Source: a phage. From it: a stretch of DNA of 64,000 nt. The position numbers were made by a program, and so were the translations under genes. Numbering within the stretch: the stretch's first letter is position 1; each line of letters starts with the position of its first letter. The notes beneath the pieces are model-generated. The model had not been told where the DNA came from. It did not search any database and worked only from the letters and a program-made list of their open reading frames with translations. Below, one piece after another: positions 1-64,000 of the stretch. The stretch is taken from the sequence record QB031383.1; one strand, 5' to 3'.

Positions 1-1
1 C

Positions 2-154
2 CCAGGTAAGCAACCTAATATGTGGTTGAAATCAGATAAAGAAGGGACCGAAGGAAAATTATGGTTGTATAAATGGGACGATTGGGTTAAAGTAGCTAAA
101 GAGTACGGTGTTTCACCATATATAAGAGATGCAGAAGAGGAGAATGAAGAATGA
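2..154 (+). CDS. 3' end of an upstream CDS running off the window start (hypothetical protein)
   Basis: Open frame from window edge to TGA at 152-154, overlapping the next ATG (ATGA); acidic C-terminus EEENEE. Confidence 0.4.
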   Translation, partial: PGKQPNMWLKSDKEGTEGKLWLYKWDDWVKVAKEYGVSPYIRDAEEENEE

Positions 155-1263
155 CAAGTCCATTTTTAAAAGCAGCTACTGGTGGTCAGAAGAAGCCTGA
201 AATGAGCGTATTTGCTGCAACAACAGATGCAAGTAAATCTGTATTCGCTCCAAGCGTGTTAGATGCCAGTCCTGTTTATGCACCAGCGGCACCGCAAGAA
301 GTTCCAGTTTTGCCTTCTATGACCCGACAAGAGATCGAAGAGATTGGGGCAGAGGCAGGAACAACCTTGCGTTCCTTGAATGCCGAGGTATTAAAACATC
401 AACGTAGTAATCAAGGCGATCAGATGAGTGAACGACTCACAGCTTTGATTAAACAGGCAAAACAACTTGATCCAAACTCTATTAAACAAAGCAAGGGTAT
501 TACTAAACTCATTAAAAAAGTTATGGGTATGAAAGAAGACCTGTTTGGGGAGTTTGATAATGTTAATAACCGTATTGAAGAGTTGGTAAAGAACCTTCAA
601 ATGGATATTCGCAAAGAAGAAGATTCCTTGGTATATCTTGAAAAGCTACATCAAGCTATTGGACAATATGCTGCAAGTTTGAACCGAGATATGCAGCTTC
701 TAACAGCAACCTATGAAAAAGAAGAACAAGCTTTGGCTGCTCTTCCAGAAGATGCAGTAGAACAGCGACAAGTGATCCGAGATACTTTGGATCTTCTGGA
801 GATTCGTATTGCAGATTTAAAAGCATTGCGCCTACTGTGTGTCCAAATGGGACCGCGTGTACAAGGTATGCAAAAAGTTTCTGCAAGCTTAATGCGATCT
901 GCGCGTAACATAGTAAATAATGTTATTCCTGCTTACTCTGCTAACTTCTCAATGTATATTGAGAGCTTACGTCAAATGAAAGCAGCAGAGACGCAGAATA
1001 ACGTTCTTGATGAATTTAACCTGGCAATTAAACTGGGTAGCGATCTTGCCACACAGAATCAGATCGAAGCAGCAGCACTGGCTAACCGTCAAGTGTTGGA
1101 TATTGAAACTCTGCGTCACGATCAGGAAAACTTGGTTAAGATGTTGGAAGAAACTAACCGCATCAATACGGAAGCCCGTGCTGCTCGTGTTGATTATATT
1201 AATGAAGTTCAATCTCTGGAAGACGGGATGGTAGCTGCTGTGAAACGAGGGCTTGGTAAATGA
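151..1263 (+). CDS. telA: TelA-like toxic anion resistance family protein
   Basis: 370 aa ORF, largely helical/coiled-coil composition resembling TelA/KlaA family; stop overlaps next start (ATGA); first gene of a Ter-like cluster. Confidence 0.55.
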   Translation: MTSPFLKAATGGQKKPEMSVFAATTDASKSVFAPSVLDASPVYAPAAPQEVPVLPSMTRQEIEEIGAEAGTTLRSLNAEVLKHQRSNQGDQMSERLTALIKQAKQLDPNSIKQSKGITKLIKKVMGMKEDLFGEFDNVNNRIEELVKNLQMDIRKEEDSLVYLEKLHQAIGQYAASLNRDMQLLTATYEKEEQALAALPEDAVEQRQVIRDTLDLLEIRIADLKALRLLCVQMGPRVQGMQKVSASLMRSARNIVNNVIPAYSANFSMYIESLRQMKAAETQNNVLDEFNLAIKLGSDLATQNQIEAAALANRQVLDIETLRHDQENLVKMLEETNRINTEARAARVDYINEVQSLEDGMVAAVKRGLGK

Positions 1264-1457
1264 GAATCCGTATCTATATAATTGATGAAGACATTGGTGT
1301 CCGTTATGATGACGAAAAACGATTCGCACCGATGGGAGGCATATATCCCCCAAGTGTTCTAGCAGTTTGTCGTGATTGTTATATTTATGAAGGTTGTCGT
1401 AACTTCCGTAAGTTCGAACTGCTTGCAGATATTGACTTCAATGAGGAGGAGGAGTAA
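1260..1457 (+). CDS. hypothetical protein (Cys-rich, acidic C-terminus)
   Basis: 65 aa ORF translationally coupled to the TelA-like gene (ATGA overlap); CxxC-containing. Confidence 0.45.
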   Translation: MRIRIYIIDEDIGVRYDDEKRFAPMGGIYPPSVLAVCRDCYIYEGCRNFRKFELLADIDFNEEEE

Positions 1458-1630
1458 TGAAAATATTACGAGTGAATATTGAAACTGCTTGGTGTGGATG
1501 CAATGAGGTTGTGGATATCGAAATTGAAGATGATATGTCTCAAGAGGATATAGAAGATCTTGCGCACGAAACCTTTCAGGATTATTGTAATTACGGGTTC
1601 CATATTTTAGAGGAGGAAGAAGATGTATAA
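1457..1630 (+). CDS. hypothetical small acidic protein
   Basis: 57 aa ORF not in the track (below 60 aa); ATG overlaps preceding stop (TAATG); ends in EEEEDV. Confidence 0.3.
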   Translation: MKILRVNIETAWCGCNEVVDIEIEDDMSQEDIEDLAHETFQDYCNYGFHILEEEEDV

Positions 1631-2021
1631 TCCAACAGGTATTCTTTTAAAACTTACAGTAACAGACCCTACTCTTTTCACCAAGTTAGCAAGTGGTGAA
1701 GTTTATGAAGTAATGAAAGATGATGACGGTTGGTGTTATCTTTGTGGCTACTTCCTCTGTGATGCAGAAGAGTTAGAATCCATTGTAACTAAAGGTTTTT
1801 ATGAAGAACCAGGGTTCCGTGTGGAAACTACGCAGAAACCTGATACCATTACGTTGACTCGACAAGAACTGATCACAATCATTGAAGATGCTTTTATTGA
1901 TGGCTGGAATACGCAAGATAATGACTGGGGTGGACCCGAAGCTTTTCTGGAACATCATAAAACTTATGGAGACTCTTGTGAAACCACTATAGCTCTTGAT
2001 AATCTGAAGGAGGGTTTGTAA
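1623..2021 (+). CDS. hypothetical protein
   Basis: 132 aa ORF, GGAGG RBS upstream, overlaps neighbours by a few nt as in a coupled operon. Confidence 0.5.
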   Translation: MYNPTGILLKLTVTDPTLFTKLASGEVYEVMKDDDGWCYLCGYFLCDAEELESIVTKGFYEEPGFRVETTQKPDTITLTRQELITIIEDAFIDGWNTQDNDWGGPEAFLEHHKTYGDSCETTIALDNLKEGL

Positions 2022-2584
2022 TGGGTTGTTTTAGCTTTTTGTGCAAAGAATCGGGCAAAGCTGCCCTTTCTACTTCTTTCGACGGATCACCTTGTTATCT
2101 CTTTCTTTTGAAGGACGGTGTTGTTATTGAAGAGATGTATGGCAACTATGATAGTTATGGTTGTGTTTTCTCTGGAAAGGAGGATGAAAACGGCGTTCGT
2201 GAACGGTTCGAATGGGCTATGGATTGGGGTAAGGTTTGTGATTTGATGCATTCCTCAAATCCAAGGGACGGTATCGCTATGGTGCTGGAAGAGTACTTTA
2301 CAGGTGAAATCCCTACAGAACAATCTGACGGAGATCCTAACCAAGGTTGGGGTGATGGTGAAGAAGATCCAGATTGTTTTTTCAGCACAGAAAAGAATAA
2401 GTTTAAACGTGTTGACAACCCTTATCACAAAGTGCATAATACTCTCATTGAAACAGAAGATGACAAGATGGAAATTGAAGAAGATGATCCTCTTGTAACA
2501 CTTCCTATAAGTGAGTTACAAAAGATCACTAAGGAAGCTTACGATTTGGGCTTCAAAATTGGTAGAGGAGGTATGCGTGTTTAG
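2021..2584 (+). CDS. hypothetical protein
   Basis: 187 aa ORF; GAAGGAGG RBS immediately upstream; no recognisable motifs. Confidence 0.5.
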   Translation: MGCFSFLCKESGKAALSTSFDGSPCYLFLLKDGVVIEEMYGNYDSYGCVFSGKEDENGVRERFEWAMDWGKVCDLMHSSNPRDGIAMVLEEYFTGEIPTEQSDGDPNQGWGDGEEDPDCFFSTEKNKFKRVDNPYHKVHNTLIETEDDKMEIEEDDPLVTLPISELQKITKEAYDLGFKIGRGGMRV

Positions 2585-2855
2585 ATTCAATATTCAAGAA
2601 GAAAAAAGTCAGGATTTACCTATTGCTTTCGAAGATCTTGACGTAGGGGCCACATTCATGTATTATGATGCCTATGAAGACGCAGGGTTGGATACCTACC
2701 GTAACTTGGTGTTCATTAAAAATTCCACAAACAGTGCGATTTGTATTAATGGATCACTAGCACAACGAGGCTATACTCATTGCATCCCACCAGATACAAA
2801 TATGGTGGAAGTAGATTTAGAAGTTACCAATATTACACTTAAGAAGGAGAAATAA
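2577..2855 (+). CDS. small protein, paralog A of a duplicated pair
   Basis: GTG start 7 nt after GGAGG; 92 aa; clear similarity to the 3877-4146 product (..DLDVG.TF.Y..A.DE.GLD.. / ..VE.LEVT.ITLK). Confidence 0.5.
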   Translation: MFRFNIQEEKSQDLPIAFEDLDVGATFMYYDAYEDAGLDTYRNLVFIKNSTNSAICINGSLAQRGYTHCIPPDTNMVEVDLEVTNITLKKEK

Positions 2856-2856
2856 T

Positions 2857-3651
2857 ATGTCCGAGAAAATCAGCCTGAAAAAACGTCAAGAAAACCTTGC
2901 TTTCTCTCTGAAAAAGAATAAGAACCTGAATGAAGGTAAGATTGTTCTTCGTGTAGCATGTGCTCTAGATATTTCTGGTAGTATGCATGGTCTATATTCT
3001 AGTGGGGTAGTGAGTGATTTTGTAGGTAAACTGCTTCCTTTTGGTATGCTGTTCGACGATAATCAACAAATTGATATGTGGGCCTTCAATACGAGTTCCC
3101 AAGAGCTTACTCCAGCAACAGCAGATGTTTACGATGACTATGTTGGTAAATGTATGCGTAATGTTCGTATCGGAGGTGGAACAAATTACGCCCCTGTAAT
3201 GGCGGATATCTACGATGAGTATTTTGGCACTGTTACTAAATATATTACCACTAAACAAGTGGTACAAGAGGAGGCTCCAAAGAAAGGCTTCTTTAATCGT
3301 CTGCTTGGTAAAACTGAAACAGTGTCTGTAGAGCGTGAAAAAGTTGTAGCTGTATCTGAACCAGGTGCTGACGTTACCCCTGGTGTTGTATTCTTCCAGA
3401 CGGATGGTGAGAATGGTGATCCTAGTGCTGTTCGTCGTCTTATCGAAGAGAATAAGAATAAACCTATTTATTGGTTCATGGTTGGCGTTGGTAATGAGAA
3501 GTTTGGCTTCCTGAAAGAACTGGCAAATGCTTATGATAATGTTGGTTTTATTGGCATTAAAGATTTAGACTTGACAGATTCAGAGCTTTATGACAAACTC
3601 TTATCTGAAGAGTTCGGAGAGTGGGTTGTTAAAGTAGGTGCTAAAAAATGA
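2857..3651 (+). CDS. vWA domain protein with TerD-like N-terminal start (TerF C-terminal-type vWA)
   Basis: MIDAS motifs present (DISGSM, GGGTNYAPVM, FFQTDGEN); N-terminus MSEKISLKK resembles the TerD-like gene at 4162. Confidence 0.6.
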   Translation: MSEKISLKKRQENLAFSLKKNKNLNEGKIVLRVACALDISGSMHGLYSSGVVSDFVGKLLPFGMLFDDNQQIDMWAFNTSSQELTPATADVYDDYVGKCMRNVRIGGGTNYAPVMADIYDEYFGTVTKYITTKQVVQEEAPKKGFFNRLLGKTETVSVEREKVVAVSEPGADVTPGVVFFQTDGENGDPSAVRRLIEENKNKPIYWFMVGVGNEKFGFLKELANAYDNVGFIGIKDLDLTDSELYDKLLSEEFGEWVVKVGAKK

Positions 3652-3896
3652 TCGACGAGCTTGCCTCTCAAGTCATAGAAAATTATTGGCGCGAGAGAGA
3701 AGCTTTCATTATGCGCAGTCTCAAAGAGTATTTCATTGGGACTGTGCGAATGGAAGATATTGTAAGTAGAGTAGAGATTCATGTATGGCCTGATTATGAA
3801 GAATGGGTTGACAAAGAAAATGAAAATGCTATAATTCTTCGTATATACAAACCGGAGATAACATTAGGAGGAAGAAGTGTTAAACTTCGAAATTGA
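3648..3896 (+). CDS. hypothetical protein
   Basis: 82 aa ORF, start overlaps upstream stop (ATGA). Confidence 0.45.
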   Translation: MIDELASQVIENYWREREAFIMRSLKEYFIGTVRMEDIVSRVEIHVWPDYEEWVDKENENAIILRIYKPEITLGGRSVKLRN

Positions 3897-4146
3897 TGAG
3901 CAAAAAGTAAATAAACGATGCCTTACCATTAAAGATTTGGATGTAGGAGATACTTTCGTCTATGAAAATGCATTTGACGAAAATGGTTTAGACCTTAGTG
4001 AAATCATTGTTTATTTAAAAGTAGATGATGGGGAAAATGATTATTCTGCTGTAGAACTAAACCATCATGCACAATTAGTATCAATCCAAAACACATCTAA
4101 GCTTTTGGAAGTAGAATTGACTGTAACTGGTATTACACTTAAATAA
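3877..4146 (+). CDS. small protein, paralog B of the duplicated pair
   Basis: GTG start after GGAGG; 89 aa; paralogous to 2577-2855. Confidence 0.5.
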   Translation: MLNFEIDEQKVNKRCLTIKDLDVGDTFVYENAFDENGLDLSEIIVYLKVDDGENDYSAVELNHHAQLVSIQNTSKLLEVELTVTGITLK

Positions 4147-4161
4147 TAGAGGAGACAAAAG

Positions 4162-4764
4162 ATGACTGATAAAATTTCCCTGAAAAAAGGCTCTAGCGAA
4201 AAAATTTCCCTGAAGAAAGTTGCTCCGGCTCTGAAAGAACTGCGCCTGGAATTCTCTTGGAAATCTGATTCTAAACTGGATCTGGATGTAAGTGCACTGG
4301 TTTGTCGTCACAATGCCGCTGGCAATCCTGAAATGCTGTCTGCACGTCATCTGGTTTGCTATGCTAACAAGTTTGATCCTGAACGTTCTACCTTCGCTGG
4401 TGACGATGTTCGTGATGGAACTGGCAGCATGGAGCAGATTGATATTACTCTGGCTAAAATCTCTCCTGATGCACAAGAGATTGCCTTTGTTCTGACCATT
4501 GATGATGATACAGGTCTGAAACGTTTTGGTCATGCTTCTGAAGGTATGCTTAAAATCTTCGACTCCGAGCGCAATGTGGAAATTCTGGATTTTGACTTCC
4601 TGGCTCCTGAAGTAGCTGGCAACACAATCTGCCACGTGGCTTCCTTGGTTCGTGAAGATGGGGAATGGAAGCTGAAAGCATATGGTGTAGGTAAAGCTGG
4701 TCTGGATATTTGTGATGTGGTGATGGCCTTCGGTGGTAAAAAAGAATGGTATGAATGTCCATAA
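4162..4764 (+). CDS. terD: TerD-domain stress response protein
   Basis: 200 aa; TerD-like features (N-terminal KISLKKG repeats, LDLDVSALV, GDD..DG acidic Ca-binding-type motifs); strong RBS GAGGAG. Confidence 0.65.
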   Translation: MTDKISLKKGSSEKISLKKVAPALKELRLEFSWKSDSKLDLDVSALVCRHNAAGNPEMLSARHLVCYANKFDPERSTFAGDDVRDGTGSMEQIDITLAKISPDAQEIAFVLTIDDDTGLKRFGHASEGMLKIFDSERNVEILDFDFLAPEVAGNTICHVASLVREDGEWKLKAYGVGKAGLDICDVVMAFGGKKEWYECP

Positions 4765-4782
4765 TAATTAACAAATGATTTT

Positions 4783-4806
4783 GAGGGGGAGAAATCCCCC
4801 TCTTGC
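4783..4806 (+). terminator. stem-loop GAGGGGGA-GAAA-TCCCCCTC after the TerD-like gene (weak U-tract)
   Basis: 8-bp GC-rich perfect stem read directly; T-tract downstream is short, so efficiency uncertain. Confidence 0.45.
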
Positions 4807-4831
4807 AATAAAGCCTCTATCGTGTTATACT
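4803..4831 (+). promoter_or_regulatory. sigma70-like promoter (TTGCAA-17-TATACT)
   Basis: -35 TTGCAA at 4803-4808, -10 TATACT at 4826-4831, upstream of the 4864 gene. Confidence 0.5.
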
Positions 4832-4863
4832 AGAAATTCGTTAACTTAAAAAGGAGGCAAAAT

Positions 4864-5385
4864 TTGCTGATAAAAAACTTTGTAACAGTTGCGTTACTAT
4901 CCTTAACTGCTTTTACATTTACACCTGTTGTGGCGAAAGCCGAAGCTGCAAACGTAAAAACCGCTAAAGTAGTTCACAAATGTACAAAGCAATATAATGA
5001 TAAAATTCTATTAGCTTGTGCAATTTACGCAGAAGGTCGAGGTCTGGGTAAAAAAGGAATGAATGCCGTTGGGAATGTGGTAATCAACAGACGAAATGAT
5101 ACCTACTTCCCTAACACAGTCAGAGGAGTCTTGTTCCAGAAAGGGCAATTCTCATATGCGAAAACTTTTAACGTAACAGAGAAAGATAAGTGGCAGGAAG
5201 CAAAAGCAATAGCGGAGCGTTTACTTTATTTAGAGAAACATTTTCCTGAATTGCGGTCTGTTTTAGATGTTACTAAAGGTGCCCTATACTTCAAGAAACG
5301 GAATATAAGGACAAACTGGGAACGTGATATGCGTCTTGTTTATCGAGATAAAGTGCATGGTTTCTATCTACCAAAGGGGAGTTAA
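4864..5385 (+). CDS. secreted cell wall hydrolase, SleB-like (Hydrolase_2 family); candidate endolysin
   Basis: TTG start after AAAGGAGG; N-terminal signal/SAR-like hydrophobic segment ending AKAEA; SleB-like motifs CAIYAEGRG, VVINRRND, VLFQKGQFSY. Confidence 0.6.
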   Translation: MLIKNFVTVALLSLTAFTFTPVVAKAEAANVKTAKVVHKCTKQYNDKILLACAIYAEGRGLGKKGMNAVGNVVINRRNDTYFPNTVRGVLFQKGQFSYAKTFNVTEKDKWQEAKAIAERLLYLEKHFPELRSVLDVTKGALYFKKRNIRTNWERDMRLVYRDKVHGFYLPKGS

Positions 5386-5386
5386 A

Positions 5387-5671
5387 ATGCAAGAAGATAA
5401 TACTGTTGTTGTAGCAAGTTACCTGGTTGTCGGTCTTACCGAAGAGGACGTATACTACACCCGTAAGCATTTGGAAGCATACGCTACTTTGTTTATGGAA
5501 GATGAAAAGGATGTAGATAAATATAGCATTGATATGATCAACGACAGTATTTATCCTTGTATGGTTCTTAAAGTAGATGCTGTGTTGTGGGAGCGTTTTG
5601 CAAGGACTCATGATGCTGTAGAATGCTCCGCAGTAATGTCTCAAAACAACATTTTAGGGGAGATTCATTGA
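5387..5671 (+). CDS. hypothetical protein
   Basis: ATG at 5387 preceded by AAGGGGAG; track ORF 5324-5671 trimmed to first start with an RBS. Confidence 0.45.
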   Translation: MQEDNTVVVASYLVVGLTEEDVYYTRKHLEAYATLFMEDEKDVDKYSIDMINDSIYPCMVLKVDAVLWERFARTHDAVECSAVMSQNNILGEIH

Positions 5672-5901
5672 TGGGAGAAGTCATTGAAGTCAATTTTCGC
5701 ACTAAACAGAAAGTGCAAAAATATGTCGTTATTAAAAACATTTGCGTTGTCTGCTTCAATACAGTAATATACGACTCACGACGCGGAGAAAACGAAAATG
5801 AACCTTACATTGAAATTTCTAAGAACAAAGGTCAATGTATTTGTAAGAACTGTGCAGTAGCTATTAAGGAGGTTGTAAATGAAAACGCTTGGGACCAATG
5901 A
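5671..5901 (+). CDS. hypothetical Zn-ribbon protein
   Basis: ATG at 5671 overlapping upstream stop; two CxxC pairs (CVVC, CICKNC). Confidence 0.4.
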   Translation: MGEVIEVNFRTKQKVQKYVVIKNICVVCFNTVIYDSRRGENENEPYIEISKNKGQCICKNCAVAIKEVVNENAWDQ

Positions 5902-6070
5902 AACTGGCGAAATCTCTCTTCAAGAAGTGACAAACGACAAGCTGATTAAACTACGGGATGTAGCTCGTGACCATCTCCAAGAATCTTTTAAAGAATATAT
6001 GGAAGCACGAGATCGTGTGATCCAGATTCAACAAGAAATGATTAAACGTGGGATTGTAGCTGACAGTTAA
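5879..6070 (+). CDS. hypothetical protein
   Basis: 63 aa ORF with GGAGG RBS. Confidence 0.4.
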   Translation: MKTLGTNETGEISLQEVTNDKLIKLRDVARDHLQESFKEYMEARDRVIQIQQEMIKRGIVADS

Positions 6071-6086
6071 TATAACGGAGGGGAGA

Positions 6087-6650
6087 ATGATTTATTATAT
6101 TACTCCCTATCTGACAGGAAATATCGGCAAGGCTATCAATGAAGCTATTGCCGTTCTTCCAGATGATAGTTGGGTGTGTTTAAGAGATACCGATACAATG
6201 TTCCTCCTACCTGATCAACCATCTATGCTTGAAGAGCTTGTTATGTCAAACCCGCCTTTTGATGTAATAGGTGCAACTTGTAACAGGTTAGGCAGTGGTT
6301 ATCAGCTTTTCTCTAACCAAATTAACGATGATCCAGATATTCTAAACCATATAGAATATGCTAAGATTGCAAGAGAATATCATAAAGTAAATGTTGAAGA
6401 AGTTCCTTTCGGAACACCTCTGGCAGGTTTCTTTTTGCTTTTTAGAAAATCATTGTGGAATGAAATTCCTTTCGAAGAAAAATCTATCCAATTCGACTTA
6501 ATTTTCTCTCGCGCTTTACATGAAAAAGGAAAGAGGTTAGGATTGATGCGGGGAATGTATCTGTTTCACATTTACAGATTAGGTCAAACAAATCCTCAAC
6601 GGTCTATACATCATTTATTACACTGTCATGATCACAGTAAAACTATTTAG
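6087..6650 (+). CDS. putative glycosyltransferase (GT-A-like)
   Basis: 187 aa; DxD-type motif in CLRDTDTMF; GGAGGGGAG RBS. Confidence 0.4.
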   Translation: MIYYITPYLTGNIGKAINEAIAVLPDDSWVCLRDTDTMFLLPDQPSMLEELVMSNPPFDVIGATCNRLGSGYQLFSNQINDDPDILNHIEYAKIAREYHKVNVEEVPFGTPLAGFFLLFRKSLWNEIPFEEKSIQFDLIFSRALHEKGKRLGLMRGMYLFHIYRLGQTNPQRSIHHLLHCHDHSKTI

Positions 6651-6658
6651 GAGAGAAA

Positions 6659-7342
6659 ATGGAAAATATTAAAATCGGAGTGGGTGTTATCACTGTAGGT
6701 GTCCGTCCGCTTAAAGACTACCTTGTAACAGATCCACGTGCAGATTTTCGAGTATTCAACGATCCAGATCGTAAAGGTGTAGCTTATGCCAGGAATGAAC
6801 TTATGCACCAGTTTTATGAAGAAGGTTATGATTATTGGTTTATTTTTGACGACGATTGCTACCCAGTCATGGAGGGATGGGAAACATATTTTGTAGATCA
6901 AGCTGTCTCTGGAGGATGGGATTTCTTTGGTATGCCGGAGTACTTCAAAGATAAAGTTGTTGGAAGCAAAGGAGAAGTTATTCTCTGGGAACTTGCAATG
7001 TGTCAATTTGCAATGTATTCTCGTGCCGTTGTTGAAAAGATGGGTTATTTCCGTCCTTACACTCACGGTTATGGTTTTGAAGATGCTGAATGGGGACACC
7101 GTTTACAAGCTGCTGGTTTGAATCATGGTATTCAGGCAACACCTTGTCCACTTCGTATCATGGCTTATATCCACCCAGACGATGTTTTTGGCAACAATCC
7201 TATGCCTTTTGCTAACCTGACAAAAGAAGAGAAAGAAGCTGCTATTGGGATTAACTGGGAAGAATATAAAGCATCTTTAGAGGATATTAAAAATGGGAAA
7301 ATCCGAATTTCCTATGAGGAGGCACTAGCACATGTCAAATAA
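6659..7342 (+). CDS. putative glycosyltransferase (GT-A fold, DXD motif)
   Basis: 227 aa; acidic DXD motif WFIFDDDCYP typical of nucleotide-sugar transferases. Confidence 0.5.
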   Translation: MENIKIGVGVITVGVRPLKDYLVTDPRADFRVFNDPDRKGVAYARNELMHQFYEEGYDYWFIFDDDCYPVMEGWETYFVDQAVSGGWDFFGMPEYFKDKVVGSKGEVILWELAMCQFAMYSRAVVEKMGYFRPYTHGYGFEDAEWGHRLQAAGLNHGIQATPCPLRIMAYIHPDDVFGNNPMPFANLTKEEKEAAIGINWEEYKASLEDIKNGKIRISYEEALAHVK

Positions 7343-8279
7343 AAAATGGTCTAAACTAAAAATTGATGCAAAACCTCACAGCGGTTGTGACTATCATCGT
7401 ATTGTTATACCATTTAACAACAATAATATTCAACCTAAGAAAGATGTTGTTGTGTTTAACCGTATCCACTCTAAAGGTGCAGAATACGTTTTATCTTTGA
7501 AACGCCAAGGTGTTAAGATTGTTGTAGACTTAGATGATTTTTACCAACTTAATCCAGAGCATTATTTGGCAAGTTTATACGAGTCAAACACTCATGCTAT
7601 TGTGGCTATGGTTAAGCTTGCTGATGTGGTTATTGTGACTACGGAATACTTGGCATATAAGATCCGTCACTTAAATAGGAATGTTGTTGTGATCCGAAAT
7701 GCACTTCCTTTTGATAGTGGACAATTCACTTTGTCAAATGATCGTTCATCCGGTACCCCTGTTGTATGGGCTGGCGGTGCTAGTCACGAACCCGATTTAC
7801 GACTAGTCTCTAATACTTTCGATGATGAACTTCTTACTATTGCGGGATATGAAGCATCGCAGAGCATCACGGGACAAGAGTGGATTAAGATTCGCAGAAA
7901 TTTACCAAATGCCAAATATAAAGCTGCTGTAAAAGATTTAGATAATTACATGAGTGTTTACGAAAGTCATGCTATTGCTATAGCTCCTTTGGTAGATAAT
8001 GATTTTAATAATTGCAAAAGTAATCTCAAAATCCTGGAAGCTGGGGCAAAAGGTATTCCGATTGTTTGTTCTAAGGTGTTACCTTATTTTAACCCTGTAG
8101 ATGCTCGTGCTGTTGCTTACGCAGAGAATAAAGCAGAATGGCATTACGAAATTGTTAAGCTTCTTCGCAATCCAAACTATCGGGAAGATCGTGGCTTGTT
8201 CTTGGCTGAACATGTTCGAACACATTATAATCTGGCAGATGCAAATGAGTTGCGACGCCAGGTTATTGAAAGTTTGTAG
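7332..8279 (+). CDS. glycosyltransferase-like protein, tandem paralog 1 (possible GT-B C-terminal motif)
   Basis: 315 aa; paralogous to 8287-9231 (CDYHRIVIPF / CDFHRVVLPY; SNLKILEAGAKGIPIVCS / SNLKILEAGAKGLPLICS). Confidence 0.45.
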   Translation: MSNKKWSKLKIDAKPHSGCDYHRIVIPFNNNNIQPKKDVVVFNRIHSKGAEYVLSLKRQGVKIVVDLDDFYQLNPEHYLASLYESNTHAIVAMVKLADVVIVTTEYLAYKIRHLNRNVVVIRNALPFDSGQFTLSNDRSSGTPVVWAGGASHEPDLRLVSNTFDDELLTIAGYEASQSITGQEWIKIRRNLPNAKYKAAVKDLDNYMSVYESHAIAIAPLVDNDFNNCKSNLKILEAGAKGIPIVCSKVLPYFNPVDARAVAYAENKAEWHYEIVKLLRNPNYREDRGLFLAEHVRTHYNLADANELRRQVIESL

Positions 8280-8286
8280 GTGAAGT

Positions 8287-9231
8287 ATGGGACAAATAAT
8301 TCTTGACAATCGTAACGGAATCAATTATAGTGTCTGCGATTTCCATAGGGTAGTGCTGCCTTACTCAAGGCAGTTCTCTTCACAACCTAAACACAACGTT
8401 TTCGTTTTTAACGGAGTGCCAACAAAAGGTAAAGAGGGCTTTTTAGCCCTTAAAAACCTAGGCTTTAAAATGGTTATGGATTTGGATGACTCTTTAGTTA
8501 TTCCAAAAGGACACATGTTAGAAGGTATTTTTGAATCAGGTATTCGTGAACATTTAAAATGGTTTTTAGAGCACAGTGATCTTGTTACAACTACGACACC
8601 TGCCTTGCAAGTTGAACTTTCACAATACAATGATAATGTGCACATAATCCCTAATGGACTTCCTTACGATGAAGGTCAATTTGTGTTGACCCGTGATCGC
8701 TACTCCAAAACTCCATTAGTCTGGGCTGGAAGTGAAACACATAAACAAGATTTGGCTATCTTGCCCGATTTTGGTAAAGATCTTACAATATGTGGTTTTC
8801 GTAGGGATTCTGAAGTTTTAAGTAGTCGTGAATGGTCTGTAATCAGGGAAAATGTAGCACCAACTTGTGTTTATGAAGGTGTAAGACCATATGCCAACTA
8901 CATGGAATCTTACGATGGTCATCAAATCAGTCTTGCGCCATTGATTGATAACGTGTTTAATAATGCAAAAAGCAATCTTAAAATTCTTGAGGCAGGTGCT
9001 AAGGGTTTACCTTTGATCTGTTCTCCTCGTGAGAATTATCATACACAAGAGTTTAAAGATCTGTTATTCTTTGCTGAAACACCTTCCGAGTGGAAAGATA
9101 TTACGGAATACTTATTAAGTGCTCCCGATGTTTGCATGGAGAAAGGATTAGCATTAGCTAAGTATGTCAGGACTCATTATCACATTGATGTGTTGAATGA
9201 GCGTCGTAGACTTTTATTTGAGGAGCTATAA
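8287..9231 (+). CDS. glycosyltransferase-like protein, tandem paralog 2
   Basis: 314 aa; same length and conserved blocks as 7332-8279. Confidence 0.45.
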   Translation: MGQIILDNRNGINYSVCDFHRVVLPYSRQFSSQPKHNVFVFNGVPTKGKEGFLALKNLGFKMVMDLDDSLVIPKGHMLEGIFESGIREHLKWFLEHSDLVTTTTPALQVELSQYNDNVHIIPNGLPYDEGQFVLTRDRYSKTPLVWAGSETHKQDLAILPDFGKDLTICGFRRDSEVLSSREWSVIRENVAPTCVYEGVRPYANYMESYDGHQISLAPLIDNVFNNAKSNLKILEAGAKGLPLICSPRENYHTQEFKDLLFFAETPSEWKDITEYLLSAPDVCMEKGLALAKYVRTHYHIDVLNERRRLLFEEL

Positions 9232-9509
9232 TGATTAACACTTTTGATTTTGAATACACCACTCGTAACGGGAAAGCTTTAGTCGTGGAGGTGGATTACT
9301 ATTATGAAGAGCCTAACCCGCTTTCTCGTGAAAGTGATTGGGATTACCACGGAGGGCTTTTAATTGACGGTATTCGTTTTTACGAAGGCTCTACAGAAGT
9401 TTTTGAAAAAGATTTAAATGTAACTGTAGCAGAAATTGCTTTCCAATTTAGAAAGCACATGGAAGAACTAGAAGCAGAATATATGATGGAGACTAACGAA
9501 CCATTTTAA
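9231..9509 (+). CDS. hypothetical protein
   Basis: 92 aa ORF, ATG overlaps upstream stop (TAATGA). Confidence 0.45.
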   Translation: MINTFDFEYTTRNGKALVVEVDYYYEEPNPLSRESDWDYHGGLLIDGIRFYEGSTEVFEKDLNVTVAEIAFQFRKHMEELEAEYMMETNEPF

Positions 9510-9521
9510 CAGGAGAACAAA

Positions 9522-11300
9522 GTGTCGCACATTATAACTAAATATGGATTTGATGTTGATCTTAGCAAGGAAGGGCATACAGGTTGTCCGCGCTGCATGA
9601 AAAATGGCAAGGATCGCTCTCGTAATAACCTGATGGTTTATGGATTAGATTCTAATGGAGAGCATAAAGGTGCTAAGTGCTTTGCGTGTGAATACACTAT
9701 TCCTAGCGTAGAATGGTTACGAGAAAATGGTGAAGTTTTAGAAGAAGAGGAGGAGATTGTGGGTTCGGAATTTAATAAACAGATTCATCGTAAAATTGTT
9801 CAAGAAACATCAACCAACCCACGTGGTTATCGAGGCATTAAAGAAAAAGTTTCATCTTTCTATGGTGTTCGTTATGAATACCGTCAGGAAGGGGATCAGA
9901 TGGTAGTAGAAAGTTGTTTATATCCAACTACCATCGGTAAAGAACTGGTTGGTTTTAAGCGTCGTATTCATCCTAAAGATTTCAGTAAACCTATTGGTCA
10001 AGTAGGTAAAGATGTAGATCTTTTTGGACAAATTCGTTTTGCAGACCGTTCTCATACTGTTGTAATTACAGGTGGTGAACACGATGCTCTGGCAGCTTAT
10101 CAGATGCTGTCTGAAAACTTGGACAACAAATATGAACTTCCAGCAGTAGTTAGTGGCACAACTGGTGAAACCAGTATGTATAAACAAGTTCAGGCACAAT
10201 ATCCTTTCTTTGAAAAATTTAAGAAGATTATTGTTTGCATGGACAATGACAAAGCGGGTAATGAGGCATTTGAAAATATTGTTAAGGTGCTGCCTCGTAA
10301 CAAAGTCTACCGTATGCAGATGGATCTTAAGGATGCTAATCAGTATCTGGAAGAAGGTCGTGCAAAAGATTTCGTAAAAGCTTTTTGGAGTGCTCGTCTA
10401 TACACCCCAGCAGGTGTTTATGCTTCTAATGTCTTGTATGAAGCTGCATTAGAATGCTTGGAATCCAAGATGATTACCTTGCCTCCTTTTATGCGTGTTG
10501 CTGCAAATATGCTGGGTGGTGGTTTAGTAGAGGAAGAGATTACAGTTATCCTGGCAAAGACCAGTATCGGTAAAACTTTGATGGTGAACGAGATCACCAA
10601 ACATATTATCGTTGCACACCCAGAACATACCCTCGGTATTCTGTCATTGGAAGCAACTTATAAGAAATATTCTCGTAACCTGTTGTCCTCTTTCCTGCAC
10701 ATTCCTCTGCACAGGAAAACACCGGAAGAGAAATTTCAAATCTTGGAAGAGAATAAAGAAAAAATCCTAGATTTTTACGAAAGAGAAGATGGATCACCAC
10801 GTTTTTATGTGTGTGATGATCGTGGAGCAGATGTGGAGTCTATCAAAGAAAAAGTTTTGGAGATGATCATCTATTTTGGAGTAACAATTCTTGTTATCGA
10901 CCCTTATTCTGATTTGCTTTCTGGTATGGATGTTCAAGCCCAGGAAGAGTTAGCAACATGGTTGAAGCGCATCATGAAAGAGTATGCTATAACTATTATC
11001 GTCATCTCACACGTTAAGAAATCGGCTAATGGTGGCAATGAACACTTAACAGAGGACGATGCAATGGGTAGTAGTTTCTTGGCTAAAGGTGCTGGTATTA
11101 CCTTGGCTTTGGAACGAGATAAAGCCGCTGAAGACCCTGTAGAACGAAATACAACTCATTGCTTTATCCTAAAAAACCGTGAGTTCTCGGAAACTGGTCC
11201 GGCAGGGCAGTTTTACTATGACATTAGAACTGCAACTCTGCATGACAAAGAACAGTATTTCAACAATCCTGCTAATTTGCCTACGGATAGCAACTATTAA
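9522..11300 (+). CDS. bifunctional DNA primase/helicase (T7 gp4-like)
   Basis: GTG start after GGAGAA; N-terminal Zn-ribbon (CPRCM...CFACEY), TOPRIM-like middle, C-terminal DnaB/RecA-like ATPase with Walker A AKTSIGKT. Confidence 0.8.
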   Translation: MSHIITKYGFDVDLSKEGHTGCPRCMKNGKDRSRNNLMVYGLDSNGEHKGAKCFACEYTIPSVEWLRENGEVLEEEEEIVGSEFNKQIHRKIVQETSTNPRGYRGIKEKVSSFYGVRYEYRQEGDQMVVESCLYPTTIGKELVGFKRRIHPKDFSKPIGQVGKDVDLFGQIRFADRSHTVVITGGEHDALAAYQMLSENLDNKYELPAVVSGTTGETSMYKQVQAQYPFFEKFKKIIVCMDNDKAGNEAFENIVKVLPRNKVYRMQMDLKDANQYLEEGRAKDFVKAFWSARLYTPAGVYASNVLYEAALECLESKMITLPPFMRVAANMLGGGLVEEEITVILAKTSIGKTLMVNEITKHIIVAHPEHTLGILSLEATYKKYSRNLLSSFLHIPLHRKTPEEKFQILEENKEKILDFYEREDGSPRFYVCDDRGADVESIKEKVLEMIIYFGVTILVIDPYSDLLSGMDVQAQEELATWLKRIMKEYAITIIVISHVKKSANGGNEHLTEDDAMGSSFLAKGAGITLALERDKAAEDPVERNTTHCFILKNREFSETGPAGQFYYDIRTATLHDKEQYFNNPANLPTDSNY

Positions 11301-11320
11301 GGGCTTCGGCCCTTTTATTA
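11299..11320 (+). terminator. rho-independent terminator GGGC-TTCG-GCCC + TTTTATT
   Basis: GC stem with TTCG tetraloop followed by T-run just after the primase-helicase stop. Confidence 0.7.
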
Positions 11321-11330
11321 AAAATACCTG

Positions 11331-11359
11331 TTGACAACTTTACGGAAGGGACTTATACT
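11331..11359 (+). promoter_or_regulatory. sigma70-like promoter (TTGACA-17-TATACT)
   Basis: -35 TTGACA at 11331-11336, -10 TATACT at 11354-11359; followed by RBS and ATG at 11393. Confidence 0.65.
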
Positions 11360-11392
11360 TGTCTCATCAACCAAACAAGAGGAGAAGTAAAA

Positions 11393-11824
11393 ATGCGTAT
11401 GACAATCGATCTGAATGCAAAAATTAAAGCTGCTGGTGCTCTGGGTGCTGGTGTTATTAAACACAAACAAGCGTTGGCATTTGCCATCCCACATATGATT
11501 GTTGAGGATCATCCTGAAGAGTTTGCTGTAAAAGTTGTTGAGAATAATGTCTCTGTTATTGAACATCTTCCAACTGGACGTTCTTACCGTGTTGTTTCTT
11601 CTAAAGGTTTCCGTTTCGATGTAAGCCCTTCTTTCACAAAAGGTGCTGGTCGTAGTAAAGTGGGTATTCTTTCTTACAAATATTATATCGATAAAGTTGC
11701 AGATGGTGTTGCATTCTGTCGTGTAAGTGAAGGTAAAGTAGATATCATCTTTAAAAATACCAAAAACATGGTTATTTCTGACGATGGTAAAGTTGACCTC
11801 ACTATTGAGTTCGCTAACAACTAA
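11393..11824 (+). CDS. hypothetical protein (own promoter, strong RBS)
   Basis: 143 aa ORF, AGAGGAGAAG RBS. Confidence 0.5.
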   Translation: MRMTIDLNAKIKAAGALGAGVIKHKQALAFAIPHMIVEDHPEEFAVKVVENNVSVIEHLPTGRSYRVVSSKGFRFDVSPSFTKGAGRSKVGILSYKYYIDKVADGVAFCRVSEGKVDIIFKNTKNMVISDDGKVDLTIEFANN

Positions 11825-11833
11825 GGAGGACTA

Positions 11834-12628
11834 TTGAGCAAGTTGAACACACTTGATCAATATTACACTAACCCCGCTTATGCGGGGTTCTTATGTGATA
11901 AGATCAAAGAAATTTTTGGAGAGGAAGCTAACTACGTAGAACCATCTGCGGGAGAAGGGGCTTTCTCTTCTTGTTTTAAAAACATAACTTCTTTTGATAT
12001 TGACCCTAAGTTTGAAGATTGTATTGAAGCAGATTTTTTAGCTCAATCTGTTGAGTCTGTTGGTAGTGTAACTGCTTTTGTCGGTAATCCTCCATTTGGA
12101 AAAAATGCTAGTCTTGCCATTAAATTCTTTAACCATTGTGCTGAAATGCTGGATAACGAAGGTGGTATTTGTTTTATCTTGCCTCGCACATTTCAAAAAA
12201 TCTTTTTTGCACACAAACTAAATCCCCATATGCATCTTTTTTACGAAGAAGAATGTCCAAAAGGATCTTTTATTCTTCATGGAGAACCTTGGGATGTTCC
12301 TTGTGTATTCCAGATATGGATTAAACGCAACGAGAAGCGTTCTCCCGTTGTTTTAGGAGAGAATCGACTATTCGTATTAGGTAACAGTAAAGACTACGAT
12401 ATAGCCGTTAGGAGAGCGGGAGCAAGTGCAGGTAAAGTGTTATCAGAAGAAGATTCTTTATCTGAAGCATCTACCTATTTTTTAAAAGCCTTGACTTCTG
12501 ATCTTAAAACGCGTATCATTGAGGCTTACCCGTTACTTAAAGCTGAAGCTAGTAAAACTGCGGGAGTAAGAAGTTTAAGTTTAAAAGAACTTCAGTGGGT
12601 TCTGGAGAACATTAGAAAGGAGGAATAG
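11834..12628 (+). CDS. DNA methyltransferase (probable N6-adenine class; motif I before motif IV)
   Basis: TTG start after AGGAGGA; SAM-binding motif I EPSAGEGAF and catalytic motif IV NPPFG. Confidence 0.6.
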   Translation: MSKLNTLDQYYTNPAYAGFLCDKIKEIFGEEANYVEPSAGEGAFSSCFKNITSFDIDPKFEDCIEADFLAQSVESVGSVTAFVGNPPFGKNASLAIKFFNHCAEMLDNEGGICFILPRTFQKIFFAHKLNPHMHLFYEEECPKGSFILHGEPWDVPCVFQIWIKRNEKRSPVVLGENRLFVLGNSKDYDIAVRRAGASAGKVLSEEDSLSEASTYFLKALTSDLKTRIIEAYPLLKAEASKTAGVRSLSLKELQWVLENIRKEE

Positions 12629-15225
12629 TGAGTAAGTTTACATGGGATATTGAAGCAAACGGATTGTTGAATAATGACACTATCGATTATTTAGCTAGTC
12701 CTTATCGTCTCAAAGACACATTTCAAATGCACTGTATTGTCTTAGAGAACCATGAAACAGGAGAAATAGTAGCTTTCCACGATGGCCCTAAATACATCTT
12801 TGATGGGCGTCCTTATGAAGAGTCAGATGGTAAATACACATATGTTCTTAAAGAGTATGTGGCGCAAGATTACACACATTTTCAACTAAAAGATTTCCCA
12901 GACTTTATTAATCATGAAGGTTATTTTAAAGATAAGCCTGAATATCTGGTTGAAATGGCTGTGGCTCACAACGGTATCAACTATGACTGGTTGGCTACAA
13001 AACTGTTTTATGGCTTAGATTACAGTGTTAAATATAATACGTGGGGCAAAAATAAGGTAAAACTTATTGACTCCTTGATTTTGAGTAAAGTGTTAAACCC
13101 AGATCGAAAGATTGAAGGCAAATCAGGACATAGCTTGGCAGCACTTTCTCGAAAGGCAGGGGGTGATGTAAAAATAGATTTCCGTAAAGAGATTCCAGAA
13201 GAAGATCGATTTAAGACTTTTGCTGCTGATATGCTTTATTACTGTATCTATGACAACAAAGCCAATACGAGCGTATATAATTACCTTATGGAAGAATGGG
13301 GTGATTATGATAAATGGGAAGGTCCATTTGAACTTGAACAACGTGTAGCAGACATTATTACACGCCAGGAACACCGTGGGTTTGCTTTTAACATGAAGCA
13401 AGCAGAAGAGAACCTTGCTTTTTTGGATGCAGAAATGGAGCGTCTTCGTTTACTCGTTGAGCCTATTTTGCCACCTAAACCAGCAACAAAAGGTTATCTT
13501 AAGGCTTTTATTCCACCTAAGTTGCAAATTAAAAAGAACTTAGAGCCAACTAACCATATGATCAATTTTGCTAAGAAACATGATGGTCATTTGGAAGAGA
13601 GGGATGGCGATTGGTGGTTAGTTATGTTGGGGAAAGAGTGGAAACTGCCAGTTGCAGCAGATGAGCCTCTATGTGATCCTAACATTCCTGCAACATTGAA
13701 CGATACAACCCATATTAAAAACTGGCTTGTAGGATTAGGTTGGGTACCGTCTGAATATAAAGATAAAGACTTGACTCTTAAATCTGGCACCAAGATTAAA
13801 AAGAGCGAGGAAGAACTTCAGAAAGGTATTCGAGCTTACGTTGAGCAAACTCTATCTTCTAATTTTTGTCAGGATCGTTGTGATCATCTGGAGTGCACAC
13901 CGGAAACCTTGGAAAGGAAGATTCAAGAGCGTATAGCAAAAGGTAAAGGTCGCGGTCTTAAAGTATTGACTAACCCGTGTTTTACCAAAGGTCAGGAAAA
14001 AGAAATTTGTCCTAACCTGCAAGCTTTGGGTGAGAAGTTTCCTTATGCTACACAGATTGTAGAATACTTAACGTATAAGCATCGTAGGAACTCTATTTTA
14101 GGTGGCGGTGCTGATTGGGAAGAAGATGAAGAAGATCAAGAATACGATAAAGGTTTCTTAGCCGCAGTAAGGGCTGATGGGCGTATTCCTACCCCAGCCG
14201 CTACATGTGATGCTGCAACCTCTCGTATGAAGCATAGATCTGTAGCTAATATTCCTCGTGTCACATCTTTGTTTGGATGGGAGATGCGTAACTTGTTTGG
14301 TGTAGAGGTTCCTAAATACTTCCAGATCGGCTACGACTTCGACTCTTTGGAAGCAAAAATTGAATCACACTACTGTTGGCGGTACGAGCCGGAGCCACAC
14401 GAATATTGTAACGCTCTGTTGTTAGAGAAACCTAACGATGTTCACACAATGATGGCAAAACGTATCACTGAAACTATTGGACGTAAATTTGAACGTAGTC
14501 CTGCTAAATCTGTTAAGTATGGTATTACCTATGGTGCACAAGCCGACAAGGTTGCTAAAACAATTGGTAGCGATAAGTTTACAGGTCAATTGGTGTTTGA
14601 TGCTTTCTGGGAAGCTGCATTCCCATTGGCGCGTCTTAAAGAACGTTTAAACGATTTTTGGGTTAAGACTGGTAAACAATATGTTTTGGGTATTGACGGT
14701 CGTAAGGTTCCTACTCGTTCTGCTCACGCGATTCTTAACTCTCTGTTCCAAAGTGGTGGGGTTATCTGTGCTAAACGTGCAATGGTTATTTATGACGACA
14801 TGATCGAAGAAGAAGGACTAAGTGTTGACTTCTTTAAAGATGACTGGAAGAATAAAGATTTCGTGCAACAAATGATTGCATATCACGATGAAGCCCAGCT
14901 TGAAGTTTCTCGTAACCTTGTAGAATTTAAATGGTTTTCACCTGAATCATTAGGTTGGAAGAAAGTAGACGATCCTGAAGAACAAAAGAAAATTGATAAA
15001 GAATGCCTTGCTAAAGTCGAAGAATGGAAGCATAATAAGGAAAAAGAGACAGGGCAAATTTGGGCTAACATTCATGAATCTCCCAAAGGTGGATGGTTTA
15101 CAGCCTATAGTCGGGCAGGTGAACTTGCTGCTTTAGCTGTTACTAAGGCTGGAGAATTTTACAATCTTAACGTTCAGCTTACTGCCGGATATGATGTGGG
15201 TAATTCCTGGGCCACATGTCACTAA
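12628..15225 (+). CDS. DNA polymerase, family A, with N-terminal 3'-5' exonuclease
   Basis: GTG start; Exo I motif WDIEANG; Pol I-type motifs: motif B-like KSVKYGITYGAQ, motif C AYHDEAQLEV. Confidence 0.85.
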   Translation: MSKFTWDIEANGLLNNDTIDYLASPYRLKDTFQMHCIVLENHETGEIVAFHDGPKYIFDGRPYEESDGKYTYVLKEYVAQDYTHFQLKDFPDFINHEGYFKDKPEYLVEMAVAHNGINYDWLATKLFYGLDYSVKYNTWGKNKVKLIDSLILSKVLNPDRKIEGKSGHSLAALSRKAGGDVKIDFRKEIPEEDRFKTFAADMLYYCIYDNKANTSVYNYLMEEWGDYDKWEGPFELEQRVADIITRQEHRGFAFNMKQAEENLAFLDAEMERLRLLVEPILPPKPATKGYLKAFIPPKLQIKKNLEPTNHMINFAKKHDGHLEERDGDWWLVMLGKEWKLPVAADEPLCDPNIPATLNDTTHIKNWLVGLGWVPSEYKDKDLTLKSGTKIKKSEEELQKGIRAYVEQTLSSNFCQDRCDHLECTPETLERKIQERIAKGKGRGLKVLTNPCFTKGQEKEICPNLQALGEKFPYATQIVEYLTYKHRRNSILGGGADWEEDEEDQEYDKGFLAAVRADGRIPTPAATCDAATSRMKHRSVANIPRVTSLFGWEMRNLFGVEVPKYFQIGYDFDSLEAKIESHYCWRYEPEPHEYCNALLLEKPNDVHTMMAKRITETIGRKFERSPAKSVKYGITYGAQADKVAKTIGSDKFTGQLVFDAFWEAAFPLARLKERLNDFWVKTGKQYVLGIDGRKVPTRSAHAILNSLFQSGGVICAKRAMVIYDDMIEEEGLSVDFFKDDWKNKDFVQQMIAYHDEAQLEVSRNLVEFKWFSPESLGWKKVDDPEEQKKIDKECLAKVEEWKHNKEKETGQIWANIHESPKGGWFTAYSRAGELAALAVTKAGEFYNLNVQLTAGYDVGNSWATCH

Positions 15226-15242
15226 TTAACTCATTGTTTTAT

Positions 15243-15263
15243 AAGGGGCTTCTGCCCCTTTAT
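15243..15263 (+). terminator. stem-loop AGGGGC-TTCT-GCCCCT after the DNA polymerase gene
   Basis: 6-bp GC stem followed by TTTAT; directly downstream of the stop. Confidence 0.5.
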
Positions 15264-15273
15264 AGGAGGAGAT

Positions 15274-15465
15274 ATGCATTACGATTTAGATTGTCTTGGT
15301 ATGCCTTACCTACCAGATGAATTTGAAGGTGAAGAAGAACGTGAATGGGACGATGGGGATATCCGTTGTTGGTCTTGTGGTAAAGATATGTCTTATGAAC
15401 AACATATGCACAATGATGGTTTCTGCATACATTGTTACAATGAAATTGATCTGGAGGAAGATTAA
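15274..15465 (+). CDS. hypothetical Zn-ribbon protein
   Basis: 63 aa, AGGAGGAG RBS; CWSCG...CIHCY. Confidence 0.4.
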   Translation: MHYDLDCLGMPYLPDEFEGEEEREWDDGDIRCWSCGKDMSYEQHMHNDGFCIHCYNEIDLEED

Positions 15466-15632
15466 TGGGAAATGGTATCATGATTTGCTATAAAATTGTG
15501 CGTATTGTCGGAGACGAAGTTACCACTCGGTATTTTATGATAGAGTCTCAAGCCGATGAGGTTTACAATGACTGGCTTGAAAAAGGTGGATACGATTTTG
15601 TATCTAAAGAAACTTTCCGTTTAGAAGTATAA
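15465..15632 (+). CDS. hypothetical small protein
   Basis: 55 aa ORF not in track; ATG overlaps upstream stop (TAATGG). Confidence 0.3.
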   Translation: MGNGIMICYKIVRIVGDEVTTRYFMIESQADEVYNDWLEKGGYDFVSKETFRLEV

Positions 15633-15642
15633 GGAGAAAACA

Positions 15643-15861
15643 ATGCGTAAATTAGTGAGCTTTAATGTTTCAATTCTTGTTGATGAACAAAATGAAGATG
15701 TTATTAAAGGTCTTGCAAATAAGATTGCAGGTGGAATGACGGAAGCTGAAGTGTGGGAAGAATGTGCTCGACTTTATGAGGAAGGTGTTATTGAGGTCTT
15801 GGGGGATGAGATTAATATGGACGATGTTGTAAAAGTAACTGTGGAGCGTATCAATGACTAA
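15643..15861 (+). CDS. hypothetical protein
   Basis: 72 aa ORF; AAGGAGAAAACA RBS. Confidence 0.45.
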   Translation: MRKLVSFNVSILVDEQNEDVIKGLANKIAGGMTEAEVWEECARLYEEGVIEVLGDEINMDDVVKVTVERIND

Positions 15862-16447
15862 ATCAAAACAAATCAATATTGCCAAAGAAATTCTTACCGT
15901 ATTAAAGATCGCTGATCCTAATTCTGTCTTGGCTGGCGGTGCTGTTCGTGATTGGCGTATTCTTGATATTGCTGGACGTGATCTGGATTTCTATACGTCC
16001 CTTCCTGCACATCGGACTGAAGAACAAATACAAGGATTAATTGCATCTGCTTTAATGGGAACCAATATTCGTAAACTAGGAAACAAAGAGGCTTCTGACA
16101 ATTATGAAGGTGTTACTGGTCTTAAACACGTTTTTGAGTTTGAACGTGATGGTCAGCTTTGCAACCTTATGATTATGGAACCAAGCGTAATGACAACCTT
16201 TCTAAATGAGTTCGATCTGTCCATCTGCCAGGCTGCATTTGATGGGAAGGATTGTTATTATTCTAAAGATTTTGAAACAACCTTGGAAACAGGGATCTGC
16301 TTCTTGCACAAAGACGTTAGAGAAGATGCCAAACACGTTATTAAAATTGCTACACGTTTCCCATATCTTCGTTTTGTGAAAGAGGTTAAGGTTCCACGTC
16401 CACCTCAAGTAGATACCAGATTGGAAGAAGATGATATTCCTTGGTAA
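15854..16447 (+). CDS. small nucleotidyltransferase with CCA-adding-enzyme-like head motif and acidic C-terminal tail
   Basis: 197 aa; Pol-beta NTase signature LAGGAVRD...DLDF as in tRNA nucleotidyltransferases; C-terminus EEDDIPW resembles SSB tips. Confidence 0.5.
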   Translation: MTKSKQINIAKEILTVLKIADPNSVLAGGAVRDWRILDIAGRDLDFYTSLPAHRTEEQIQGLIASALMGTNIRKLGNKEASDNYEGVTGLKHVFEFERDGQLCNLMIMEPSVMTTFLNEFDLSICQAAFDGKDCYYSKDFETTLETGICFLHKDVREDAKHVIKIATRFPYLRFVKEVKVPRPPQVDTRLEEDDIPW

Positions 16448-16454
16448 TTAAAGC

Positions 16455-16484
16455 TTGACAATATTAAACATTTTATGATAGGAT
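16455..16484 (+). promoter_or_regulatory. promoter-like element (TTGACA, -10-like TAGGAT) upstream of the 16493 gene
   Basis: TTGACA at 16455-16460; TATGA/TAGGAT block resembles the -10 region of the tRNA-array promoter motif. Confidence 0.4.
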
Positions 16485-16492
16485 AGCATTCA

Positions 16493-16885
16493 ATGACTGA
16501 ACGTTCTAAGATAGCTGTTGAAACTGTTTATGGAAACTATACCAGTTTGACACTAGTTGAGAAAAATGTTGTAGGTCTTGACAACTCTTTTTATTTTCAA
16601 ATTTTGGTTATTCAAGGTGGAAACAAGAAGCTAACTGCTCGTGTTGAAAAATCTGAAATAATTGAAACCACTGTTACAAACAAAGAATTCATTTCACTGC
16701 AAGATACAATCCGAAACGTTATAGACGAAGAAGGCAAAGCTGCCACAATTAAACTCGGAGGTTTCCCAGTGCAAATAGTTCATTTTCCTAATGGTGAAAT
16801 TGGAGTTGGAATAGGTAAAGGTAAATACCTGTTAGAGCAAGATGATATGGAAAGACTCCGTTCTTTCTGTGCAAAATTAATGTAA
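16493..16885 (+). CDS. hypothetical protein
   Basis: 130 aa ORF; start lies very close to the predicted promoter (short or no leader). Confidence 0.45.
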   Translation: MTERSKIAVETVYGNYTSLTLVEKNVVGLDNSFYFQILVIQGGNKKLTARVEKSEIIETTVTNKEFISLQDTIRNVIDEEGKAATIKLGGFPVQIVHFPNGEIGVGIGKGKYLLEQDDMERLRSFCAKLM

Positions 16886-16901
16886 TGTAGAGGAGATAAT
16901 A

Positions 16902-17789
16902 ATGTCCGTAATTAATACTGAAACTGATCGTAAAGGCAAAACCGTAACTTATGCAACTGGTATCGTAGACTACGTTAAACTGGATAAATTCGCTGAACCT
17001 AAAACTTTTCATTGGGAAGGAAAAACGATTGTTTCAACTCACCGAGCTTCTCTTGTTCTGAAAGAGAAAGGTGCTAAACCAGATGAGAAAGGTGTTTGGA
17101 TTTCTCTTGGTGACATTGAACTGAAAGAAGGTTATGAAAACCTGCAAGTCAAAGAAGGTGATAATTGGATCACTATTGAAAAAGGTGTAGAAGTAAGTAT
17201 TGATATTGATCGCGTTGATAATAAAGGCGGTAAAACTTACTACAATACTAAAAAATCTCGTATTACAGTATTGTCTACCGATGGTGTTCAGAAGTCTAAC
17301 AAATCTTCTGGCAATAAAGGTTCCAACGATGCTGCTCCTAAGCAATCCTATAAAAAACGTGATACTGTAGGTCTGGAAACTGGTCACGCAGTAAATGGTG
17401 CACTGGAACTGATTCGTAATGGTGTTAAAGGCGATGCTTTCGATATCGCTGGGGTTGTTCAATCTGCAACTGTCACGCTGAAATCGGAAATTGCTGAATC
17501 TCGTGGCGTTGATATTAATGATTATGATCTTGGGGCATCTGTTGGTCACGCTATTCTTAATGCTTGTAAAGACCATACCATTAAGACTGTATCTGTAGAA
17601 GATCTGATTGACTCTGCTCGTAAAGTTCTAGCTCTGTCTGATAAAGTTGCTGCTGCCATTCGTGGTTCCGCAGAACAACCTAAGAAAGAAGAGAAGAAAG
17701 AAGTTAAAAAGCCTGAACCACAACCAGAACCAACTCCAAGCAATCAAGAAGAACCTCCAATGGACTTCGATGATGATATTCCATTCTGA
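16902..17789 (+). CDS. ssb: single-stranded DNA-binding protein
   Basis: 295 aa; C-terminal acidic tip MDFDDDIPF identical in style to bacterial/phage SSB tails; GGAGA RBS. Confidence 0.6.
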   Translation: MSVINTETDRKGKTVTYATGIVDYVKLDKFAEPKTFHWEGKTIVSTHRASLVLKEKGAKPDEKGVWISLGDIELKEGYENLQVKEGDNWITIEKGVEVSIDIDRVDNKGGKTYYNTKKSRITVLSTDGVQKSNKSSGNKGSNDAAPKQSYKKRDTVGLETGHAVNGALELIRNGVKGDAFDIAGVVQSATVTLKSEIAESRGVDINDYDLGASVGHAILNACKDHTIKTVSVEDLIDSARKVLALSDKVAAAIRGSAEQPKKEEKKEVKKPEPQPEPTPSNQEEPPMDFDDDIPF

Positions 17790-17825
17790 TCTTATTGATT
17801 TATAAAGAGTTTTTATAAAAGAAAA

Positions 17826-17852
17826 GGGAACCTTTGCGGGTTCCCTTTTTTA
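17826..17852. terminator. bidirectional rho-independent terminator between convergent plus and minus gene blocks
   Basis: GGGAACC-TTTGCG-GGTTCCC stem-loop flanked by A-run upstream and T-run downstream. Confidence 0.75.
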
Positions 17853-20528
17853 TTAGTCGTAATATTTCAAACCTGTAATGAACTTCGATCCCCAATCCGC
17901 ACTTGCGGCGGTGAACGTCAACATCCAAGTTGTAGCTGTACCAGTGAAGACCTCTCGTTGCACAGTACCATCAGTGTGGTAAATGTCCACGCCAGTATGT
18001 CCATTCTTAGGAATAGTGAAGGTAACAGCACTGGTAGTGTCTCGTGCATAAGAACAAACAAATGGTGTCCCCGCCCAAACTGGATTTGTCATATCACCCA
18101 TCTCAAGCTGTGGAACCCAAGCAATAAGACCTGCCGTACCATCTCCTGCGAAAGTGTCTGATCCACTTGCATTCAAAGCTATAATCTCATAGGTTATAGA
18201 TGCTTGTTTGGCAACTGTCACTTTGTGTAGAATTACACGATACCAACCGTTCCCCATATCGATTATGTTTGCATCTGCACCTGTAAATGTTCCAGCTACA
18301 AGATCATAAGTCCCTTCGTTAATCTCATCTCCTGAAGTCAATTTGAGTTTCACTTTAGTGATCCCGTCTGGCTTCAAGAATACGGATGCCGCCCAGTGCT
18401 TACCTGCTGTAATATCAGAAGCTGTATTCACTGCTGATAAAATATGTTGTCCTGAAGTTGTAGAAGGTGTTAACTTGTAAGTGTTAGCCGTAGTTCCAAC
18501 CGGAGAGTTGATTGTTGATGCTGTGACTGTCAAGTTCGTCTTCAACCACGGGGAAGCTGTTGTCAAGTTATTGTTGATAAAGATATGTGTACGGTTGGCT
18601 GCTACAACACGTCTACCTTGTGGAGTTGTACCAACATATTCTAAAGGTGCTACGGGAGCAGAACTCTCTGTAGGTACAAGGATATCTCCAGAAGCCCTGG
18701 CATAACGGTTACTCCTGTTGACCTTTACATCCGCCGGAATAGTTTCTTGCGTCAAATCATAGTCCATCACAATGACCACAGCATTCACTGTGAGATAAGA
18801 ACTATCTTCGGCAGTTACCACACCTTGATAAGTTGCTCTACAACCGATACGACAACCTCCATCAGCAACCGCTGTAATAACGCCTGTAACGGGGTCAACT
18901 GTTGCTACCGTAGGGTCATTAGAGAAATACTCAACAACCATACCAGGTAAGCTTGCTGCTCCTGTTGGCGTTATTTCTGCTACCATTGTTTGTGTTGTTC
19001 CTACATCCATCGCAGATAAGCTAGGAGTGTAAACGCTCAATGTTGAAGCATATCCTCCAGAGGTATCTGATAAAGTTGTTCCTTCAGCGTTTAAGGCTGT
19101 CATACCTGCATCAAAACCACCTTCTGCATGGAAAGTCATTAAACCAGTAGATGATATTGTCATGTTTGCAGGGGCAGAAGAAGTGTATTTAATATTGAAA
19201 AGTTTACCTCCTTCTGGGCTAACAGAATGTGTCAACTGTTTAGTTCCACCTACAATACAAATTCCTAAAGAATCTGTAGTTAAGCCAGTTGCCAGAATAT
19301 CACCCGTAATCACGGAGCTTGCTATTGGTGTGAATTTATTATAGTTTAGACCACTATTGAACAGATACGAGGCTTTCCCATCTTTCCAAATACCGGAATA
19401 ATACATATCCCCGTTATAAACGAAAAAGGTTCCTTGATAACCTAATTGGTTAGTAATATCCATATTCAGCGTATGAACGCTTGTGAGCTTGTTTATATCC
19501 CAGGAACCCACTCCTTCAGGTTTAACTGGTTTTCCCACTTGGAGTGGATCTCCGCTCGCAGAATCATACCCCAAACCTAAGTTTGCAGTGTAGTTCTTAC
19601 CAATAGCCCACAAGGAATTGTTGATCCCAACGAAAAAAGAGTGGCGGCTTGGTGGAAATTTCCATGTTGAGAAACCTGCTGCAAAGGTATCCAGTTTAGT
19701 GTAGGTTGTTTCTGTATTAGACCTGACATATAAGTAGTTTACCGTGCCCGTACCACCGGAGGTATCTCCTACAACTATTGTCTGGGAAACTGTATTGATG
19801 TAATCTTTGACATACACTGTTTCAGTAGTGGATATCGTGGCATTGACAAAAGCGGTTGTTGTGTTATTATTACCTGCTAAACCTTTACTAGCTCCACAAA
19901 CACGCAAGGTTCCCACATTGTTGACATAAGAGCATTGGTTGTAACCTGCATCAAAAGCAACTGCTGAACTTGTTATCTGACGAGGAGTAGAAACTTCGTT
20001 AGTAGTGCTTGCACCTAAACTACCTACTGTGTTTTGACCCGATCCATAAAGAACACCACTATTCATTAACCAGAGAGTATTGTTATACCCTCCTTTAACC
20101 TCTTTAAGATTGGCTAAAGAAATAGTCCCTGTTATTACAGATGGAAAGCTGGTCCAAGTAGTTACACATGCATCCGTACCACCTGCTGCTATAGATCCTA
20201 CCAACCCTGCTGTCAATCCTGAATATTGCCATCCCCCACTGTTAGTTTTAATAACAAAACAACGATCTGCGGTAAACACATCCGCTACTACAGTAGAAGC
20301 TAAGTGGAAATTATTGAATCGTGCACTACGAGTTCCATCTGCAATCTCACCAAAGAGGTTTGCGCCTTGAGTAAACAATCTACCATCATTAAGCAAAATT
20401 GCCAAACTGCTGTTAGAATTACCAGCGTTATCTGGGTAATCTAAAGTAATTACTTTTTTAACAATACCTGCTGGCAGAGGAACGACACCAGTGCTGGTCA
20501 TAATAGTAAATATTGGAATTGGAAACAT
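17853..20528 (-). CDS. tail fiber / receptor-binding protein
   Basis: 891 aa, Gly/Thr/Ser/Asn-rich, last gene of the late operon; AGGGTTTAA RBS then ATG. Confidence 0.55.
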   Translation of the reverse strand: MFPIPIFTIMTSTGVVPLPAGIVKKVITLDYPDNAGNSNSSLAILLNDGRLFTQGANLFGEIADGTRSARFNNFHLASTVVADVFTADRCFVIKTNSGGWQYSGLTAGLVGSIAAGGTDACVTTWTSFPSVITGTISLANLKEVKGGYNNTLWLMNSGVLYGSGQNTVGSLGASTTNEVSTPRQITSSAVAFDAGYNQCSYVNNVGTLRVCGASKGLAGNNNTTTAFVNATISTTETVYVKDYINTVSQTIVVGDTSGGTGTVNYLYVRSNTETTYTKLDTFAAGFSTWKFPPSRHSFFVGINNSLWAIGKNYTANLGLGYDSASGDPLQVGKPVKPEGVGSWDINKLTSVHTLNMDITNQLGYQGTFFVYNGDMYYSGIWKDGKASYLFNSGLNYNKFTPIASSVITGDILATGLTTDSLGICIVGGTKQLTHSVSPEGGKLFNIKYTSSAPANMTISSTGLMTFHAEGGFDAGMTALNAEGTTLSDTSGGYASTLSVYTPSLSAMDVGTTQTMVAEITPTGAASLPGMVVEYFSNDPTVATVDPVTGVITAVADGGCRIGCRATYQGVVTAEDSSYLTVNAVVIVMDYDLTQETIPADVKVNRSNRYARASGDILVPTESSAPVAPLEYVGTTPQGRRVVAANRTHIFINNNLTTASPWLKTNLTVTASTINSPVGTTANTYKLTPSTTSGQHILSAVNTASDITAGKHWAASVFLKPDGITKVKLKLTSGDEINEGTYDLVAGTFTGADANIIDMGNGWYRVILHKVTVAKQASITYEIIALNASGSDTFAGDGTAGLIAWVPQLEMGDMTNPVWAGTPFVCSYARDTTSAVTFTIPKNGHTGVDIYHTDGTVQREVFTGTATTWMLTFTAASADWGSKFITGLKYYD

Positions 20529-20540
20529 TTAAACCCTCCA

Positions 20541-20566
20541 TAAAAAGAAAGCCCCTTTCGGGGCTT
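20541..20566 (-). terminator. rho-independent terminator (AAGCCCC-GAAA-GGGGCTT + T-run on minus strand)
   Basis: Perfect 7-bp stem read directly; U-run follows on the transcribed (minus) strand. Confidence 0.65.
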
Positions 20567-20569
20567 CTG

Positions 20570-22594
20570 TTATCGTGTTACAACAACCATGTCCACGATA
20601 TTACCCACACCAGGATACGTTAATTGCAAAATTGTTACTGCGTTAGCAGTAGTTGCTATTTCTGTATCATTCAGTGCTCCATAAGACGCATCTAGTGTAA
20701 CCGTGTGTCCCGTTGTATCTTGAATCAAATAAATCATTGCTGAAAATGCTTTAGGTTTTGTAGATCCAGTGACACCAGGCCATGCTCCAACTGTCAGAGC
20801 GTCAGTTACTGTAACAACATACATATTGGAAGTTCCAGAAGGAGTCCAAGATGCTCCAGAGTTGGCAGTAGTTGTTTCAAGTTCCATGAAACCTGCTGTA
20901 ACTTTAGTTGGTGTTATAGCTTCTGTAGGATCTGATCCTGATATTTCGATCCAGTTCCCATCAGAACGACCATACGTCAAGCCGTCTTGAGGTGCTTCTG
21001 GTATACTAGGAAGAGTTCCTATAAGTGTCCACGTAGAAGAATCTGTTTTCTTGAACACTGCTCCAGTGGTAGTATTGAAGGCGTAATCATTGATAACACC
21101 ATCTCCTGCAACTGGATTAGTTGTTGCTACAAACCACTGTGCGCCGTCCTTACCGTTGGTCCCATCTGTACCGTTGGTTCCGTTTGTTCCAGGATCACCC
21201 TTATCTCCTTTATCCCCTTTTTCACCTTTGTCGCCTTTAATACTTCCCATGTCAACAAAAGATGCGGAATTGGTGTCTTGATCGTAGGTATAGATGTAAA
21301 GATTACTAGTATCTTCAGTTAAGTAGGCATCACCATAGTTATTATAAACAGGGAGAGCTTCACTGTTCGGAACATGACCTTTAGCTGTAATTGATGTTCC
21401 TCCAAGACTGCCAACATTCATCCATTCTGTAGCATCTTGAACCCAAACATACAAATCATTATTAATTTTATATGCATCACCTACTTCTCCAGTAGGAGGA
21501 AGTTCAGCTTCACTGTTCAGAACCCCGATAATCTCTAAGCCTGATCCTGTTGCACCCACTGGTCCTTGTGGACCTAGTTCACCTTGTGGACCTCGCTCTC
21601 CTTGATCACCCTTGTCTCCTTTTGGACCTTTAAGTGAGGCAATAAAATCTACTTCTGTCCCTTCATTACCAGCATCCAGCCAACTTTGATATGCAGATTT
21701 CCCTTCATCTCCATCTGTTCCATCAAGACCGTCTTTACCTGCCTCACCTTGTGGACCTTGAGGACCAACAATATTACCCATGTTGACCCAAGCTGTCCCA
21801 TTAGAGACATAAAGATTACCATTGATAGAATAAGCTTGGCTTACGTTTTCAGAGTTAGGTTGTGGTAAGTTACTTGTAGAAGGTAAATCCCCACGATAAT
21901 CAAAACCGTTGGCGTTAACACCAGGTGCTCCCTGTGGCCCTGTAGGACCAACATCACCTTTATCACCTTTTATAGAGGTAAGAAAGTCATAAACAGATCC
22001 TGTATTACCATCTGCCAACCATACCTCATAAGCTGATTTCCCTTCTGGTCCAAGAGAAGAAATAAGTTTCCAAACAGAACCATCCCAAGCATAGATTACA
22101 TCGCCTACGATATAACCGTCCCCTGCAACGTTACCTGTAGATGGTAGCTCACTAGTGCTTGCTAATGATCCTTTAATATTAAGTTGAGCACCAGTATCTC
22201 CTTTCAAAGAAGCAAGCCATTGTGCTTCTGTTCCAACAAAACCATTATCAAGTGCGATCTGATAAGCTGATTTACCAGCTTCAGGTATTGTTTCCGACAG
22301 ATCATCGATCTGTTGCTGCACTGCCGTAAACTTGGCATTGATAATTGCTATATCATCAGCGGTCCCAACATTTTGCCATGCAAGGGAAGAAATACCACCT
22401 GTGGTGGCTGGTGTAGAGTTTGCTGGAACTACTTTAGGAAAAGTTCCTTTCCATTGGTAATAATTCCCTTCTGCTGCTAACAGCAAAACTTCACGGGAAT
22501 TACGTAATGTAAAACCTGCCTCAAAGCTGCGACGTTTTCGATAAGTAGCTTCTACCAGATCGGCTATCGCACTATTAGGTCTTGTTAAATTCAT
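20570..22594 (-). CDS. tail fiber protein with collagen-like Gly-X-Y repeats
   Basis: 674 aa; runs GDKGDVGPTGPQGAPG, GPKGDKGDQGERGPQGELGPQGPVG, KGDKGEKGDKGDKGDPGTNGTNGTDG; three ~30-aa GKSAY..L..G....F..S[IL]KG repeats. Confidence 0.7.
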   Translation of the reverse strand: MNLTRPNSAIADLVEATYRKRRSFEAGFTLRNSREVLLLAAEGNYYQWKGTFPKVVPANSTPATTGGISSLAWQNVGTADDIAIINAKFTAVQQQIDDLSETIPEAGKSAYQIALDNGFVGTEAQWLASLKGDTGAQLNIKGSLASTSELPSTGNVAGDGYIVGDVIYAWDGSVWKLISSLGPEGKSAYEVWLADGNTGSVYDFLTSIKGDKGDVGPTGPQGAPGVNANGFDYRGDLPSTSNLPQPNSENVSQAYSINGNLYVSNGTAWVNMGNIVGPQGPQGEAGKDGLDGTDGDEGKSAYQSWLDAGNEGTEVDFIASLKGPKGDKGDQGERGPQGELGPQGPVGATGSGLEIIGVLNSEAELPPTGEVGDAYKINNDLYVWVQDATEWMNVGSLGGTSITAKGHVPNSEALPVYNNYGDAYLTEDTSNLYIYTYDQDTNSASFVDMGSIKGDKGEKGDKGDKGDPGTNGTNGTDGTNGKDGAQWFVATTNPVAGDGVINDYAFNTTTGAVFKKTDSSTWTLIGTLPSIPEAPQDGLTYGRSDGNWIEISGSDPTEAITPTKVTAGFMELETTTANSGASWTPSGTSNMYVVTVTDALTVGAWPGVTGSTKPKAFSAMIYLIQDTTGHTVTLDASYGALNDTEIATTANAVTILQLTYPGVGNIVDMVVVTR
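21170..22280 (-). repeat. coding repeat region: collagen-like GXY tracts interleaved with GKSAYQ-type repeats
   Basis: Repeats visible in the translation; opposite-strand track ORF 21090-21281 (SPLSPLSPFSPLSPL) is their shadow. Confidence 0.65.
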
Positions 22595-22630
22595 TTATCT
22601 CTCCTATCATTAGACCATTCTATTGGAAGA

Positions 22631-22649
22631 AGAGGGGGAATCCCCCTCT
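22631..22649 (-). other. GC-rich hairpin AGAGGGGGA-A-TCCCCCTCT between two tail fiber genes
   Basis: Near-perfect palindrome; same GAGGGGGA/TCCCCCTC arms as the hairpin at 4783; no clear U-run. Confidence 0.4.
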
Positions 22650-22655
22650 ATTCCA

Positions 22656-25600
22656 TTAGGTTGTTGGCACATCTACTACTGGCGTTGGGCGAATAACCGC
22701 AGTATTACCTACAGAAACATTACTGGAATCATTAGGTATGGTTTTAATTCTAACTCCAGCACTTGTAGGCGTTACAATTGGATCTGCAATGTCTATTTTA
22801 ACTGGGTTAGTCCACGTATCATTATCTTGATAAGGTGCACGAGTAATAACTGTGTCCAAATCTGCTCCACCTACGCCAGCACCAGGAATACGGATACGTG
22901 TCCCTGCTGACAGAGGGTAATGATACAACCAAGAAGCATTTGTTGCTGTCCCGTTAGGAGTCAAGTTCTGTGTCAGGAAGGTATCTCCTGCCTGTGTAGC
23001 TCGAATACCGAAAGCTGGGATATCTGGAATATATGCCCCACTTGTTGTTACAAGGAAGAACGTATTATCCGCCTTGACTATCATATCACCTTTGTCAAAC
23101 TCTTTCCCTGTTGGGAAATGCATTCCATCAATGTTTCGACTAGGATTAGGCTCTAAGTAATAAACTTTGCCCGTTGTCCCTACAATAGCTCCAATACCAC
23201 CTGCGATATTGGTATACATATTAGCTTCAACATTACAGTTGACACGATGAATATCCGAGTAACGGCAACGGCTCCACTGTGGACGACCAGTAACCATCGT
23301 CTTGCCATCTGGGTAACAGTTTACGTTAACCATTTCAAGAACAGATTTTTCTCTACGGAAGAATCCATCATAAAATGTCCCTGGACCAGATTCAGGTTGA
23401 CCAACACAATCGAAGATATTACAGGTGATGTTAGACATTGAAAGCCAAGAAGCTATACCGAACAACTGCAATGCAGCGCAACGAATATTTTCAAAGCTAA
23501 CTCTGTTTTCATAACCTGGCCCAGCGGAAACTCCCGCAAAAACACGCCCAGTTTTGGTGTGAATGTTACGAACAGAATAGTTAAAACATGGATTTGAAGG
23601 TCTGCCCTGTGCCGGAACTACCGGATTACCCTCTTCATCCAGAACTGCGTTAGTTCCCCACTCCAAATAAATCATACGGATATTACTTGCAAGTGTGCTA
23701 CCGTCTGTTTTAGGCTCTCCATAAACACCGTCAATCGTAAAATCTTTACTTCCGTACATTACAACTGCGCCAGTTGCCAAACCTGTCCCAACAGATACAG
23801 TCTGATCTGGATCGCCATGAATGTTTTCGATAGAGATATTACGACCAACTTCTACGTGGACAATCTGACGACAACGTTTTGCAAAAACGTTACGAATTGT
23901 AATATTCTTGCAATATTGATCATCAGGGATTCCGTAACCATATGGTCCTTTACCAGCTACACCGATACCGATACCCCAGTTGGACAGAGGAATAGGAGCG
24001 TTAGTCCCATCGATATTAGACAGGTAAATATTCTCAATCACACAACCATCGTCATAATGTTTATTGATGACGTTCAGTTCTATTGCATCACCTTGCATGT
24101 CCATGAAGGTAAGGTTACGGAAGACACCACGTGTTACTGGTTCCCCTGTTCCTTGTTGAAGGATGCCATACAACCCGTTTTTAAAAGTACAGTTATCAAT
24201 TTCAAAAGTACCTGATATTGGGTTGCCTTGGAATACCAAGCTACCAACTTGACCTGCGCGAGGAGCACCGTCCCACAAACAATCGAACATGCGCACAGCA
24301 CCACCCCAATACATAACACGAGAGTTACGGAAAGTTGTGCCTTCTACTGTAGCATTTTGCACACGATAGTCGCGTTGACCACGGAACACACCCCCACGCA
24401 AAGTGATACCTTGAATATCAAAAGAGCTTGTCGTGAAAGTCATATCGCAACCGTAAGCATCGAGAATCTTGCTTTTCGAAGCTTTTGCTGCTAACAGTGC
24501 CGCTTGGAAAGCTGCTTCTGGTGTGGTATAGGTAGTTGTATTGTTAGCAAATTCGGACAAGTAGACAACATCGAATAAATCGTTGTATGTTCCACCACGA
24601 GGGGTTAACAGTCCTTCTGTATTAGTCAGAACCCATGCATTTGGACCTAATCCTCCGCTCGTCTCCAAGGTATCGGAAGCCAAAATACTTTTTGGTAAAC
24701 TTCCAGCCCAACGATAACGACCAGCGCCACGTCCAATCGTCTGATTTTTAGCTGTCAGAGTTACATTATTACCAAAGCTTGTAGGCAAATGAACAAACTG
24801 TCCACGCTCAACAGCCAGTGCAGAAAGGTCTACAGATCCTCCAGAATAAGTCATTACTCCAGAAACAGACAAGGATGTTAAAGTGCCTGTAATGTTAGGA
24901 GGTAATGTGTAGGAAGACTGCGCTACCGGATCATACAGAGCTTTAATCCCTGTTAACGATTGACCTGCTGTTGCGTAAGCCACCTCATCATCTAACAAAC
25001 CATACTTACGAGCAATAGTTTGCAGAGGGACTTTATCCATGCTTTCTGTTAGTTCTTCCGTTTTTGTTTCTAAACTAACAAGACGGTTCTCTAGATTAGG
25101 ATCTGTATCTGCTGAAGCTACGATTTTACCAATATAAGCAAAAAGCTTGTTTGGTAGTCCTGTTGCAGGATCGTGTCCCAAAGGTTCAGATAAGATGATC
25201 TTACTATCTTCTATACGGAAAGCTTCCCCCAGAACCTGAATAACACCATTGATCGTAACAATAGCACTATCAAAGATGTAAGGAGGACTAATTACTGTTT
25301 CATAACCCGTTGCACCAGAGTATACCCACGGGGTGACTTCTGTTGCTAATTGTTCTGTTTTCAGTCCCCACAATACCCAGTTGTTATCTCCTACTGGAGT
25401 CCCTTGCATAGGGATTGGGTTAACCAATGTAGCGTTAGGGGCATAGTAATAACCGCTCAATACTCCATTCTGGAAATAACGAAGTTGGTTAAAAACTGTT
25501 TCGTTTGTGCCTTGCGCCCAATCCAATGGGCTTTTAAAGAAAAAGTTGTCAACAAGGGCTTTTCTCAGGGTTGGTATCAACCCTGATTCTGTTTCAATAC

Positions 25601-25709
25601 TCTCTGTAGCACTTCCATTAATAACATCATGGAGTTGGTTAGATGAGAAAATAACCAGGTCTACGCCCTGTTCGAGAGACGTTGCTGGATATGTTGGGAA
25701 TGTTGCCAT
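22656..25709 (-). CDS. tailspike-like protein with probable right-handed beta-helix (depolymerase-type) domain
   Basis: 1017 aa; central region with periodic N/G/I/V-rich repeats typical of parallel beta-helix tailspikes. Confidence 0.5.
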   Translation of the reverse strand: MATFPTYPATSLEQGVDLVIFSSNQLHDVINGSATESIETESGLIPTLRKALVDNFFFKSPLDWAQGTNETVFNQLRYFQNGVLSGYYYAPNATLVNPIPMQGTPVGDNNWVLWGLKTEQLATEVTPWVYSGATGYETVISPPYIFDSAIVTINGVIQVLGEAFRIEDSKIILSEPLGHDPATGLPNKLFAYIGKIVASADTDPNLENRLVSLETKTEELTESMDKVPLQTIARKYGLLDDEVAYATAGQSLTGIKALYDPVAQSSYTLPPNITGTLTSLSVSGVMTYSGGSVDLSALAVERGQFVHLPTSFGNNVTLTAKNQTIGRGAGRYRWAGSLPKSILASDTLETSGGLGPNAWVLTNTEGLLTPRGGTYNDLFDVVYLSEFANNTTTYTTPEAAFQAALLAAKASKSKILDAYGCDMTFTTSSFDIQGITLRGGVFRGQRDYRVQNATVEGTTFRNSRVMYWGGAVRMFDCLWDGAPRAGQVGSLVFQGNPISGTFEIDNCTFKNGLYGILQQGTGEPVTRGVFRNLTFMDMQGDAIELNVINKHYDDGCVIENIYLSNIDGTNAPIPLSNWGIGIGVAGKGPYGYGIPDDQYCKNITIRNVFAKRCRQIVHVEVGRNISIENIHGDPDQTVSVGTGLATGAVVMYGSKDFTIDGVYGEPKTDGSTLASNIRMIYLEWGTNAVLDEEGNPVVPAQGRPSNPCFNYSVRNIHTKTGRVFAGVSAGPGYENRVSFENIRCAALQLFGIASWLSMSNITCNIFDCVGQPESGPGTFYDGFFRREKSVLEMVNVNCYPDGKTMVTGRPQWSRCRYSDIHRVNCNVEANMYTNIAGGIGAIVGTTGKVYYLEPNPSRNIDGMHFPTGKEFDKGDMIVKADNTFFLVTTSGAYIPDIPAFGIRATQAGDTFLTQNLTPNGTATNASWLYHYPLSAGTRIRIPGAGVGGADLDTVITRAPYQDNDTWTNPVKIDIADPIVTPTSAGVRIKTIPNDSSNVSVGNTAVIRPTPVVDVPTT

Positions 25710-25712
25710 TAA

Positions 25713-26048
25713 TTACCCCTTATTCTGTGTACGTTTAACTATGTCATCTAGCATCATTTGGATAGTCGCATTCTTGAGGTCCATAATCTTTTCAATTTTT
25801 TGCTCAAGGGTGTTATTATTTGCCATTAATGTAGAGTTAATTTGATTTAGCATCTGGGTAAGTTCGGCTTTAGTTGCATAAGTTGATTCAACAAAGACCA
25901 ACTTCTTCTCTAGCTCTCGACTTTTCTCCTCCATTTCCTCAAGATCAGAGCCGAATTTATCCATTTTTTGTTTGAAAAAGAACCAGATGACTCCGATTAA
26001 AGGGATTATTGCATCCTTTGCAAGTCCCCATGCTTCTTGAAATTCCAT
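25713..26048 (-). CDS. small protein with N-terminal hydrophobic segment and coiled coil
   Basis: 111 aa; hydrophobic stretch IIPLIGVIWFFF followed by charged helical region. Confidence 0.4.
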   Translation of the reverse strand: MEFQEAWGLAKDAIIPLIGVIWFFFKQKMDKFGSDLEEMEEKSRELEKKLVFVESTYATKAELTQMLNQINSTLMANNNTLEQKIEKIMDLKNATIQMMLDDIVKRTQNKG

Positions 26049-26057
26049 AGTGATCCC

Positions 26058-26603
26058 TTATTCTGTCGGTAATGTAGGCCAATCTATAGCGTAAGGATAG
26101 TCTTTTTGAAGCGGAACACGATTTAGTTTAACTACATAAACTTGAAGATTTTTAAGATAAGCTAATTCGTCTTCAGTAGCCATTTCTAAATCTTTAGCAT
26201 ACTGTAAAGGTGTTATAAGTGCTACCGCTGTTTCTTGTAAAGAGCGAATTTTTGCACTAGCTTGTGTCATCAACTCTTCACGGGAATACTCTTTATCCTT
26301 AAGAGTTAAGGTTTCTAAATCCAGAACCTTGTTCCTAATATCCTCAAAAGTATCTATATTAAAATCTACTTGTGCTATAGAAAGATCTTCAGGGCAAAGT
26401 AGTGTAGGATCAGTATTCCAAAACACAATACGATTTTGATCATCAAAAACGACTTTCATTTTATCGTTATTGAATTCTGTGCTACGTAAATCATACCAGT
26501 CGTAACCTTGATCGCAACGAAGAAAAAGAATGTTCTCTGCTTCTACCAATTCTTTTAGTTCAGGGTCTTCAGGAATATATTTTTTAAAGTTTGTAAATAT
26601 CAT
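26058..26603 (-). CDS. hypothetical protein (tail fiber assembly region)
   Basis: 181 aa ORF in the structural operon. Confidence 0.4.
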   Translation of the reverse strand: MIFTNFKKYIPEDPELKELVEAENILFLRCDQGYDWYDLRSTEFNNDKMKVVFDDQNRIVFWNTDPTLLCPEDLSIAQVDFNIDTFEDIRNKVLDLETLTLKDKEYSREELMTQASAKIRSLQETAVALITPLQYAKDLEMATEDELAYLKNLQVYVVKLNRVPLQKDYPYAIDWPTLPTE

Positions 26604-27665
26604 TTAGCCTCCAATATCGTACCAGTTTCCGTTAACGTTGCGCTGGAGGCGTTTGAAGTAAACCCCACCGATGTTATCCGCAGAGCTACGTCCTGTTTCC
26701 TGTACGATAATACCAGAAAGAACATAACCAGAAGAACAGATATAAGTCCAAGAAACCTCGTTCCCTGGTGGATAATACACACCTTGGCTAGTATAACGAA
26801 TATCTCTTACAAAGGTTCCGTTAGCATAGTTGTAGTTATTTGTAATCTGACTTTGATGATTACTTTCTACATTGTTTATACGAGAAGAGAGGTTGTTGTT
26901 AACATTATTCAAGTTGTTTTGAACAGTGTTAATATTCGTCTGCAATGTGTTCTGAAGGGAAGTCAAACGAGAGTTCAGATAATCTAAACGAACTAAAGCA
27001 TTTCCGTTAGAAGTATCTTGTCCACTGTTCGATCTTGGATTATCTATTAGAACATAACCTGCATCATATAAACGAACACCTGCCGATACACTACCTGTGC
27101 TAGGATTTCTACGATAGATGTAAAGCTGACCTCCGCTTTGATACTCGGCAGAAATCTCACCATTTGTTTGTCCTGCAAAGTTTTTGAAGAACAGTGTTGC
27201 AGGATCTGTTGTGGAAGTACCGTTAACATAAACATCGCCACCATAAATAGCACCACCCGCATCACGTTTTACCAACACGTTTGGTGTTACTGTTGAACTA
27301 GTAGCATCTGTAATGTTTGCTGACAAGTGATTATGACTGTTATCTTGAACTTGGATAGATAAAGTAACTTCTTTGTTACCGTTCCAAGTGGCCTCACCAG
27401 TAGCATCACCTGCCACTGTAATCTTAGTTCCCACTAAAGGCAAGTAGGTATTAGGTAAAGTTGGAAGAAAATCATCCACCAAATAGCGAATCCATAAACC
27501 GATATTATTAAGAATCCAGTTCATTTCTTCGCAAGTCATGATTTGACCATAATCCATACCAACTGTGCGGATGGTTTCTTTAGGTCTAATTTTGTTTGTG
27601 TTTAAAGTTCCTGGGAGCGTTACAGTTTGTGTAGCCCAGTCAGGATAATATATTGGCTTCGCCAT
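26604..27665 (-). CDS. tail fiber-like protein
   Basis: 353 aa; N/Q-rich coiled segment (NTLQTNINTVQNNLNNVNNNL) and Gly/Ser/Thr-rich C-terminus. Confidence 0.45.
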   Translation of the reverse strand: MAKPIYYPDWATQTVTLPGTLNTNKIRPKETIRTVGMDYGQIMTCEEMNWILNNIGLWIRYLVDDFLPTLPNTYLPLVGTKITVAGDATGEATWNGNKEVTLSIQVQDNSHNHLSANITDATSSTVTPNVLVKRDAGGAIYGGDVYVNGTSTTDPATLFFKNFAGQTNGEISAEYQSGGQLYIYRRNPSTGSVSAGVRLYDAGYVLIDNPRSNSGQDTSNGNALVRLDYLNSRLTSLQNTLQTNINTVQNNLNNVNNNLSSRINNVESNHQSQITNNYNYANGTFVRDIRYTSQGVYYPPGNEVSWTYICSSGYVLSGIIVQETGRSSADNIGGVYFKRLQRNVNGNWYDIGG

Positions 27666-27674
27666 TTAAACTCC

Positions 27675-28304
27675 TTAATCTATTTGCTTGAGAAGCGTAC
27701 ACATGCGTCCTGTTTCATCCCCAGTAGATTCCATGTACAGGGAACCTAAACCACCAATACCATGAGGCGGTTTGGTAGCATAATAAGAACTAAAACCAAA
27801 AGCTGATCCTGCTTTTGCTCCAAGACGGTAGCTACTAATAATAGGGAAAACACTTAGCAACTGCTCTAAAGCTTGATCAGATTGAAGACACAGGTTGTAG
27901 AAAAACACATCAAAGGTTTTATTCAAACCTACGTAAGTATTAAGCGTTTCACGCTCTGTTCCTGTGAAACGGGCGAAGATATCAATTATGTCACCACGAG
28001 TCCCCGACGAGGCTACGCGGTAAGCCCTGATTTTTAATATTGTTCTATACTCTTCATCATCAGAGCCATTACGTTCGATCCCCATTTCTTCCCCTAGAAT
28101 ATCTAGGTATTTGCCTGTGGCTGTAGAGATCAAGCGGTGTTTAGCAAGATAGATCATTGCCTGATCTATCTTTTGCTTTTCACTGGATACGATGTAGAGG
28201 AGCTTGACAATGTTAGGAGAAGATTTAAAATCTTCAATCAGAAGGTTTTTAACATCTTCATTGATACTGGCCCAAGTTGTTACATGGTCAACACTCACTG
28301 CCAT
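27675..28304 (-). CDS. baseplate/tail protein
   Basis: 209 aa ORF adjacent to baseplate J-like gene. Confidence 0.4.
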   Translation of the reverse strand: MAVSVDHVTTWASINEDVKNLLIEDFKSSPNIVKLLYIVSSEKQKIDQAMIYLAKHRLISTATGKYLDILGEEMGIERNGSDDEEYRTILKIRAYRVASSGTRGDIIDIFARFTGTERETLNTYVGLNKTFDVFFYNLCLQSDQALEQLLSVFPIISSYRLGAKAGSAFGFSSYYATKPPHGIGGLGSLYMESTGDETGRMCTLLKQID

Positions 28305-28306
28305 TT

Positions 28307-29794
28307 TTACACTCCATACTCGTAAGAAATGTTATCAAGGTCAAAAGAAGGGACAACATTATAAGCAGGAATTATATTATTCTCTGTATATTTACTGTCA
28401 TCCTCAGTATTAAGTTTAACATAAACACGAAGAGAAGTCAAGCGTCCAAAAGCAAGTGCTGCATAAATAACACCTTTGATTTGATCGTTCGTTACTGAAG
28501 AACCTAACTCAAAGTAAGCTTGCAGGTTTTGTAAAGCTTCTACGATGTTTTGTTTTTCTGTTCCACTTAAAGTTGTTCCGTTGACAGTTTGATAAACAAG
28601 TTTTACGGAATACATAGCAGAAGCACCAGGAGAGAAGCGAATAATTTCTTGTCCTCCATCTTCTGTTGTAACTGTTATGTTAGTTGTTCCGTGTGTCAAA
28701 GTGTTGATTGGTTTGGTTTTATAGATAACATTTGCAATTTCTTCTGCACTGCCACCATAAACTATAGTCTGGAAAGTCATAGCTGGAGCATGTTCTTGAT
28801 CATGTAATGTAGGGTTATCATAAATCTTCACCTTAGTAACACCATCTGTAAGTAGCAGGGCTTTCACAATAGCTGCTCGTGTCCCTGCGTTAGCTTCATC
28901 AACGTTGTCATTGAAACGAGAGCGGAATTCTGCGTCTGTCTCAACATCCCGACCAGGAGAAAATGAATAAAAGTTACCACTGTCAAGATAACCTGTAAAG
29001 GTAGAAGATATCCCTGTAATAGACTCCACACCAACAGGATTGTATCCTTTCTCTGCTGCAACTACTGGAATTTCACTCCATTTGGTTCCAACTGGAACAC
29101 TGGCATAAAATTTGATAGGAGTTACTAGTCCCACTGGAGTATCGCTGGTTAAAGAAGTAAAACCAATTGATAAGTTACCTGAATCAGAAAATACAAGACT
29201 ACGATCAGCTTCTGTTAAATTCGCCTTGATAAAAGTTTCAAGATCGGTTATAAATGTAGAAGAACCAGGTGCAAGTGTTTTACTGTTTAGTCCTCCATCC
29301 ACCGCACTTTGTGCATAAAAAGTAATATTTGGAACACCTGTAGCAGTTGCATTAGCACGAGAGATTTGATAAGCTGCAATCTTAGCATTCAACATAGTTG
29401 GTGTGCTAACATAGTAATTCATATCACTATCAGAGTTGAAGTAAATATCCGTGCCTAACTCATAAGTCCAAGCTGCTTTGTTATTACTCTTAACATAGGC
29501 ATAACCTGTACTTGCTGCTGCCCCTGCTCGATAGAAACCGCGTTTAGAAAAGATTTCGTCAAGATAAATACCTTCTGCACCATCCAGTGTTTGAGTATTA
29601 TAAACACCTTGCATACCTTCCCACAATGTGTAATCTGTGTATGCAATTATTCTAAACAGTTGTCCGATCACAGTATCTTCCGAAGTGGCTGCATCTGCAC
29701 CAAATGTGTTTTTTACTGCTGTCATATAATTGTTTAGAACATCGTCAAAAGTCGGGATTACAAATCCCGCATCTGTCAAACCATATTCGTCCAT
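28307..29794 (-). CDS. baseplate protein (J-like)
   Basis: 495 aa; position and N-terminus typical of baseplate J-family proteins (similarity judged by eye only). Confidence 0.45.
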   Translation of the reverse strand: MDEYGLTDAGFVIPTFDDVLNNYMTAVKNTFGADAATSEDTVIGQLFRIIAYTDYTLWEGMQGVYNTQTLDGAEGIYLDEIFSKRGFYRAGAAASTGYAYVKSNNKAAWTYELGTDIYFNSDSDMNYYVSTPTMLNAKIAAYQISRANATATGVPNITFYAQSAVDGGLNSKTLAPGSSTFITDLETFIKANLTEADRSLVFSDSGNLSIGFTSLTSDTPVGLVTPIKFYASVPVGTKWSEIPVVAAEKGYNPVGVESITGISSTFTGYLDSGNFYSFSPGRDVETDAEFRSRFNDNVDEANAGTRAAIVKALLLTDGVTKVKIYDNPTLHDQEHAPAMTFQTIVYGGSAEEIANVIYKTKPINTLTHGTTNITVTTEDGGQEIIRFSPGASAMYSVKLVYQTVNGTTLSGTEKQNIVEALQNLQAYFELGSSVTNDQIKGVIYAALAFGRLTSLRVYVKLNTEDDSKYTENNIIPAYNVVPSFDLDNISYEYGV

Positions 29795-30036
29795 TAGTCA
29801 TCCTCTTTGGTAGATTGTGATCTGCCCCAACGTAAATCAATAAGATTTTTCATGAGGCGAGAAGGGGTTATCATGAAAACAAAAGCCCAACCCATCCATT
29901 CAGGAATTTCTTTTTCTATTCCTAAAAAGATAAACATGCCTGTCATAACAGACATGCCTACAGCGTTCCAAACTTTAGTAGAACTAACCTTATTCTCAGG
30001 ATATGTACAAAACATCCCACGTAAAAATTTTTTCAT
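29794..30036 (-). CDS. small membrane protein (two predicted TM segments)
   Basis: 80 aa; hydrophobic stretches VMTGMFIFLGI and WMGWAFVFMI; charged C-terminus. Confidence 0.4.
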   Translation of the reverse strand: MKKFLRGMFCTYPENKVSSTKVWNAVGMSVMTGMFIFLGIEKEIPEWMGWAFVFMITPSRLMKNLIDLRWGRSQSTKEDD

Positions 30037-30038
30037 AG

Positions 30039-31634
30039 TTACACCGAAGGTGCATAAACACCGTTAAAGTTAATTGAAATACCGGAAGATTGTAGGTTAG
30101 CAGGAGTAATTAGCAAATCTTTAAGTGTAACAACCACCCAAGGGTTATTGTCCGCTTTATCACAATAAACTCTTGTCACTGTGTCAGACGGAGCATTCAC
30201 AGATACACTTGCTACAGTCATTGATCCATCATTGGAAGCGTAGTATGTAGCAGACGGCATTGACCTGGTGCGCCCATGTGTTATCTCGACGGCCCCAGGT
30301 TTGATAACAGAAACAGAGATATTATTACTCATCCATGCTGGGGGAACAGCACCGGATATAGGAGGTCTTCCATAACGGATCTCACCTGTGGTAGTATTAA
30401 CAAGGAAAGAAACGTCAGCATACGCAGTAATTTTTAATGTGAATGCATTTCCAACTTTAAGCGGCTCCGCGTAAGCTCTAACCCCTGTTAGAGATGTAAC
30501 CCTATCGACACCAGCGGTAGCATAGAACCAGTTTTCTGCATTGTCTGCAATTTCTACAGAAAAATACTCCTCGGAATCAGCAACAACTAACTTATGAGCA
30601 TTGGATATTTTCCATTCACTGTTTGTGTCTTTAGATAAAAGAACCCATTTAGCTTTATCATTACTGTATTTAATAGTACCAGCGACTAATTTTGATCTTG
30701 TCCAAGGCGGGGCAAAATTTGAATATTGCGCTAAATCGGTTGAGGTTTTATTACTCGCCCCTCCTTTGACTATAGACCATAACCCCCTAGCACCTTCTCG
30801 CCCCATCGTATTGTAACCACGTTGTGTATAATGGACGCCTCCATCGTAAGTGCCAATATTGCCATCACCTTTTAAAAATGAAGGACAACCATCAAATACT
30901 GTCACAGCCTCAGTTTTGTTATTACAAACCCATCTTTGTGCATTTTGAATAGCAGCCCATGATTCTTCCGTTCGGTTCCCAGGGCAACCAACGGTAAAAT
31001 TACCAAATAAATCAAAATTAATATCGGCTTTCAGGTCATCTATCAAAGCTATAAAGCGATCTCTATAAGCATTGTATGTGGTTCCTGATGACATATCCGT
31101 CTCACCCTGATGGAACAATACGTATGTTTTACCGACAGTCAGACCAGCGGCAACCATTGCCTGTTTAGCTGCTACTACAGCGTCCACCAACAGCGAGTAA
31201 TATGTTGTCCCTTTTGATAGCTGTGTTATCGACGTTGCGCCACGGCCACAATGAACAACAACAGAACCTCTCCCACTAAGAGCATACCATTCGTTAGTAA
31301 AAGCGCCCCATGCATGACCAGAAGATGCAACTCCAGAAGAACTTACAATAGCTTGTATGATTGGTTTTATTGTCTTATCCCCAAAGTCATACATACGAGA
31401 CATGGGGGAGGCTGCTGGAAAACCTGAAACATCTCCAGACAACACAGCCTCACCTGCGCTATTGGATTGCCCGTAAGTGACAAACACGTCATATACAACA
31501 TCTTGTATTAAACCTTGATCCTTTAGAAGAGATTTGACAGATGTTTTAACCGTTTGTGAAGGTTGCTCCACAATTAAGTAATCTGTATCAGCCACTTTCG
31601 TGGCTGTTGGTAATGCAGAAATAGTCTTGGACAT
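30039..31634 (-). CDS. tail fiber/tailspike with SGNH-hydrolase (sialate-O-acetylesterase-like) domain
   Basis: 531 aa; SGNH block I VTYGQSNSAGE and block V DGGVHYT; N-terminus resembles tail-fiber attachment region. Confidence 0.5.
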   Translation of the reverse strand: MSKTISALPTATKVADTDYLIVEQPSQTVKTSVKSLLKDQGLIQDVVYDVFVTYGQSNSAGEAVLSGDVSGFPAASPMSRMYDFGDKTIKPIIQAIVSSSGVASSGHAWGAFTNEWYALSGRGSVVVHCGRGATSITQLSKGTTYYSLLVDAVVAAKQAMVAAGLTVGKTYVLFHQGETDMSSGTTYNAYRDRFIALIDDLKADINFDLFGNFTVGCPGNRTEESWAAIQNAQRWVCNNKTEAVTVFDGCPSFLKGDGNIGTYDGGVHYTQRGYNTMGREGARGLWSIVKGGASNKTSTDLAQYSNFAPPWTRSKLVAGTIKYSNDKAKWVLLSKDTNSEWKISNAHKLVVADSEEYFSVEIADNAENWFYATAGVDRVTSLTGVRAYAEPLKVGNAFTLKITAYADVSFLVNTTTGEIRYGRPPISGAVPPAWMSNNISVSVIKPGAVEITHGRTRSMPSATYYASNDGSMTVASVSVNAPSDTVTRVYCDKADNNPWVVVTLKDLLITPANLQSSGISINFNGVYAPSV

Positions 31635-31643
31635 TGGGACTCC

Positions 31644-33806
31644 TTAATCATAATATTTTTGAAGTGTAACAATACTCTCACCAGATAGGGTAAGAATATC
31701 TTCGTTGCTTAGAGTAACTAGTTGTTGTTGGGTTGGGGCATCCCCATTCCAAACCGTATCTTGTAAATAAACGTTCAAAGGCACGTTACCCATATAGAAA
31801 ACTTGGGATTGAGAATTAACTACCGTGATGGAATCGTGCATTATTTGAGGATAGGCCCATATATATTGTGTAAGTCCATTGAACTTATTGGCGTTCAACA
31901 CTATGTTACCTATAATCATCTTCCAAAGATATGTGCGGTAGTTTGATTCAGGATCAAAGCCATACAAAGGTGCAAGAGTAGCATCTGGAACAAAACCTGA
32001 AAGGTAGTGAATATCAGAATATTCAAAGCCTAATTTTTCATGTGGTATGGTAATTGCATCAAATGCTTTCATCATTTTACCTTCCAGAAGCCAGTCGTAA
32101 CACTCTGAACAATAAAAATCAAAAGTTTCAGGAATGTAGTAATCAGACGGAAAGTTAACTTTCTCCATCAAACCGTTGCCGATAATTGATGGTAAGAACG
32201 GAAGCAATGTTACTTTAGCTCCAGGATAAGTTGCTCTGGTGTCTGTTGCAAACTTTGTAACTCTTAACCCTAGTTTACGAGACAAAAATGCATAATATTC
32301 GTCAAATGGTGTTCCTGTTTTATAATTATCTATTGTTCCTGCATCTTGTGCAAATAAGCCTGTTTCTGTATTGAATGCTAGTTTGGTAGTGTAATCATAT
32401 ATACAAGGCATTTTACTTGCTGTATTATACCACCACCAAGGTTCACCAATTTGAATGACGACTGGAATATTGTTAGCTTGAGAAATAGATGCTATTTTGT
32501 TAATAACATTTTGCAAATATTCCATACCTTCATCAATTGTTGGAGATAACACATAACTAGGCGGCTCATAACCTGTTGCTGCAAGAGCATCGTTCCAATC
32601 ATGTTGAACCCATTCTACAGGACAAACTGTGCTCATCAACTCAAAACTCAAAGAGTTCATTATTGTGTAGCCATTTTCATTAGCTATAGAATGGAAACTG
32701 TTAAGCCAAGCTTCTGTAGCCGGATTCAGGAAAACAGATCTATTTAAAGCCCAAGATGTTCCGTTCCATGAGAACTCATAATAGTGAGACATTCCGTTGT
32801 AATGGTTAATCATTCCACGATAACCTAGTGCATATGTATTATAAATAACTCTCTCTGGAGTCAGGTTATACATATCATCATAAGATGTGCACATGCGAAT
32901 ATCATGTTCAGGCTGGACAAGGTTGCTGACTTTCATCATACTATAACCAGAGGTAGGTTCAAGAAGAGTGAAAGTAAACCAAGCCTCTTGACTGTCAATA
33001 GGTACAACCTCTTCTATTTCTTCATACCTTGCTGTAATCAAAGAGAAGAAAATATTATCTACAGCACTCATATCCAAAGGAATATCATTATTAGGGCCAG
33101 AAAAGATATTACCAAAATCTAACTTGATTGTAGCTGTTTTACCATCTTCTGAAATATCCGAAGCGTAGAATCCTAAACTGACATAATGAACACTTTTATC
33201 CAGGAGAGTTACAGTCAAAGTCGGCACCAAAGGTTCTTCTTTAAAACCTGGCATGTTTTGACTAATTTCCATTTTAAACCAAAGTTTCTCTGAACTTAAA
33301 TCTGTGTGGGGCAAATACCCAACACCTTTATGGTCATATTTGTCAACTGTGCTCCAGATAACCCCTGCCAAACCTGCTGTTGTTCTGTTTACAAATCTTG
33401 CAGTAAAAGAGTCTCCATGAGATACAATAGAACAACTTTCCGTTGCTTGAGAATCTATTGTCCAATACATAGGAGAGAACATTTTAACGTCTTTTGTAGT
33501 CCAAGTTATTGGAGTGGTATTTTCTTGGATAGTAGTTATAATACAATTGATGGTTGTTTCAACCATCATATTATTTTGACTAATCCCTGAAACTTGGAGG
33601 GAGAAGTTAAGATCTATTGAGTTCTTTGGTCGTTCAAATACTTCAACCACAATGGTAGCAGAATCAGCATCATCAGGGAACACAAGTGTTCCCGATTTTG
33701 CTATATAATCTCTACCAGCGACTGCTGTTCCATCAACAGTCGTGTAGTTAAATGAACTCGCATTTACTCTCTTGTCTCGCGTGACAGTAAATATAGCTTG
33801 TTTCAT
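31644..33806 (-). CDS. large tail-associated protein
   Basis: 720 aa ORF in tail fiber block. Confidence 0.45.
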   Translation of the reverse strand: MKQAIFTVTRDKRVNASSFNYTTVDGTAVAGRDYIAKSGTLVFPDDADSATIVVEVFERPKNSIDLNFSLQVSGISQNNMMVETTINCIITTIQENTTPITWTTKDVKMFSPMYWTIDSQATESCSIVSHGDSFTARFVNRTTAGLAGVIWSTVDKYDHKGVGYLPHTDLSSEKLWFKMEISQNMPGFKEEPLVPTLTVTLLDKSVHYVSLGFYASDISEDGKTATIKLDFGNIFSGPNNDIPLDMSAVDNIFFSLITARYEEIEEVVPIDSQEAWFTFTLLEPTSGYSMMKVSNLVQPEHDIRMCTSYDDMYNLTPERVIYNTYALGYRGMINHYNGMSHYYEFSWNGTSWALNRSVFLNPATEAWLNSFHSIANENGYTIMNSLSFELMSTVCPVEWVQHDWNDALAATGYEPPSYVLSPTIDEGMEYLQNVINKIASISQANNIPVVIQIGEPWWWYNTASKMPCIYDYTTKLAFNTETGLFAQDAGTIDNYKTGTPFDEYYAFLSRKLGLRVTKFATDTRATYPGAKVTLLPFLPSIIGNGLMEKVNFPSDYYIPETFDFYCSECYDWLLEGKMMKAFDAITIPHEKLGFEYSDIHYLSGFVPDATLAPLYGFDPESNYRTYLWKMIIGNIVLNANKFNGLTQYIWAYPQIMHDSITVVNSQSQVFYMGNVPLNVYLQDTVWNGDAPTQQQLVTLSNEDILTLSGESIVTLQKYYD

Positions 33807-33814
33807 TTTACCCC

Positions 33815-36691
33815 TTACTCGGTAACGTCCACACTAATGTTTGCCATTGTCAAAACAGTAAGTGCAGGAATATTGCTCGAATCCAAAACAGGTAATGCAT
33901 TTTGGGGATTAAGTTTTTTGTATAAGGCATACAACCCAAAACCACGTAACAACTCTCCAGCGTGGAAGCCAAAGAAGACTCCGTTATCACTGTCTGGTCT
34001 AGGAGCAGCACTCCAACAACCATTCATAACGTGATTAGGACCAAGAACAATATAATTTTCCTGAATAAGTTCAAAACAGCGATCTGCTACTATTTTAATG
34101 TTAGGAATTTCTGAATCATATCCAGCCATCCCCATTATAGCACATCCCGCCATAAAGAGCGCAGACATGTGACTTGTAAAGTCATCTACAGGCGCAGCCA
34201 CTTCTCCATTGGGATAAAATATTGTTGGTGTTCTTCCTTCGTTGTTGTCTTGGAACCACTTCAGATAGTTGATCCAGTTTTTACAAACTGTTAAAAGTTT
34301 TTCAGGAACTTCTGCTCCTCGTTGTTTCAGTTCGTATACTGTATGACACGCACAGAAGAATGCTCGTGCTTCATAACCATCCCAAGCTTTATCGTTCCAA
34401 TGATACATTGTGAACTCATTCTTGTTTCCGTATTTATGAGCATCCCAACGATCCCAAACATAAGCTTGTGCCATTGGCCCAGGCATCACAGGGGCAAACT
34501 TATTATAAAACCACATTTGTGAATCATATAAAAAGTCTATACTGTTGTTCATACGAACCCAGTCAATATCTCTCCCTTTAAAACAATATAAGGATGGGTA
34601 TTGATAACCTGGGTAAGGAATACCACGCCAACCATCATATAATGCTGTATTAGGATCGCTGATATTGGAAAATGGAATGATTCCTGGAGTATAATTCAAA
34701 CTATCAAGTTTGTAGTCCAGTATCGTACAATCTCCAAGTTTTGCTGTATAAGGCTTTTCAGATGAAACTGTAACCCTGAAGTACATTGTGTAATCATCGC
34801 CAGTGGCTGAAGAATACAAAGATGGGATATCGTTAACGCAATAAAAGTCGATTGCCCCTGTCAAACCATTTGTAGGTTCAGAATCCAATGCAATGTTAAT
34901 CTGATCAACAGCAGTCAGGTTTATTGACGAAGGTTTTGTCTCTGTGTCATTGTGATTAGGTTGCCAAGTACTTAATTTGAAATCAGCAGGACTTAAAGCT
35001 TTAGTAACCCATGCAGAATTTGTTTTTTCTAACATGGCCCACCATCTCCAACCTGCGGAATCCGTAATAGTGATGTTAAAATCATCTGCGTATGAACGAT
35101 ATGTAATAGATTTTAAATTGGTTGTTTTAGTTGGTGTTAACCAAAATCCAATAGTAAAACCACCATCTGAATCCATATTGGCAGAAACTATCTGATCACT
35201 ATTTGTCCCAGCAATACCAGTTGCATATTTATATTGTATCACAGTATTGCTTCCCCAGTCAACAATGATTCTAGGTTCAGCAATAATATATACACCACCT
35301 CCAGGAGGTTCAGTGCGCATAAAACTGGATAAAGGTATATCCATCTTAGTCATATTAGCTGCACCAAGAGGTAAGCCACAACGATATGTCACTGTGTCTG
35401 TTTCACTCTTAGTCTTGCTTAATTCTAACTCTGGACGGAAAAGAACACCTTCCCCTGCATCATCTACACCTTGAAACTCAATACGCAGTTTTGAATTCTG
35501 ATCCACTCTGAACCAAACTGCCTGTTGTTCTAGAGTTGTTTGTGCTGCAACATCTTGGCGAATTACTGTGTATCCTAACTCGTCACGAGAATATTTAGGT
35601 ATTGCTGTAGATGGGTATGAGTAATCATATGAGATACCATCTGTAAAAGGAATTATTGCTGTCGTAGATCTACGGAAGAATTTATCAAACATATCGATGT
35701 TTGAGTAGTCTTGACACAACAATAAAGAAGATTGCCAGCAAAGCCAGTATTTTCTCTCTCCTGTGATCTGATACATCAAGTAGTTTGCATCACACCACCA
35801 CGTTTCAGCATCGGAAGCATTATCTTGATAACCTAACTCTACCGGAACGTTTACAGGACGGTTATGCCACATCTCATTACGTTTAAGTAGATACCCACCG
35901 TGTTCTACAGGGTTGCATGTAGCGTAGTTGAATTTATAGTCACCGTTCACAGAAGCGTTTTTAAGTTGCACTGTTCCATATTCTGCAAAGCTATGACCAG
36001 TAGATAAAATGTTACCATCCCAGTCAACTTTACGTCCTAGACGATCTATAATCCATTCAACGTCCCACTGATCTCCATATTCTTTCCAGTTGGTTGAACC
36101 ATCTGGGTTAGTTGCATACACTGTTGCGTTAACAGAGTTCCAACCAAGATTACCATTGAAAGCAAACCAAGCTTTATCTAAGTATTCTCCCCAGTGTGGC
36201 GCACCTTTAGGAATAACAGTCCTTCCGTTAATCCAAGTCATCATGCTACCTTTGAACCCACCGTGCGTAGGATACCCATCATCTGTGAGAGGGTAGTGTG
36301 CTAAACGTGGTTCTTTACCATTGATGATCCAGTTGGGACGATACTTAGCTGGAGGATCAGGAATAGGTTGGCCCCCGAAGAAGTGATCTATATAGGCTTG
36401 CCAATACTTCTCGGCAGATTCAAGATATTTTTTATCCCCTGTAGCCAAATATGCATAAGCAAAACCAGTGATAAGCACAGATTGACCTTCGGTAGTAGCG
36501 TCACCGTTTGGTTGCCCTTCCTGCGCTGTCCAGTTAATAAAGTGTCTGTTGTTCGCCAATACGTTTTGTGGGTTGATAATGTAATGCTGAACCGTAGGAT
36601 CTATGGTAAGCCCAGTATTTCTTTCCAAAAACTGAACCAACCCTTCAATCAACTGAAACGTGTTGTCAATATTGTGCTTAACTCTTGACAT
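33815..36691 (-). CDS. large tail-associated protein, possibly glycoside-hydrolase-like
   Basis: 958 aa; Trp/Tyr-rich segments suggestive of an alpha/alpha-toroid carbohydrate-active fold (weak). Confidence 0.4.
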   Translation of the reverse strand: MSRVKHNIDNTFQLIEGLVQFLERNTGLTIDPTVQHYIINPQNVLANNRHFINWTAQEGQPNGDATTEGQSVLITGFAYAYLATGDKKYLESAEKYWQAYIDHFFGGQPIPDPPAKYRPNWIINGKEPRLAHYPLTDDGYPTHGGFKGSMMTWINGRTVIPKGAPHWGEYLDKAWFAFNGNLGWNSVNATVYATNPDGSTNWKEYGDQWDVEWIIDRLGRKVDWDGNILSTGHSFAEYGTVQLKNASVNGDYKFNYATCNPVEHGGYLLKRNEMWHNRPVNVPVELGYQDNASDAETWWCDANYLMYQITGERKYWLCWQSSLLLCQDYSNIDMFDKFFRRSTTAIIPFTDGISYDYSYPSTAIPKYSRDELGYTVIRQDVAAQTTLEQQAVWFRVDQNSKLRIEFQGVDDAGEGVLFRPELELSKTKSETDTVTYRCGLPLGAANMTKMDIPLSSFMRTEPPGGGVYIIAEPRIIVDWGSNTVIQYKYATGIAGTNSDQIVSANMDSDGGFTIGFWLTPTKTTNLKSITYRSYADDFNITITDSAGWRWWAMLEKTNSAWVTKALSPADFKLSTWQPNHNDTETKPSSINLTAVDQINIALDSEPTNGLTGAIDFYCVNDIPSLYSSATGDDYTMYFRVTVSSEKPYTAKLGDCTILDYKLDSLNYTPGIIPFSNISDPNTALYDGWRGIPYPGYQYPSLYCFKGRDIDWVRMNNSIDFLYDSQMWFYNKFAPVMPGPMAQAYVWDRWDAHKYGNKNEFTMYHWNDKAWDGYEARAFFCACHTVYELKQRGAEVPEKLLTVCKNWINYLKWFQDNNEGRTPTIFYPNGEVAAPVDDFTSHMSALFMAGCAIMGMAGYDSEIPNIKIVADRCFELIQENYIVLGPNHVMNGCWSAAPRPDSDNGVFFGFHAGELLRGFGLYALYKKLNPQNALPVLDSSNIPALTVLTMANISVDVTE

Positions 36692-37164
36692 TAAATAACT
36701 CCTGCTAAAACTAAGCTACCTGTCCAAGTTGCACCATTATCATAACTGATAAACTCAAAAGTGTCTGTTGCACCTTGACGATAACTTAAAACTGGGGAAC
36801 GACCAAAACTCCATTTTACAGAAGAAGGCCATACGACTTTATTTGCACCACTTCCTTGACGCAAAGCTAAAGTAAAGTTTAAAACTGCATTTGTTGCTAC
36901 TGGAATATTAGTAAAACTAATTGTGCACGTTGCAGAAGATAAAGTTGCTGAAAAATATTCTGCTGAACTAATATCTAATGCCAGGGTGCTAGTTACTGTT
37001 CCCCGTGCATTCAAACGGTTTCTAGTTACTCCTGCACCACTCAACAGCACTTTCAAAGAAGTTTTCTTTGTTATTCCAGCCTGATCTGTTACAAAGAAAT
37101 CTGTATCAGACACAGAGGTTGTTTGTGTAAGATCAGAAACTTTGATCGTAGTTAAATCTGCCAT
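36691..37164 (-). CDS. hypothetical structural protein
   Basis: 157 aa ORF, stop/start overlap with neighbours. Confidence 0.4.
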   Translation of the reverse strand: MADLTTIKVSDLTQTTSVSDTDFFVTDQAGITKKTSLKVLLSGAGVTRNRLNARGTVTSTLALDISSAEYFSATLSSATCTISFTNIPVATNAVLNFTLALRQGSGANKVVWPSSVKWSFGRSPVLSYRQGATDTFEFISYDNGATWTGSLVLAGVI

Positions 37165-37790
37165 TACTCTTCTACTCCTGTCATAGCTGTTATACCGAAA
37201 TTATTGTTTGTAGCTAATGCATCACCTTTTTCGTTAACCATGATTCTTTCCACTGCTGACTCTGTAGACCATTCATTCCACCAAGTAGAGTAGGTATCAC
37301 GTGGCAAACCAACAAAGTTGATAAAGCGATAAAGTCTATTCGAATTCTCAACAATACTGTAAGCTTCGCAAGTGATCGCTGCATTGTCTTCACCAGCTTC
37401 AGGGTAAATAAACTCTTCAGAAGGTTGAGTATTGAATATAGATGTTACTGTATCTGCTCCAACTGTGACCATAACTGTCATTGAGTAATAACGTTGGTCC
37501 ATGTCATAAGCAGATTTATAACTGTTTATTGTATCAATGTAAACGTTTTTGGCAATCTCTGCTAAAAATATTCTGTCTACAATATCTTTCTTTCTGGCAA
37601 CACCAATAATCTCTTGTAAGTAAGGAACACCGAAGTTAGTATTTAAAAACCACTCCCCACGATACGTGTTCAGAGTTATCCCAAGAGTTTGTGCTGCAAT
37701 TTCTGTTCTGGTTGTGGTGAGGACCAAATCCCCATCATCCATGATGAGGTCGTTGTTTGGCCCAAGTTTTAAGTCAAAAGGGATTCCCAT
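37164..37790 (-). CDS. baseplate protein
   Basis: 208 aa; block GEWFLNTNFGVPY resembles conserved baseplate-protein motifs. Confidence 0.45.
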   Translation of the reverse strand: MGIPFDLKLGPNNDLIMDDGDLVLTTTRTEIAAQTLGITLNTYRGEWFLNTNFGVPYLQEIIGVARKKDIVDRIFLAEIAKNVYIDTINSYKSAYDMDQRYYSMTVMVTVGADTVTSIFNTQPSEEFIYPEAGEDNAAITCEAYSIVENSNRLYRFINFVGLPRDTYSTWWNEWSTESAVERIMVNEKGDALATNNNFGITAMTGVEE

Positions 37791-37791
37791 G

Positions 37792-38526
37792 TTAGGCTCC
37801 TGTTGGTTTTAAGGACTCGGCACTTGAGTTACCGCTCTGAATGTTACGAACCGTGTGCGTGTGAGTATGGAATCCGATGCCATTGCCATCTGTCATCAAA
37901 CCGTTCTGATCTATTTTAAGACCATTGATATCTGCTACGCCGCCTTTGAAAGTTAAATTACCACCTTTTAGATCCAAAGTCCCTGTGCCATCTGTAATAG
38001 TAATACCGGAGGTAGTAATGTCTATTTTCATCCCTTGACTATTCCATATTGAAATATTACCTGTAGGGTCGAAAGAAGCGTACGTGTTTTTGTTATTAGA
38101 AATAACTACCTTTTCAGAATCTACAGCTTCTGTTGAATCTGTTCCTGTAGCTATTTTGGGAATAAAACAAATAGGGTATAATCCACAAGGCTGCATAAAA
38201 GTAGATGATGAAGAGGTTTCTCCACTAGTTTGCAGTGCATTAGAAGGATCTCTTTCAGAAAATATAACAGTTCCTAAATCGCCAGCTTTAATAGGGAATG
38301 AGATTCTTCCTGTCCCACCCCCATTAACCATAAAAGGAACATCTTCAAAAGTAGGATAATCTATTTCATCTTCACTAGATCGTGTGTTTTTAACAATAGA
38401 TTCTAAAGTGACAGTTTTAGCACCATAATTAACGCCAGTCACACGGACTGGCAGGGCTGTATGGACTTCTGCTAATTGTTCTGTCATTAAGCCACGCATT
38501 GCTGTGACAAAATTCAATGCATCCAT
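37792..38526 (-). CDS. baseplate spike/hub protein (gpV-like)
   Basis: 244 aa; N-terminal OB-fold-like region (LPVRVTGVNYGAKTVTLES...IKAGDLGTVIFSERD) as in baseplate assembly protein V. Confidence 0.5.
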   Translation of the reverse strand: MDALNFVTAMRGLMTEQLAEVHTALPVRVTGVNYGAKTVTLESIVKNTRSSEDEIDYPTFEDVPFMVNGGGTGRISFPIKAGDLGTVIFSERDPSNALQTSGETSSSSTFMQPCGLYPICFIPKIATGTDSTEAVDSEKVVISNNKNTYASFDPTGNISIWNSQGMKIDITTSGITITDGTGTLDLKGGNLTFKGGVADINGLKIDQNGLMTDGNGIGFHTHTHTVRNIQSGNSSAESLKPTGA

Positions 38527-39536
38527 TATTTCTCCTTAGTCATTATTTCAGACACGGATACACATTCCACTTCAGTAACCCACTCTTTACCTTCTTTATC
38601 TCCGTTGTGAGAAACAGAAACTACTTTAAATGGACCATCATAATCTCGGCTTTTTAACCAGATTGTTTTTTCTGGTAATATTGCACCATTCATTTGGCAT
38701 TTGAATTTAACACCATCTGTAGGTTTCTTTGCCTTCTTAGAAGACTTGGTAACTTTTTTAGTAGGTTTTATATCGTTGTGGAATGGTTCTGGACTTCCTA
38801 TCAGACCAGTTTCAGGGCTAATATAGGCGCTACGTGCACTAGACATTTGTGAACGAGGAGTGACATAAACAGATCCATCTTGTATTGACACATTGTGATC
38901 AATACTTTTACAAATATGTTCTAGGTAATGTGAAGTGTTTCCACACATAGCTGTTGCTGAAGATAAGGTTTGATCATTATCTACATGTATATTACCTTCT
39001 GTAGTTCCTAAATCCTTTACCAAATCTGTCACAACACGTTTGATTTTAGTTCCTTTAGGATAACTGCGGCTTGTTCTTGCTTCTGCAATGTTAATACCAC
39101 CATCCAAACAGTGTAAAGTGGTTTTCCTGTCTACCGAGTCAAAAGTATCACTAACCCACTGGATAGTTCCTTTGAAGATCATAACCAACTCTTCACCTTC
39201 GTATCCTACCGCTAAAGCAACAGCCAAGTTATTTCGGATACCACGGTTTATATAGTTAACAGTATCATCTGAAAGGTTATAAACTACAATCTCTGCTTGG
39301 TTAGGATCTTTGTTATTATCTTTCTTAATACTGAAGGTTATTTGATGGTCTTGCAACAAATACAAATTAGAAGAGGATTTTTCTGTTGTCCCTAACTTGG
39401 TATCCAAATCTACTGTAGATTTAAATGCCGAGTTCTTAGTTCTCTTCTGTATTGTGTTTGTGGCAGAACCAATTAATAATTTGTATGCCCTGTTTAAATT
39501 AGGGGCAGGAGCTTTTGTATACTCTCTTTCTGCCAT
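38526..39536 (-). CDS. baseplate/tail protein
   Basis: 336 aa ORF, translationally coupled. Confidence 0.4.
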   Translation of the reverse strand: MAEREYTKAPAPNLNRAYKLLIGSATNTIQKRTKNSAFKSTVDLDTKLGTTEKSSSNLYLLQDHQITFSIKKDNNKDPNQAEIVVYNLSDDTVNYINRGIRNNLAVALAVGYEGEELVMIFKGTIQWVSDTFDSVDRKTTLHCLDGGINIAEARTSRSYPKGTKIKRVVTDLVKDLGTTEGNIHVDNDQTLSSATAMCGNTSHYLEHICKSIDHNVSIQDGSVYVTPRSQMSSARSAYISPETGLIGSPEPFHNDIKPTKKVTKSSKKAKKPTDGVKFKCQMNGAILPEKTIWLKSRDYDGPFKVVSVSHNGDKEGKEWVTEVECVSVSEIMTKEK

Positions 39537-39545
39537 ATTATCTCC

Positions 39546-39959
39546 TTACGCCTGATTAGGTTTGTTATCAATATAAACCAATACAAAACGTTTATCTCGA
39601 CCTGTAGTTGTATACCCAGGACGACCATTAATCTTAACTGTATCTACTATATACAATTGACCATCTGGTACACTTTCAAGATATTTATAAGGTTTAAGAA
39701 GATCTAAACCATTTGTAACTTTGAAACTTATACTCGGATCATCTCCAGATAATCCCATTTGACATTGCCAAGATTCGTCCCTAGTGTTCCACCTTAAACG
39801 AATGTCATAATCAACTCCATCCAATGTAACTGTATATGTTTGATCAGGGTACTCTTCAGTTTTCAGATACCATGCAAAATAAGTAGAATGGTCCTCCAGA
39901 TAAACTGCACTGTAGCCAGTATTACTTGTAGACCTTGTTGTTTTAGAATAAGTTGTCAC
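39546..39959 (-). CDS. hypothetical tail protein
   Basis: 137 aa ORF with GGAGA RBS. Confidence 0.4.
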   Translation of the reverse strand: MTTYSKTTRSTSNTGYSAVYLEDHSTYFAWYLKTEEYPDQTYTVTLDGVDYDIRLRWNTRDESWQCQMGLSGDDPSISFKVTNGLDLLKPYKYLESVPDGQLYIVDTVKINGRPGYTTTGRDKRFVLVYIDNKPNQA

Positions 39960-39961
39960 TA

Positions 39962-40663
39962 TTAACCTCCATTGTTTGTTGGGGTATTAGTAGCTTCAGC
40001 AGTTCTTACTGTAATATCTGACTTAGGACCATTAGAAGCAACTTGACCTTTCACATCACCACCAGTTGACTTATTTGGTGCTGTTTTTACAGCAATAGCG
40101 TTAGTAGTGGCCTTAGAAACGAGACGGATTTGTTCAAACTCTAAATCAAATTGCATAGCAAATTCAGATTTATAATCATACGAATAACCTTTGAGAATAA
40201 CATTTTCAAAAGTTCTGTGTTCTGTCAAAAGAACTATTGGTTGTCTTGACTCAAATATTTGATCTAGATACTCTATTGCTTGAGAAATCCTAGCCCCATT
40301 TACACCTGCACTGTATAATTGATCTCGCATAAGCCGAATTGGTGTTTCGGTAATTATACCTGAAAGTTTAAATCTGTTGTTTTTTATTTGAACGTGGTCA
40401 CTTACATCCGATCCTGATTCTACTGGAAAACTTGTAACATCTGCCTCACGAGTTACACCTATTTCAGGGACTGAATCGAAAGTAATTGCTTTAAAGTTTT
40501 GAATGTATTGATCACTTGAACTATTATAAACACTTGCTAAAATGCAGAAACCATTATCACCCTTTACAGTAGATGCCGAGGTATTTTTATTCTCGGTAGA
40601 GTTGATTTCCTGTTCTGCCTTATAGACGGCTCTCACCGACTGTTGTGGAGTCATTGCTGCCAT
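39962..40663 (-). CDS. tail protein downstream of the tape measure gene
   Basis: 233 aa ORF; GAGG RBS. Confidence 0.4.
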   Translation of the reverse strand: MAAMTPQQSVRAVYKAEQEINSTENKNTSASTVKGDNGFCILASVYNSSSDQYIQNFKAITFDSVPEIGVTREADVTSFPVESGSDVSDHVQIKNNRFKLSGIITETPIRLMRDQLYSAGVNGARISQAIEYLDQIFESRQPIVLLTEHRTFENVILKGYSYDYKSEFAMQFDLEFEQIRLVSKATTNAIAVKTAPNKSTGGDVKGQVASNGPKSDITVRTAEATNTPTNNGG

Positions 40664-40721
40664 GATAACCTCGTAGTAATGATAATGCCAAAAGGAAGAT
40701 GCAAGATCTTCCCATATTGAT

Positions 40722-40752
40722 TATTGTAACACATATAGAAACTTCGTGTCAA
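40722..40752 (-). promoter_or_regulatory. sigma70-like promoter on the minus strand (TTGACA ~18 nt TTACAAT)
   Basis: Read on the reverse complement immediately downstream of the tape-measure terminator. Confidence 0.45.
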
Positions 40753-40756
40753 GGGA

Positions 40757-40784
40757 AACGAAAAAACCCCGCCGAAGCGAGGTA
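40757..40784 (-). terminator. rho-independent terminator after the tape measure gene
   Basis: Minus strand CCUCGC-UUCG-GCGGGG (one G-U pair) followed by UUUUUU. Confidence 0.65.
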
Positions 40785-40789
40785 TTTTA

Positions 40790-42778
40790 TTAACCACCAG
40801 TGTTAGATTGTCCACTTAGAGTTGAAAGAGACAAACGTTGGAAAATGCTATTTCCGCTATTTTGAATTCTTGCATCAAGAATATTTCCAAACTCGGAAGA
40901 AGGACTGATCGTAACTTTGATAAGATCACTTGGTATTGCTACCGTATTCTCAACAACAGGTTGATTACGAGCCAAACTTACGTTAGGTGTATAGGCTGAT
41001 TCACGTAAATCTTCAAGAGGATTACCAAATCCAAAAGCACGTGTCCTTGTTTGTTCTCCTCTCCACATACGACCAATATCTTGTGTATCAATACCTGTTA
41101 AATTGTACAACCAATCTGCTACAGGATTGCTGTCTCCACTTTGCGTTGCCTCGTATGCTTTTTGTGCCATAGATTTATTAGGATCTGTGTTGTCTCCGAA
41201 TGTATCTGGGAATGTTTCTTTAAGCCAATTGGTAAAAGATCCGAAACCATCTCCCAATTCTTTAGCAAAACCTCCTAATTGAACTGTTGTCTTACCGAGT
41301 TCTTCACCTAAATCTTTGGCAAACTGATCTAGCACTTTAACGTTATCCAACCAAGAATCATCTTTAGGTAACGCTTTCACAAAACCCTCTAAGAAGTGGT
41401 TCTGCATACCTTGACCTACAAGCTGAACTGTTGCAGCAAAACGAGTAAACTCCTTAGAAGCATCTATTTGTTCCTGAGTTAATGTTGCACCTGTTCTTTG
41501 AAGCATTTTCAATACTTCATTGTATCCTTCGCCGTTTTTACTAAACATTCGTTGGTAGTGCATAAGGTCGTCACCAAGGTTTTCAAGAAGTCGCCCGATT
41601 TGAGCAGAGTTCATACCTCGACGTTCACCTTCATTAACAGTAGCCTGAATAAAAGCTAAAGGATCGTTCTGTAAAGGTTTAAGCTGTTCTGGATTCCATC
41701 CAAACAAGTTCATAATGTCATTTATGCCATTATCACCGCCTTTCCACTTCCCTTCTTTCTCATTCCATTTTGAGGCTAAAACTGTATTACCAAGACGTTC
41801 ACGAACGTCTTTAATATTATCTATTGACTTAATAATATTTGCAGAGTCTACACCGTTCTGTTCACCCCAAGCTGTCATTGCCAAAATAGCGTTGGCGTTT
41901 GTCTGAACGTTTTCAGCACCACGACTTACAAGTTTAATTCTTTCGTTAGTATTCATCAACGTGTTACCAACTACAGAACCACCTGCAAACAGCCCAGCAC
42001 CTATTAAAGAGGATGCAATCATGCGTGGATTAAGACCTGCTGCACCTTCTTTTAATTGTCCATATCGACGATCACGATCACGTTTTTGTTGAGCTAATTC
42101 ACGCTTACGGTTGCGTTCTATATCTCTAAGTTCACGATTTCGCATACGTATACGCATTTTAGCTTCTGCTTCTAGCTCTCTACGAATACGGCGACGACCG
42201 CGAACCTCGTCTTCTATTTCAGCATTCTTTTCACGATGAGATCTGCGTAAAGCATCCAACTGGTGAGCAAGAGCTTGGTTCATACGTTGAAGAGTTATTT
42301 CACCCTTTTTGTATTGCTCTACAGCTTTACCCATAACGTCCCTAGCTTCTTGCATAGCCCCAGGACTGGCTTTACTAAACGCTCTTGCTCTGTAGTTAAA
42401 GTTCTGCAAACGAAGATTACCTAAATCTTCCCTACGTGCTGCTGCTTTAGCTTCGCGTTCAGCAGCTTTACGAGCTTTTTCTTCTTCTCTTCCTTGCGGG
42501 GTTTTAGGAGTTCTAGGTCTGCCAGATCCGCCTACAGGAGCACCCGCTCCAGCGGGAGTAGGTGCTCGCATAGGTTTTTGACTTTGAGTTTGAGCTTTCT
42601 TAAGTTCACGCTCAATCTCTTTCATTTGTTGTCTAAACTTGGTCATGTTCATAGTGGGTTGCATTTTATTTGCAAACTTCTGAACACTCAACACGGCATC
42701 TTTTGCTTCCTTGAGACTGTTCTTGTCCACCTTAAACGTAACCACGTTACTAATTTTGGAGGCGTTAATTTCTAACAA
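40790..42778 (-). CDS. tail tape measure protein
   Basis: 662 aa; N-terminal highly charged coiled-coil, hydrophobic Gly-rich segment, downstream of chaperone pair. Confidence 0.7.
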   Translation of the reverse strand: MLEINASKISNVVTFKVDKNSLKEAKDAVLSVQKFANKMQPTMNMTKFRQQMKEIERELKKAQTQSQKPMRAPTPAGAGAPVGGSGRPRTPKTPQGREEEKARKAAEREAKAAARREDLGNLRLQNFNYRARAFSKASPGAMQEARDVMGKAVEQYKKGEITLQRMNQALAHQLDALRRSHREKNAEIEDEVRGRRRIRRELEAEAKMRIRMRNRELRDIERNRKRELAQQKRDRDRRYGQLKEGAAGLNPRMIASSLIGAGLFAGGSVVGNTLMNTNERIKLVSRGAENVQTNANAILAMTAWGEQNGVDSANIIKSIDNIKDVRERLGNTVLASKWNEKEGKWKGGDNGINDIMNLFGWNPEQLKPLQNDPLAFIQATVNEGERRGMNSAQIGRLLENLGDDLMHYQRMFSKNGEGYNEVLKMLQRTGATLTQEQIDASKEFTRFAATVQLVGQGMQNHFLEGFVKALPKDDSWLDNVKVLDQFAKDLGEELGKTTVQLGGFAKELGDGFGSFTNWLKETFPDTFGDNTDPNKSMAQKAYEATQSGDSNPVADWLYNLTGIDTQDIGRMWRGEQTRTRAFGFGNPLEDLRESAYTPNVSLARNQPVVENTVAIPSDLIKVTISPSSEFGNILDARIQNSGNSIFQRLSLSTLSGQSNTGG

Positions 42779-42798
42779 AGTATGTTCCTCGTGTTGGA

Positions 42799-43017
42799 TT
42801 AAACAAGTTTCTTAAACAAATCTGACATTTTATTTGTCTGGTTTTGATGTTTTCTCTTTATTGAAGTGTCTTTAACATACATGGCTTCAACATACTCTTC
42901 GTATGTTAAATACTCATATAGTTTTAAAAGATAATCTACACCGTAGTTATCCAATGTTTTCAGTGTTTCCGAGGTATCTTTAACGACTTTGCAAAGAATA
43001 ACCTCATACCACTTCAA
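42799..43017 (-). CDS. frameshift extension (T-like part) of the tail assembly chaperone
   Basis: ORF is in the -1 frame relative to 43065-43547 and is open back to the slippery site at 43128-43134. Confidence 0.5.
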   Translation of the reverse strand: MKWYEVILCKVVKDTSETLKTLDNYGVDYLLKLYEYLTYEEYVEAMYVKDTSIKRKHQNQTNKMSDLFKKLV

Positions 43018-43064
43018 AGTAAGGGTTTTCGTTGCTGTGTCGATAGCATGTTCAATCGCAGGTG

Positions 43065-43547
43065 TTAATTTGCTGCTAAACTCGTCATCGCCTGAAGCTG
43101 TGTGAACAGTTTTCCGAAACCTCGTTTGAAAAAAGGGCCGTAGTTTACCTCCAGAACTTTAGCAGTAAGATCTAACACTAGTTCTGGGTGAGCCATAAAT
43201 AATTCATCAAAATTTTCTGCAACGTTATAACCGTCTTGAGTATAAACCTCATCTAAAATTTTACGCAAAAAGACAGTTAAATTCTTTTCTTCCAAACCTG
43301 CAAAAAGTTGGATTAGTGCCATAGCAATACGTGACTCAAGGTCTTCGTCTGCGGACATTGTTGCTGTGCTATACATAGTCATAGGAACAACCAGAACACT
43401 ACCCAATTCTGGAATCCTGTCAAACACTTTAGATGGACTCCACTTCATAATACGGAAAGTAACAGATCTGTTTCCATCTAACGGAATCTCAACTACTTCT
43501 TCTGGTCGAGCATATTTTTGAATTGTGTTATCTTGTTCTTGTGACAT
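43065..43547 (-). CDS. tail assembly chaperone (G-like)
   Basis: 160 aa ORF immediately upstream of the tape measure gene; contains slippery heptamer near its 3' end. Confidence 0.5.
   Translation of the reverse strand: MSQEQDNTIQKYARPEEVVEIPLDGNRSVTFRIMKWSPSKVFDRIPELGSVLVVPMTMYSTATMSADEDLESRIAMALIQLFAGLEEKNLTVFLRKILDEVYTQDGYNVAENFDELFMAHPELVLDLTAKVLEVNYGPFFKRGFGKLFTQLQAMTSLAAN
43128..43134 (-). other. -1 programmed ribosomal frameshift slippery site U_UUU_UUC
   Basis: Minus-strand codons CCU UUU UUC; the -1 frame from here reads without stops into the 42799-43017 ORF. Confidence 0.55.
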
Positions 43548-43561
43548 ATTTTCCTCTCTAA

Positions 43562-43586
43562 TGATAAAAAGGGCATTTCTGCCCTT
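43562..43586 (-). terminator. rho-independent terminator after the tail tube gene
   Basis: Minus strand AAGGGCA-GAAA-UGCCCUU followed by UUUUUAU. Confidence 0.7.
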
Positions 43587-43592
43587 TATTTA

Positions 43593-44072
43593 TTATTGAA
43601 TTGTCAGAGCAGAGATTGAGTTAAGGGTGCTCAAACCTACACCAACTTCATTACGCAGAAGGCTTGCATCTTTAAGACCAATAACCCATTGGTTCTCTGT
43701 AATCATTTCGCCAATAGTATCTTCAGGCTGACTTTGAATCCATCCAATCGTGCTAATGTAATAGCCACGTGGGTCTTCCAAGTAAACGCTGAATGCTACT
43801 TGACGAGTAGAATACATTGTTTGTGCATATGTTGCAAGTACTTCGTTAGCTGGAGATGTGCGTTGCAAAGACATTGTGAGTGTTCCCAAGCGGTTACGAC
43901 TCAAAGCTAGTGAAACGTCTCCATCAGTCCCTGAATAAGGGTTGATAATATCGTTAGATTTAGCAATAACGATTTTAGTATCAGCCGCAAAACCCCACGG
44001 TTCCCAACCACCTAATGAAAGGATAACTTGAGATGGGTCGTAGGCCATTACGCCAGTAAGCATTTTATCCAT
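43593..44072 (-). CDS. tail tube protein
   Basis: 159 aa ORF directly downstream of the sheath-like gene, followed by a strong terminator. Confidence 0.5.
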   Translation of the reverse strand: MDKMLTGVMAYDPSQVILSLGGWEPWGFAADTKIVIAKSNDIINPYSGTDGDVSLALSRNRLGTLTMSLQRTSPANEVLATYAQTMYSTRQVAFSVYLEDPRGYYISTIGWIQSQPEDTIGEMITENQWVIGLKDASLLRNEVGVGLSTLNSISALTIQ

Positions 44073-44118
44073 TATAGATCCTCTTTATTTTGATAACGGG
44101 GGCTTAACCCCCGCCGTA

Positions 44119-45492
44119 TTAGTTTGCAGTACGGTTAGTCAGGACGTTGACCTGAACTTTAACGTAATGGAAGAAGCCAGCGTAAACATATTCAATCTTC
44201 ATCCCATCGACCAGACGAGCATTGATTTGCGCATCAGTCATATCGGCACGAGAAGGAATATAAACAATAGGTTTCAGATCGACACGCAAACCAGTCTCTT
44301 CAGAAGTAACAACTTCATTAGCGATGGAACCGTTGAGGATACCTACTTGGATCGGGTTAGCCAGAACAGCTTGTCGAATCAAAGCCAGACCGTTTGAAGT
44401 AGCACGAACACCGCCACCCAGCATAGACTGTTGTTTAAACAGTGTAAACAGTGATTCTTCTGTGCGAGCTTTAAACCACAAAGCATGAACAACATAGTCA
44501 ACAAAGAAACCGCTAACCATCAATCCATCACGATAGAACAGAGTTCCATGCTCTTTACGATAGATGTTACCGTTCTGTTGAACAATATTGTTTTCCGAAG
44601 TCTGATCCAGTTTCTCGATCTCTACACCTACCAGTGTTTTACCGTGAAGAGTAGTTAAACCAGGTTGACGAGAACAGATTGCACCAACAACTGCTGCTTC
44701 TGGGAATACAGAATCTGCATCGGTCATCCACAAAGCAAAGCAAGTGTTATTATAACCGAGGTCATTCAGTCGTTCCAGAACGTTATCTTCTGCTTTCGTT
44801 TTAATTCCAGGTTCAGAGCTAGAGAAGAAGTAAACTTTATCATTCTCTTCTACCCATGCAGCCAAAGCTAGAACATCTTCTGTTTCATGGGAATCTGAAA
44901 GGGTCCAGAACCAGCTACTATCAATATCATGCAGAGCAGCAATATCTTCCGTAATAGCATTAGCATAGACAGTTTCTTGAGTGAAACCTGTGCTGTCAAT
45001 AGAACCAAACTTACCTTCTACTGGAGTGAAAGTCATTGCAGCGCCGTTGTTAGCTACTGTAAACAGTGGGCCATAAACGAGATCTGCATTGATCATTTCA
45101 GTCAGACCAACTACAATCTCTTGTGCAGTTGCAGTGTCATCAGCAATGAATTTAAATTCTTTTTTCTTGGTACCATTTTTGATGGTAATTGTGTAAGTTG
45201 CACTATCTTCTACGATTGGAGTTAGAGTAAAGTTTGTAACTTCACGCTTACCAACCATAACTTGATCTGGTGGGAACAAACCGTTGAACAGTTTGACTGC
45301 CATAATATACGCTGGATCATTTAATCCATAACCTGCTTCCAAAAGTGCATCGGAAGAAGAGTAATATTGAATCGCTTCGCCAGTTACGTTCTGACCTGTA
45401 AGGATCAGGGGAATATCGAACTGGGTTTCACGAATTGATGTAGCACCATACAGTAAAGTTACGGTTGCTACCTTTTCACGAAAAGTTGCCAT
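44119..45492 (-). CDS. tail sheath protein
   Basis: 457 aa; size and position (before tube, chaperones, tape measure) as in contractile tails. Confidence 0.55.
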   Translation of the reverse strand: MATFREKVATVTLLYGATSIRETQFDIPLILTGQNVTGEAIQYYSSSDALLEAGYGLNDPAYIMAVKLFNGLFPPDQVMVGKREVTNFTLTPIVEDSATYTITIKNGTKKKEFKFIADDTATAQEIVVGLTEMINADLVYGPLFTVANNGAAMTFTPVEGKFGSIDSTGFTQETVYANAITEDIAALHDIDSSWFWTLSDSHETEDVLALAAWVEENDKVYFFSSSEPGIKTKAEDNVLERLNDLGYNNTCFALWMTDADSVFPEAAVVGAICSRQPGLTTLHGKTLVGVEIEKLDQTSENNIVQQNGNIYRKEHGTLFYRDGLMVSGFFVDYVVHALWFKARTEESLFTLFKQQSMLGGGVRATSNGLALIRQAVLANPIQVGILNGSIANEVVTSEETGLRVDLKPIVYIPSRADMTDAQINARLVDGMKIEYVYAGFFHYVKVQVNVLTNRTAN

Positions 45493-45526
45493 TTATGCTC
45501 CTGTTAGAAACTTAATTCCAATGAGT

Positions 45527-46186
45527 TTATTCGGTAGGGTTGTTAAATAATGATCCATTTTGATTAACTGACGAGTATTCGCCTGGAACCAAAGTAATTG
45601 CATAAACCCTGTTTAGAATTAAATCTAAAGGGATAGGATCATTGTAACTATCTCTGAATGAACGGATGTGCATGTTGATTGCTTCTATTGGTGTAGTAGC
45701 AATATCTTCAATACTCATACGAGTGTTGAACGTCATAACCATACGCGCTCTTAATTCAGTCTTATCTCCGTCTACAATCGTATTGGCTTGAGCTATATTA
45801 GAGGCTCCTAAAAAACCAAGACCTTTAGAATAGAGATGTTTGTATTTTAATTCCTCTGCACCACGGAGAGCAGCCAGAACATAGCTCATCAAAGTGGTAG
45901 GTCTTCCACGATAGGCTACAAGTTCAATCTCGTAGGTATTATCCATCTCGTAGGAATACATATCATTTTGAATAGAGCTTCGGTAAGACCAACCTCCAGA
46001 ATCGCTGGAAGTGATAATACGTAGTGCTAGGTAAGGAGTATCCGGTTTAATGAATGGCTTATCCATAACATAGACTGGCAACCCCACTAATTCTTGAAGG
46101 AAGCCACCTATATTTAAGTAGATGGCATTTTCGTATGCTTCTATTTGTTGGTAAATATTAGCCAAAGTTTCCTCCTTCTGTTCCAT
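45527..46186 (-). CDS. structural protein (head-tail joining region)
   Basis: 219 aa ORF; overlaps upstream gene by 29 nt. Confidence 0.4.
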   Translation of the reverse strand: MEQKEETLANIYQQIEAYENAIYLNIGGFLQELVGLPVYVMDKPFIKPDTPYLALRIITSSDSGGWSYRSSIQNDMYSYEMDNTYEIELVAYRGRPTTLMSYVLAALRGAEELKYKHLYSKGLGFLGASNIAQANTIVDGDKTELRARMVMTFNTRMSIEDIATTPIEAINMHIRSFRDSYNDPIPLDLILNRVYAITLVPGEYSSVNQNGSLFNNPTE

Positions 46187-46607
46187 AAGACCAGGAGTTG
46201 TTTTGATCGTCTAATATCGCAACACAGTGATGATGGACTAAGAAAGATGTTCTGGTCCAATCTTTAAGGGAATAAACAGAATACCATTTACCATCTATCA
46301 ATATCTGATCTGATAACTGTTCTGTTCCTTGTTGTAACCCCTTCATTTCTGTTTTAGTCCAGAAACTATATTGAGCCTTAGATCTGTAACCTTCAGGTAG
46401 TGCATTCAGTGTTTTACCAGATATCGGTTGTAAGCTTGCCGCTTCAATAGTAAATGGTTCATATTCTACACTACTTTCTAAGTTAGCAATAACTGAACCA
46501 ACTGCCTCTTTGTAGACTCGTCTACGACCTTGGTATTCAGTTAGATCAAGGAGAGTAAATTGATCTAGTAACACTTGTATCTCCTTTTTAGTATACATCA
46601 AAAACAA
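46158..46607 (-). CDS. head-tail connector/completion protein
   Basis: 149 aa ORF in the head-tail joining block. Confidence 0.4.
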   Translation of the reverse strand: MFLMYTKKEIQVLLDQFTLLDLTEYQGRRRVYKEAVGSVIANLESSVEYEPFTIEAASLQPISGKTLNALPEGYRSKAQYSFWTKTEMKGLQQGTEQLSDQILIDGKWYSVYSLKDWTRTSFLVHHHCVAILDDQNNSWSYGTEGGNFG

Positions 46608-46619
46608 AGTTTATGCAAG

Positions 46620-47108
46620 TTATTTTTTAGACTTGCTTTTTGTGATTTTTGTTTCGATTGCATTTATCATATATGCCGTATCTATTAAGATATGATTAGA
46701 ATAGTTGCCTTTATCTTGTCGTATCTTAATTGTCACAGGAGATAAAGGACGATAACGTTGCATTGCAATCGCTTGAGCTATTCCTTCTCTAGAGGCTCTC
46801 GCTATAGGCTCAAAAACAGCCAACCCAACATTGTTCATTAGGTAATTTGCAAAAACCTGCTTCATCTTTTTAGCGATATTGTTCTGTGAGATAACAGCAC
46901 CATCTGTTATAAAAGGGCGAGCAGGTATGTTGTTTGTTTCATTACCATATTGTTGAATAGCTGCTATTGCAGGAATAGTGAGATCTGATTCAGGATGCCT
47001 TTTGTTTGTTAAAAAACCAGCTTCGATTTGAACTTGTTCAAGATCCATCATCTTTTTGATAATGGTTTCCCAATCTGTATCGTCACCTGGTAAGATCTCA
47101 CTTTCCAT
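46620..47108 (-). CDS. head-tail connector/completion protein
   Basis: 162 aa ORF. Confidence 0.4.
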   Translation of the reverse strand: MESEILPGDDTDWETIIKKMMDLEQVQIEAGFLTNKRHPESDLTIPAIAAIQQYGNETNNIPARPFITDGAVISQNNIAKKMKQVFANYLMNNVGLAVFEPIARASREGIAQAIAMQRYRPLSPVTIKIRQDKGNYSNHILIDTAYMINAIETKITKSKSKK

Positions 47109-47656
47109 TATTTGTCCCTACGATAAAAAGAAACAGGTCCGTAATTTCGCAAATAATTAACGTTGCGGGTATTACGATCAACACTTGCAACATTACCAAG
47201 ACCATTCACAGAGTTAGGATCGCTGTTTACTCGATCAATCTCACGAGCATCAACACCGCCAATAAGAACTTTACTGGTTGCTCCTCGTCCTGCCGTGCAC
47301 CCAGGAATGACCATAAGACCATTTAAATAGTTATGATAGATATCTTCCCACGGAGACTTATAAGTTACTTGACCGTTGTTAAATTTAACTTCAACTTCGA
47401 CTTCACCCATCTTTTCTCTGCGGGACATAGCTCCTCCTGTTTGAGTACTGTTGTTAAGAACATCGTTGTTCCATAGATACTCTAAAACAGAAATCAAGCT
47501 GTTCCACAATACTGCACACTTATCCTTATCTTCATTCCCTATAATATCAATCCAAGTTTGGATGATCTGAATCAGCATTGCATCTGGCAATACTTCTTGA
47601 GAAGGGTTATAAACAAGAATTCGGATCAGTGGTGCCAACTCTACCGCATTCAGCAT
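47108..47656 (-). CDS. head completion protein
   Basis: 182 aa ORF, start/stop overlap. Confidence 0.4.
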   Translation of the reverse strand: MLNAVELAPLIRILVYNPSQEVLPDAMLIQIIQTWIDIIGNEDKDKCAVLWNSLISVLEYLWNNDVLNNSTQTGGAMSRREKMGEVEVEVKFNNGQVTYKSPWEDIYHNYLNGLMVIPGCTAGRGATSKVLIGGVDAREIDRVNSDPNSVNGLGNVASVDRNTRNVNYLRNYGPVSFYRRDK

Positions 47657-47665
47657 AAGCCCACC

Positions 47666-48010
47666 TTATTTTTTACGAAGGGAACGTTTTTTAGCTGGAG
47701 TGTCTACCGCTTCTACTTTTAAAACTTCTTCTTTGATTTTTACAGGTGCATAGTCTTCGTAACTTACAAGATAGTAACCCATGTGTTCTTCACTTGCAAA
47801 AGGATGCACAAGAATACCTGTTTCTTCTCTCAAACGCGTGAGGAAGTGAATGAAGTTTCCACCTAATGCAATACGACCATCTTTCAGATAGAAAGACATT
47901 GGTGGCGCAGATACTAATGTTTTATCAGCATCGATCAGTGGTGAAAGCGATTCAAAATCACGAATCATTTCGTGATAACTAAAGTAACGTTTCAATTCTG
48001 GGTTTGACAT
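47666..48010 (-). CDS. hypothetical structural protein
   Basis: Start chosen at ATG 48010 (GAGGAG RBS); the longer track ORF to 48064 would overlap the capsid terminator hairpin. Confidence 0.4.
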   Translation of the reverse strand: MSNPELKRYFSYHEMIRDFESLSPLIDADKTLVSAPPMSFYLKDGRIALGGNFIHFLTRLREETGILVHPFASEEHMGYYLVSYEDYAPVKIKEEVLKVEAVDTPAKKRSLRKK

Positions 48011-48040
48011 ATCAATCTCCTCGTTGTAAACTCTTATTGT

Positions 48041-48074
48041 AAACAGAAAAGGCTCGCCCATCACGGACGAGCCT
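48041..48074 (-). terminator. rho-independent terminator after the major capsid gene
   Basis: Minus strand GGCUCG...CGAGCC stem followed by UUUUCUGUUU. Confidence 0.6.
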
Positions 48075-48094
48075 CTAATCTTAACAGAGTTCTA

Positions 48095-49096
48095 TTAAGC
48101 CGTAGTCAGTTTAACTACCAGTTCTGGACGGGTGTTAACTGCGAGCAGAGAGAATTCAGACTGAAGCTGAATAGTGCGGTGCTGGCTGATCATGAAGGTA
48201 TACAGTTCACGAGCCTGGGTGTTAGCCAGTTCTGGAGTATCCGCAGGAGCGTAGTGCGCCTGGAACATACCTTCGATACCCATAGGCAGAACATATGCTT
48301 CACCAGCAGGGATGTTACCGTGGATATCTTCAATGTAAGTTACACCGTTCCATTCGAACACCTGAACATCCATGTTACCGCTAAGGCGGTCACGCAGAAG
48401 GTTAGGAGTTCCCTGGAAATACTGATATGCCTGGCGAACAAATGGAGAGTTAACCAGAGATGCGAAAAATTCACGAGAACACAGAGCTACGATACGAGTA
48501 GCGGTAGAGCCATCTTGTTTAGTATCGATGATGTAAGCACGAGCTTCTTTCTCGATAGTGGCTGCTGGAGAAACAGTGGTAGAAGCAAAGTCTACAGCAA
48601 CAGATTTCTGGGTAGCACCCCATTCGGTATACCAGTTGTATGCAGAGTTAGCTGCACCACCTACGCCGTTATAGGCACGACCCATAACTGCTTCTGCAAA
48701 GATTTTCTCTTTGGTTTTTGCTACGTCACGCAGAATCTGGGACATATAGCGGTTAACAACTTCAGCGTCTGTGCGCAGAGAGTCATTGATTCCTGCCATT
48801 GCAAAGCTACGGAAAGATTGAATATCTTGAGCTTTGATGTTTTTATCCAGAGGGAAGAACGGAATGCGGAACGCTTTCAGTTCTGGATTTTTCATGCTCA
48901 GGAAGTTACGCTCACCACCACGCTCACGAGCGGAGATCAGAGCATCTTCAGCTTTTTCTTTACCGATTTCAATAGCGGTAGTTGAATGATAGTCAACACT
49001 GAACAGATTCAGGCTGGCAATCAGTGTATCAGGGGAATCCTGAAGTTCGATCATAGGGCTGAAATCTACAACCTGATCTAAAATTACTGCTGGCAT
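48095..49096 (-). CDS. major capsid protein (lambda gpE-like family)
   Basis: 333 aa; C-terminal NTQAR block and length match the E-type capsid family; preceded by a small decoration-like gene. Confidence 0.6.
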   Translation of the reverse strand: MPAVILDQVVDFSPMIELQDSPDTLIASLNLFSVDYHSTTAIEIGKEKAEDALISARERGGERNFLSMKNPELKAFRIPFFPLDKNIKAQDIQSFRSFAMAGINDSLRTDAEVVNRYMSQILRDVAKTKEKIFAEAVMGRAYNGVGGAANSAYNWYTEWGATQKSVAVDFASTTVSPAATIEKEARAYIIDTKQDGSTATRIVALCSREFFASLVNSPFVRQAYQYFQGTPNLLRDRLSGNMDVQVFEWNGVTYIEDIHGNIPAGEAYVLPMGIEGMFQAHYAPADTPELANTQARELYTFMISQHRTIQLQSEFSLLAVNTRPELVVKLTTA

Positions 49097-49117
49097 TATA
49101 TTAATCTCCTATTAAAA

Positions 49118-49516
49118 TTAAGAAGTGAAAACGACTTTTTCGGTCAGTTTCAGATCATGTGTTTCCAGTGCTGCTACGCCAGCGTCATCTACCAGGGAGC
49201 CATCTTTGTAGTATACTGCAAAGCGGTTCAGAGTAAGATCACGTACGCCAACAACTGCGGTGAAAGTGTCACCTACTGCTACATCGTCAATACCGAACAG
49301 AGCATCAGTCCAAATCAGAACTTTAGCAGCGTCGGCAGCTTCAGCTTTAGCAGCTTCAGTGTTGTCAGCTTTCAGGATAGAACCAATTTTCATGGTTGCT
49401 GTTTTAACCAGGTTAACTTCACGCACACAGTGTCCAAGGTCAGAGCTAAACACTCCACCCAGAACCAGGTGTCCGAATTCCTGGCGAGAGTTAGATAAAG
49501 TAATTCCTTTAGCCAT
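49118..49516 (-). CDS. head decoration-like protein
   Basis: 132 aa, Ala/Val/Asp-rich, immediately upstream of the capsid gene. Confidence 0.4.
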   Translation of the reverse strand: MAKGITLSNSRQEFGHLVLGGVFSSDLGHCVREVNLVKTATMKIGSILKADNTEAAKAEAADAAKVLIWTDALFGIDDVAVGDTFTAVVGVRDLTLNRFAVYYKDGSLVDDAGVAALETHDLKLTEKVVFTS

Positions 49517-49535
49517 TTAATTTAATCTCCTAAGA

Positions 49536-50651
49536 TTATTGTTTCTGGGCTTTTTTAAGTTCAGCAGCTTTCTGACTAATCAGTTCAGAAGAAGATTTAG
49601 CTACAGGTTGAGTATTGATCACGTCAACACCACGTTCTGTTCCAAATTCTTTCTTAACTGCGTCCACTTCTGCACGTGCTTTTTCGAATGCTTTGACGAT
49701 AGTTTCAGCGATATCTTTATTGTCTACCAGATATTTAACGAGAGCTTCAACTTTGTCTTCTTCTACGAAAGAATAGGATTTAACAACAGTTGTATATTCT
49801 TCTTCGATACGAGCTTGTTCAGCTTTACGAAGTTCTTCTGCTTCCTGTTCTGCCTTAGCGATTTTTTCCTGTGCTTCAAGTTCTGCGGCTGCACGTGCAT
49901 CTGCGGCTGCTTTTTCTACAGCTTCAGCGATCTGTGCTTTCATCAGTTCTTGGAATTCAGCAGATTTCAGGAATTCTTCTTTGTTGATATTTTCCAAAGG
50001 GGTTTCTCCTTTATTGATTCCAGTTGTGTTTGCAGATTTATCACCTGCGGGGTTAGCCTCTGCATCCACAGAGTTTGTATTAGCTTTAGCGTGAGCTTTC
50101 ACTAAATAATCTTTAACTTGACTTTGTTTCAAGGAACTCTTAACGAGATTACTCAAAGCATCGTCTAAAACGTCCTCAAAGAAATCAATGGAGATCATTA
50201 CATCACCATCAACAACTTGATAATCAGTAACACGAACAACAGGTTTAGCAACCTCTTCAACTTCAACATTCAGTCCGTCAACTTTAAAGCCAACAGAGAA
50301 CATACCGTTATCTGAACAGAAAATTGCAACGTTCGCATCGAAGTCAGCATCAATAACGTAAACCCAATCCCAACCAGCTTCAAATTTTTCACGCACTTTT
50401 TCAGAAATGCGATCCATCACTTGTTGAATATAGCTTTTACGTAACTCTGTAACATCTTCTCCCATTTTAGTGAGAGCTTCTAACTTTTCAAAAGTTATGT
50501 CTGGAGATCCGTCTGACTTAAATAAAAGGGGGGTATTATAACCAGATGCCGCTCCACCTTGAAAATCAAAAGTGTAAGCAATATGAGCACCTAGTGACTC
50601 TTCCGTAGCTTTTCCTGAAAAGTCTACGTTAGTTAAATATGTATTTGCCAC
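49536..50651 (-). CDS. head scaffolding protein
   Basis: 371 aa; long Ala/Glu/Lys-rich coiled-coil (AAELEAQEKIAKAEQEAEELRKAEQ). Confidence 0.5.
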   Translation of the reverse strand: MANTYLTNVDFSGKATEESLGAHIAYTFDFQGGAASGYNTPLLFKSDGSPDITFEKLEALTKMGEDVTELRKSYIQQVMDRISEKVREKFEAGWDWVYVIDADFDANVAIFCSDNGMFSVGFKVDGLNVEVEEVAKPVVRVTDYQVVDGDVMISIDFFEDVLDDALSNLVKSSLKQSQVKDYLVKAHAKANTNSVDAEANPAGDKSANTTGINKGETPLENINKEEFLKSAEFQELMKAQIAEAVEKAAADARAAAELEAQEKIAKAEQEAEELRKAEQARIEEEYTTVVKSYSFVEEDKVEALVKYLVDNKDIAETIVKAFEKARAEVDAVKKEFGTERGVDVINTQPVAKSSSELISQKAAELKKAQKQ

Positions 50652-50653
50652 GA

Positions 50654-51133
50654 TTAGTCCTTCTTGACTTTAACGCCCATTGCGCCTATACTCAAACCTT
50701 TAAGAACGCCGTCTTTACGAGCTTGATATAATTCAGGGTCGTTGAATTGGATTTTAACGAGGGGAGTTCCTTCCACAACGAGTTCGTCACCAATGTAACA
50801 ATCGACTTCATTTACCCAAGCTTTAATTGGAGCAAACTTATCGGTGTTCTTCATGTGACCAAGATTACCACTAATGTTGGTAATATTCTCATTGAAGTTG
50901 TCAACCATCTTCCTGATTTCCAAATCAGACATGCGCTCTCCGTGGAGATCGTCTTCTTCAGGTGGACAATACAAGACCTCAATAACCTGCATCTTTTCTT
51001 CATCAAATTTATTTTGTTTGACTAGAGTTTCAGGTTTTTGAGATGGTATAGAATCTTGTTGGGATTCAGAATTCTCTTTAAAACCAGCGAAGGTTTTGAA
51101 GAGTTCCCACAGTGTATCTTTATTGAGTTCCAT
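50654..51133 (-). CDS. head assembly protein (possible prohead protease)
   Basis: 159 aa ORF between portal and scaffold genes; own promoter-like element upstream. Confidence 0.35.
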   Translation of the reverse strand: MELNKDTLWELFKTFAGFKENSESQQDSIPSQKPETLVKQNKFDEEKMQVIEVLYCPPEEDDLHGERMSDLEIRKMVDNFNENITNISGNLGHMKNTDKFAPIKAWVNEVDCYIGDELVVEGTPLVKIQFNDPELYQARKDGVLKGLSIGAMGVKVKKD

Positions 51134-51169
51134 TTGAAACCTCTTAAAAACAGATATCCCATAAATCTT

Positions 51170-51198
51170 AGTCTACAGGATATTTGTTGTTTTGTCAA
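51170..51198 (-). promoter_or_regulatory. promoter-like element (CTATTGACAA motif, -10-like TAGACT)
   Basis: Third minus-strand copy of the aCTATTGACAa motif, between the portal and 51133 genes. Confidence 0.45.
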
Positions 51199-51226
51199 TA
51201 GAAAAATTAAAAAATATTAAATATTT

Positions 51227-52792
51227 TTAATTCGACAGGTTTTGTGCTGAAGGATCTAAAGCAGAAACAGTATCAGACGTTCCAGTTCCCGCTGTAGCTA
51301 AACCATCTCCTGATCGTGAAGTTTTGTCAGGCATATAGTTATCCATGAATTCAAAGAATTTCTCTTTATTGGCAACAATATCGTCAGGGATGCGATATTC
51401 AAAACCAATTTTTTCAAGGAACTCGTTAATAACTTCTGGGGTTAAAGGTATTGCACCAGAGGCTACCAACTGCTGAATAGCTTTAGCATTTACTTCAATA
51501 TCAGGATCACCCATTTCACCACTGACAAACTTAGGCATATCTTCATCAGAAAGGAAGATATTGTTTAGTCGTAGTGTTTGAGGGATCAGTTGAGAGTTTA
51601 TAGCTTCTACAACAATATCTACATCTCGCTCAATAAAATGAGACAATAGTGTTTGTTTGTTGTCAGAAAGCGCAAAACTTCCTGCATCACCATCACCCAT
51701 AATCAACACACCCGCACCAAAGCGGTTATAAATATCTAGCTTGCGTTGTTTGATTAGTGCTTGAGTGTCAAACTGTTTACCCGTGCCATCAACACCTTGG
51801 AATACAAGATCGTATTGACGCATCACTGTGCCTTCATAAACGTCTGAAGGCAATACCATGTAGGCTTGTTCACCAGAGTGTAGGTTAGCGATGTTGGCTT
51901 GGAGAACTCGAAGAGATTGTGCTTCATCCCCAGCAGGATCTAAAGATGCCCTGTTTAGAATGTCACTTGGAACCTTAAGAACTGGCATACCGCCTAAATC
52001 TTTAGATACCCCAATAACCTCAAATTCCTGAATAAGAGATTTTTCACGCCAGCTACGATATACAGCTAACAGCGGACTAACTCCTAATGGGTTATTCTCT
52101 GTAATGTTGCTACCAACAAATAAAACTTTACTGAAAGGAATTTCTTTAATACCCGTTTCTAAAGTTGTATTACCTGGAGCTAACATCGTATTGGTGATAT
52201 TCTGGTTAACAGATAGAATAGAACGTCCGTCTGCCGAATATGTAAAAGGTTGAGCCATGTGAAGAGTATCTTGTGGTCTAAAAGCCAGTTTGGTCAATCG
52301 CCAATACCCAAAGTAAGGACTTTTAGGATCTTCATCCAACTCATAAACTTTCTCTGCGAATGCAAAACCATATTGCTTATATGTCAAAAGTGATCTAACA
52401 TATTGACGTAGAGGGGCTTGCATATTGCGCAACATGTAATCAATAAACTTAGCAGCTTTTCTTGACTTTGCCGAGTTTACATTGTATTTTATCTTGAAAT
52501 CAAAGAATGCTCTATCTACAAAGATATATGTAGCGTCAAGAGCAGTAGCTACATCAGGGTCTTCACCCATCTCTTTAAAAGTGCGAATACATTCTGGGAA
52601 ACGAGTCTCATAGGGTTGCATGAAATTCGTAAATGCTTTGATTGAGTTTAATCCGATCGTTCCTATTTCAGGTGACAGGAGTAACGTTTTCTCTTTCTCT
52701 GCCTCTTTTGTTGGAGAGAGAGCAGCTTTATTTGCAGCACCTTTGTCCCAGTATTCTGACTTTTTAGTGTACGTTCTTTTTCCTGTTGACAC
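51227..52792 (-). CDS. portal protein
   Basis: 521 aa; GTG start after GGAGGA; immediately downstream of the terminase large subunit. Confidence 0.65.
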   Translation of the reverse strand: MSTGKRTYTKKSEYWDKGAANKAALSPTKEAEKEKTLLLSPEIGTIGLNSIKAFTNFMQPYETRFPECIRTFKEMGEDPDVATALDATYIFVDRAFFDFKIKYNVNSAKSRKAAKFIDYMLRNMQAPLRQYVRSLLTYKQYGFAFAEKVYELDEDPKSPYFGYWRLTKLAFRPQDTLHMAQPFTYSADGRSILSVNQNITNTMLAPGNTTLETGIKEIPFSKVLFVGSNITENNPLGVSPLLAVYRSWREKSLIQEFEVIGVSKDLGGMPVLKVPSDILNRASLDPAGDEAQSLRVLQANIANLHSGEQAYMVLPSDVYEGTVMRQYDLVFQGVDGTGKQFDTQALIKQRKLDIYNRFGAGVLIMGDGDAGSFALSDNKQTLLSHFIERDVDIVVEAINSQLIPQTLRLNNIFLSDEDMPKFVSGEMGDPDIEVNAKAIQQLVASGAIPLTPEVINEFLEKIGFEYRIPDDIVANKEKFFEFMDNYMPDKTSRSGDGLATAGTGTSDTVSALDPSAQNLSN

Positions 52793-52861
52793 TTGTTCCT
52801 CCAGTCAGGTATAAAATCGTTAAGGCAAGGCTGTATTATATACAACCTCACCTATCTAGTT

Positions 52862-52890
52862 ATAATACACTTTAAAGTGACTTTTGTCAA
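52862..52890 (-). promoter_or_regulatory. sigma70-like promoter (TTGACA-17-TATTAT) upstream of portal
   Basis: Read on the reverse complement in the terminase-portal intergenic region. Confidence 0.55.
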
Positions 52891-52893
52891 CAA

Positions 52894-54969
52894 TTATCTT
52901 TTACGGACACTATACGGTTGGTGAAATCCGCTGTTCATTCTACTGTATCCTGTAGGAGCATTTGTTGTTGTAGGGATAGCTACTGCCTTGAAAGTATTCT
53001 CTTTTGACAGAGTATTAAAACAAGAGGCAGCAGCATCGGGAATGTCATCTTTAATAGTGGCTGTAGATCTTTCACCATTGAAAGATTCCAATTCTTTATA
53101 AAAGTGGGTTAAAGTTTCCACATTAGGGAAAGAATCTTCAACAATATAAACAAAACCGTTTTGACACGCACTACTAAAAGGCATAAAACGCTGAAGCTTT
53201 TTCTTGTTGCCTGGCATAGCATCTGGTTTAACAACAAAACCTTCCAGAATAAGTTTCTTTGCAGACTCTGTATATTCTATTGTCCCAGCACCAGATGGGT
53301 CTTTAGGAAGAACTACTGTAACTTCTGGTCCATCGATCTTACATTGATTTAGAATCAGGTTATCCCTTTCCCCAGGTAGTCTTCGAAACCTTCCAAAAAT
53401 TTTACTTTTCTCATCCACAGCATCATAATCATAGTCGCCAAAGATGTAGATATTACCATCTTGGTCTTTACCCATTTTGACAGATGTTGTATAGTCTGGA
53501 TAACGGTAAGTTTCTGTAGGAACTGAAACAGCTTTATCCCATGCTCGCATTAGTTTAAGATTGTTAGGAACATCTTTATAAGATATTTTATGTAACCATT
53601 CACGTTGAAAGAAAGATTCTTTCTGAATACGTGCAAACCAACAACCGTCCAGAAGCTGTGCTCTTTTAATCGCTGTTTGTGATTTAAGCTGTGCTAAGTA
53701 ATTAGGGTTAAGCCTAATGAGTTCTGGGTTATCAAATATTGTCCCACCAATAAATACGAAAGTTTGTGGTTCAATAACAACTGTCTCCCCTGTATTAGGG
53801 TTTTCCATGAAACAGTTTTCTGGATATTTTTCTTTCAGTTCTTCAGGTGTGTCAGCAAAAACAGGTTCATCGTTAACAATGATGAAATATTTTTGTTTAC
53901 CACACATATCTTCTCTAGGATAACCACCCTCATCAAGATAAGGTAACACCCAATTCAAAACCCAACTATCTGCGTCAGGGTTACATGTGCACAACATGAA
54001 ACTTGTTTCTGACTCTGAACGCATACGTCCCAGAAGATAGAGCATTTCATATTGTGTGAAGTGGGTTAACTCGTCAAAACCTACCATTGAATACTGTGTA
54101 CCCTGATGGTTTGTTTCTGCTGTTACGTTATCATTTTCCAAATGGTCAAATTTGAGGGTTCCACCACCAGTGGCTTCAAAAATGATATCCATTGTACTTT
54201 CTTTTACGTGCGGTTGTAAAGGAAGATACAAACGTTTTGCTTCTGTAAACAGACCACCTGGTTTACGGTGAGCAGTGGTGTTCTTACGGAAAAGTATTCC
54301 ACCAAACAAAGGGTCTTTGTAGGCGTATTTTAAAGCTTTCAGCAATAGCAGACGAGACTTGCCGCTATTCCCAGTAACGAAGCAGTGATCGCCACGTCTA
54401 AAGACAATATAGCTGCTTGGAGTCTCAAAACAATATTTCTTATCATCTGTTGAAATAACCTCGTGTATTTTTAAGTAAGTGCTCTTTTTACCAGGTATGT
54501 TAAAAGGAACACGTTTACCGAATGGATTTTCTACATAACCTTGCAGGGGTTTTCCTATTTGCTGTAATGCAATAAGATCTCCTACAAGAATCTCGAAATG
54601 TTTCTTTGATTTCTTTTTCTTATAGAATACAAAACGGTGTTCCATACTAAGTTCTTGGAACAATCCTACACCATTTGTTATTCTGTATAGGTTATCTCCA
54701 TTTAAATCGTATTCTACAAAATAAGGTGTTACCAATTCTAAACGCTTATTCTTAGGATTGTATTGGTAAATATCCTCTCCAGAATATTCACTAATCTGTC
54801 TCCAACCATCTTTTGTAAGATATTCTGTTTCAGCAGAAACACATCCAGCGGCACCACCATAAATCATAACTTCTGGCATTAAATCCATTGCAAGAGTCTG
54901 TTTACCTGGTTGAGCCTTTACTTCAATATCTACTCCAGCTAAACTACCTGCTGCCTTTTTCTTTGCCAC
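52894..54969 (-). CDS. terminase large subunit interrupted by a mini-intein
   Basis: 691 aa; Walker A split as GGAAG | intein | SGKS; Walker B VGFDELTHF; the intein-free size (~532 aa) is typical. Confidence 0.8.
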   Translation of the reverse strand: MAKKKAAGSLAGVDIEVKAQPGKQTLAMDLMPEVMIYGGAAGCVSAETEYLTKDGWRQISEYSGEDIYQYNPKNKRLELVTPYFVEYDLNGDNLYRITNGVGLFQELSMEHRFVFYKKKKSKKHFEILVGDLIALQQIGKPLQGYVENPFGKRVPFNIPGKKSTYLKIHEVISTDDKKYCFETPSSYIVFRRGDHCFVTGNSGKSRLLLLKALKYAYKDPLFGGILFRKNTTAHRKPGGLFTEAKRLYLPLQPHVKESTMDIIFEATGGGTLKFDHLENDNVTAETNHQGTQYSMVGFDELTHFTQYEMLYLLGRMRSESETSFMLCTCNPDADSWVLNWVLPYLDEGGYPREDMCGKQKYFIIVNDEPVFADTPEELKEKYPENCFMENPNTGETVVIEPQTFVFIGGTIFDNPELIRLNPNYLAQLKSQTAIKRAQLLDGCWFARIQKESFFQREWLHKISYKDVPNNLKLMRAWDKAVSVPTETYRYPDYTTSVKMGKDQDGNIYIFGDYDYDAVDEKSKIFGRFRRLPGERDNLILNQCKIDGPEVTVVLPKDPSGAGTIEYTESAKKLILEGFVVKPDAMPGNKKKLQRFMPFSSACQNGFVYIVEDSFPNVETLTHFYKELESFNGERSTATIKDDIPDAAASCFNTLSKENTFKAVAIPTTTNAPTGYSRMNSGFHQPYSVRKR
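54367..54843 (-). other. mini-intein (~159 aa) inserted in the terminase Walker A motif
   Basis: Begins with Cys (CVSAETEYLTKDG), has block B-like TxxH (SMEHRF), ends ...FVTGN followed by Ser; no homing endonuclease domain. Confidence 0.6.
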
Positions 54970-54978
54970 ATTCCCTCC

Positions 54979-55323
54979 TTATTCAGCAATAATACCTTTT
55001 TCTTGCAGTGTTTTAATATATGTTTGTAAACCTAGAACCTTTCGTCTATCTTGCTCCCAAAGAGCATTGTTTTGAGTTTGGTTGTTAACAACTTCAGATC
55101 TACTAACCCCTTTTGCAATTTGATTTTTAGTGTATGGCACAGGTGTCGATACTTTATCCATCAAGTCCGAATCTGGACCTTTAACCTTTTCTATGGCTAC
55201 AGCCTTACACTCATCAATAAGAACTGGGGAAACTTTTGTTGATGATGAACAACCCGTCATCATTAGGGGCAAAGCAAGACATACTGCCAGAATTAGTTTT
55301 TGCATAATTCGTTGTATCCTCAT
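54979..55323 (-). CDS. o-spanin (outer-membrane lipoprotein, Rz1-like)
   Basis: Signal peptide with lipobox LMMTGC; embedded out of frame in the 3' part of the i-spanin gene. Confidence 0.55.
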   Translation of the reverse strand: MRIQRIMQKLILAVCLALPLMMTGCSSSTKVSPVLIDECKAVAIEKVKGPDSDLMDKVSTPVPYTKNQIAKGVSRSEVVNNQTQNNALWEQDRRKVLGLQTYIKTLQEKGIIAE

Positions 55324-55606
55324 TGATCGTTTGTTTCTTCTTCTCTAAATCTGCTTTTAATTGTGCATTGTTTTTAGACAAGTTGTTTATTTGAGTATTT
55401 AATAATGCTCTTTCTTCATCCGCTCTTTTTTGAAGAACATCGAAATCTTGTTTTGCTTTTGCTTGGGCTGCTTGATATACTTGCGTTTGATAGGCAACAC
55501 CATCTTTGTAGCCAGACTCACGTATCTTGTTATAAGCAAACATTCCGGCAAGAATAAGAACAACAATTAAAACAAAACTTAATACAGTTTTAGTCTTTAG
55601 ATTCAT
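55214..55606 (-). CDS. i-spanin (Rz-like)
   Basis: 130 aa; N-terminal TM helix (VLSFVLIVVLILAGMF) followed by coiled-coil periplasmic domain. Confidence 0.55.
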   Translation of the reverse strand: MNLKTKTVLSFVLIVVLILAGMFAYNKIRESGYKDGVAYQTQVYQAAQAKAKQDFDVLQKRADEERALLNTQINNLSKNNAQLKADLEKKKQTINEDTTNYAKTNSGSMSCFAPNDDGLFIINKSFPSSY

Positions 55607-55650
55607 TATCTTCTACTTCCTCATAAAATTTTATTTTAGGAAGAGAAGGG

Positions 55651-55821
55651 GCGTTGTTAACTATCTTCTTCACTTCCATTGGTTGAGCCTCCGCTAGGAT
55701 CTCTTCCCAAGTCTTCTCTGTCATCATAAAGTTCTTCCTCCAAGTTCCAAACCCGTGTGTAATCATTCTTTTTATCTTTATGATAAGAAGAACGGTTAAA
55801 ATCATTTTTAACTACAAAATT
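55651..55821 (-). CDS. hypothetical small protein (alternative overlapping frame 55590-55805 also possible)
   Basis: 56 aa ORF with GAGGAGG RBS; the overlapping 71-aa frame also has a GGAGGAAG RBS, so the true frame is unresolved. Confidence 0.3.
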
Positions 55822-55881
55822 GCGCATATTTTATCCTCCTCATATCTGATCTTATCACAAAATGATATACAATTGCAAGCA

Positions 55882-55918
55882 TTAAAAATAAAAAAGCCCC
55901 TAACCTTTCGGAGAGGGG
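55882..55918 (-). terminator. rho-independent terminator after the 55968-56264 gene
   Basis: Minus strand CCCCUCUCC-GAAA-GGUUAGGGG followed by a long U-run. Confidence 0.6.
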
Positions 55919-55967
55919 TGTTAAAAATAACAAGGAGGAGGGGCAAAGCCCCAAGAGAGGAGAGGGA

Positions 55968-56264
55968 TTAGATTACGATCTTTTTAGGAACGTCATCTGT
56001 ATTCTGCACGGCAGGGGTTTCTTCTTCCATAGCTTCATAATGTTCTTCTAACCATTCTTCTACTTGCTCTTTAATAGCTTTAGCTGCTTGGAAGCGGAGA
56101 GGTTTTGCTGCATCCTTATCATTAACAAGTTCAACAATATATCGCATAGCTTCTAAATAATGCTCTGCAAATAATTCTTTTACACTTGCTTGCGCCGCAT
56201 CCATTGCGTAGATCTGTTGCATTTCGGCTGTTGGTCTTCCACGACCACGTTTTAGTTTAGGCAT
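55968..56264 (-). CDS. hypothetical protein
   Basis: 98 aa; AGGAGGATTT RBS; basic N-terminus KLKRGRGRP. Confidence 0.45.
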   Translation of the reverse strand: MPKLKRGRGRPTAEMQQIYAMDAAQASVKELFAEHYLEAMRYIVELVNDKDAAKPLRFQAAKAIKEQVEEWLEEHYEAMEEETPAVQNTDDVPKKIVI

Positions 56265-56329
56265 AATAAAATCCTCCTAAACTTTATCTTAACATATAAA
56301 AAATAATAAGTCAAGTTTTATTCAATAGA

Positions 56330-56356
56330 TAGCAAAAAGCCTCCAATAAGGAGGCT
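56330..56356 (-). terminator. rho-independent terminator at the downstream end of the tRNA array
   Basis: Minus strand AGCCUCC-UUAUU-GGAGGCU followed by UUUUUGCU. Confidence 0.7.
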
Positions 56357-56471
56357 AATAAATACTGTTAATTTGAAATGCTTTATTATAATTGTGCGTT
56401 AAGGAGTCGCACCCCTCCATCTTAGAAGGAACCAGGCAAGGTCTTCAAAGATACCGCTGGCAAGCGATATT

Positions 56472-56550
56472 TGGAGGCGGGAATCGGATTTGAACCGATG
56501 ATCTCCAGCATATGAAACTGGCGAGGACGACCAGACTCCTCTATCCCGCT
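56472..56550 (-). tRNA. tRNA-Met (anticodon CAT)
   Basis: Hand-folded cloverleaf: T-arm ATCGG-TTCAAAT-CCGAT, anticodon loop TTCATAT, CCA encoded; 1-72 position appears mismatched (A/C). Confidence 0.55.
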
Positions 56551-56552
56551 AT

Positions 56553-56627
56553 TATGTATCCCGTGCTGGATTCGAACCAGCATCACAATAAGCTGTGGAA
56601 CTCTTATCCTGTAAGTCTAACGGGAAA
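56553..56627 (-). ncRNA. tRNA-like element, anticodon arm not resolvable (possible pseudo-tRNA)
   Basis: Canonical T-arm GCTGG-TTCGAAT-CCAGC and 6-bp acceptor, packed between two tRNAs, but no standard D/anticodon arms. Confidence 0.3.
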
Positions 56628-56628
56628 C

Positions 56629-56702
56629 TGGTTGTTTCGACAAGAATCGAACTTGTGTCTCACGATTATCAGTCGTGGGTTCTACCATTGAACTACGAAA
56701 CA
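56629..56702 (-). tRNA. tRNA-Ile (anticodon GAT)
   Basis: Acceptor TGTTTCG/CGAAACA, D-arm GTTC-AATGGTA-GAAC, anticodon stem CACGA/TCGTG with loop CTGATAA, T-loop TTCGATT, CCA encoded. Confidence 0.7.
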
Positions 56703-56708
56703 TTTGAT

Positions 56709-56785
56709 TGGTCGGAATTGCAGGATTCGAACCTGCGACCCTACGCTCCCAAAGCGTATGCTCTACCAAACTGAGCTAAATTCCG
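56709..56785 (-). tRNA. tRNA-Pro (anticodon TGG)
   Basis: Acceptor CGGAATT/AATTCCG, D-arm GCTC-AGTTTGGTA-GAGC, anticodon loop TTTGGGA, T-arm GCAGG-TTCGAAT-CCTGC, CCA encoded. Confidence 0.75.
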
Positions 56786-56790
56786 TTATA

Positions 56791-56866
56791 TGGCTGGTCT
56801 GTCTGGATTTGAACCAAACCTACGACAGTCAAAGTGTCGTGTGCTACCGGACTACACTACAAACCA
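56791..56866 (-). tRNA. tRNA-Gln (anticodon TTG)
   Basis: Acceptor with U1-A72, anticodon stem CGACA/TGTCG with loop CTTTGAC, T-loop TTCAAAT, discriminator G, CCA encoded. Confidence 0.7.
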
Positions 56867-56964
56867 ATAAATCATTTAATGAAGGGCAACCAGAAGAGGT
56901 GTGAGAGAAGGAGAAAACCATGAGTAAAAGAGAAAGTTTTCTGGCAACCCTTTATTAAATAATT

Positions 56965-57038
56965 TGGAGCGTTCTACGAGGATCGAACTCGTGCCGCCGA
57001 CTTGGAAGGACGGAATGCTACCGCTACACCAAGAACGC
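56965..57038 (-). tRNA. tRNA-Gly (anticodon TCC)
   Basis: Acceptor GCGTTCT/AGAACGC, anticodon loop CTTCCAA, T-arm ACGAG-TTCGATC-CTCGT, discriminator U, CCA encoded. Confidence 0.6.
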
Positions 57039-57049
57039 CCTACATCTTT

Positions 57050-57079
57050 ACTATACTACATTTTACTATTGGTTGTCAA
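57050..57079 (-). promoter_or_regulatory. promoter-like element (aCTATTGACAa, -10-like TATAGT) directly upstream of tRNA-Gly
   Basis: Minus strand TTGACA-18-TATAGT; one of four copies of the same -35-containing motif. Confidence 0.5.
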
Positions 57080-57352
57080 TAGTTTTATTGAGCGGGACAG
57101 TGACGAGTATCCCATTGGGTGACTAGCCCTACGTTCGGTAAGCTAACTTAAAATAATACAAAACCAAAGTCAAATATTATTCTTCGTTGCTGTCGATGGG
57201 AGAGCCGCTTCTTCTTTTGCCCCATCCAACCCTACTCCGGTCAAGTTTCAGGTAACTCTTTTTGTGATCAACACAATACTAAGAACACTGTCTTTCGAGC
57301 AGACCTTGTGCACAGGATACGACGATCAATCACAGTGCTCTTAATGTTGTGT

Positions 57353-57427
57353 TGGTGCTCCCACTCTGAATCGAACAGAGATCCACGGATTACAAAACCG
57401 TTGTAATAGCCATTATACTATAGGAGC
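57353..57427 (-). tRNA. tRNA-Thr (anticodon TGT)
   Basis: Acceptor GCTCCTA/TGGGAGC (one G-U), anticodon loop TTTGTAA, T-arm CTCTG-TTCGATT-CAGAG, CCA encoded. Confidence 0.6.
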
Positions 57428-57433
57428 AAAGCT

Positions 57434-57511
57434 GGGACTCGGCAGGATTCGATACCTGCAATTCCAGAAGCCTCTTGGCGACTGGGGGGTTTACCTTAAC
57501 TCTACAAGTCC
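57434..57511 (-). ncRNA. tRNA-like element with 8-nt T-loop and no recognisable anticodon arm (possible pseudo-tRNA)
   Basis: 7-bp acceptor GGACTTG/CGAGTCC and T-arm GCAGG-TATCGAAT-CCTGC; internal region forms a long imperfect hairpin instead. Confidence 0.3.
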
Positions 57512-57518
57512 ATAATTC

Positions 57519-57604
57519 TGGCGATGAGTATAGGATTTGAACCTATATCGTTCTTTCGAACACGGATTAACAGTCCGCCGCTTAAACCATTCAGCCAACT
57601 CATC
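57519..57604 (-). tRNA. tRNA-Asn (anticodon GTT) with an unusually long variable arm
   Basis: Perfect acceptor GATGAGT/ACTCATC, Asn-type anticodon arm GCGGA-CTGTTAA-TCCGT, discriminator G, CCA encoded; 15-nt variable region GTTC-GAAA-GAAC. Confidence 0.55.
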
Positions 57605-57610
57605 TTAATT

Positions 57611-57698
57611 TGGTGGTGAGTGATGGAGTCGAACCACCCGAATCGCAATGATAACAGATTTACAGTCTGCCCCGCTACCCCTACGGAATTAACTCACC
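57611..57698 (-). tRNA. tRNA-Tyr (anticodon GTA), type II
   Basis: Acceptor GGTGAGT/ACTCACC, anticodon arm GCAGA-CTGTAAA-TCTGT, long variable arm, T-loop TTCGACT, CCA encoded. Confidence 0.65.
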
Positions 57699-57828
57699 TA
57701 AATACTAATATTTAAATTCTTTTTAAAATAGCCAGTGTTCACACCACTAACTATGAGTTATCGGTAAAGTGGTTACCGCCACTTGCCGAAGATTTACTCT
57801 GCTAAAGTAAGCTATATTAAAAAGAACT

Positions 57829-57914
57829 TGGCGGTAGATGTAGGACTCGAACCTACACGCCGTTTCCGACTACAGTTTAGCAAACTGTCGTGGCTACCAT
57901 TTCACCAATCTACC
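57829..57914 (-). tRNA. tRNA-Ser (anticodon GCT), type II
   Basis: Acceptor GGTAGAT/ATCTACC, anticodon stem ACAGT/ACTGT with loop TTGCTAA, long variable arm, T-arm GTAGG-TTCGAGT-CCTAC, CCA encoded. Confidence 0.7.
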
Positions 57915-57918
57915 AATC

Positions 57919-58009
57919 TGGCGGAAGGAGGGAGAGTCGAACTCCCAAGGCTCTTTCAAGCTCGGCGGTTTTCAAGACCGTTTTCGTCGCCACGTCGATT
58001 TGCCCTTCC
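57919..58009 (-). tRNA. tRNA-Ser (anticodon TGA), type II
   Basis: Acceptor GGAAGGG/TCCTTCC, anticodon loop CTTGAAA, long variable arm, T-arm GGGAG-TTCGACT-CTCCC, CCA encoded; D-arm atypical. Confidence 0.55.
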
Positions 58010-58018
58010 ATACTTATA

Positions 58019-58047
58019 ATCTAACATAAAATAATGTTAGTTGTCAA
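58019..58047 (-). promoter_or_regulatory. promoter-like element (aCTATTGACAa, -10-like TTAGAT) upstream of tRNA-Ser
   Basis: Minus strand TTGACA-17-TTAGAT; shares the TATG-TTAG block with the 58605 copy. Confidence 0.5.
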
Positions 58048-58243
58048 TAGTTTTTTAAAACATTTTACCATGAATGGTGACTCCACCAACCCCCGTTCTC
58101 AACGAACGGTGCTCTTCGAGCATTTATGTCTTCTAATATAACCGTGGCCTTTGTTTATAATGTCTGACATACTTGCCTCATTCTCTGCCACCATGATCAG
58201 TAGTGGGTTCAAATCACTTGAGCTAATTCATGTTAAAATGTTC

Positions 58244-58318
58244 TGGTGTCTTTACAAGGAATCGAACCTTGACTAAGAGTTTAGAAGACTCCTGTGCTAT
58301 CCATTACACCATAAAGAC
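58244..58318 (-). tRNA. tRNA-Arg (anticodon TCT)
   Basis: Acceptor GTCTTTA/TAAAGAC, D-arm GTGT-AATGGATA-GCAC, anticodon loop CTTCTAA, T-arm CAAGG-TTCGATT-CCTTG, CCA encoded. Confidence 0.7.
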
Positions 58319-58320
58319 GT

Positions 58321-58395
58321 TGGTGGCCCTGGCTGGTTTCGATCCAGCTACCTATCGGTTATGAGCCGACAGCTCTCCCATTGAGCTACAGGGCC
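58321..58395 (-). tRNA. tRNA with CAT anticodon (Met or lysidine-type Ile2)
   Basis: Acceptor GGCCCTG/CAGGGCC, D-arm GCTC-AATGGGA-GAGC, anticodon loop CTCATAA, non-canonical T-loop ATCGAAA, CCA encoded. Confidence 0.6.
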
Positions 58396-58604
58396 ATAAA
58401 TGTGGTAACAGAGACGCTGACGATTGTAGAGAACCGCTACATTCTCTAAGACCAAGCCCAACTTTCAGCGTAAAAGTTCTTGAGCCGAGACTATTCCTTT
58501 TCCTCTTTGGTAGCTAACCTCTGAAGAAGTAGTCTCTAACACTACCGCAGTGCAAGCCCCTCTTAACAAAAGTCAACGACCCTGTTACCACACTTGATGA
58601 ACGT

Positions 58605-58633
58605 ATCCTAACATATGAAGGATACGTTTGTCA
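58605..58633 (-). promoter_or_regulatory. promoter-like element (aCTATTGACAa, -10-like TTAGGA) at the upstream end of the tRNA array
   Basis: Minus strand TTGACA-17-TTAGGA; would transcribe the structured spacer and the tRNAs. Confidence 0.45.
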
Positions 58634-58641
58634 ATAGTTAT

Positions 58642-58890
58642 TTAAGCATATTCTGCTACTTCTTCACTATCTTTCTTTTCCAGAAGAGCAACAACCAAAG
58701 CTTCTGCGTTAAAAGTATTAATTTCAAGATCCATCTCTCGCATCAGAGCCAAGAAATCAATAACTTTAACATCTTTAGTGATTACAATAGAAGTTGTACC
58801 ATTGTTTTCAGATGTGTATTTTTCTGGATGGAAAAGAAAAACTGCATTGCCGTTACCATCTTCAAACACGTGTTTTTCTAATAGAGACAT
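58642..58890 (-). CDS. hypothetical protein
   Basis: Start set at the internal ATG preceded by AGGAGGAAC (82 aa) rather than the longer track ORF. Confidence 0.4.
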   Translation of the reverse strand: MSLLEKHVFEDGNGNAVFLFHPEKYTSENNGTTSIVITKDVKVIDFLALMREMDLEINTFNAEALVVALLEKKDSEEVAEYA

Positions 58891-58898
58891 TGTTCCTC

Positions 58899-59150
58899 CT
58901 AATCTGTTAGTTGTTCGTCCTCTACCAAGTTTGACACGAGAACGTCTGTTATACATTGATGCTGATAAACCCTTTCGGGACTATCATCAAAAGCCAAACC
59001 TGTGCAAATAGAACAGAGGTCTGATTCCTTGATGACTCCATTTTTATCACGTCTGGAGTGGTTTGTCAAATGCCTATTACAAGCACGGCACCTAAAATAA
59101 AAGCTATTTTGCATATATCCTTCGAACCCCAAATGGGGAGTGATCGGCAT
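58899..59150 (-). CDS. hypothetical Zn-finger protein
   Basis: 83 aa; CRACN...CSIC cysteine pairs. Confidence 0.4.
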   Translation of the reverse strand: MPITPHLGFEGYMQNSFYFRCRACNRHLTNHSRRDKNGVIKESDLCSICTGLAFDDSPERVYQHQCITDVLVSNLVEDEQLTD

Positions 59151-59187
59151 CTCCTCACTTCTAGTTTAGCACGAAGGATATCTTAAG

Positions 59188-59373
59188 TCAACTAGGAATA
59201 ATTTTATCCTTTTTGGTTTCATAACCAGTCCAATCTAAATCCTCCCAGCCTTCATCATCGTCTAACACATTGTCATCATCATAAGATGCAATGTTATAAA
59301 TAGAACGTGGATTACAAGACATACAATCTTTAATAGGCACATGATGCCATTTGCACGGATTCTCGCTAATCAT
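59188..59373 (-). CDS. hypothetical small acidic protein
   Basis: 61 aa; GGAGGTG RBS; first gene of the leftward unit leaving the divergent region. Confidence 0.45.
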   Translation of the reverse strand: MISENPCKWHHVPIKDCMSCNPRSIYNIASYDDDNVLDDDEGWEDLDWTGYETKKDKIIPS

Positions 59374-59405
59374 TGCACACCTCCATTCTTGTTAAGATGT
59401 TCCGT

Positions 59406-59434
59406 ACTGTACTTCATACTGATCTATAGATCAA
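59406..59434 (-). promoter_or_regulatory. leftward promoter candidate (TTGATC-17-TACAGT) in the divergent control region
   Basis: Read on the reverse complement; spacer contains the palindrome GATCTATAGATC. Confidence 0.45.
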
Positions 59435-59781
59435 GTATTATTTATAATAATTTATTATTTTATTTTTAATTGATAGAAGTTGATCTGTACGTACCAGTTC
59501 TGATACACTGTACCTGTTTGTTAGATCTAATAATTATTTATTATTAATATTTAATAATTATTAATCTAGTACGGAGTACAGTACTTGAGTACAGAGTACT
59601 ACATCAACAACCTAAAACCTTAACTCGCTGCGCTCGTTAATAGATTTCTAGGGTAGCATACTTCGAACACAAAAGTCAAGAGTTTTATTAAAAATTATTT
59701 TCTGTGTGCAAAAACCTTGCTTAAACAGGTAGCAATAGTATAGCCTATAACATAAGCTTCATAAGAGGCTCGTAGAGCAAG

Positions 59782-59810
59782 TTTACTTACTAGGTAAGGT
59801 GATTTATCAT
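59782..59810 (+). promoter_or_regulatory. rightward promoter candidate (TTTACT-17-TATCAT)
   Basis: Upstream of the first plus-strand small gene (RBS AGGAGG, ATG 59855). Confidence 0.35.
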
Positions 59811-59854
59811 CTTATATATAAAAAGTGAGTCAGAGACGCGTTTAGGAGGCTAGA

Positions 59855-60178
59855 ATGAGATTTACAAGACAAGAGGTAGTTGTGCTGGACGAAGCAATGA
59901 CAATGATCGTCTTTTACTATGAGGATATCTTCTGTGCAGCATATCATTTAAATGACATTCAGATTGAATGGCAGCAGATAGCATTCCTGTTGGACAAGAG
60001 TAATCATTTGGATGGCTTTGAGTATTTGGAGTGGGATGGTGCAAAGGAAGTTAAAATTGTAGGGTTAAATCACGATCAGATTGTTGACATGCAATGTAAG
60101 TTGTGTCATTATCAGTTCTCAAACAAAGTCAAACTCGAAAGGCAATTGGAGGTGGTTAAAGATGATAGCACTAATTAG
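59855..60178 (+). CDS. hypothetical protein
   Basis: 107 aa ORF with TAGGAGG RBS. Confidence 0.45.
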   Translation: MRFTRQEVVVLDEAMTMIVFYYEDIFCAAYHLNDIQIEWQQIAFLLDKSNHLDGFEYLEWDGAKEVKIVGLNHDQIVDMQCKLCHYQFSNKVKLERQLEVVKDDSTN

Positions 60179-60274
60179 TGAGAATCCAGTCCTGACAACA
60201 ATTGTTCTGATTTTTGCCATGTGTGTGGTTCACGATATTCTGGTAAGTTATTTTGACAACAAAGGAGGTAAGAA

Positions 60275-60469
60275 ATGAAAGACGTTATTCAAATGGTATT
60301 CCGTGTAACTCTAGATGGTATACACGTTGTTAAAGGCACACAGAACTACACAGAAGCGAAAGAATACTTCTTAGAGTGGATTGATACACTGAAGACACAA
60401 GATGTGTCCTACAGCCGTGTTACGCTTACTGGCGACCATACCCCAATCATGGAGTACGTAAAGAAATGA
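60275..60469 (+). CDS. hypothetical protein
   Basis: 64 aa; AAAGGAGG RBS. Confidence 0.4.
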   Translation: MKDVIQMVFRVTLDGIHVVKGTQNYTEAKEYFLEWIDTLKTQDVSYSRVTLTGDHTPIMEYVKK

Positions 60470-60705
60470 GCAACTATCCAATTACAGGCGTAACCTATTC
60501 TTGTGTATCAAAAGGTGGTTTATATACAGTAGTGGAATTTCCAAAACCTGCCGGAATATCTAAAGTGTTTGATCCTGTGGTTATCTATGAAGATCTTAGA
60601 ACAGGTCAACGTTACTGGAGATTTGTGAATGACTTTTTAGATCGTATGGAGGTAGTAAGTGGCGAAAACACCGAAGAAGTTATCAAAGCCAAAGAACGTT
60701 ACTAA
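60466..60705 (+). CDS. hypothetical protein
   Basis: 79 aa; ATG overlaps upstream stop (ATGA). Confidence 0.4.
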   Translation: MSNYPITGVTYSCVSKGGLYTVVEFPKPAGISKVFDPVVIYEDLRTGQRYWRFVNDFLDRMEVVSGENTEEVIKAKERY

Positions 60706-61012
60706 GAAACCGAAAAACGAGGTTCTCAAAGTAGCTAAATCAGTTCCTAAGAAAGATAAATTTGATACGGAGGCATTCGTCTTTGACACACCAATCGAGA
60801 AGATTGAAGAAGCGTTGCAACGTCTTGAGGAGCAGGAGGCAGATCCAATGGCTGAACCACTCACGGCAGACCAAATTTATTGGTGGGGAATATGGACTTT
60901 GCAACTGCCAGAAGCAAAAAGAAGAGGAATGACTTCAGTTCCTACTTGTGCAAAAGAAGCGGCTGTGTTAGGTTTGTATGAGAAATCTAAAAAGAGGAGC
61001 AAAAAGAAATGA
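60659..61012 (+). CDS. hypothetical lysine-rich protein
   Basis: GTG start after GGAGG; KKxK-rich N- and C-termini (possible nucleic-acid binding). Confidence 0.4.
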   Translation: MAKTPKKLSKPKNVTKKPKNEVLKVAKSVPKKDKFDTEAFVFDTPIEKIEEALQRLEEQEADPMAEPLTADQIYWWGIWTLQLPEAKRRGMTSVPTCAKEAAVLGLYEKSKKRSKKK

Positions 61013-61290
61013 TCAAGACTTTTCTGAAGTGTGTAAAAGCAACAGATAATGAGTGGTACTCTGGATTATTCACTGCTGGCAAGAAATACGAGATCCTCAA
61101 CGGGACAGGCAAGAAGTTTTCTCTCGTTGTAAACGATGAAGGCACGAAGCAAATGGTATTTGCTGAAAGTTCTGTTTATGGTATTTTTGAAGTAGTGCAA
61201 GAAGGCTCTCCAATGATTCTGGAGTATCATGGCACTAATAAACCATATACTGCTATGGATGTTATCAACAACAAGAGGAATGCAAAATGA
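61009..61290 (+). CDS. hypothetical protein
   Basis: 93 aa; overlapping start/stop. Confidence 0.45.
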   Translation: MIKTFLKCVKATDNEWYSGLFTAGKKYEILNGTGKKFSLVVNDEGTKQMVFAESSVYGIFEVVQEGSPMILEYHGTNKPYTAMDVINNKRNAK

Positions 61291-61469
61291 TTTTACTATA
61301 TTCCGGTAAGGCAAAATACATGCAAGGTGTTAAACGTGTAGAGGTTACTAAGACAGTAACAATCGGGAAATCTTTTATCGTTTATTATTTCCTTGTTAAT
61401 GGGAAGGAGTATGCTGTAGCAAAGACCTTGGTTGATAAGGGTAAAACGTGGAAAGTGGAGGCACTATGA
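61287..61469 (+). CDS. hypothetical protein
   Basis: 60 aa; coupled to neighbours. Confidence 0.35.
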   Translation: MILLYSGKAKYMQGVKRVEVTKTVTIGKSFIVYYFLVNGKEYAVAKTLVDKGKTWKVEAL

Positions 61470-61672
61470 TCCCTATAGCTGGGTGGGTGGTATTGGCAAC
61501 ACTTAATGGGAATGTTACTGTGGAGACTAAAACCATCTTCAAAGCACCAGAAGATTGCTATAACTCCTTGGTAACTTGGCCTCGTGATGAGGATGATAAG
61601 TCAGAGTATCAGTGTTTTTACATTGAGGGTAATCCTGTAGAATTTGAGGTTAAAGTGAAGGAGGAAAAATGA
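61448..61672 (+). CDS. hypothetical protein
   Basis: 74 aa; GGAGG RBS. Confidence 0.4.
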   Translation: MESGGTMIPIAGWVVLATLNGNVTVETKTIFKAPEDCYNSLVTWPRDEDDKSEYQCFYIEGNPVEFEVKVKEEK

Positions 61673-62139
61673 GAATTAAAGTAACTAAAGCTTACGATGA
61701 TAACCCGAAGTTTATCTCTTTGAATAAGAGTTATGGTGTAGAAAACGGCGATGAGTTCGAGGTTATCGATCTTTTTGAGGATCACGGGTATATTGTCAAA
61801 GCCCCAATCACAGAGCAGGCTATTATCATCTTACGCACAGAGGCTGTTGAGGTAGGTTCTGATGAGCCTCAATATGACAGCCCATACATGACAGAGTGGA
61901 TCGTAGCTGTGGATGTTGGAGGTATGGTTTCTGTACTGGAAGCTCCTAATCTCCATCCTGGTTTTACAGAGAACGGTAAGACAGCTTTGGATTATGGGTT
62001 GCCAGAAGATGTTGAGAATACACCGCCAGGTATGTACCGTTGGATTTGCTCTTTCCATGAAGAGAAGGATTGGGAATCAGGACTTGTTGATGATTGGCAT
62101 TTTGAAGTGGAAAGTTCTTTTTTGATCATGCCAGCTTAA
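61669..62139 (+). CDS. hypothetical protein
   Basis: 156 aa; AAGGAGGAAAA RBS. Confidence 0.45.
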   Translation: MRIKVTKAYDDNPKFISLNKSYGVENGDEFEVIDLFEDHGYIVKAPITEQAIIILRTEAVEVGSDEPQYDSPYMTEWIVAVDVGGMVSVLEAPNLHPGFTENGKTALDYGLPEDVENTPPGMYRWICSFHEEKDWESGLVDDWHFEVESSFLIMPA

Positions 62140-62149
62140 AGGAGGTTAT

Positions 62150-62494
62150 ATGAAAGTTTGGATAGATGATATGCGGAACCCAGCCGACTATGGACAGGAA
62201 GATGCAATTTGGTTTAAAACGTCACAAGAAGCTATGGCCTTTCTCAATGATCCTGCTAAACTGTATCGAAGAGTAACCGAGTGGTCTTTTGACAATGATT
62301 TAGGTATGGAGTCAGACCAAGATGGGTATGATGTTTTCCTGCACCTGGAAGAACTTCTGGCGTTTGGTAAACCTTGCTTTGGTTCACCTACCATTTTCGT
62401 GCATACTTCTAATCCCGCCGCTGGGGATAAATTCATGCTTGCAAAAGAATCCATGCAGCGTTATGGTATTAAAATGATTCGTGTGCACTACTAA
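62150..62494 (+). CDS. hypothetical protein
   Basis: 114 aa; AAGGAGG RBS. Confidence 0.45.
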   Translation: MKVWIDDMRNPADYGQEDAIWFKTSQEAMAFLNDPAKLYRRVTEWSFDNDLGMESDQDGYDVFLHLEELLAFGKPCFGSPTIFVHTSNPAAGDKFMLAKESMQRYGIKMIRVHY

Positions 62495-62653
62495 GGAGAG
62501 AACATGCATCATTCGGTTTGGTCGGAACAAGAAGAGGACGAAGGTTACTTTATCTACAGAGAAGAAGAGGATTGGCCCGACACAAGCAATGATCTTTTAC
62601 TTCCAGATACTAGTTTTTTCGAGGATAATTTAAGAGAGGAGGATTAGGAAACA

Positions 62654-63010
62654 ATGAGTGGTATTGAAAACAACATTTGTTACCAACCTCTTACCTGGAT
62701 GGGTGAGGGTCATTATGCGCAACGTGTTATCGTCTGTGCTGCAAATAAGTATATTTTGAATAATGGTGAAGAATTAATTATTCCTTGTGTTCGACATGCA
62801 AATCCTGTACTATATGCACAGTTAAACGTGTTGAAAGAAGCAGGTGTAATCAACAAAACTTTGTGCACACCAGATAATCAAGGCTTTATCGATCAGTATT
62901 ACAATTGGTGGAGTCGTGCGGATGCTTACATCATCGCGGAAAATGCTGACCAGATCGACCATGAGCGTAATGGTCACGACCATGAATTATTTAGCGAGGG
63001 ATTATACTAA
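62654..63010 (+). CDS. hypothetical protein
   Basis: 118 aa; GAGAGGAGGA RBS; several Cys/His. Confidence 0.45.
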   Translation: MSGIENNICYQPLTWMGEGHYAQRVIVCAANKYILNNGEELIIPCVRHANPVLYAQLNVLKEAGVINKTLCTPDNQGFIDQYYNWWSRADAYIIAENADQIDHERNGHDHELFSEGLY

Positions 63011-63561
63011 TGTTTATTACAAGCGATTTGCATTTTATGCATAAACGTATTCGAGAGTTTGCTCCTGAATATCGTCCGTGGGAAGATATGGACCACATGA
63101 CAGAAGCCTTGATCGAAGCATGGAACAAATGTGCTACTACTCCTGGTGTTAAGATGTGGCATTTGGGCGACTTCTGTTTCGGAACTGAAGAAGATACCCG
63201 TAAAATTGCTTCCCGTCTCCAAGGAGATATCACCTACTGTGTTGGGAACCATGACTACAGCAAACACCGAGAAGTGCTTGCAGAGTATGGAGAAGTGGTG
63301 TATTATGACGAAGTGAAATATCAGAAGCTGTTCTTCGTCTTAAGCCATTACCCTATGGCCTCCTGGAATAAACAAGGTCGTGGATCAATCATGCTACACG
63401 GGCATTCCCACGGATCTTTCCCTGATGAAGCTTATGGTAAAATGTTAGATGTGGGTTGGGATGCACACGGAAAAATCTTGCATTTTGATGAGATAATTTC
63501 TATGATGAGTAAACGAGATATCGTGACTGTAGACCATCACAAAATAATCAAAGGAGAGTAA
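63010..63561 (+). CDS. metallophosphoesterase (calcineurin-like phosphatase family)
   Basis: 183 aa; ordered metal-binding motifs DLHF.H, GDFCFG, GNHD, HGHSHG. Confidence 0.65.
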   Translation: MFITSDLHFMHKRIREFAPEYRPWEDMDHMTEALIEAWNKCATTPGVKMWHLGDFCFGTEEDTRKIASRLQGDITYCVGNHDYSKHREVLAEYGEVVYYDEVKYQKLFFVLSHYPMASWNKQGRGSIMLHGHSHGSFPDEAYGKMLDVGWDAHGKILHFDEIISMMSKRDIVTVDHHKIIKGE

Positions 63562-63562
63562 T

Positions 63563-64000
63563 GTGGCTAAATTTAATTGCGACGATTTGGTTGAAAAAGG
63601 TTTAGTTCATAAGAAAACATATAAAGAAGGAGAGTATTCTGGTCTATCTGTTCTTAAGTATAAGAACAAAGTTTTCTGGGATAACTTATGGAGCATTGAT
63701 TCTCGTCTTCTAGAATGTCGAGGAATCGTTGTTGATGCGGATGACAATGTTGTTATTTGGCCTTTCACTAAGATTTTTAATCGTTTTGAGAATGGCACAG
63801 ACCTACCAGAGGATGAATTTGTAGATGTGGTTCGTAAAGTAAATGGTTTTATGGCCTCTGTGGGTGTATATAAAGGTCAACTTATTGTATCGACAACAGG
63901 AAGCCTTGAATCAGATTTTGCAAGTATTGCAAAGAATCGTATTGTTTCAGAGTGTGATGACATAGAACATTTCATCAAATGGACAGAGAGTGCAAAAGCA
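63563..64000 (+). CDS. RNA ligase, T4 Rnl1-like (N-terminal part; continues beyond window)
   Basis: GTG start after AAGGAGAG; LECRGI block and motif I-like lysine KVNG (T4 Rnl1 has KEDG), STTGS block; open to the window end. Confidence 0.55.
   Translation, partial: MAKFNCDDLVEKGLVHKKTYKEGEYSGLSVLKYKNKVFWDNLWSIDSRLLECRGIVVDADDNVVIWPFTKIFNRFENGTDLPEDEFVDVVRKVNGFMASVGVYKGQLIVSTTGSLESDFASIAKNRIVSECDDIEHFIKWTESAKA

Follow-up and report, generated by a model that had tools for sequence, protein, structure and literature searches.

Two conserved tRNA-shaped elements without an anticodon loop in the tRNA cluster of a Phapecoctavirus phage

Results

Organization of the tRNA cluster

The window, that is, the whole stretch of 64,000 nucleotides that was analyzed, comes from a phAPEC8-like phage of Escherichia coli (Phapecoctavirus). 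Two elements of tRNA size, here called el1 and el2, lie within polycistronic tRNA operons on its minus strand (Table 1). Twelve neighbouring tRNA genes occupy the same strand; ten of these were called by ARAGORN, and those for Tyr (GUA) and Ser (UGA) were added by Rfam. In the direction of transcription, el2 stands 7 nt behind tRNA-Asn and 6 nt ahead of tRNA-Thr, and el1 stands 1 to 2 nt behind tRNA-Ile and, counted from its discriminator base, 6 nt ahead of tRNA-Met. CCA is encoded in all of the 12 cluster tRNAs, and in neither el1 nor el2. The first-pass annotation had described two tRNA-sized slots with tRNA-like spacing, acceptor and T arms and, unlike the other tRNAs, no encoded CCA; the sequence and the gaps of 1 to 7 nt agree with this description and with the positions it gave. 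No annotation of either slot was found in the 14 related GenBank feature tables that were opened, and the match tables of the similarity searches contained no feature there.

The units that contain the elements are bounded by three promoter-like sites and one terminator-like site. The unit behind the promoter-like site at 58018..58047 comprises Ser(UGA)-Ser(GCU)-structured RNA-Tyr-Asn-el2-Thr, and the unit behind the site at 57050..57079 comprises Gly-hairpin-Gln-Pro-Ile-el1-Met. At the position equivalent to the terminator-like hairpin, the genome of ASO2A has an annotated terminator. Genomes of the ASO2A type also have an 88-nt insertion between tRNA-Pro and tRNA-Gln, which we considered as a third element and rejected; it is unstructured (fold z-score +0.6) and has no match in Rfam.

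Table 1. Positions of el1, el2, their arms, the adjoining tRNA genes and the putative transcription signals in the window
Feature	Position	Strand	Remarks
el1, tRNA-shaped RNA without anticodon loop	56557..56626	-	sequence, fold, homologues, covariation
el1 acceptor stem	56626-56620 (5' strand) x 56564-56558	-	6 of 7 pairs, U1xU72 mismatch
el1 D arm	56615-56603	-	CUUA-CAGGA-UAAG
el1 hairpin in the place of the anticodon arm	56597-56584	-	5 bp, CACAG-CUUA-UUGUG, CUUA tetraloop
el1 T arm	56581-56565	-	canonical, GCUGG-UUCGAAU-CCAGC
el1 discriminator	56557	-	A, then no CCA; 3' end ...ACGGGAU-A-CAU
el2, tRNA-shaped RNA with 8-nt T loop, without anticodon loop	57434..57511	-	sequence, folds, model R1
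el2 acceptor stem	57511-57505 x 57441-57435	-	7 bp, one G.U; GGACUUG x CGAGUCC
el2 D region	57502-57487	-	weak arm, GAG-UUAAGGUAAA-CCC
el2 extended hairpin	57485-57464	-	22 nt; 4 bp, 2x2 internal loop, 3 bp, AAGA tetraloop
el2 T arm	57459-57442	-	GCAGG-UAUCGAAU-CCUGC; 5-bp stem, 8-nt loop
el2 discriminator	57434	-	C, no CCA; 3' end ...CGAGUCC-C-AGC
tRNA-Asn(GUU)	57519..57604	-	upstream transcript neighbour of el2; CCA encoded; ARAGORN/Rfam
tRNA-Thr(UGU)	57353..57427	-	downstream neighbour of el2; ARAGORN/Rfam
tRNA-Ile(GAU)	56629..56702	-	upstream neighbour of el1; ARAGORN/Rfam
tRNA(CAU)	56472..56550	-	downstream neighbour of el1; ARAGORN/Rfam
Putative sigma-70-like promoter	58018..58047	-	TTGACA-18-TAGATT with TG; consensus scan 10/12, pattern match only
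Putative sigma-70-like promoter	57050..57079	-	TTGACA-18-TATAGT; consensus scan, 11/12 matches
Intrinsic-terminator-like hairpin and T run	56338..56356	-	3' of the last tRNA, ends the cluster

Structures of el1 and el2

Both elements gave four-arm, cloverleaf-like folds in which a hairpin with a 4-nt loop takes the place of the "anticodon" arm (fold z-scores from -2.6 to -3.3). These z-scores, the covariation of the el1 helices and the rank of el2 in the window with a covariance model (see below) exceed what chance would give. The earlier opinion that D and anticodon arms cannot be formed from their internal regions thus has to be given up; each region gives a D arm and a hairpin, and the part that is absent is the 7-nt anticodon loop. 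Except for the U1xU72 mismatch, el1 has the pattern of a 7-bp acceptor stem, a 5-bp T stem and a 7-nt T loop. The D arm of el2 has an A.C mismatch in its stem and keeps GG in its loop, and the pair probabilities of its hairpin, CCAG-UC-GCC-AAGA-GGC-UU-CUGG, are about 1.0. The T arm of el2, an 18-mer, is a common tRNA T arm, as found in the tRNA-Pro of the same phage (GCAGGUUCGAAUCCUGC), with one additional A. The length of 8 nt of this T loop had escaped the first-pass annotation.

Conservation of the elements in related phages

Because the tRNA content varies among the genomes, a global MAFFT alignment was of no use for the tRNA region as a whole, and we compared the window with 11 other Phapecoctavirus genomes by per-feature alignments. 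We found el2 in 11 of the 11 related loci, also where the adjacent tRNAs are replaced. Its five variable positions (6%, versus 15-18% in the flanking non-tRNA spacers) are in a loop or a C-run, or are changes from C to U opposite G, and the inserted A of the T loop is invariant in 88 records. Within the genus, el1 has the highest proportion of variable positions among the tRNA-sized units (12%, versus 0-7% in the true tRNAs); all nine are in loops or junctions or change G.U to A-U. The 3' triplet of el1 is CAU or CCU where its relatives encode CCA. Some Phapecoctavirus genomes lack el1 (78 records, versus 88 for el2), and it was not found in the IMG/VR contig of locus L083. Because el1 is variable within the genus, has the 1-72 mismatch, has lost CCA and is missing from some genomes, it is dispensable and could be on its way out.

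Across two phage subfamilies, real tRNAs are no better conserved than el1. The element shares 80-84% identity with the unannotated slot behind tRNA-Tyr in the Vequintavirinae A73, UPEC06 and LTH01, and the true tRNAs in the same genome pairs are 76-77% (Pro), 71% (Met) and 74-90% (Tyr) identical. The element aligns with tRNA-Val(AAC) of phage phiEB49 and with elements in tRNA slots of other phages, and the slots of phiEB49, of Vequintavirinae (A73, W70, UPEC06 and LTH01) and of SABI-like phages, all inside tRNA clusters, are homologous to el1. Common to all of them are the D arm UAGRCUUAnnGGnUAAGA, the T arm and covarying acceptor stems. In the alignment of el1 (11 sequences), 96% of the cells are paired and eight pairs are changed on both sides, a number reached by none of 500 shuffles; the D-arm sequence is invariant across the subfamilies. 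The loop of the anticodon region has 4 nt in Phapecoctavirus, 5 nt on a stem of 6 bp in Vequintavirinae, 9 nt in SABI-like phages and 7 nt in phiEB49, although the remaining arms are fixed. The phiEB49 copy, with its 7-nt anticodon loop and encoded CCA, is called a tRNA, whereas el1 has the 4-nt loop and no CCA. The bases CCA also follow the Vequintavirinae and SABI-like copies, in contrast to el1; in the Vequintavirinae copies they abut the 3' strand of the acceptor directly, with no separate discriminator base. Two IMG/VR loci that matched the D-arm pattern of el1 (L008 and L010) proved to be unrelated coding sequence and were discarded. The helices of both elements are conserved and covary.

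A family of phage RNAs with an 8-nt T loop

Starting from the T arm of el2, we arrived at a family of RNAs in about 170 viral contigs and in several cultured phages. These RNAs are tRNA-like and have covarying stems; their D loop usually lacks GG, their inserts vary, and most have no CCA. The exact T arm of el2 occurs in 98 IMG/VR stretches, and of 82 unique sites, 67 have upstream a stretch of 7 nt perfectly complementary to the 3' strand of the acceptor, usually followed immediately by the D arm UGGCGGAAG(A)UAGACGC. A scan seeded on the D arm, which is independent of the T arm, again found the 8-nt loop, on stems that covary (GCAGG/CCUGC, GUAGG/CCUAC, CCAAG/CUUGG and ACCAG/CUGGU). In the family alignment, 96% of the cells are paired and 12 pairs are altered on both sides.

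With the family defined by a 5-bp T stem, a UAUCRAAY loop and a 7-nt strand that pairs with an upstream 7-mer, el2 belongs to it, as do 86 unique elements in other phages. The D loop typical of the family is A-rich (type AAG(A)UAGA, consensus UGGCGGAAGAUAGACGC) and sits on a 3-bp stem directly behind the acceptor strand; a few members have D loops like that of el2 (L063, GCG-UAAGGUAA-CGC, and L098), which in el2 itself is GAG-UUAAGGUAAA-CCC with GG. The other family traits also apply to el2: the anticodon loop is absent, the D and T arms are separated by a variable hairpin or insert, and CCA is usually not encoded; NCCA is missing in 72 of the 86 members. Short members with tetraloop hairpins (in S-CAM9 and in loci L052, L061 and L019) sit in the tRNA clusters of other phages, for example, between tRNA-Leu and tRNA-Thr in Synechococcus phage S-CAM9. 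The same tRNA-Leu-like architecture occurs in a Bacteroides phage, there with the canonical T loop of 7 nt and with GG in the D loop.

A covariance model of the family, R1, was built without any Phapecoctavirus sequence and scored el2 at 43.7 bits (E 3.5e-8), the top match of the 64-kb window, but its training set was recruited via the T arm of el2 and the score is thus partly circular. True tRNAs reached at most 34 bits with this model, and el1 16.9 bits; the lineage of el1 is a smaller one, with tRNA-Val of phiEB49 among its members. Elsewhere, most members of the el2 family are intergenic, and the flanking genes are co-oriented with them in 65 of 79 cases upstream and 65 of 78 downstream. 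All-against-all clustering of the open reading frames at about 95 loci, in search of a conserved adjacent protein, gave a largest cluster of only nine loci. Rfam searches at E<=10 over the region and 21 related loci found no family at the elements or at the family members, and the members are unannotated in GenBank records. In the literature searched, we found no published description of el1, el2 or the 8-nt T-loop family.

In 596 Gb of bacterial genomes, the 18-mer occurs 24 times, which is about the chance level (estimate, 17), and about eight of these 24 sites have the architecture of the family; the el2 family is rare in bacterial genomes. Since the 18-mer differs from a very common T arm by one inserted A, convergence is possible.

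Discussion

The explanation of el1 and el2 that we favour, with confidence only just short of even, is that they are tRNA-derived genes for stable, tRNA-shaped, non-decoding RNAs that are kept by selection and that would act as mimics engaging a factor that binds the acceptor or the elbow of tRNA. A tRNA-derived origin, as the first-pass annotation had suggested, is supported by the alignment of el1 with tRNA-Val(AAC) of phiEB49 and by the tRNA architecture of el2.

One alternative is that the elements serve as processing punctuation, that is, as handles for RNase P, RNase E or RNase Z by which the neighbouring tRNAs are freed, the excised RNA itself having no function. Their in-line position in polycistronic tRNA units with tRNA-like spacing is in keeping with this, and the mostly intergenic, co-oriented members of the family elsewhere would suit transcript cleavage sites. 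However, real tRNAs flank each element here and, since these true tRNAs within 1 to 7 nt already supply RNase P sites, such handles would be redundant. Furthermore, punctuation leaves unexplained the conserved 8-nt T loop with its matching GG-less D loop, as well as the D-arm sequence of el1 that does not vary across subfamilies. This earlier suggestion is thus feasible but superfluous, and we consider it rather unlikely.

It is also improbable that el1 and el2 are dead tRNA genes that have lost the anticodon loop and CCA and persist because the time has been short or because their deletion would disturb the operon. The variability of el1 within the genus, its U1xU72 mismatch, the change of CCA to CAU or CCU and its absence from some related genomes would fit such a fate, and the T loop of el2 could have arisen by insertion of one base into the common T arm of tRNA-Pro. 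However, the substitutions avoid helices, the anticodon-less el1 with its covarying stems is common to two subfamilies, and the spacers vary more than el2, whose insertion is invariant in the genus and defines about 86 unique stem-covarying elements in unrelated phages. Judged by these patterns, neither element looks like a decaying pseudogene; because the variants spare the pairing, el1 is conserved across subfamilies and the loop of el2 is shared and covarying, the term "decayed" in the first-pass annotation, if it means a drifting pseudogene, is unsupported.

That the elements are unusual but functional decoding tRNAs, el1 with a non-standard anticodon loop and el2 as tRNA-Leu(CAA), is very unlikely. 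With the option -ps70, ARAGORN called el2 as tRNA-Leu(caa), exactly at 57511-57434, and called a tRNA with a 4-base anticodon overlapping el1; in addition, the relatives of el1 encode CCA, and the phiEB49 copy is annotated as tRNA-Val. However, the same relaxed run also made calls on the opposite strand and over a promoter that are clearly false, and we rejected the Leu(CAA) call for el2 on fold energy and natural variants. Relative to the extended hairpin, the Leu(CAA) arm loses 8.7 kcal/mol in stability and has a pair probability of 0; it also has C33 in place of U33, and natural variants of el2 have U or A at position 37 and one pair of this fold broken. Furthermore, el2 has no long variable arm, has C73 and has the 8-nt T loop, and the loop of el1 has only 4 nt; both elements thus fall outside a definition of decoding tRNAs by a 5-bp anticodon stem, a 7-nt loop, U33 and a purine at position 37. 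In the default, intron and mitochondrial modes, ARAGORN made no credible call at el1 or el2, and the tRNA model of Rfam (RF00005) matched neither element even at E<=10. A covariance-model cloverleaf with a defined anticodon, which the first-pass annotation had named as the evidence against its reading, was not obtained, and only the relaxed ARAGORN run gave an anticodon, the Leu(CAA) of el2.

We give hardly any credence to el2 as a Y-RNA-like partner of a Ro60 (TROVE) protein, in the manner of the bacterial and phage YrlA RNAs with their tRNA-like domain: although Rhizobium phage RHph_TM30 has the same 8-nt T loop and an AAGAUAG D loop in a Y-RNA-like unit, in an array that precedes a TROVE gene and beside units matching YrlA of Rfam, tblastn with phage Ro60 gave 89 phage records, none from Escherichia, TROVE genes lie near only two of the about 170 family loci and are not found in the window, and el2 has the normal tRNA strand order rather than the permuted order of YrlA, no stem with the GNCGAA motif and no match to the YrlA model of Rfam, so that a link to Ro60 is largely refuted for this phage.

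In our preferred explanation, a selected, non-decoding mimic of tRNA, the 12-bp coaxial stack of the acceptor and T arms would make each element a substrate of RNase P at its 5' end, as judged from the enzymology of tRNA. The 3' end would take the CCA-less pathway, which serves some T4 tRNAs, with RNase BN/Z or exonucleases acting before the host CCA-adding enzyme; the RNase P site of tRNA-Thr(UGU) would set the 3' trailer of el2. Maturation would yield RNAs of about 70-78 nt. Because they have no anticodon, these RNAs could not work on the ribosome, and they would act via the top half of tRNA, that is, the acceptor end and the elbow. In the least certain part of the proposal, they may bind, titrate or divert a factor that recognizes these parts; candidates are a host tRNA-targeting defence or toxin, or an enzyme of tRNA processing or modification, and the altered elbow of el2 may tune which factors see it. 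A regulatory or mimic RNA, the former among the earlier suggestions, is the reading that the data favour.

For el2, a further proposal, which we hold with somewhat less than even confidence, is that it is the E. coli phage member of an undescribed, phage-specific class of tRNA-shaped RNAs. In such a class, the elbow would be rebuilt, with an 8-nt T loop (UAUCRAAY) or a loop of the UGARAGU type paired with a GG-less D loop, the anticodon and variable region would be a cargo slot ranging from 20 nt to more than 200 nt, and the RNAs, released by the tRNA machinery, would be decoys or cargo scaffolds. The class would span phages of Escherichia, Synechococcus, Lactobacillus and Rhizobium and many uncultured viruses, and its elbow would have been co-opted into the Ro60-linked Y RNAs.

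Several known RNAs resemble the elements in part. YrlA (Rfam RF02553) mimics tRNA and, like el2, is a phage-borne, non-decoding RNA with a D arm, a T arm and an acceptor-like stem but no free CCA end (PMC4201824). However, the tRNA-like module of YrlA is circularly permuted (T arm, loop-closed acceptor-like stem, D arm), whereas el2 has open 5' and 3' ends, and YrlA is associated with a Ro60 gene and with a Ro60-binding stem, which is not true of el2 and most members of its family. The tRNA region of T4 encodes two stable RNAs, RNAC and RNAD, to which no role has been assigned in decades (PMC3014915; PMC9697503). Like el1 and el2, which are known here from sequence, they are small non-tRNA RNAs in the tRNA cluster of a coliphage, on the tRNA strand and adjoining tRNA genes, and at the end of RNAC, too, a canonical T arm precedes an acceptor-like 3' strand. 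They are longer, however (119-139 nt versus 70-78 nt), and differ from el1 and el2 in the imperfect acceptor pairing and large insert of RNAC and in the absence of a tRNA-like fold in RNAD (z-score -0.8). With model R1, rnaC and rnaD of T4 gave no match at E<=0.01, and no sequence similarity was detected. The tRNA-like domain of tmRNA and eukaryotic mimics of the mascRNA type also combine mimicry of the acceptor and T arm with the lack of a working anticodon, and are processed by tRNA enzymes. However, tmRNA is aminoacylated, carries an open reading frame and is detectable by ARAGORN and Rfam, neither of which called a tmRNA in the window; the mascRNA model of Rfam matched only a true tRNA, weakly.

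Phage tRNA clusters are usually taken as sets of tRNAs for codon supply or against host defence. Slots that fail the tRNA models are silently skipped by annotation pipelines, and two such slots are conserved and structured here, one of which, el2, leads to a large viral RNA family outside both Rfam and the GenBank annotation. The rebuilt elbow would be of interest to RNA structural biologists, and the pair of Phapecoctavirus and E. coli K-12 is a tractable test system. If these RNAs bind factors that recognize the acceptor or the elbow, possibly RNase P, the CCA-adding enzyme, T-loop modifiers, or tRNA-targeting toxins and defence nucleases, they would represent a new layer in the contest between phage and host over tRNA.

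The tRNA cluster

Over the 2.4 kb around el1 and el2, the two tRNA-shaped elements without an anticodon loop, identity with many Phapecoctavirus phages of Escherichia (phAPEC8-like, Stephanstirmvirinae) is 98-99.8%. ARAGORN at its default setting found ten tRNAs in the cluster, and Rfam added tRNA-Tyr(GUA) and tRNA-Ser(UGA), which default ARAGORN misses and a relaxed run (threshold lowered to 70%) also recovered. Several GenBank records of related phages omit these two genes, or tag the Tyr gene as a pseudo-tRNA. Three promoter-like sites and a terminator-like hairpin, which are pattern matches and no proof of transcription, suggest the units Ser-Ser-structured RNA-Tyr-Asn-el2-Thr and Gly-hairpin-Gln-Pro-Ile-el1-Met.

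Features of the tRNA cluster and its flanks
Feature	Coordinates	Strand	Remarks
tRNA cluster	56472-58395	minus	holds all tRNA genes of the window
Sigma-70-like promoter	58634-58605	minus	consensus scan, pattern match
Structured non-tRNA stretch	58396-58604	minus	fold z -5.4 versus shuffles; 16-bp closing stem; between promoter and tRNA-Met
Second CAU tRNA	58321-58395		Ile-CAT in one record
Structured non-tRNA stretch	58055-58243	minus	fold z -3.5 versus shuffles
Sigma-70-like promoter	58047-58018	minus	consensus scan, pattern match
tRNA-Ser(UGA)	57919-58009 (Rfam: 57923-58009)	minus	Rfam
Structured non-tRNA stretch	57699-57828	minus	fold z -3.8 versus shuffles
tRNA-Tyr(GUA)	57611-57698 (Rfam: 57614-57698)	minus	Rfam
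el2	57434-57511	minus	tRNA-shaped element
Sigma-70-like promoter	57079-57050	minus	consensus scan, pattern match
Structured non-tRNA stretch	56867-56964	minus	fold z -5.6 versus shuffles
12-codon ORF	about 56906-56957	plus	GAAGGAG Shine-Dalgarno-like motif, then ATG and ORF (MSKRESFLATLY); antisense to structured spacer between tRNA-Gly and tRNA-Gln
el1	56557-56626	minus	tRNA-shaped element
tRNA(CAU)	56472-56550	minus	last in cluster; 79 nt; A1xC72 mismatch, enlarged D loop; tRNA-Pseudo-CAT in some records, tRNA-Met in others
Terminator-like hairpin	56356-56338	minus	pattern match

The four structured non-tRNA stretches had no Rfam match, and from 3% to 15% of their positions vary within the genus. 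An 88-nt insertion between tRNA-Pro and tRNA-Gln in some Phapecoctavirus genomes (L002:787-879 in phage ASO2A, corresponding to window 56786-56790) was rejected as a further candidate, being unstructured (z +0.6) and without an Rfam match.

Fold of the two elements

On the minus strand el1 reads UUCCCGU-UAGA-CUUA-CAGGA-UAAG-AGUUC-CACAG-CUUA-UUGUG-AU-GCUGG-UUCGAAU-CCAGC-ACGGGAU-A (56626 to 56557), and el2 reads GGACUUG-UA-GAGUUAAGGUAAACCC-CCCAGUCGCCAAGAGGCUUCUGG-AAUU-GCAGG-UAUCGAAU-CCUGC-CGAGUCC-C (57511 to 57434). The acceptor and T arms reported in the first-pass annotation are indeed paired: el2 pairs over 7 bp in the acceptor stem and over 5 bp in the T stem, which closes a loop of 8 nt instead of the usual 7, and el1 forms six of seven acceptor pairs (the exception is U1xU72) and a canonical T arm. 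Equally, CCA follows all 12 true tRNAs of the cluster and neither element. However, the internal regions, which had been described as unfoldable into D and anticodon arms, do fold. In el1, a 4-bp D stem with GG in its loop is followed by a 5-bp hairpin capped by a 4-nt loop, and in el2 a D-like arm is followed by a hairpin of 4 bp plus 3 bp with an AAGA tetraloop; thus it is the anticodon loop that is absent, and the arm itself is present. These folds beat those of shuffled sequences (z between -2.6 and -3.3). Neither element was called by default ARAGORN or matched the Rfam tRNA model at E<=10, and both were unannotated in all 14 related GenBank records with feature tables that we inspected.

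At 70%, ARAGORN called a tRNA-Leu(CAA) at the exact coordinates of el2, in a run that also gave obvious false calls. We rejected this reading, because the extended hairpin is favoured by 8.7 kcal/mol over the required arm (pair probability about 1.0 versus 0.0), position 33 would be C, natural variants give U or A at position 37 and break one pair, the long variable arm is missing, and C73 is present.

Conservation of el1

Relatives of el1 were found by blastn in 78 phage records, from Phapecoctavirus and others. In the Vequintavirinae phages A73, W70, UPEC06 and LTH01 an unannotated copy (80-84% identity) lies 2 nt past tRNA-Tyr; in Enterobacter phage SABI and similar IMG/VR contigs a copy occupies the slot past tRNA-Gln; and in siphovirus phiEB49 the relative is a tRNA-Val(AAC) (77%). 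Between the window and the Vequintavirinae loci, true tRNAs are 76-77% (Pro), 71% (Met) and 74-90% (Tyr) identical, and similarity of tRNA-Gly and tRNA-Gln is below detection; el1 is therefore conserved at least as well as the true tRNAs. In an alignment of 11 sequences, the four helices are 96% paired (about 40% when partner columns were slid), with changes on both sides at eight pairs, a number reached by none of 500 column shuffles.

The D and T arms are almost invariant among these relatives, and the anticodon region is lineage-specific. The loop at the anticodon position is of 4 nt in Phapecoctavirus, 5 nt on a 6-bp stem in Vequintavirinae, 9 nt in the SABI-like copies and 7 nt (AAC) in phiEB49. 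After the acceptor 3' strand, Phapecoctavirus has CAU or CCU and the other three groups have CCA, which in Vequintavirinae abuts the strand directly (ACGGAAA-CCA), so that these copies have no separate discriminator base. Comparison with ten further Phapecoctavirus loci gave nine variable positions in el1, which comprise sites in the hairpin loop, junctions, D loop, position 72 and trailer and one G.U to A-U change; no helix is broken by any of them. Although the helices are unbroken, 12% of positions vary within the genus (0-7% in true tRNAs) and some of its genomes lack the element; thus the shape of el1 is constrained, but the element is dispensable.

el2 and the 8-nt T-loop family

In blastn, el2 was found only in Phapecoctavirus (88 records, all at least 95% identical). 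Each of the 11 comparison loci has it, even the three in which the Asn, Thr and Tyr neighbours are replaced, and its five variable positions comprise two in a C run (length change), C27 to U opposite G48, one in an internal loop and one in the tetraloop.

An exact search of IMG/VR with the 18-nt T arm of el2 gave 98 stretches whose sequences upstream of the T arm are mutually unrelated. At 67 of 82 unique sites, the 7 nt 3' of the T arm have a perfect complement 42-290 nt upstream, usually with U-GGCG-GAAG(A)UAGA-CGC directly after it, which resembles the D arm of tRNA-Leu but has no G18 and G19. In a second scan, seeded on this type of D arm alone, the hairpins just 5' of the acceptor 3' strand were of three kinds: the 8-nt loop UAUCRAAY with covarying stems (24 sites), a second type, ...GGGUGARAGUCCC... 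(about 25 sites), and the canonical T loop (a single site according to the classifier, with two or three candidates on visual inspection). Thus, altered T loops and altered D loops occur together. In RNAs with the D arm UGGCGGAAGAUAGACGC (L112-L186 from IMG/VR, e.g. L168:1020-1128, L141 and L164), the hairpin ...CAAGGGUGAAAGUCCCUUG... often replaces the T arm; these sites of the second type make up another variant class of the same architecture.

The family comprises 86 unique elements of 66-290 nt (median 127 nt), mostly intergenic and in the orientation of the flanking ORFs. ARAGORN calls a tRNA in two, 14 encode NCCA, and nine have a tRNA within 20 nt. No neighbouring protein is conserved across the loci, and Rfam had no match at these sites. 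An alignment of 24 sequences excluding Phapecoctavirus has 96% pairing in the acceptor, D and T helices, with two-sided changes at 12 pairs; the elements had been selected for acceptor pairing, but not for its exact register beside the D and T arms. Members occur in Lactobacillus phage SAC12B (one element) and in Synechococcus phage S-CAM9 (67 nt, its hairpin capped by UUCG, flanked by tRNA-Leu and tRNA-Thr); a related 108-nt element in Bacteroides phage BS-TP2 has a canonical T loop (GCAGGUUCGAAUCCUGC) and GG in the D loop. Bacterial and archaeal genomes totalling 596 Gb contain the 18-mer only 24 times (about 17 expected by chance, by our arithmetic), and about eight of these loci, probably prophages, have the family architecture.

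Several members carry other insertions. Seven (L047, L024, L033, L097, L051, L101 and L071) have an extra hairpin inside the D loop after GGAAG, at the G18/G19 site, and two (L127 and L121) have a canonical T arm nested within the insert. On a viral contig (L039:1370-2033, IMG/VR 3300020049_008230) with a tRNA and a full tmRNA (118.7 bits), a 142-nt member ending in GCCA lies 125 nt past the tmRNA. Elements from unrelated contigs and a Petrimonas genome (L013, L029, L045, L068, L073, L100 and L200) have the acceptor stem GGAUGGG/CCCAUCC in common and similar U/C-rich trailers (UUUCAC/U; UCUCUA in L100), but very different inserts, as if a fixed scaffold carried interchangeable cargo.

A covariance model of the 24 sequences gave el2 as the top match in the window (43.7 bits, E 3.5e-8), within a family recruited through el2's own T arm; scores of true tRNAs did not exceed 26 bits in the window or 34 bits elsewhere, and el1 scored 16.9 bits. 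The D loop of el2 (UUAAGGUAAA) retains GG, and only a minority of members have a similar one. Since its T arm differs from that of this phage's tRNA-Pro by one inserted A, it may have arisen independently of the family.

The T and D loops of the family are also found in a permuted Y-RNA-like unit of Rhizobium phages of the RHph_TM30 group. In RHph_TM30 (L110:1450-2640), about eight tandem Y-RNA-like units, each starting with GUUGCGA, lie upstream of a TROVE/Ro60 gene in a region with no annotated RNA; two give sub-threshold matches to Rfam YrlA, and the 8-nt T loop is in the first unit. YrlA RNAs mimic tRNAs but have no free CCA end (PMC4201824). However, el2 has the strand order of an ordinary tRNA, Escherichia phage records contain no Ro60 homologue, and Ro60 is nearby in only 2 of about 170 family loci; we thus rejected el2 as a Y RNA or Ro60 partner.

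Possible function

Phage tRNA clusters are already known to encode stable RNAs that do not decode, and Y RNAs to contain tRNA-like domains. The classic precedent is the T4 tRNA region with RNAC and RNAD, to which no role has yet been assigned (PMC3014915; PMC9697503). The conservation of both slots as anticodon-less mimics appears to be new, as does the widespread 8-nt T-loop family, which was not found in Rfam 15, the GenBank annotations of the examined records or the literature searched.

A stack of 7-bp acceptor and 5-bp T stems suffices for RNase P as well as for the enzyme that adds CCA, and in E. coli CCA-less phage tRNA precursors, as in T4, are processed by RNase BN/Z or exonucleases before CCA addition. 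From this enzymology, both RNAs would be expected to be released as molecules about 70-78 nt long; with U at -1 and G at +1, el2 has a predicted good context for RNase P. With 4-nt loops they are unable to read codons, and the constrained parts are the acceptor stem, T arm and D arm. The most economical explanation would be that both imitate a tRNA's upper half and so engage some factor that binds tRNA, and the rebuilt elbow of el2 may alter which factors recognise it.

Follow-up and report, generated by a model that had tools for sequence, protein, structure and literature searches.

The tRNA operon and its spacers

The window, the whole stretch of 64,000 nucleotides that was analysed, belongs to a phAPEC8-like E. 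coli myovirus (Phapecoctavirus) and contains a tRNA array in which all tRNAs are located on the minus strand. Ten tRNAs were called in this array by ARAGORN, and Rfam added two further, weaker tRNA-like matches outside the three spacers that are discussed here. Degenerate tRNA-like genes are also present, at 57428-57518 and 56551-56628, and the array is a mosaic, with tRNA-Thr and one hairpin of spacer 1 swapped between lineages. Elsewhere in the array, the gaps between tRNAs are mostly just 2-9 nt.

A consensus scan gave three sigma70-like promoters (P1, P2 and P3), which have AACTATTGACAA in common, and one terminator, all on the minus strand. P1 (58605..58634, minus strand; TTGACA, 18 nt, TG-n-TAGGAT) has 10 of 12 consensus matches and an extended -10, and is kept in phiWec190/181 (alignment A3). 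Its transcription start is predicted near 58598. Between spacer 3 and spacer 2 (58244..58395), the minus strand encodes tRNA-Met/Ile2(CAU) (58321-58395) and tRNA-Arg(UCU) (58244-58318), both identified by ARAGORN, the Rfam tRNA model and their sequence. P2 (58018..58047, minus strand; TTGACA, 18 nt, TG-n-TAGATT) directly follows spacer 2, and a phiWec-type contig has TTGACA at the equivalent position. P3 (57050..57079, minus strand; TTGACA, 18 nt, TATAGT; 11 of 12 matches) is located between spacer 1 and tRNA-Gly and is invariant across lineages (alignment A2). The tRNA operon ends with an intrinsic terminator (56338..56356, minus strand), a 7-bp G+C-rich stem followed by TTTTT, for which the ASO2A record carries a terminator annotation.

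According to the original prediction, the three spacers hold inverted repeats and no canonical tRNA. ARAGORN indeed calls no tRNA there, Rfam run on each spacer alone at E<=10 gave no tRNA (RF00005) or other credible match, and the inverted repeats were found where they had been placed. They had been read on the plus strand; the actual RNA is the complement, since it is the minus strand that carries the array with its promoters. This location, the presence of three unrelated families and the tRNA descent of spacer 2 had been missed.

Spacer 3, the 5' leader of the operon

Spacer 3 (58396..58604, minus strand) is the 5' leader of the operon and has a closed multibranch fold. It extends from tRNA-Met at 58395 up to the putative start near 58598, with 2 nt between its structure and tRNA-Met. 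In the terminal helix, 58566-58595 and 58398-58427 form 27 pairs, and four hairpins are enclosed by this helix. Folding of the minus strand gave a dG of -76.8 (z -4.95; z -5.4 in an independent run) versus -53.7 for the plus strand. In the consensus of 74 pairs, nine have changed on both sides, compared with 0-1 in slid controls, and this covariation comes essentially from one divergent lineage (phiWec/PsgM04F). In the alignment, 97% of the cells are paired. The terminal helix hardly changes, with 23 of its 27 pairs never varying, while the interior diverges. With the covariance model of spacer 3 (R2), the minus strand scored 246 bits and the plus strand 33; the model had no match in the Seunavirus, 05F01 or T4 loci, and spacer 3 was detected only in Phapecoctavirus. 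At the corresponding place, PVP-SE1 carries another closed element, which is ~190 nt long.

Two helices named in the original prediction, UAGAGAA/UUCUCUA and GAGACUA/UAGUCUC, are among the four enclosed hairpins in the consensus fold of spacer 3 and carry compensatory changes, but the outer helix ACGCUGA/UCAGCGU is not supported. The outer helix is present in the sequence, yet it is broken by a G-to-A change in the phiWec lineage, would cross a covarying hairpin and competes with the extended terminal helix. At most, it might conceivably form as a pseudoknot or alternative conformer.

Spacer 2, structure and distribution

Spacer 2 (58052..58243, minus strand; boundaries from the covariance-model match) has a length of ~190 nt, and the CCA of tRNA-Arg directly adjoins its first base. 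The leader-trailer helix P1 (58234-58243 with 58058-58067) runs on into a 7-bp acceptor-like stem (58226-58232 with 58069-58075), and together they close a junction of hairpins P3 to P8. P1 plus P2 comprise 15-17 pairs with a small internal loop. Folding gave a dG of -53.9 and a z of -4.07. The spacer 2 alignment (A1) contains eight sequences from two phage subfamilies with ~70% identity, which represent only ~4 independent lineages. Compensatory changes are present in 21 of the 50 predicted consensus pairs, compared with 3-6 in slid controls, a level that was reached by none of 500 shuffles. Through these changes, paired cells are kept at 97%. Hairpin P7 has four covarying pairs, and several unpaired blocks are invariant (UUAGCUCA, ACUGAUCAU, GAGAAUGAG and UCGNAGAG). 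On this comparative evidence, spacer 2 is a real structured RNA.

The covariance model R1 finds exactly one copy of spacer 2 per phage (170-227 bits) in Phapecoctavirus, Klebsiella phage 05F01 and Seunavirus, and this single copy is kept in Stephanstirmvirinae and Vequintavirinae. The homologs are always located inside tRNA arrays and flush with tRNAs. In 05F01 the order is tRNA-Met, spacer 2 homolog and tRNA-Leu, and in GAP31 and 4MG the homolog is also followed by tRNA-Leu. Pattern scans, which required exact conserved blocks so that divergent members would escape, gave 11 stretches in IMG/VR, of which only four were real and all belonged to the same phage groups, four real matches in metagenomes and zero matches in a genome collection.

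Descent of spacer 2 from a tRNA-Ile

Spacer 2 contains a segment (58189..58226, minus strand) that corresponds to U8-A9, the D-arm (P3) and the anticodon arm (P4) of a tRNA. In a local alignment, this segment is identical to positions 8-43 of the array's own tRNA-Ile at 29 of 37 positions. The alignment was equalled by none of 500 shuffles, and p is 0.003 as the maximum over 29 tRNAs. The homology covers the 5' third of spacer 2. When the PVP-SE1 version of spacer 2 was compared with positions 18-55 of the PVP-SE1 tRNA-Ile, p was about 0.07. Spacers 1 and 3 have no significant similarity to any tRNA.

The anticodon-like loop of spacer 2, CUGAUCA (58194-58200), has 7 nt and is invariant in all members, and four of the six pairs of its P4 stem covary. 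It reads as the anticodon GAU with A37 replaced by C, and by its sequence is derived from the anticodon loop CUGAUAA through this single change, which results in the palindrome UGAUCA. A hammerhead-like reading of this loop was rejected, as the motif is not CUGAUGA and no model matches. The 3' part of spacer 2 (58069..58115, minus strand), in the sequence and alignment A1, appears to follow the order of a tRNA: GAGC, one base, the 17-nt hairpin P7, a 5-nt RGGUY linker, P8 and AUUCAUG. In this mapping, P8 would be a truncated T-arm-like hairpin and AUUCAUG the 3' strand of the acceptor stem.

Several canonical tRNA features are found in spacer 2 only: a 7-bp acceptor stem, U8, a D-arm and a 7-nt loop with U33. 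The acceptor-like stem, CAUGAAU/AUUCAUG, covaries and is followed by UA. Other features are absent from spacer 2. Position 37 is not a purine and has a C in every member, the GTPsiC T-loop is missing with a 4-bp stem and tetraloop (GGUG-GAGU-CACC) at the T-arm position, and instead of CCA the acceptor strand is followed by G-UAA, with the stem lengthened by the leader-trailer helix. Due to the loss of the T-loop and CCA, spacer 2 would not be chargeable. Judged from these alignments, spacer 2 is a chimera that was derived from tRNA-Ile(GAU) and gained ~75 nt of extra helices.

Spacer 1, a hairpin and conserved blocks

Spacer 1 is a composite of the hairpin H1 and a conserved remainder, and folding of the whole spacer is not significant (z -1.7 and -1.4). 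H1 (57271..57352, minus strand) is a long hairpin of 82 nt at the 5' end of spacer 1, which begins directly after the CCA of tRNA-Thr and consists of a 20-bp basal stem and a conserved tip. Its z is -4.3 on the minus strand versus -1.9 on the plus strand, and 7 of its 20 pairs are compensatory in a six-sequence alignment. Homologs with ~83% identity accompany tRNA or tRNA-like genes in Klebsiella siphophages, Sashavirus and E. coli prophages. An SsrA-like tag segment and a tRNA-like domain with a terminal CCA flank the homolog in Klebsiella, Sashavirus and Deseoctovirus phages. The H1 model (R3) matched the window once and did not match the Seunavirus, 05F01 or T4 loci, and with this distribution the idea that H1 is a generic repeated processing hairpin was rejected.

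The remainder of spacer 1 (57084..57270, minus strand; 187 nt) consists of conserved blocks at 57193-57270 and 57084-57140 around a hairpin at 57141-57192, which is replaced by a different hairpin in other lineages. The hairpin GAUGGGG/CUCCCAUC in spacer 1 has one compensatory change. The blocks adjoin P3 on its upstream side and may be kept as RNA or as a DNA-level control of P3. Structure beyond chance is present in spacers 2, 3 and H1 (z -4 to -5) but not in the rest of spacer 1 (z about 0).

Comparison with known RNA families

In Rfam, a search over 5 kb at E<=1 and a search of the whole window at the gathering threshold gave only tRNAs, the latter without ROOL or GOLLD. Ribozymes and riboswitches were not matched over the 5 kb at E<=1 or in the spacers at E<=10. 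The three families are absent from Rfam 15, and the GenBank records that were examined carry no RNA annotation for them. Paralogy among the three spacers was rejected, with one copy per genome for each of R1, R2 and R3 and only chance matches of 7-12 nt in blastn between the spacers.

These new families belong to a kind that has been known since T4, the non-tRNA RNAs of phage tRNA clusters. RNA C and RNA D of T4 are also called species 1 and species 2 RNAs. In T4, tRNA-Arg(UCU) is followed by the stable RNAs rnaD and rnaC, whose role is reported as unknown (PMC3014915, PMC9697503). As with spacer 2, these are non-tRNA RNAs in a phage tRNA cluster, on the strand of the tRNAs and straight after tRNA-Arg(UCU), and rnaC is partly tRNA-like, as it ends in a canonical T-arm. 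However, there is no sequence or structure homology between spacer 2 and rnaC/rnaD: R1 with filters off gave only noise there, and R2 and R3 had no match in the T4 locus (L026). The T4 RNAs are also shorter (119 and 139 nt), and the retained tRNA parts differ: rnaC has the T-arm, whereas spacer 2 has the D and anticodon arms but no longer the T-loop.

ROOL and GOLLD are phage-encoded structured RNAs of unknown function near tRNA islands (PMC12286853). The spacers resemble them as multi-helix RNAs in a phage, adjoining a tRNA island, but the spacer RNAs are shorter, with 190-210 nt compared with about 580 to over 800 nt in ROOL and GOLLD, and no Rfam match was obtained. ROOL and GOLLD form homo-oligomers, and it might be conjectured that the palindromic loop of spacer 2 could mediate self-association as well.

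Chen et al. are said to have described YrlA in 2014 as a non-coding RNA whose structure is in part a tRNA-like scaffold and which is sometimes encoded by phages. YrlA forms the Ro-binding stem from its two ends and retains the T and D arms, whereas the paired ends of spacer 2 are found at the acceptor position and its T-loop is missing, so that the topology is reversed. The only match to YrlA (RF02553) has an E of 0.18, which is chance level, and covers genuine tRNAs at 56645-56764.

With tmRNA (SsrA) and tmRNA-like phage genes, spacer 1 has only hairpin H1 in common (~83%). Spacer 1 has neither a tRNA-like domain with a T-arm nor CCA, ARAGORN and Rfam gave no tmRNA in it, and no tag-like segment was found in the window. 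The possibility that spacer 1 is a tmRNA remnant was rejected on these grounds.

The spacers also share long irregular helices between the units of one transcript with RNase III hairpins such as T7 R1.1 and those of rRNA operons, but those sites are simple, whereas spacers 2 and 3 enclose conserved multibranch domains. RNase III substrates have about two turns (at least 20 bp) of mostly regular double helix. This length is reached by the terminal helix of spacer 3 (27 pairs) and by H1 (20), and P1 plus P2 of spacer 2 comprise 15-17.

Conservation and best explanation

As a yardstick for conservation, phiWec190 was compared at the spacers and at the third codon positions of the adjacent gene, a contrast that is possibly inflated if the array recombined more recently than this gene. 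Identity is only 37% at the third codon positions, whereas it is about 80% in each of spacers 2 and 3, 100% in H1 and 91-93% in the blocks of spacer 1, with the central part of spacer 1 replaced.

The original prediction suggested that the spacers may encode small RNAs and proposed folding and covariation in related phages as a check. Pairing is conserved in these relatives for spacer 2, spacer 3 and H1, with strong covariation in spacer 2 (21/50), moderate covariation in spacer 3 (9/74) and 7/20 pairs in H1. The spacers therefore very probably encode conserved structured RNAs. As the best overall explanation, we favour, with moderate confidence, three unrelated non-coding RNA modules that share the transcripts of the tRNAs and are under selection.

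Alternatively, the spacers could encode very short peptides, which is hardly credible. The 25-codon basic ORF that had been noted as an example (MGQKKKRLSHRQQRRIIFDFGFVLF; 57148..57225, minus strand) exists, and the automatic annotation of WPEC4 calls hypothetical proteins in all three spacers. This ORF was rejected as a gene: it is interrupted at codon 3 by a stop in both phiWec190 and iGC_PHA_EC001 and by one at codon 13 in SF1-1, and phiWec181 has a different sequence at this site. The remaining short ORFs of the transcribed strand have no start codon or a frameshift in relatives, so that every testable ORF is disrupted; this result leaves out two short ORFs in H1, where the nucleotides hardly vary among the compared relatives. 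The substitutions keep base pairs and not reading frames, and the hypothetical protein calls are thereby corrected. It is only slightly easier to regard the spacers as functionless, decaying remains of tRNA genes or other genes with leftover inverted repeats. Spacer 2 clearly descends from a tRNA-Ile, other degenerate tRNA-like genes are found in the array (57428-57518 and 56551-56628) and the mosaic array has replaced segments, all of which would fit decay. However, this reading is largely refuted by the covariation, as 97% of the cells in spacers 2 and 3 are still paired through compensatory changes. Moreover, the elements are 80-100% identical, compared with 37% at the neighbouring third codon positions, and both Stephanstirmvirinae and Vequintavirinae have kept one copy of spacer 2.

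A role purely in cis is the most serious rival, although rather unlikely. The spacers would then be processing or insulation elements with entry sites for RNase III (or RNase E), and the pieces would be discarded without a function in trans. Such a role agrees with the near-perfect helix of about 17-27 bp at the base of each spacer, the elements adjoining tRNA ends and promoters, and the nearly invariant terminal helix of spacer 3 (23/27 pairs) around a diverging interior. On the other hand, a cleavage site needs no conserved five-way junction, no invariant unpaired blocks such as those of spacer 2 and no internal hairpins that covary across two phage subfamilies, and most gaps in the same array have 2-9 nt and no such element. 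It is improbable that the conservation is partly at the DNA level, in which case a transcription factor of the phage or the host would bind the conserved blocks in spacer 1, and the last part of spacer 2, as upstream regulatory regions of P3 and P2. The 3' block of spacer 1 is located within ~60 bp upstream of the -35 of P3 and is 93% conserved without a fold signal, spacer 2 ends at P2, and its invariant loop includes GATC, which might serve as a Dam methylation site. This would leave the strand-specific folds, G-U pairs and covariation of spacers 2, 3 and H1 unexplained, and it is a tRNA and not a promoter that comes after the spacer 2 homolog in Seunavirus and 05F01. It is also very unlikely that spacer 2 or 3 is a new ribozyme that cleaves itself, or a leader that senses a ligand or a tRNA and controls the output of tRNAs. 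Ribozymes and aptamers typically have multi-helix junctions whose joining strands are invariant, spacer 3 is located at the 5' end of the operon as its leader and spacer 2 is located exactly at tRNA junctions, but even at E<=10 no Rfam ribozyme or riboswitch was matched, and neither element is followed by a terminator or other expression platform.

Processing and possible functions

If the three spacers are RNA modules, they would be part of minus-strand transcripts that start at P1 to P3, include the tRNAs and end at the terminator at 56338. The modules could be freed from the polycistronic precursor by the cuts that mature the tRNAs, in which RNase P would cut the 5' end of the next tRNA and the 3' end of the previous tRNA would be trimmed. 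RNase III may cut the long closing helices as well. A tRNA end or a promoter marks the beginning or the end of each spacer element, each element has a helix of about 20-27 bp such as RNase III cuts, and RNase processing sites in the spacers, which had also been suggested, are plausible. As the ends of the modules would be buried in a helix of about 17-27 bp, they should persist as stable small RNAs, a persistence that would resemble RNA C and RNA D of the T4 tRNA cluster. Excision and stability of the spacer RNAs are probable. A literature search gave no usable transcriptomics of phAPEC8- or PVP-SE1-like phages.

A tentative and rather speculative function of spacer 2 is that of a mimic. As a tRNA-Ile look-alike, it could act in trans by binding or titrating a factor that recognises tRNAs, with a host tRNA-targeting enzyme, a modification enzyme or a charging enzyme as candidates. 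Alternatively, it could pair via CUGAUCA, either with itself (UGAUCA) or with the GAU anticodon of tRNA-Ile (AUC-A). Phage tRNAs are known to counter tRNA-targeting defences (PMC10264068, PMC11464382).

The tRNA operon of these widely isolated E. coli phages, which are therapeutic candidates, would provide three further RNA families. For spacer 2, the comparative signal is sufficient for a structure and an origin, in which a tRNA-Ile lost its chargeability and gained helices. The invariant loop and the closing helices are targets that can be mutated, whether the role is in tRNA maturation, in countering tRNA-targeting defences, of which many were recently discovered, or elsewhere.

It is doubtful, though conceivable, that spacer 2 is a tRNA-Ile-derived effector RNA and not a passive by-product. 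Its loop shows an Ile codon followed by A (AUC-A), similar to a T-box specifier. Such an effector could form RNA-only dimers or oligomers through loop-loop kissing, as a miniature analogue of ROOL/GOLLD, could capture tRNA-Ile(GAU) through codon-anticodon pairing, or could be an uncleavable and unchargeable decoy for a host nuclease or toxin that is aimed at tRNA-Ile. If true, any of these modes would give the first mechanistic handle on the 50-year-old puzzle of non-tRNA RNAs.

Organization of the tRNA Array

The three tRNA-free spacers of the array (spacer 1, 57084-57352; spacer 2, 58052-58243; spacer 3, 58396-58604; all on the minus strand) contain conserved, strand-specific and covarying RNA structures, which are set exactly between tRNA ends and promoters. 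The original prediction of structured spacers was largely right. ARAGORN finds no canonical tRNA in them, the Rfam tRNA model is negative even at E<=10, and the inverted repeats are present in the sequence; these had been written in plus-strand notation, and the RNA concerned is the complement, on the minus strand. No other Rfam family matches any of the three spacers, including in searches at E<=10 per spacer. Kinship among the spacers was rejected, as they are mutually unrelated.

The tRNA region is 98-99.8% identical to that of phAPEC8-like E. coli myoviruses (Phapecoctavirus, Stephanstirmvirinae, about 150 kb). ARAGORN places 10 tRNAs at 56472-58395, on the minus strand only. Two further minus-strand tRNA-like genes are detected by Rfam only: one at 57614-57698 (39 bits, tRNA model), annotated as tRNA-Tyr in some relatives and as a pseudo-tRNA in others, and one at 57923-58009 (37 bits, tRNA-Sec model, below threshold), annotated as tRNA-Ser-TGA in ASO2A. 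Degenerate tRNA-like genes with a good T-arm and acceptor stem and an aberrant anticodon region occupy inter-tRNA gaps at 57428-57518 and 56551-56628 (minus strand), and are called by neither ARAGORN nor Rfam.

A consensus scan identified three sigma70-like promoters on the minus strand with the common motif AACTATTGACAA, the -35 elements of which lie at 58634 (P1), 58047 (P2) and 57079 (P3). An intrinsic terminator at 56356-56338 (minus strand) closes the array. Given the strand of the tRNAs and promoters and the position of the terminator, the array is transcribed from high to low coordinates, in the order P1, spacer 3, tRNA-Met, tRNA-Arg, spacer 2, P2, five tRNAs or tRNA-like genes, tRNA-Thr, spacer 1, P3, tRNA-Gly and other tRNAs, and the terminator. 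Among relatives (Klebsiella phage ZCKP1, ASO2A and phiWec190, a member of the divergent Phapecoctavirus lineage), the array is mosaic. The ZCKP1 array carries an insertion of ~800 bp with an HTH antitoxin-like gene, and in several phages the tRNA-Pro/tRNA-Gln interval holds an additional segment of ~90 nt.

Spacer 2, a Probable tRNA-Ile-Derived RNA

The suggestion that the spacers encode small RNAs is supported most strongly for spacer 2. Its minus-strand RNA folds at -53.9 kcal/mol (z -4.07), and no shuffled sequence folds as well. Using blastn, a homolog was found in all Phapecoctavirus records and, at ~70% identity, in Klebsiella phage 05F01, which also belongs to the Stephanstirmvirinae, and in Seunavirus of the Vequintavirinae (PVP-SE1, GAP31, SSE-121, 4MG and Cronobacter phages). 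Every homolog lies within a tRNA array, on the same strand as the tRNAs and abutting them. In the window, its first base is the base after the CCA of tRNA-Arg(UCU); in 05F01 the element stands between tRNA-Met and tRNA-Leu, and in GAP31 and 4MG it is followed by tRNA-Leu. In PVP-SE1 (L005:3186-3700) and SSE-121 (L008:516-1010), an HNH homing-endonuclease gene is inserted directly 3' of the homolog, so that 30 nt from the 5' end of a tRNA-Leu-like gene are left upstream of the insertion and a complete, different tRNA-Leu follows downstream.

An alignment of eight sequences made with MAFFT gives a consensus of 8 helices and 50 pairs, in which 97% of cells are paired and 21 of the 50 pairs show compensatory changes. 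None of 500 shuffles equaled this, and sliding the partners by 1-3 columns left 3-6 compensatory pairs. With the covariance model of spacer 2 (R1), each phage yields a single copy scoring 170-227 bits, and spacer 1, spacer 3 and T4 yield no match. Pattern scans of IMG/VR and metagenomes returned the same phage groups only, and such scans gave no hit in 185,579 bacterial and archaeal genomes.

The 5' part of spacer 2, UAGCUCAAGUGAUUUGAACCCACUACUGAUCAUGGUG, can be aligned with the tRNA-Ile(GAU) of the same array over positions 8-43 of the latter, with 29/37 identical (0/500 shuffles as good; p=0.003 as the maximum over 29 tRNAs). By this alignment, helix P3 of spacer 2 corresponds to the D-arm and helix P4 to the anticodon arm. 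P4 is capped by a 7-nt loop, CUGAUCA, which differs from the tRNA-Ile loop CUGAUAA by a C in place of A37; this loop does not vary in any member of the family, whereas the stem below it covaries. The closing stem CAUGAAU/AUUCAUG, followed by U-A, is a covarying 7-bp analogue of the acceptor stem, lengthened by a 10-bp leader-trailer helix. The 3' part follows the order of a tRNA: GAGC and a single base lead to a hairpin of 17 nt, after which come the 5-nt linker RGGUY, a shortened hairpin in the T-arm position (GGUG-GAGU-CACC) and the acceptor 3' strand. In PVP-SE1, this part aligns weakly with one of the phage's tRNA-Ile genes (p about 0.07). Both tRNA-like parts are separated by ~75 nt, comprising the covarying helices P5 and P6 and the invariant joining strands GAGAAUGAG and UCGNAGAG.

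Spacer 2 has neither a T-loop nor a CCA. As a tRNA it was rejected, since it fails the defining features of a purine at position 37, a T-loop and a CCA end. Because of its tRNA alignments, spacer 2 is probably a chimeric RNA derived from tRNA-Ile, which would be unable to serve as a tRNA and would be kept as a folded RNA. Genuine tRNA-Ile carries the t6A37 modification. The derived C37 removes this site and creates the palindrome UGAUCA together with an Ile codon followed by A (AUC-A).

Spacer 3, the Operon Leader

Spacer 3 extends from the inferred P1 start site to 2 nt before tRNA-Met and thus forms the 5' leader of the operon. Its minus-strand RNA folds at -76.8 kcal/mol (z -4.95; no shuffle as stable), compared with -53.7 for the plus strand. 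Homologs are confined to Phapecoctavirus, and those of the divergent lineage (phiWec179-190 and PsgM04F) are ~80% identical; in the loci of Seunavirus, 05F01 and T4, the covariance model of the family (R2) has no match. In the consensus fold, which comprises 74 pairs, a 27-pair terminal helix surrounds a four-hairpin junction. Changes on both sides are seen in 9/74 pairs, versus 0-1 when the partners are slid, and 97% of cells remain paired. In the terminal helix, 23 of the 27 pairs show no variation at all, which makes it almost invariant. Of the nested helices originally proposed, UAGAGAA/UUCUCUA and GAGACUA/UAGUCUC belong to the consensus fold and covary, while the outer ACGCUGA/UCAGCGU helix is not supported: a G-to-A change in the divergent lineage disrupts it, and it crosses a hairpin with a compensatory change.

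Just upstream of the spacer 2 homolog, PVP-SE1 has a different, unannotated closed element of ~190 nt (L005:2806-2998) with a 20-bp terminal helix (z -4.6). The architecture of a closed element recurs without sequence likeness to spacer 3. Before this element lies an odd tRNA-like gene of ~110 nt (L005:2698-2810), with a canonical T-arm, a CCA and a large internal insertion.

Spacer 1 and the H1 Hairpin

Spacer 1 as a whole shows no significant fold (z -1.7). When it is split, the first 82 nt, the hairpin H1 (57271-57352), reach z -4.3, and the other 187 nt give z about 0. H1 is more stable on the minus strand (-30.3) than on the plus strand (-22.4), begins directly after the CCA of tRNA-Thr and has 100% identity to its counterpart in the divergent lineage of Phapecoctavirus. 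In the phiWec190 array, a second H1-like unit of 187 nt is present. Unexpectedly, matches of ~83% occur in unrelated temperate phages, including Klebsiella siphophages, Sashavirus, Deseoctovirus C1 and E. coli prophages. H1 matches 209 phage records and 11 E. coli genomes and is annotated in none; in the loci examined, its homologs adjoin tRNA or tRNA-like genes on the same strand. In a six-sequence alignment the 20-bp basal stem has 7 compensatory pairs, and the tips vary among versions.

In the temperate phages, the H1 3' strand GUUGUGG also pairs with a downstream CCACAAC-C-CCA, which closes a tRNA-like domain. In the E. coli USMARC-50748 prophage (L039:2490-2680), this domain is a 115-nt 'pseudogenic tRNA-Gly' (PGAP) with canonical D and T arms. 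GUUGUGG is here the H1 3' strand and the 5' acceptor strand at once, and the sequence of the acceptor 3' strand, CACAAC, recurs in the H1 5' strand, so that only one of the two pairings can form at a time. In the window, UUGUG of H1 is able to pair with CACAA at 57262-57266.

Upstream of H1, several temperate phages carry an unannotated tmRNA-like segment: Klebsiella phage SCNJ1-C (L025:2316-2500), Escherichia phage C1 (L040:2340-2680) and Sashavirus (L034:1817-2300). These match the Rfam models tmRNA_permuted and beta_tmRNA below threshold (E 1e-6 to 9e-5) and code for SsrA-like tags, such as ANEDRFLMAA with one stop and ANDDVVLMAA with two, followed by H1 and the tRNA-like domain with its CCA end. 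ARAGORN calls no tmRNA at these three segments. Their layout differs from that of canonical tmRNA, as the tag precedes the acceptor 5' strand. Matches to the tag-bearing segment occur in 542 very diverse phage records (Vi01-like, G7C-like, FelixO1-like, siphophages and P1), and none of the 30 matches listed has an RNA annotation there. In the window, both the tag, which was looked for, and the tRNA-like domain are absent.

The rest of spacer 1 shows no fold signal. It consists of two blocks, 91-93% conserved, around a hairpin that is swapped for another in other lineages; P3 follows shortly after the 3' block. This part may be conserved at the DNA level.

Possible Mode of Action and Related RNAs

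The spacer RNAs would be co-transcribed with the tRNAs and released by RNase P, cutting at the tRNA that follows, and by 3' maturation of the tRNA that precedes, while RNase III perhaps cuts the closing helices of 17-27 bp. They would then persist because both ends are base-paired. The same release and persistence are known for T4 RNA C and RNA D, which in the T4 cluster lie directly 3' of tRNA-Arg(UCU) and to which no role has yet been assigned (PMC3014915; PMC9697503). The main rival is that the spacers act purely in cis, for processing. Because the never-varying parts of spacer 2 are tRNA-like, a tRNA look-alike acting in trans is tentatively favored for this spacer. Phage tRNAs are known to counter tRNA-targeting defences (PMC10264068, PMC11464382, PMC11555353).

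By kind, the spacer RNAs group with T4 RNA C and RNA D, the stable non-tRNA RNAs known from phage tRNA clusters, as well as with ROOL and GOLLD, phage RNAs associated with tRNA islands (PMC12286853). Membership in any of these families was rejected, as the models do not match, and ROOL, GOLLD and YrlA are unlike the spacer RNAs in size and topology. The spacer RNAs are new families of a kind already known. Their value is that of testable examples with a defined structure for a question of long standing.

Coding Potential and Selection

The alternative that the spacers encode very short peptides was rejected. The proposed 25-codon ORF exists (57148-57225), but relatives interrupt it with a stop at codon 3 (phiWec190 and iGC_PHA_EC001) or codon 13 (SF1-1). 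ESCO5 and ukendt carry a frameshift in the 34-codon ORF of spacer 3, and the spacer 2 ORFs lose their start codon or gain stops in Seunavirus. The only 'conserved' ORFs are those within H1, where there is next to no nucleotide variation between the compared relatives. The hypothetical proteins called in the spacers by some GenBank records are likely over-annotation.

Selection was assessed by comparing the window with phiWec190, with the adjacent 83-codon gene as a yardstick. Third positions of this gene differ at 52/83, and identity is 80-82% in spacers 2 and 3 and 91-100% in the conserved parts of spacer 1. Since the array is mosaic, with tRNA-Thr only 60% identical between the two phages and one hairpin swapped, recombination history could account for part of this contrast.

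A plus-strand ORF of 12 codons, MSKRESFLATLY (56920-56958), lies in the tRNA-Gln/tRNA-Gly gap, antisense to the tRNAs, and is preceded by AAGGAG at good spacing. The stretch 59400-59600, between divergent genes, is very A+T-rich and has several repeats with GTAC (e.g., gtactgtac, gtacgtacc and agtacggagtacagtacttgagtacagagtac); a role in regulation or replication is conceivable.

Follow-up and report, generated by a model that had tools for sequence, protein, structure and literature searches.

A class-II-like long variable arm on a phage tRNA-Asn and its conservation in a large, almost virus-only tRNA family

Long variable arms are confined by textbooks and reviews to the tRNAs for Leu, Ser, bacterial Tyr and Sec. 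Within the stretch of phage DNA analysed here (64,000 nucleotides, in the following referred to as the window) a tRNA gene with the anticodon GUU was noticed whose variable region appeared to form such an arm, which raises the questions whether the arm is a genuine part of the molecule, which amino acid the tRNA carries and how an asparagine tRNA came to possess it. The breach of the rule by a tRNA with a GUU anticodon turned out to be real, and phage tRNA-Asn forms a conserved exception to it: the gene and its fold, the conservation and covariation of the arm, the retention of Asn identity marks, the absence of those for Ser and the enrichment in viruses are documented below.

ARAGORN returned the coordinates at which the earlier note had placed a tRNA-Asn and assigned the gene to the minus strand (Table 1). 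Including the encoded CCA, the tRNA-Asn(GUU) comprises 86 nt (RNA GAUGAGUUGGCUGAAUGGUUUAAGCGGCGGACUGUUAAUCCGUGUUCGAAAGAACGAUAUAGGUUCAAAUCCUAUACUCAUCGCCA), and the mature molecule is presumably of this 86-nt length. The gene scores 62 bits against the Rfam model RF00005, for which the gathering score is 29, whereby the alignment extends over model positions 1-71 of 71 and no non-canonical stem pair is flagged. The same alignment assigns the extra 12-13 bases to the variable region, so that the covariance-model scoring recommended at the outset locates the additional nucleotides there and not elsewhere. ARAGORN, the MFE fold and Rfam agree on a cloverleaf in which the acceptor stem counts 7 bp, the anticodon and T stems count 5 bp each and the T-loop reads UUCAAAU, and the MFE fold of the 86-nt molecule combines this cloverleaf with the hairpin GUUC-GAAA-GAAC. 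Class II tRNAs are defined by a variable region of 10 nt or longer that forms a stem-loop (PMC7609411), a description which fits the 15-nt arm with its 4-bp stem and GAAA loop. The D arm consists of three Watson-Crick pairs (GCU/AGC) and an unpaired G13.A22, includes C11-G24 and is hence of class II type, its layout in the Rfam alignment being identical to that of the adjoining tRNA-Ser(GCU) of the same phage. The 19-nt anticodon arm CGGCGGACUGUUAAUCCGU equals that of E. coli tRNA-Asn, for which the reference sequence was confirmed at 100% identity in all but one of the 5426 complete E. coli genomes (5425), and includes the site U36AAUC↓C41 of the nuclease AriB. The proposed match to bacterial tRNA-Asn thus stands for the anticodon arm and the discriminator G but fails for the acceptor stem, which reads GAUGAGU/ACUCAUC with G1-C72 here as opposed to UCCUCUG/CAGAGGA with U1-A72 in E. 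coli.

Table 1. Position of the tRNA-Asn, of its structural parts and of the surrounding cluster within the window.
Feature	Position	Strand	Basis
tRNA-Asn(GUU), whole gene, class-II-like architecture, CCA encoded	57519..57604	-	ARAGORN, Rfam, MFE cloverleaf
Acceptor stem, 5' strand GAUGAGU, nt 1-7; G1-C72, A2-U71, U3-A70	57598..57604	-	sequence, Rfam alignment
D arm GCUG-AAUGGUUU-AAGC, nt 10-25	57580..57595	-	Rfam alignment
Anticodon arm GCGGA-CUGUUAA-UCCGU, nt 27-43; anticodon GUU at 57569-57571	57562..57578	-	sequence, host comparison
Variable region, 15 nt, nt 44-58	57547..57561	-	Rfam, MFE, covariation, geometry
Variable-arm hairpin GUUC-GAAA-GAAC, 12 nt, 4-bp stem	57550-57561	-	
Three unpaired nt GAU, 3' of the variable-arm hairpin	57547-57549	-	
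T arm AUAGG-UUCAAAU-CCUAU, nt 59-75	57530..57546	-	Rfam alignment
Acceptor stem, 3' strand ACUCAUC	57523-57529	-	sequence, ARAGORN
Discriminator G73	57522	-	sequence
Encoded CCA of tRNA-Asn	57519-57521	-	sequence, ARAGORN
tRNA cluster, 12 tRNA-like genes	56472..58395	-	ARAGORN, Rfam; annotated alike in relatives
Terminator-like hairpin and T-run, directly 3' of the last cluster tRNA	56338..56356	-	consensus match only

A lone 4-bp hairpin is weak proof of structure, and it is the covariation among 32 homologues which argues that the arm is not a product of chance. These family members possess a 15-nt variable region, and over the segment that begins with the anticodon arm and runs into the T arm they align without gaps, the window sequence being row 1. 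For the variable-region structure tested, ((((....))))..., changes on both sides were identified at 4/4 arm pairs, the inner three of which are intact in 31-32 of the 32 homologues with 11-20 compensatory cells each. The observed arm covariation was reached by 0 of 500 shuffles, and pairing dropped from 96% to 31-43% when the arm partners were slid out of register. The variable-arm hairpin is supported as strongly as the T stem, and selection acts on the 4-bp, GAAA-capped arm as a structural element of the tRNA-Asn. The 15-nt variable region and its hairpin, first read from the letters only, are consequently borne out by Rfam alignment, MFE fold and covariation alike; the suggestion of an inserted element or a one-off has to be given up, as the arm is a conserved and covarying element of a family which hundreds of phages possess.

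The gene resides in a tRNA cluster transcribed in the sequence Met, Arg, Ser(UGA)-like, Ser(GCU), Tyr, Asn, Thr, Gly, Gln, Pro, Ile, Met, for which ARAGORN counts 10 tRNAs and a relaxed Rfam threshold counts 12, adding Tyr and the Ser(UGA)-like gene. The tRNA-Tyr(GUA) (57611-57698, minus strand) lies 6 nt upstream of tRNA-Asn, is missed by ARAGORN, scores 39 bits with Rfam and has three additional nucleotides (auu) inserted between positions 9 and 10; some GenBank records label it tRNA-Pseudo or tRNA-OTHER. The Ser(UGA)-like gene (57923-58009, minus strand) has the anticodon loop CUUGAAA and matches solely the tRNA-Sec model, with 37.4 bits and hence below the gathering score of 47, and was named tRNA-Ser-TGA by tRNAscan-SE annotation in the relative ASO2A. 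Promoter-like sites were noted at 58634-58605 and 58047-58018, but their frequency does not exceed that in shuffled sequences, so that no promoter is claimed for the cluster. With 99.8% identity to Escherichia phage ECO340P2 and 98.9% identity to Escherichia phage vB_EcoM_ASO2A (Phapecoctavirus, Stephanstirmvirinae, ~150 kb) across the cluster, the window is that of a Phapecoctavirus-like coliphage, and an indel of ~89 nt between tRNA-Pro and tRNA-Gln (window 56786-56790 versus 1887-1979 of locus L001) separates this phage from its ASO2A-like relatives. The window has a GC content of 39.6%, and Asn accounts for 5.9% of the codons in long ORFs. A search for prophage copies of the tRNA-Asn yielded no match in the 5,426 complete E. 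coli genomes.

The tRNA-Asn annotation is already present in many Phapecoctavirus-like records, hence the gene as such was known and it is the architecture, the viral distribution and the scarcity in cells that seem to be new. A sensitive BLAST search with the 86-nt tRNA-Asn matched 716 phage records, 226 of them covering at least 80% of the query; exact (100%) copies were found in many relatives, and a T5-like homologue used as query was covered over at least 80% of its length by 587 phage records. The records from both queries span Stephanstirmvirinae, Vequintavirinae, Demerecviridae and Straboviridae, and altogether ~590 phage records of GenBank contain a long-arm tRNA-Asn gene, T5-like and T4-like phages among them. 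tRNA-Asn genes annotated with a length of 82-86 nt are found in Justusliebigvirus, in Mydovirus and Seunavirus (Vequintavirinae), in the T5-like Demerecviridae Epseptimavirus, Tequintavirus and Novosibvirus and in Roth01, an unclassified Klebsiella phage of ~166 kb. Additional matches over the full length come from 165-175-kb phages of Klebsiella, Enterobacter and Cronobacter, which on the grounds of name and size are taken to be T4-like. The Kuttervirus Maynard encodes an ordinary 75-nt tRNA-Asn, the 5' half of which is very similar to that of the window's tRNA-Asn. IMG/VR was scanned for an exact pattern, the Asn anticodon arm followed after 17-26 nt by GGTTC, which retrieved at least 120 loci; from these ARAGORN called at least 76 unique long tRNA-Asn, measuring 82-91 nt, with highly diverse acceptor stems and D arms, some residing on jumbo-phage contigs and many environments being represented. 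When the spacing was left open, the long share amounted to ~13% in an unbiased 120-locus IMG/VR sample (13 with at least 17 nt, 2 with 16 nt). The family is defined here by GUU, G73, a variable region of 12-19 nt with a 3-4-bp hairpin and mostly a tetraloop, and 3-4 unpaired 3' nt, and the window's tRNA-Asn conforms to all of this.

The picture in cells was obtained by scanning one genome per species, in total 185,579 bacterial and archaeal species, for the long-arm pattern. This returned 61 stretches, ~20 of which are long tRNA-Asn capable of forming a cloverleaf, most of them situated within dense arrays of 10-36 tRNAs per 8 kb. Chromosomal arrays with 23-36 tRNA genes within 8 kb were observed in Micromonospora and Verrucosispora (L135, L136, L145, L183), each of which holds a long-arm tRNA-Asn of 89-90 nt. 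Two kinds of cellular candidates were rejected, namely L189 from Azoarcus, which is an 11-nt tandem duplication, and those from Saprospiraceae/Bacteroidota, which are repeated 3'-half fragments with a palindromic insert beside an ordinary 75-nt tRNA-Asn. The latter tRNA-Asn fragments, from Saprospiraceae and other Bacteroidota (L133 4397-4437 and 4815-4855; L150 5498-5794; L142, L149, L176), have ATGCCGATAGCTATCGGCAT inserted into their variable region and might represent attachment sites that were duplicated. Long-arm tRNA-Asn is ~1000-fold enriched in viruses over cells and represents a large, conserved and almost virus-only family. A full-text literature search, which the older T5 sequencing papers lay outside of, yielded no paper that describes phage tRNA-Asn as having a long variable arm, and the unusual architecture, the wide viral spread and the near-absence from cells seem to have gone unremarked before. 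The nearest published remark is that the tRNA-Asn-GTT of phage Sf14 scores 'inconsistently' in isotype models, and long-arm phage tRNAs account for such flags from isotype-specific tRNA models.

Given the arm, the amino acid identity of the molecule had to be addressed. Asn identity in E. coli is conferred by the three anticodon bases and G73, and U1-A72 is a mark for the amidotransferase in bacteria which do without AsnRS (PMC9976931). In the window's tRNA-Asn the sequence determinants for AsnRS, i.e., G34 U35 U36 and G73, are present. Identity marks were compared within one common set of loci, which supplied 96 long and 104 short tRNA-Asn along with 124 tRNA-Ser and 71 tRNA-Tyr, whereby G73 was found in 88/96 long Asn, 90/104 short Asn, 77/124 Ser and 0/71 Tyr tRNAs, and U1:A72 or U1:G72 in 62/96, 81/104, 3/124 and 4/71, respectively. 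The Ser signature G2:C71 plus A3:U70 is carried by 100/124 Ser tRNAs, by 9/96 long and 9/104 short Asn tRNAs and by 11/71 Tyr tRNAs. G1-C72 and G2-C71 were described as 'absolutely conserved' in bacterial tRNA-Ser (PMC9976931); the window's tRNA-Asn has G1-C72 but A-U at 2:71 and so departs from this rule, and G2:C71 was found in 67/67 phage Ser tRNAs. The SerRS features that it does possess are its long variable arm as well as G73. The Tyr set of A73, U35 and the anticodon GUA is incomplete as well, since G73 and U36 occupy the respective positions. The earlier expectation of an altered synthetase recognition finds no support in these data: GUU and G73 are kept, the Ser signature is absent and G73 acts as antideterminant for both TyrRS and LeuRS (PMC9976931). 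From these marks, charging of the phage tRNA-Asn by the host AsnRS via GUU and G73 appears most likely.

The arm differs from that of tRNA-Ser also in geometry. In long Asn tRNAs it is Tyr-like, with a stem of 3-4 bp, usually a tetraloop and 3-4 unpaired 3' nt, as compared to tRNA-Ser, in which the stem comprises 5-7 bp and the hairpin is followed on its 3' side by 0-2 unpaired nt. Within the window phage, where both arms measure 15 nt, unpaired 5'/3' nt number 0/3 in tRNA-Asn and 1/2 in tRNA-Ser(GCU), the Asn hairpin being located one nt closer to the 5' side, and the window's tRNA-Asn does not exhibit the Ser-type arm geometry. Whole-body nearest-neighbour typing of the long Asn tRNAs gave a mixed answer, which became interpretable once the molecules, with anticodon arm and variable arm masked, were split by segment: the nearest relatives of acceptor stem and T arm are short Asn tRNAs, those of the D arm are Ser, Cys, Leu and Tyr tRNAs. 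With an Asn-like acceptor stem and T arm and a class II D arm, the molecule therefore represents a class II core with an Asn acceptor end. A chimeric nature, as had been considered, consequently applies in the evolutionary sense only, Asn-like acceptor and T arms being joined to a class-II-like D arm, and not in the sense of an isolated chimera. An origin from the adjoining tRNA-Tyr, the acceptor stem of which is near-identical in the window (GAUGAGU versus GGUGAGU), was rejected as a general origin; across 67 same-locus pairs the Asn/Tyr acceptor identity averages 4.7/14, as compared to 4.4/14 for unrelated pairs.

Taken together, the window probably encodes a functional, class-II-shaped phage tRNA with Asn identity which adds to Asn decoding, its arm being under selection and its relatives forming a widespread, nearly virus-only family. 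According to this proposal, the tRNA-Asn would be transcribed together with the rest of the tRNA cluster on the minus strand and the transcript matured to the 86-nt tRNA-Asn, whose CCA is genome-encoded. Host AsnRS would subsequently charge it through the GUU anticodon and G73, and the charged molecule would decode AAC and AAU as Asn. In the folded tRNA-Asn the variable arm is accompanied by a matching class-II-type D arm. The tRNA-Asn may thereby add Asn-decoding capacity for an AT-rich, Asn-heavy phage and may substitute for depleted host tRNA-Asn. The Asn demand of the phage accounts for the possession of a tRNA-Asn, not for the arm. As a class IIb enzyme AsnRS is expected to approach its tRNA from the variable-loop side, as in the AspRS complex, and the long arm might for this reason hinder charging.

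Several other readings have to be weighed against this proposal. That the gene is a decaying pseudogene, or that the additional bases are processed out of the transcript, might be suspected from its deviant cluster neighbours, i.e., the tRNA-Tyr with three inserted nt and the Ser(UGA)-like gene, whose bit score does not attain the Rfam gathering score, and from the cellular example L189, which is merely a tandem duplication of 11 nt. Such decay or processing is, however, hardly credible given a score of 62 bits with no mismatched stem pairs, 100% identity in many relatives and compensatory arm changes across families. No splicing route is known for an 11-12-nt hairpin in a tRNA variable loop. 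Moreover, the T5 member of the family is active in vivo (PMC12409363). Recoding or dual identity would mean that SerRS reads the arm together with G73 and that Ser, or a mixture of Ser and Asn, is inserted at AAC/AAU as by nev-tRNAs and allo-tRNAs. Ser identity was published to be independent of the anticodon and to rely on the variable arm and G73, the window's tRNA-Asn combines G73, G1-C72, C11-G24 and a long arm and thereby part of the E. coli SerRS recognition set, and its 15 nt equal the total arm length of the phage's own tRNA-Ser(GCU). We nevertheless consider this reading very improbable, as A2-U71 replaces the pair that is invariant in the phage Ser tRNAs, the Ser signature is equally rare (9%) in long and short Asn tRNAs, the arm combines a shorter stem with more unpaired 3' nt than Ser arms do, the tRNA-Asn-specific mark U1:A72 is retained in 65% of the long Asn tRNAs, and overexpression of T5 tRNA-Asn rescues cells and does not poison them. 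A structural legacy is the alternative to be taken more seriously, although we hold it to be somewhat less than an even chance: here an old phage lineage with a class II core and Asn identity would have spread among tRNA-cluster phages, the arm being kept for folding only. A median body identity of 0.84 from long to long tRNAs, as compared to 0.75 from long tRNAs to the best short Asn, agrees with such a lineage, merely 7 of 96 long Asn tRNAs being closer to a short form; likewise, the class-II-like D arm changes jointly with the variable arm in close long/short pairs and similar D arms recur in enterobacterial phage versions from four virus groups. Yet legacy leaves the ~1000-fold enrichment in viruses unexplained, and it fails to account for the observation that within viral loci Asn, Thr(UGU), Cys and Ile are affected, Lys and Arg have no long form and His and Gln almost none, as well as 11 loci which retain a long and a short tRNA-Asn side by side.

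A reason for the arm that would supplement the preferred proposal of a functional Asn tRNA, and not replace it, may be sought in phage defence. AriB, the nuclease of PARIS, attacks E. coli tRNA-Asn(GUU) as a secondary target and severs it between 40 and 41; in all, its targets are Thr(UGU), Lys(UUU) and Asn(GUU), with Lys(UUU) as the main one (PMC12409363). Overexpressed T5 tRNA-Asn, along with T5 tRNA-Lys and tRNA-Thr, helps to rescue PARIS toxicity, a rescue which needed overexpression and leaves the amino acid carried undefined; the tRNA-Asn of Bas34 is insufficient, this phage being PARIS-sensitive until T5 tRNA-Asn is supplied, whereby cleavage of the Bas34 tRNA-Asn was left possible by the authors (PMC12409363). 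The variable arm is not mentioned within that work, 'variable' occurring 0 times in PMC12409363. The rescue demonstrates activity of T5 tRNA-Asn in E. coli upon overexpression. Against this background the arm may be an adaptive shield which reshapes the tRNA body such that body-reading nucleases, e.g., AriB with its cut between 40 and 41, bind poorly whilst AsnRS, for which the anticodon and G73 alone count, still charges the molecule. The anticodon arm is host-identical including the AriB site, hence any escape from nucleases would come from the tRNA body and not from anticodon-arm substitutions of the T5 tRNA-Lys type; if the window's tRNA-Asn resists AriB-type nucleases, its resistance must lie there. 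In an AF3 model the AriB dimer reaches from its cut between 40 and 41 to positions 16-17 of the D loop, and cleavage did not return when the E. coli site was put back into T5 tRNA-Lys, meaning that body contacts matter. It further fits that E. coli tRNA-Asn is targeted by AriB and T5 tRNA-Asn contributes to rescue, that T5 tRNA-Thr(UGU), the counterpart of another AriB target, is likewise long-armed, that the family is strongly enriched in viruses and that many phage tRNA-Leu genes changed in the opposite direction, having lost the long arm. Difficulties arise from Bas34, which is PARIS-sensitive despite encoding a tRNA-Asn, from tRNA-Lys(UUU), of which 0 of 102 genes at viral loci are long although it is the main AriB target, from long Thr, Cys and Ile tRNAs that show no co-occurrence with long Asn, and from the occurrence of the family in phages of many environments where PARIS is not known to be of importance. 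The shield is therefore put forward tentatively, as a plausible but rather unlikely function.

In its widest form the idea would be that certain tRNAs are systematically moved by phages from one architectural class to the other, with an arm gained by Asn, Thr(UGU), Cys and Ile and lost by Leu, so that identity is kept, body-reading immune nucleases such as AriB are evaded and the arm of the window's tRNA-Asn is a resistance determinant; this generalization we regard as doubtful. Co-occurrence within the same phage of long Asn with other long-arm class I tRNAs or with short Leu was significant in no test. As to the individual tRNAs, T5 tRNA-Thr(UGU) (T5_ev212, L010 10026-10112) measures 87 nt and has the variable-arm hairpin GGA-GUAA-UCC, and 9/34 unique Thr(UGU) tRNAs from the loci first fetched are long. 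Phage tRNA-Leu genes without a long arm number 78 unique sequences, including the 77-nt genes of T5 (e.g., L010 4120-4196 and 8289-8365). In IMG/VR, tRNA-Ile(UAU) of 91-96 nt were observed with an insert of ~20 nt after the anticodon stem (L025 5224-5314, L030 1697-1792, L063 7444-7538), the insert containing a conserved motif of the AGAUUA, AGAUAA or AGAUUG type in 6 of the 7 listed. Long tRNA-Cys(GCA) (6/32 unique) and tRNA-Trp(CCA) possess GAAA-capped hairpins similar to the Asn arm (L057 345-428, L059 13818-13901, L064 4387-4473). Salmonella phage SalP219 has an annotated 87-nt tRNA-Lys(UUU) (L004 1354-1440) with the extra bases in the D region, for which ARAGORN makes no call.

Beyond the single locus, long-arm tRNA-Asn constitutes a natural test of the tolerance that AsnRS, EF-Tu, the ribosome and modification enzymes have for an extra arm, and it offers a ready scaffold for orthogonal tRNA design.

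Amongst the systems known, the tRNA-Asn of T5 (record T5_ev212, a T5 derivative) comes closest, as it shares GUU, G73, the encoded CCA, a GAAA-capped hairpin and three unpaired nt with that of the window and also resides in a tRNA cluster, T5-like forms being ~83% identical to the window's tRNA-Asn over the aligned part. It differs by its length of 83 nt and its 13-nt arm GUC-GAAA-GAC, as compared to 86 nt and 15 nt in the window, by its acceptor strand GGGUCGU (G2-C71) and by U28-A42 within the anticodon stem, which is host-identical in the window. E. coli tRNA-Asn (asnT/U/V/W) has the 19-nt anticodon arm, the anticodon and G73 in common with the phage molecule, and as GUU and G73 are shared, both present the same published AsnRS determinants; it measures, however, 76 nt, and where it has a variable loop of 5 nt, a D stem of 4 bp and U1-A72, the window's tRNA-Asn shows an arm of 15 nt, a D arm of class II type and G1-C72. 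With the bacterial class II tRNAs for Tyr, Ser and Leu it shares the stem-loop variable arm and the class-II-type D arm. Of these, tRNA-Tyr possesses the arm geometry closest to that of long Asn and an anticodon, GUA, that is one base away, but Tyr and Leu tRNAs carry A73 in place of G73, and the Ser features, i.e., G2-C71 with A3-U70, a longer arm and another register, are all lacking from the window's tRNA-Asn. Class II tRNAs with 'wrong' anticodons are known from nematodes, where these nev-tRNAs are associated with recoding. Like them, the bacterial allo-tRNAs resemble the window's tRNA-Asn in combining a long arm with the anticodon of an amino acid that normally has a class I tRNA, yet the allo-tRNAs show an 8/4 or 9/3 acceptor/T geometry and mismatched identity elements (PMC5389517, PMC7609411), whereas the geometry of the window's tRNA-Asn is the normal 7/5, which sets it apart from the allo-tRNAs. 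Both nev-tRNAs and allo-tRNAs carry identity elements for Leu, Ser or Ala and mistranslate, whereas in the window's tRNA-Asn the identity marks match the anticodon.
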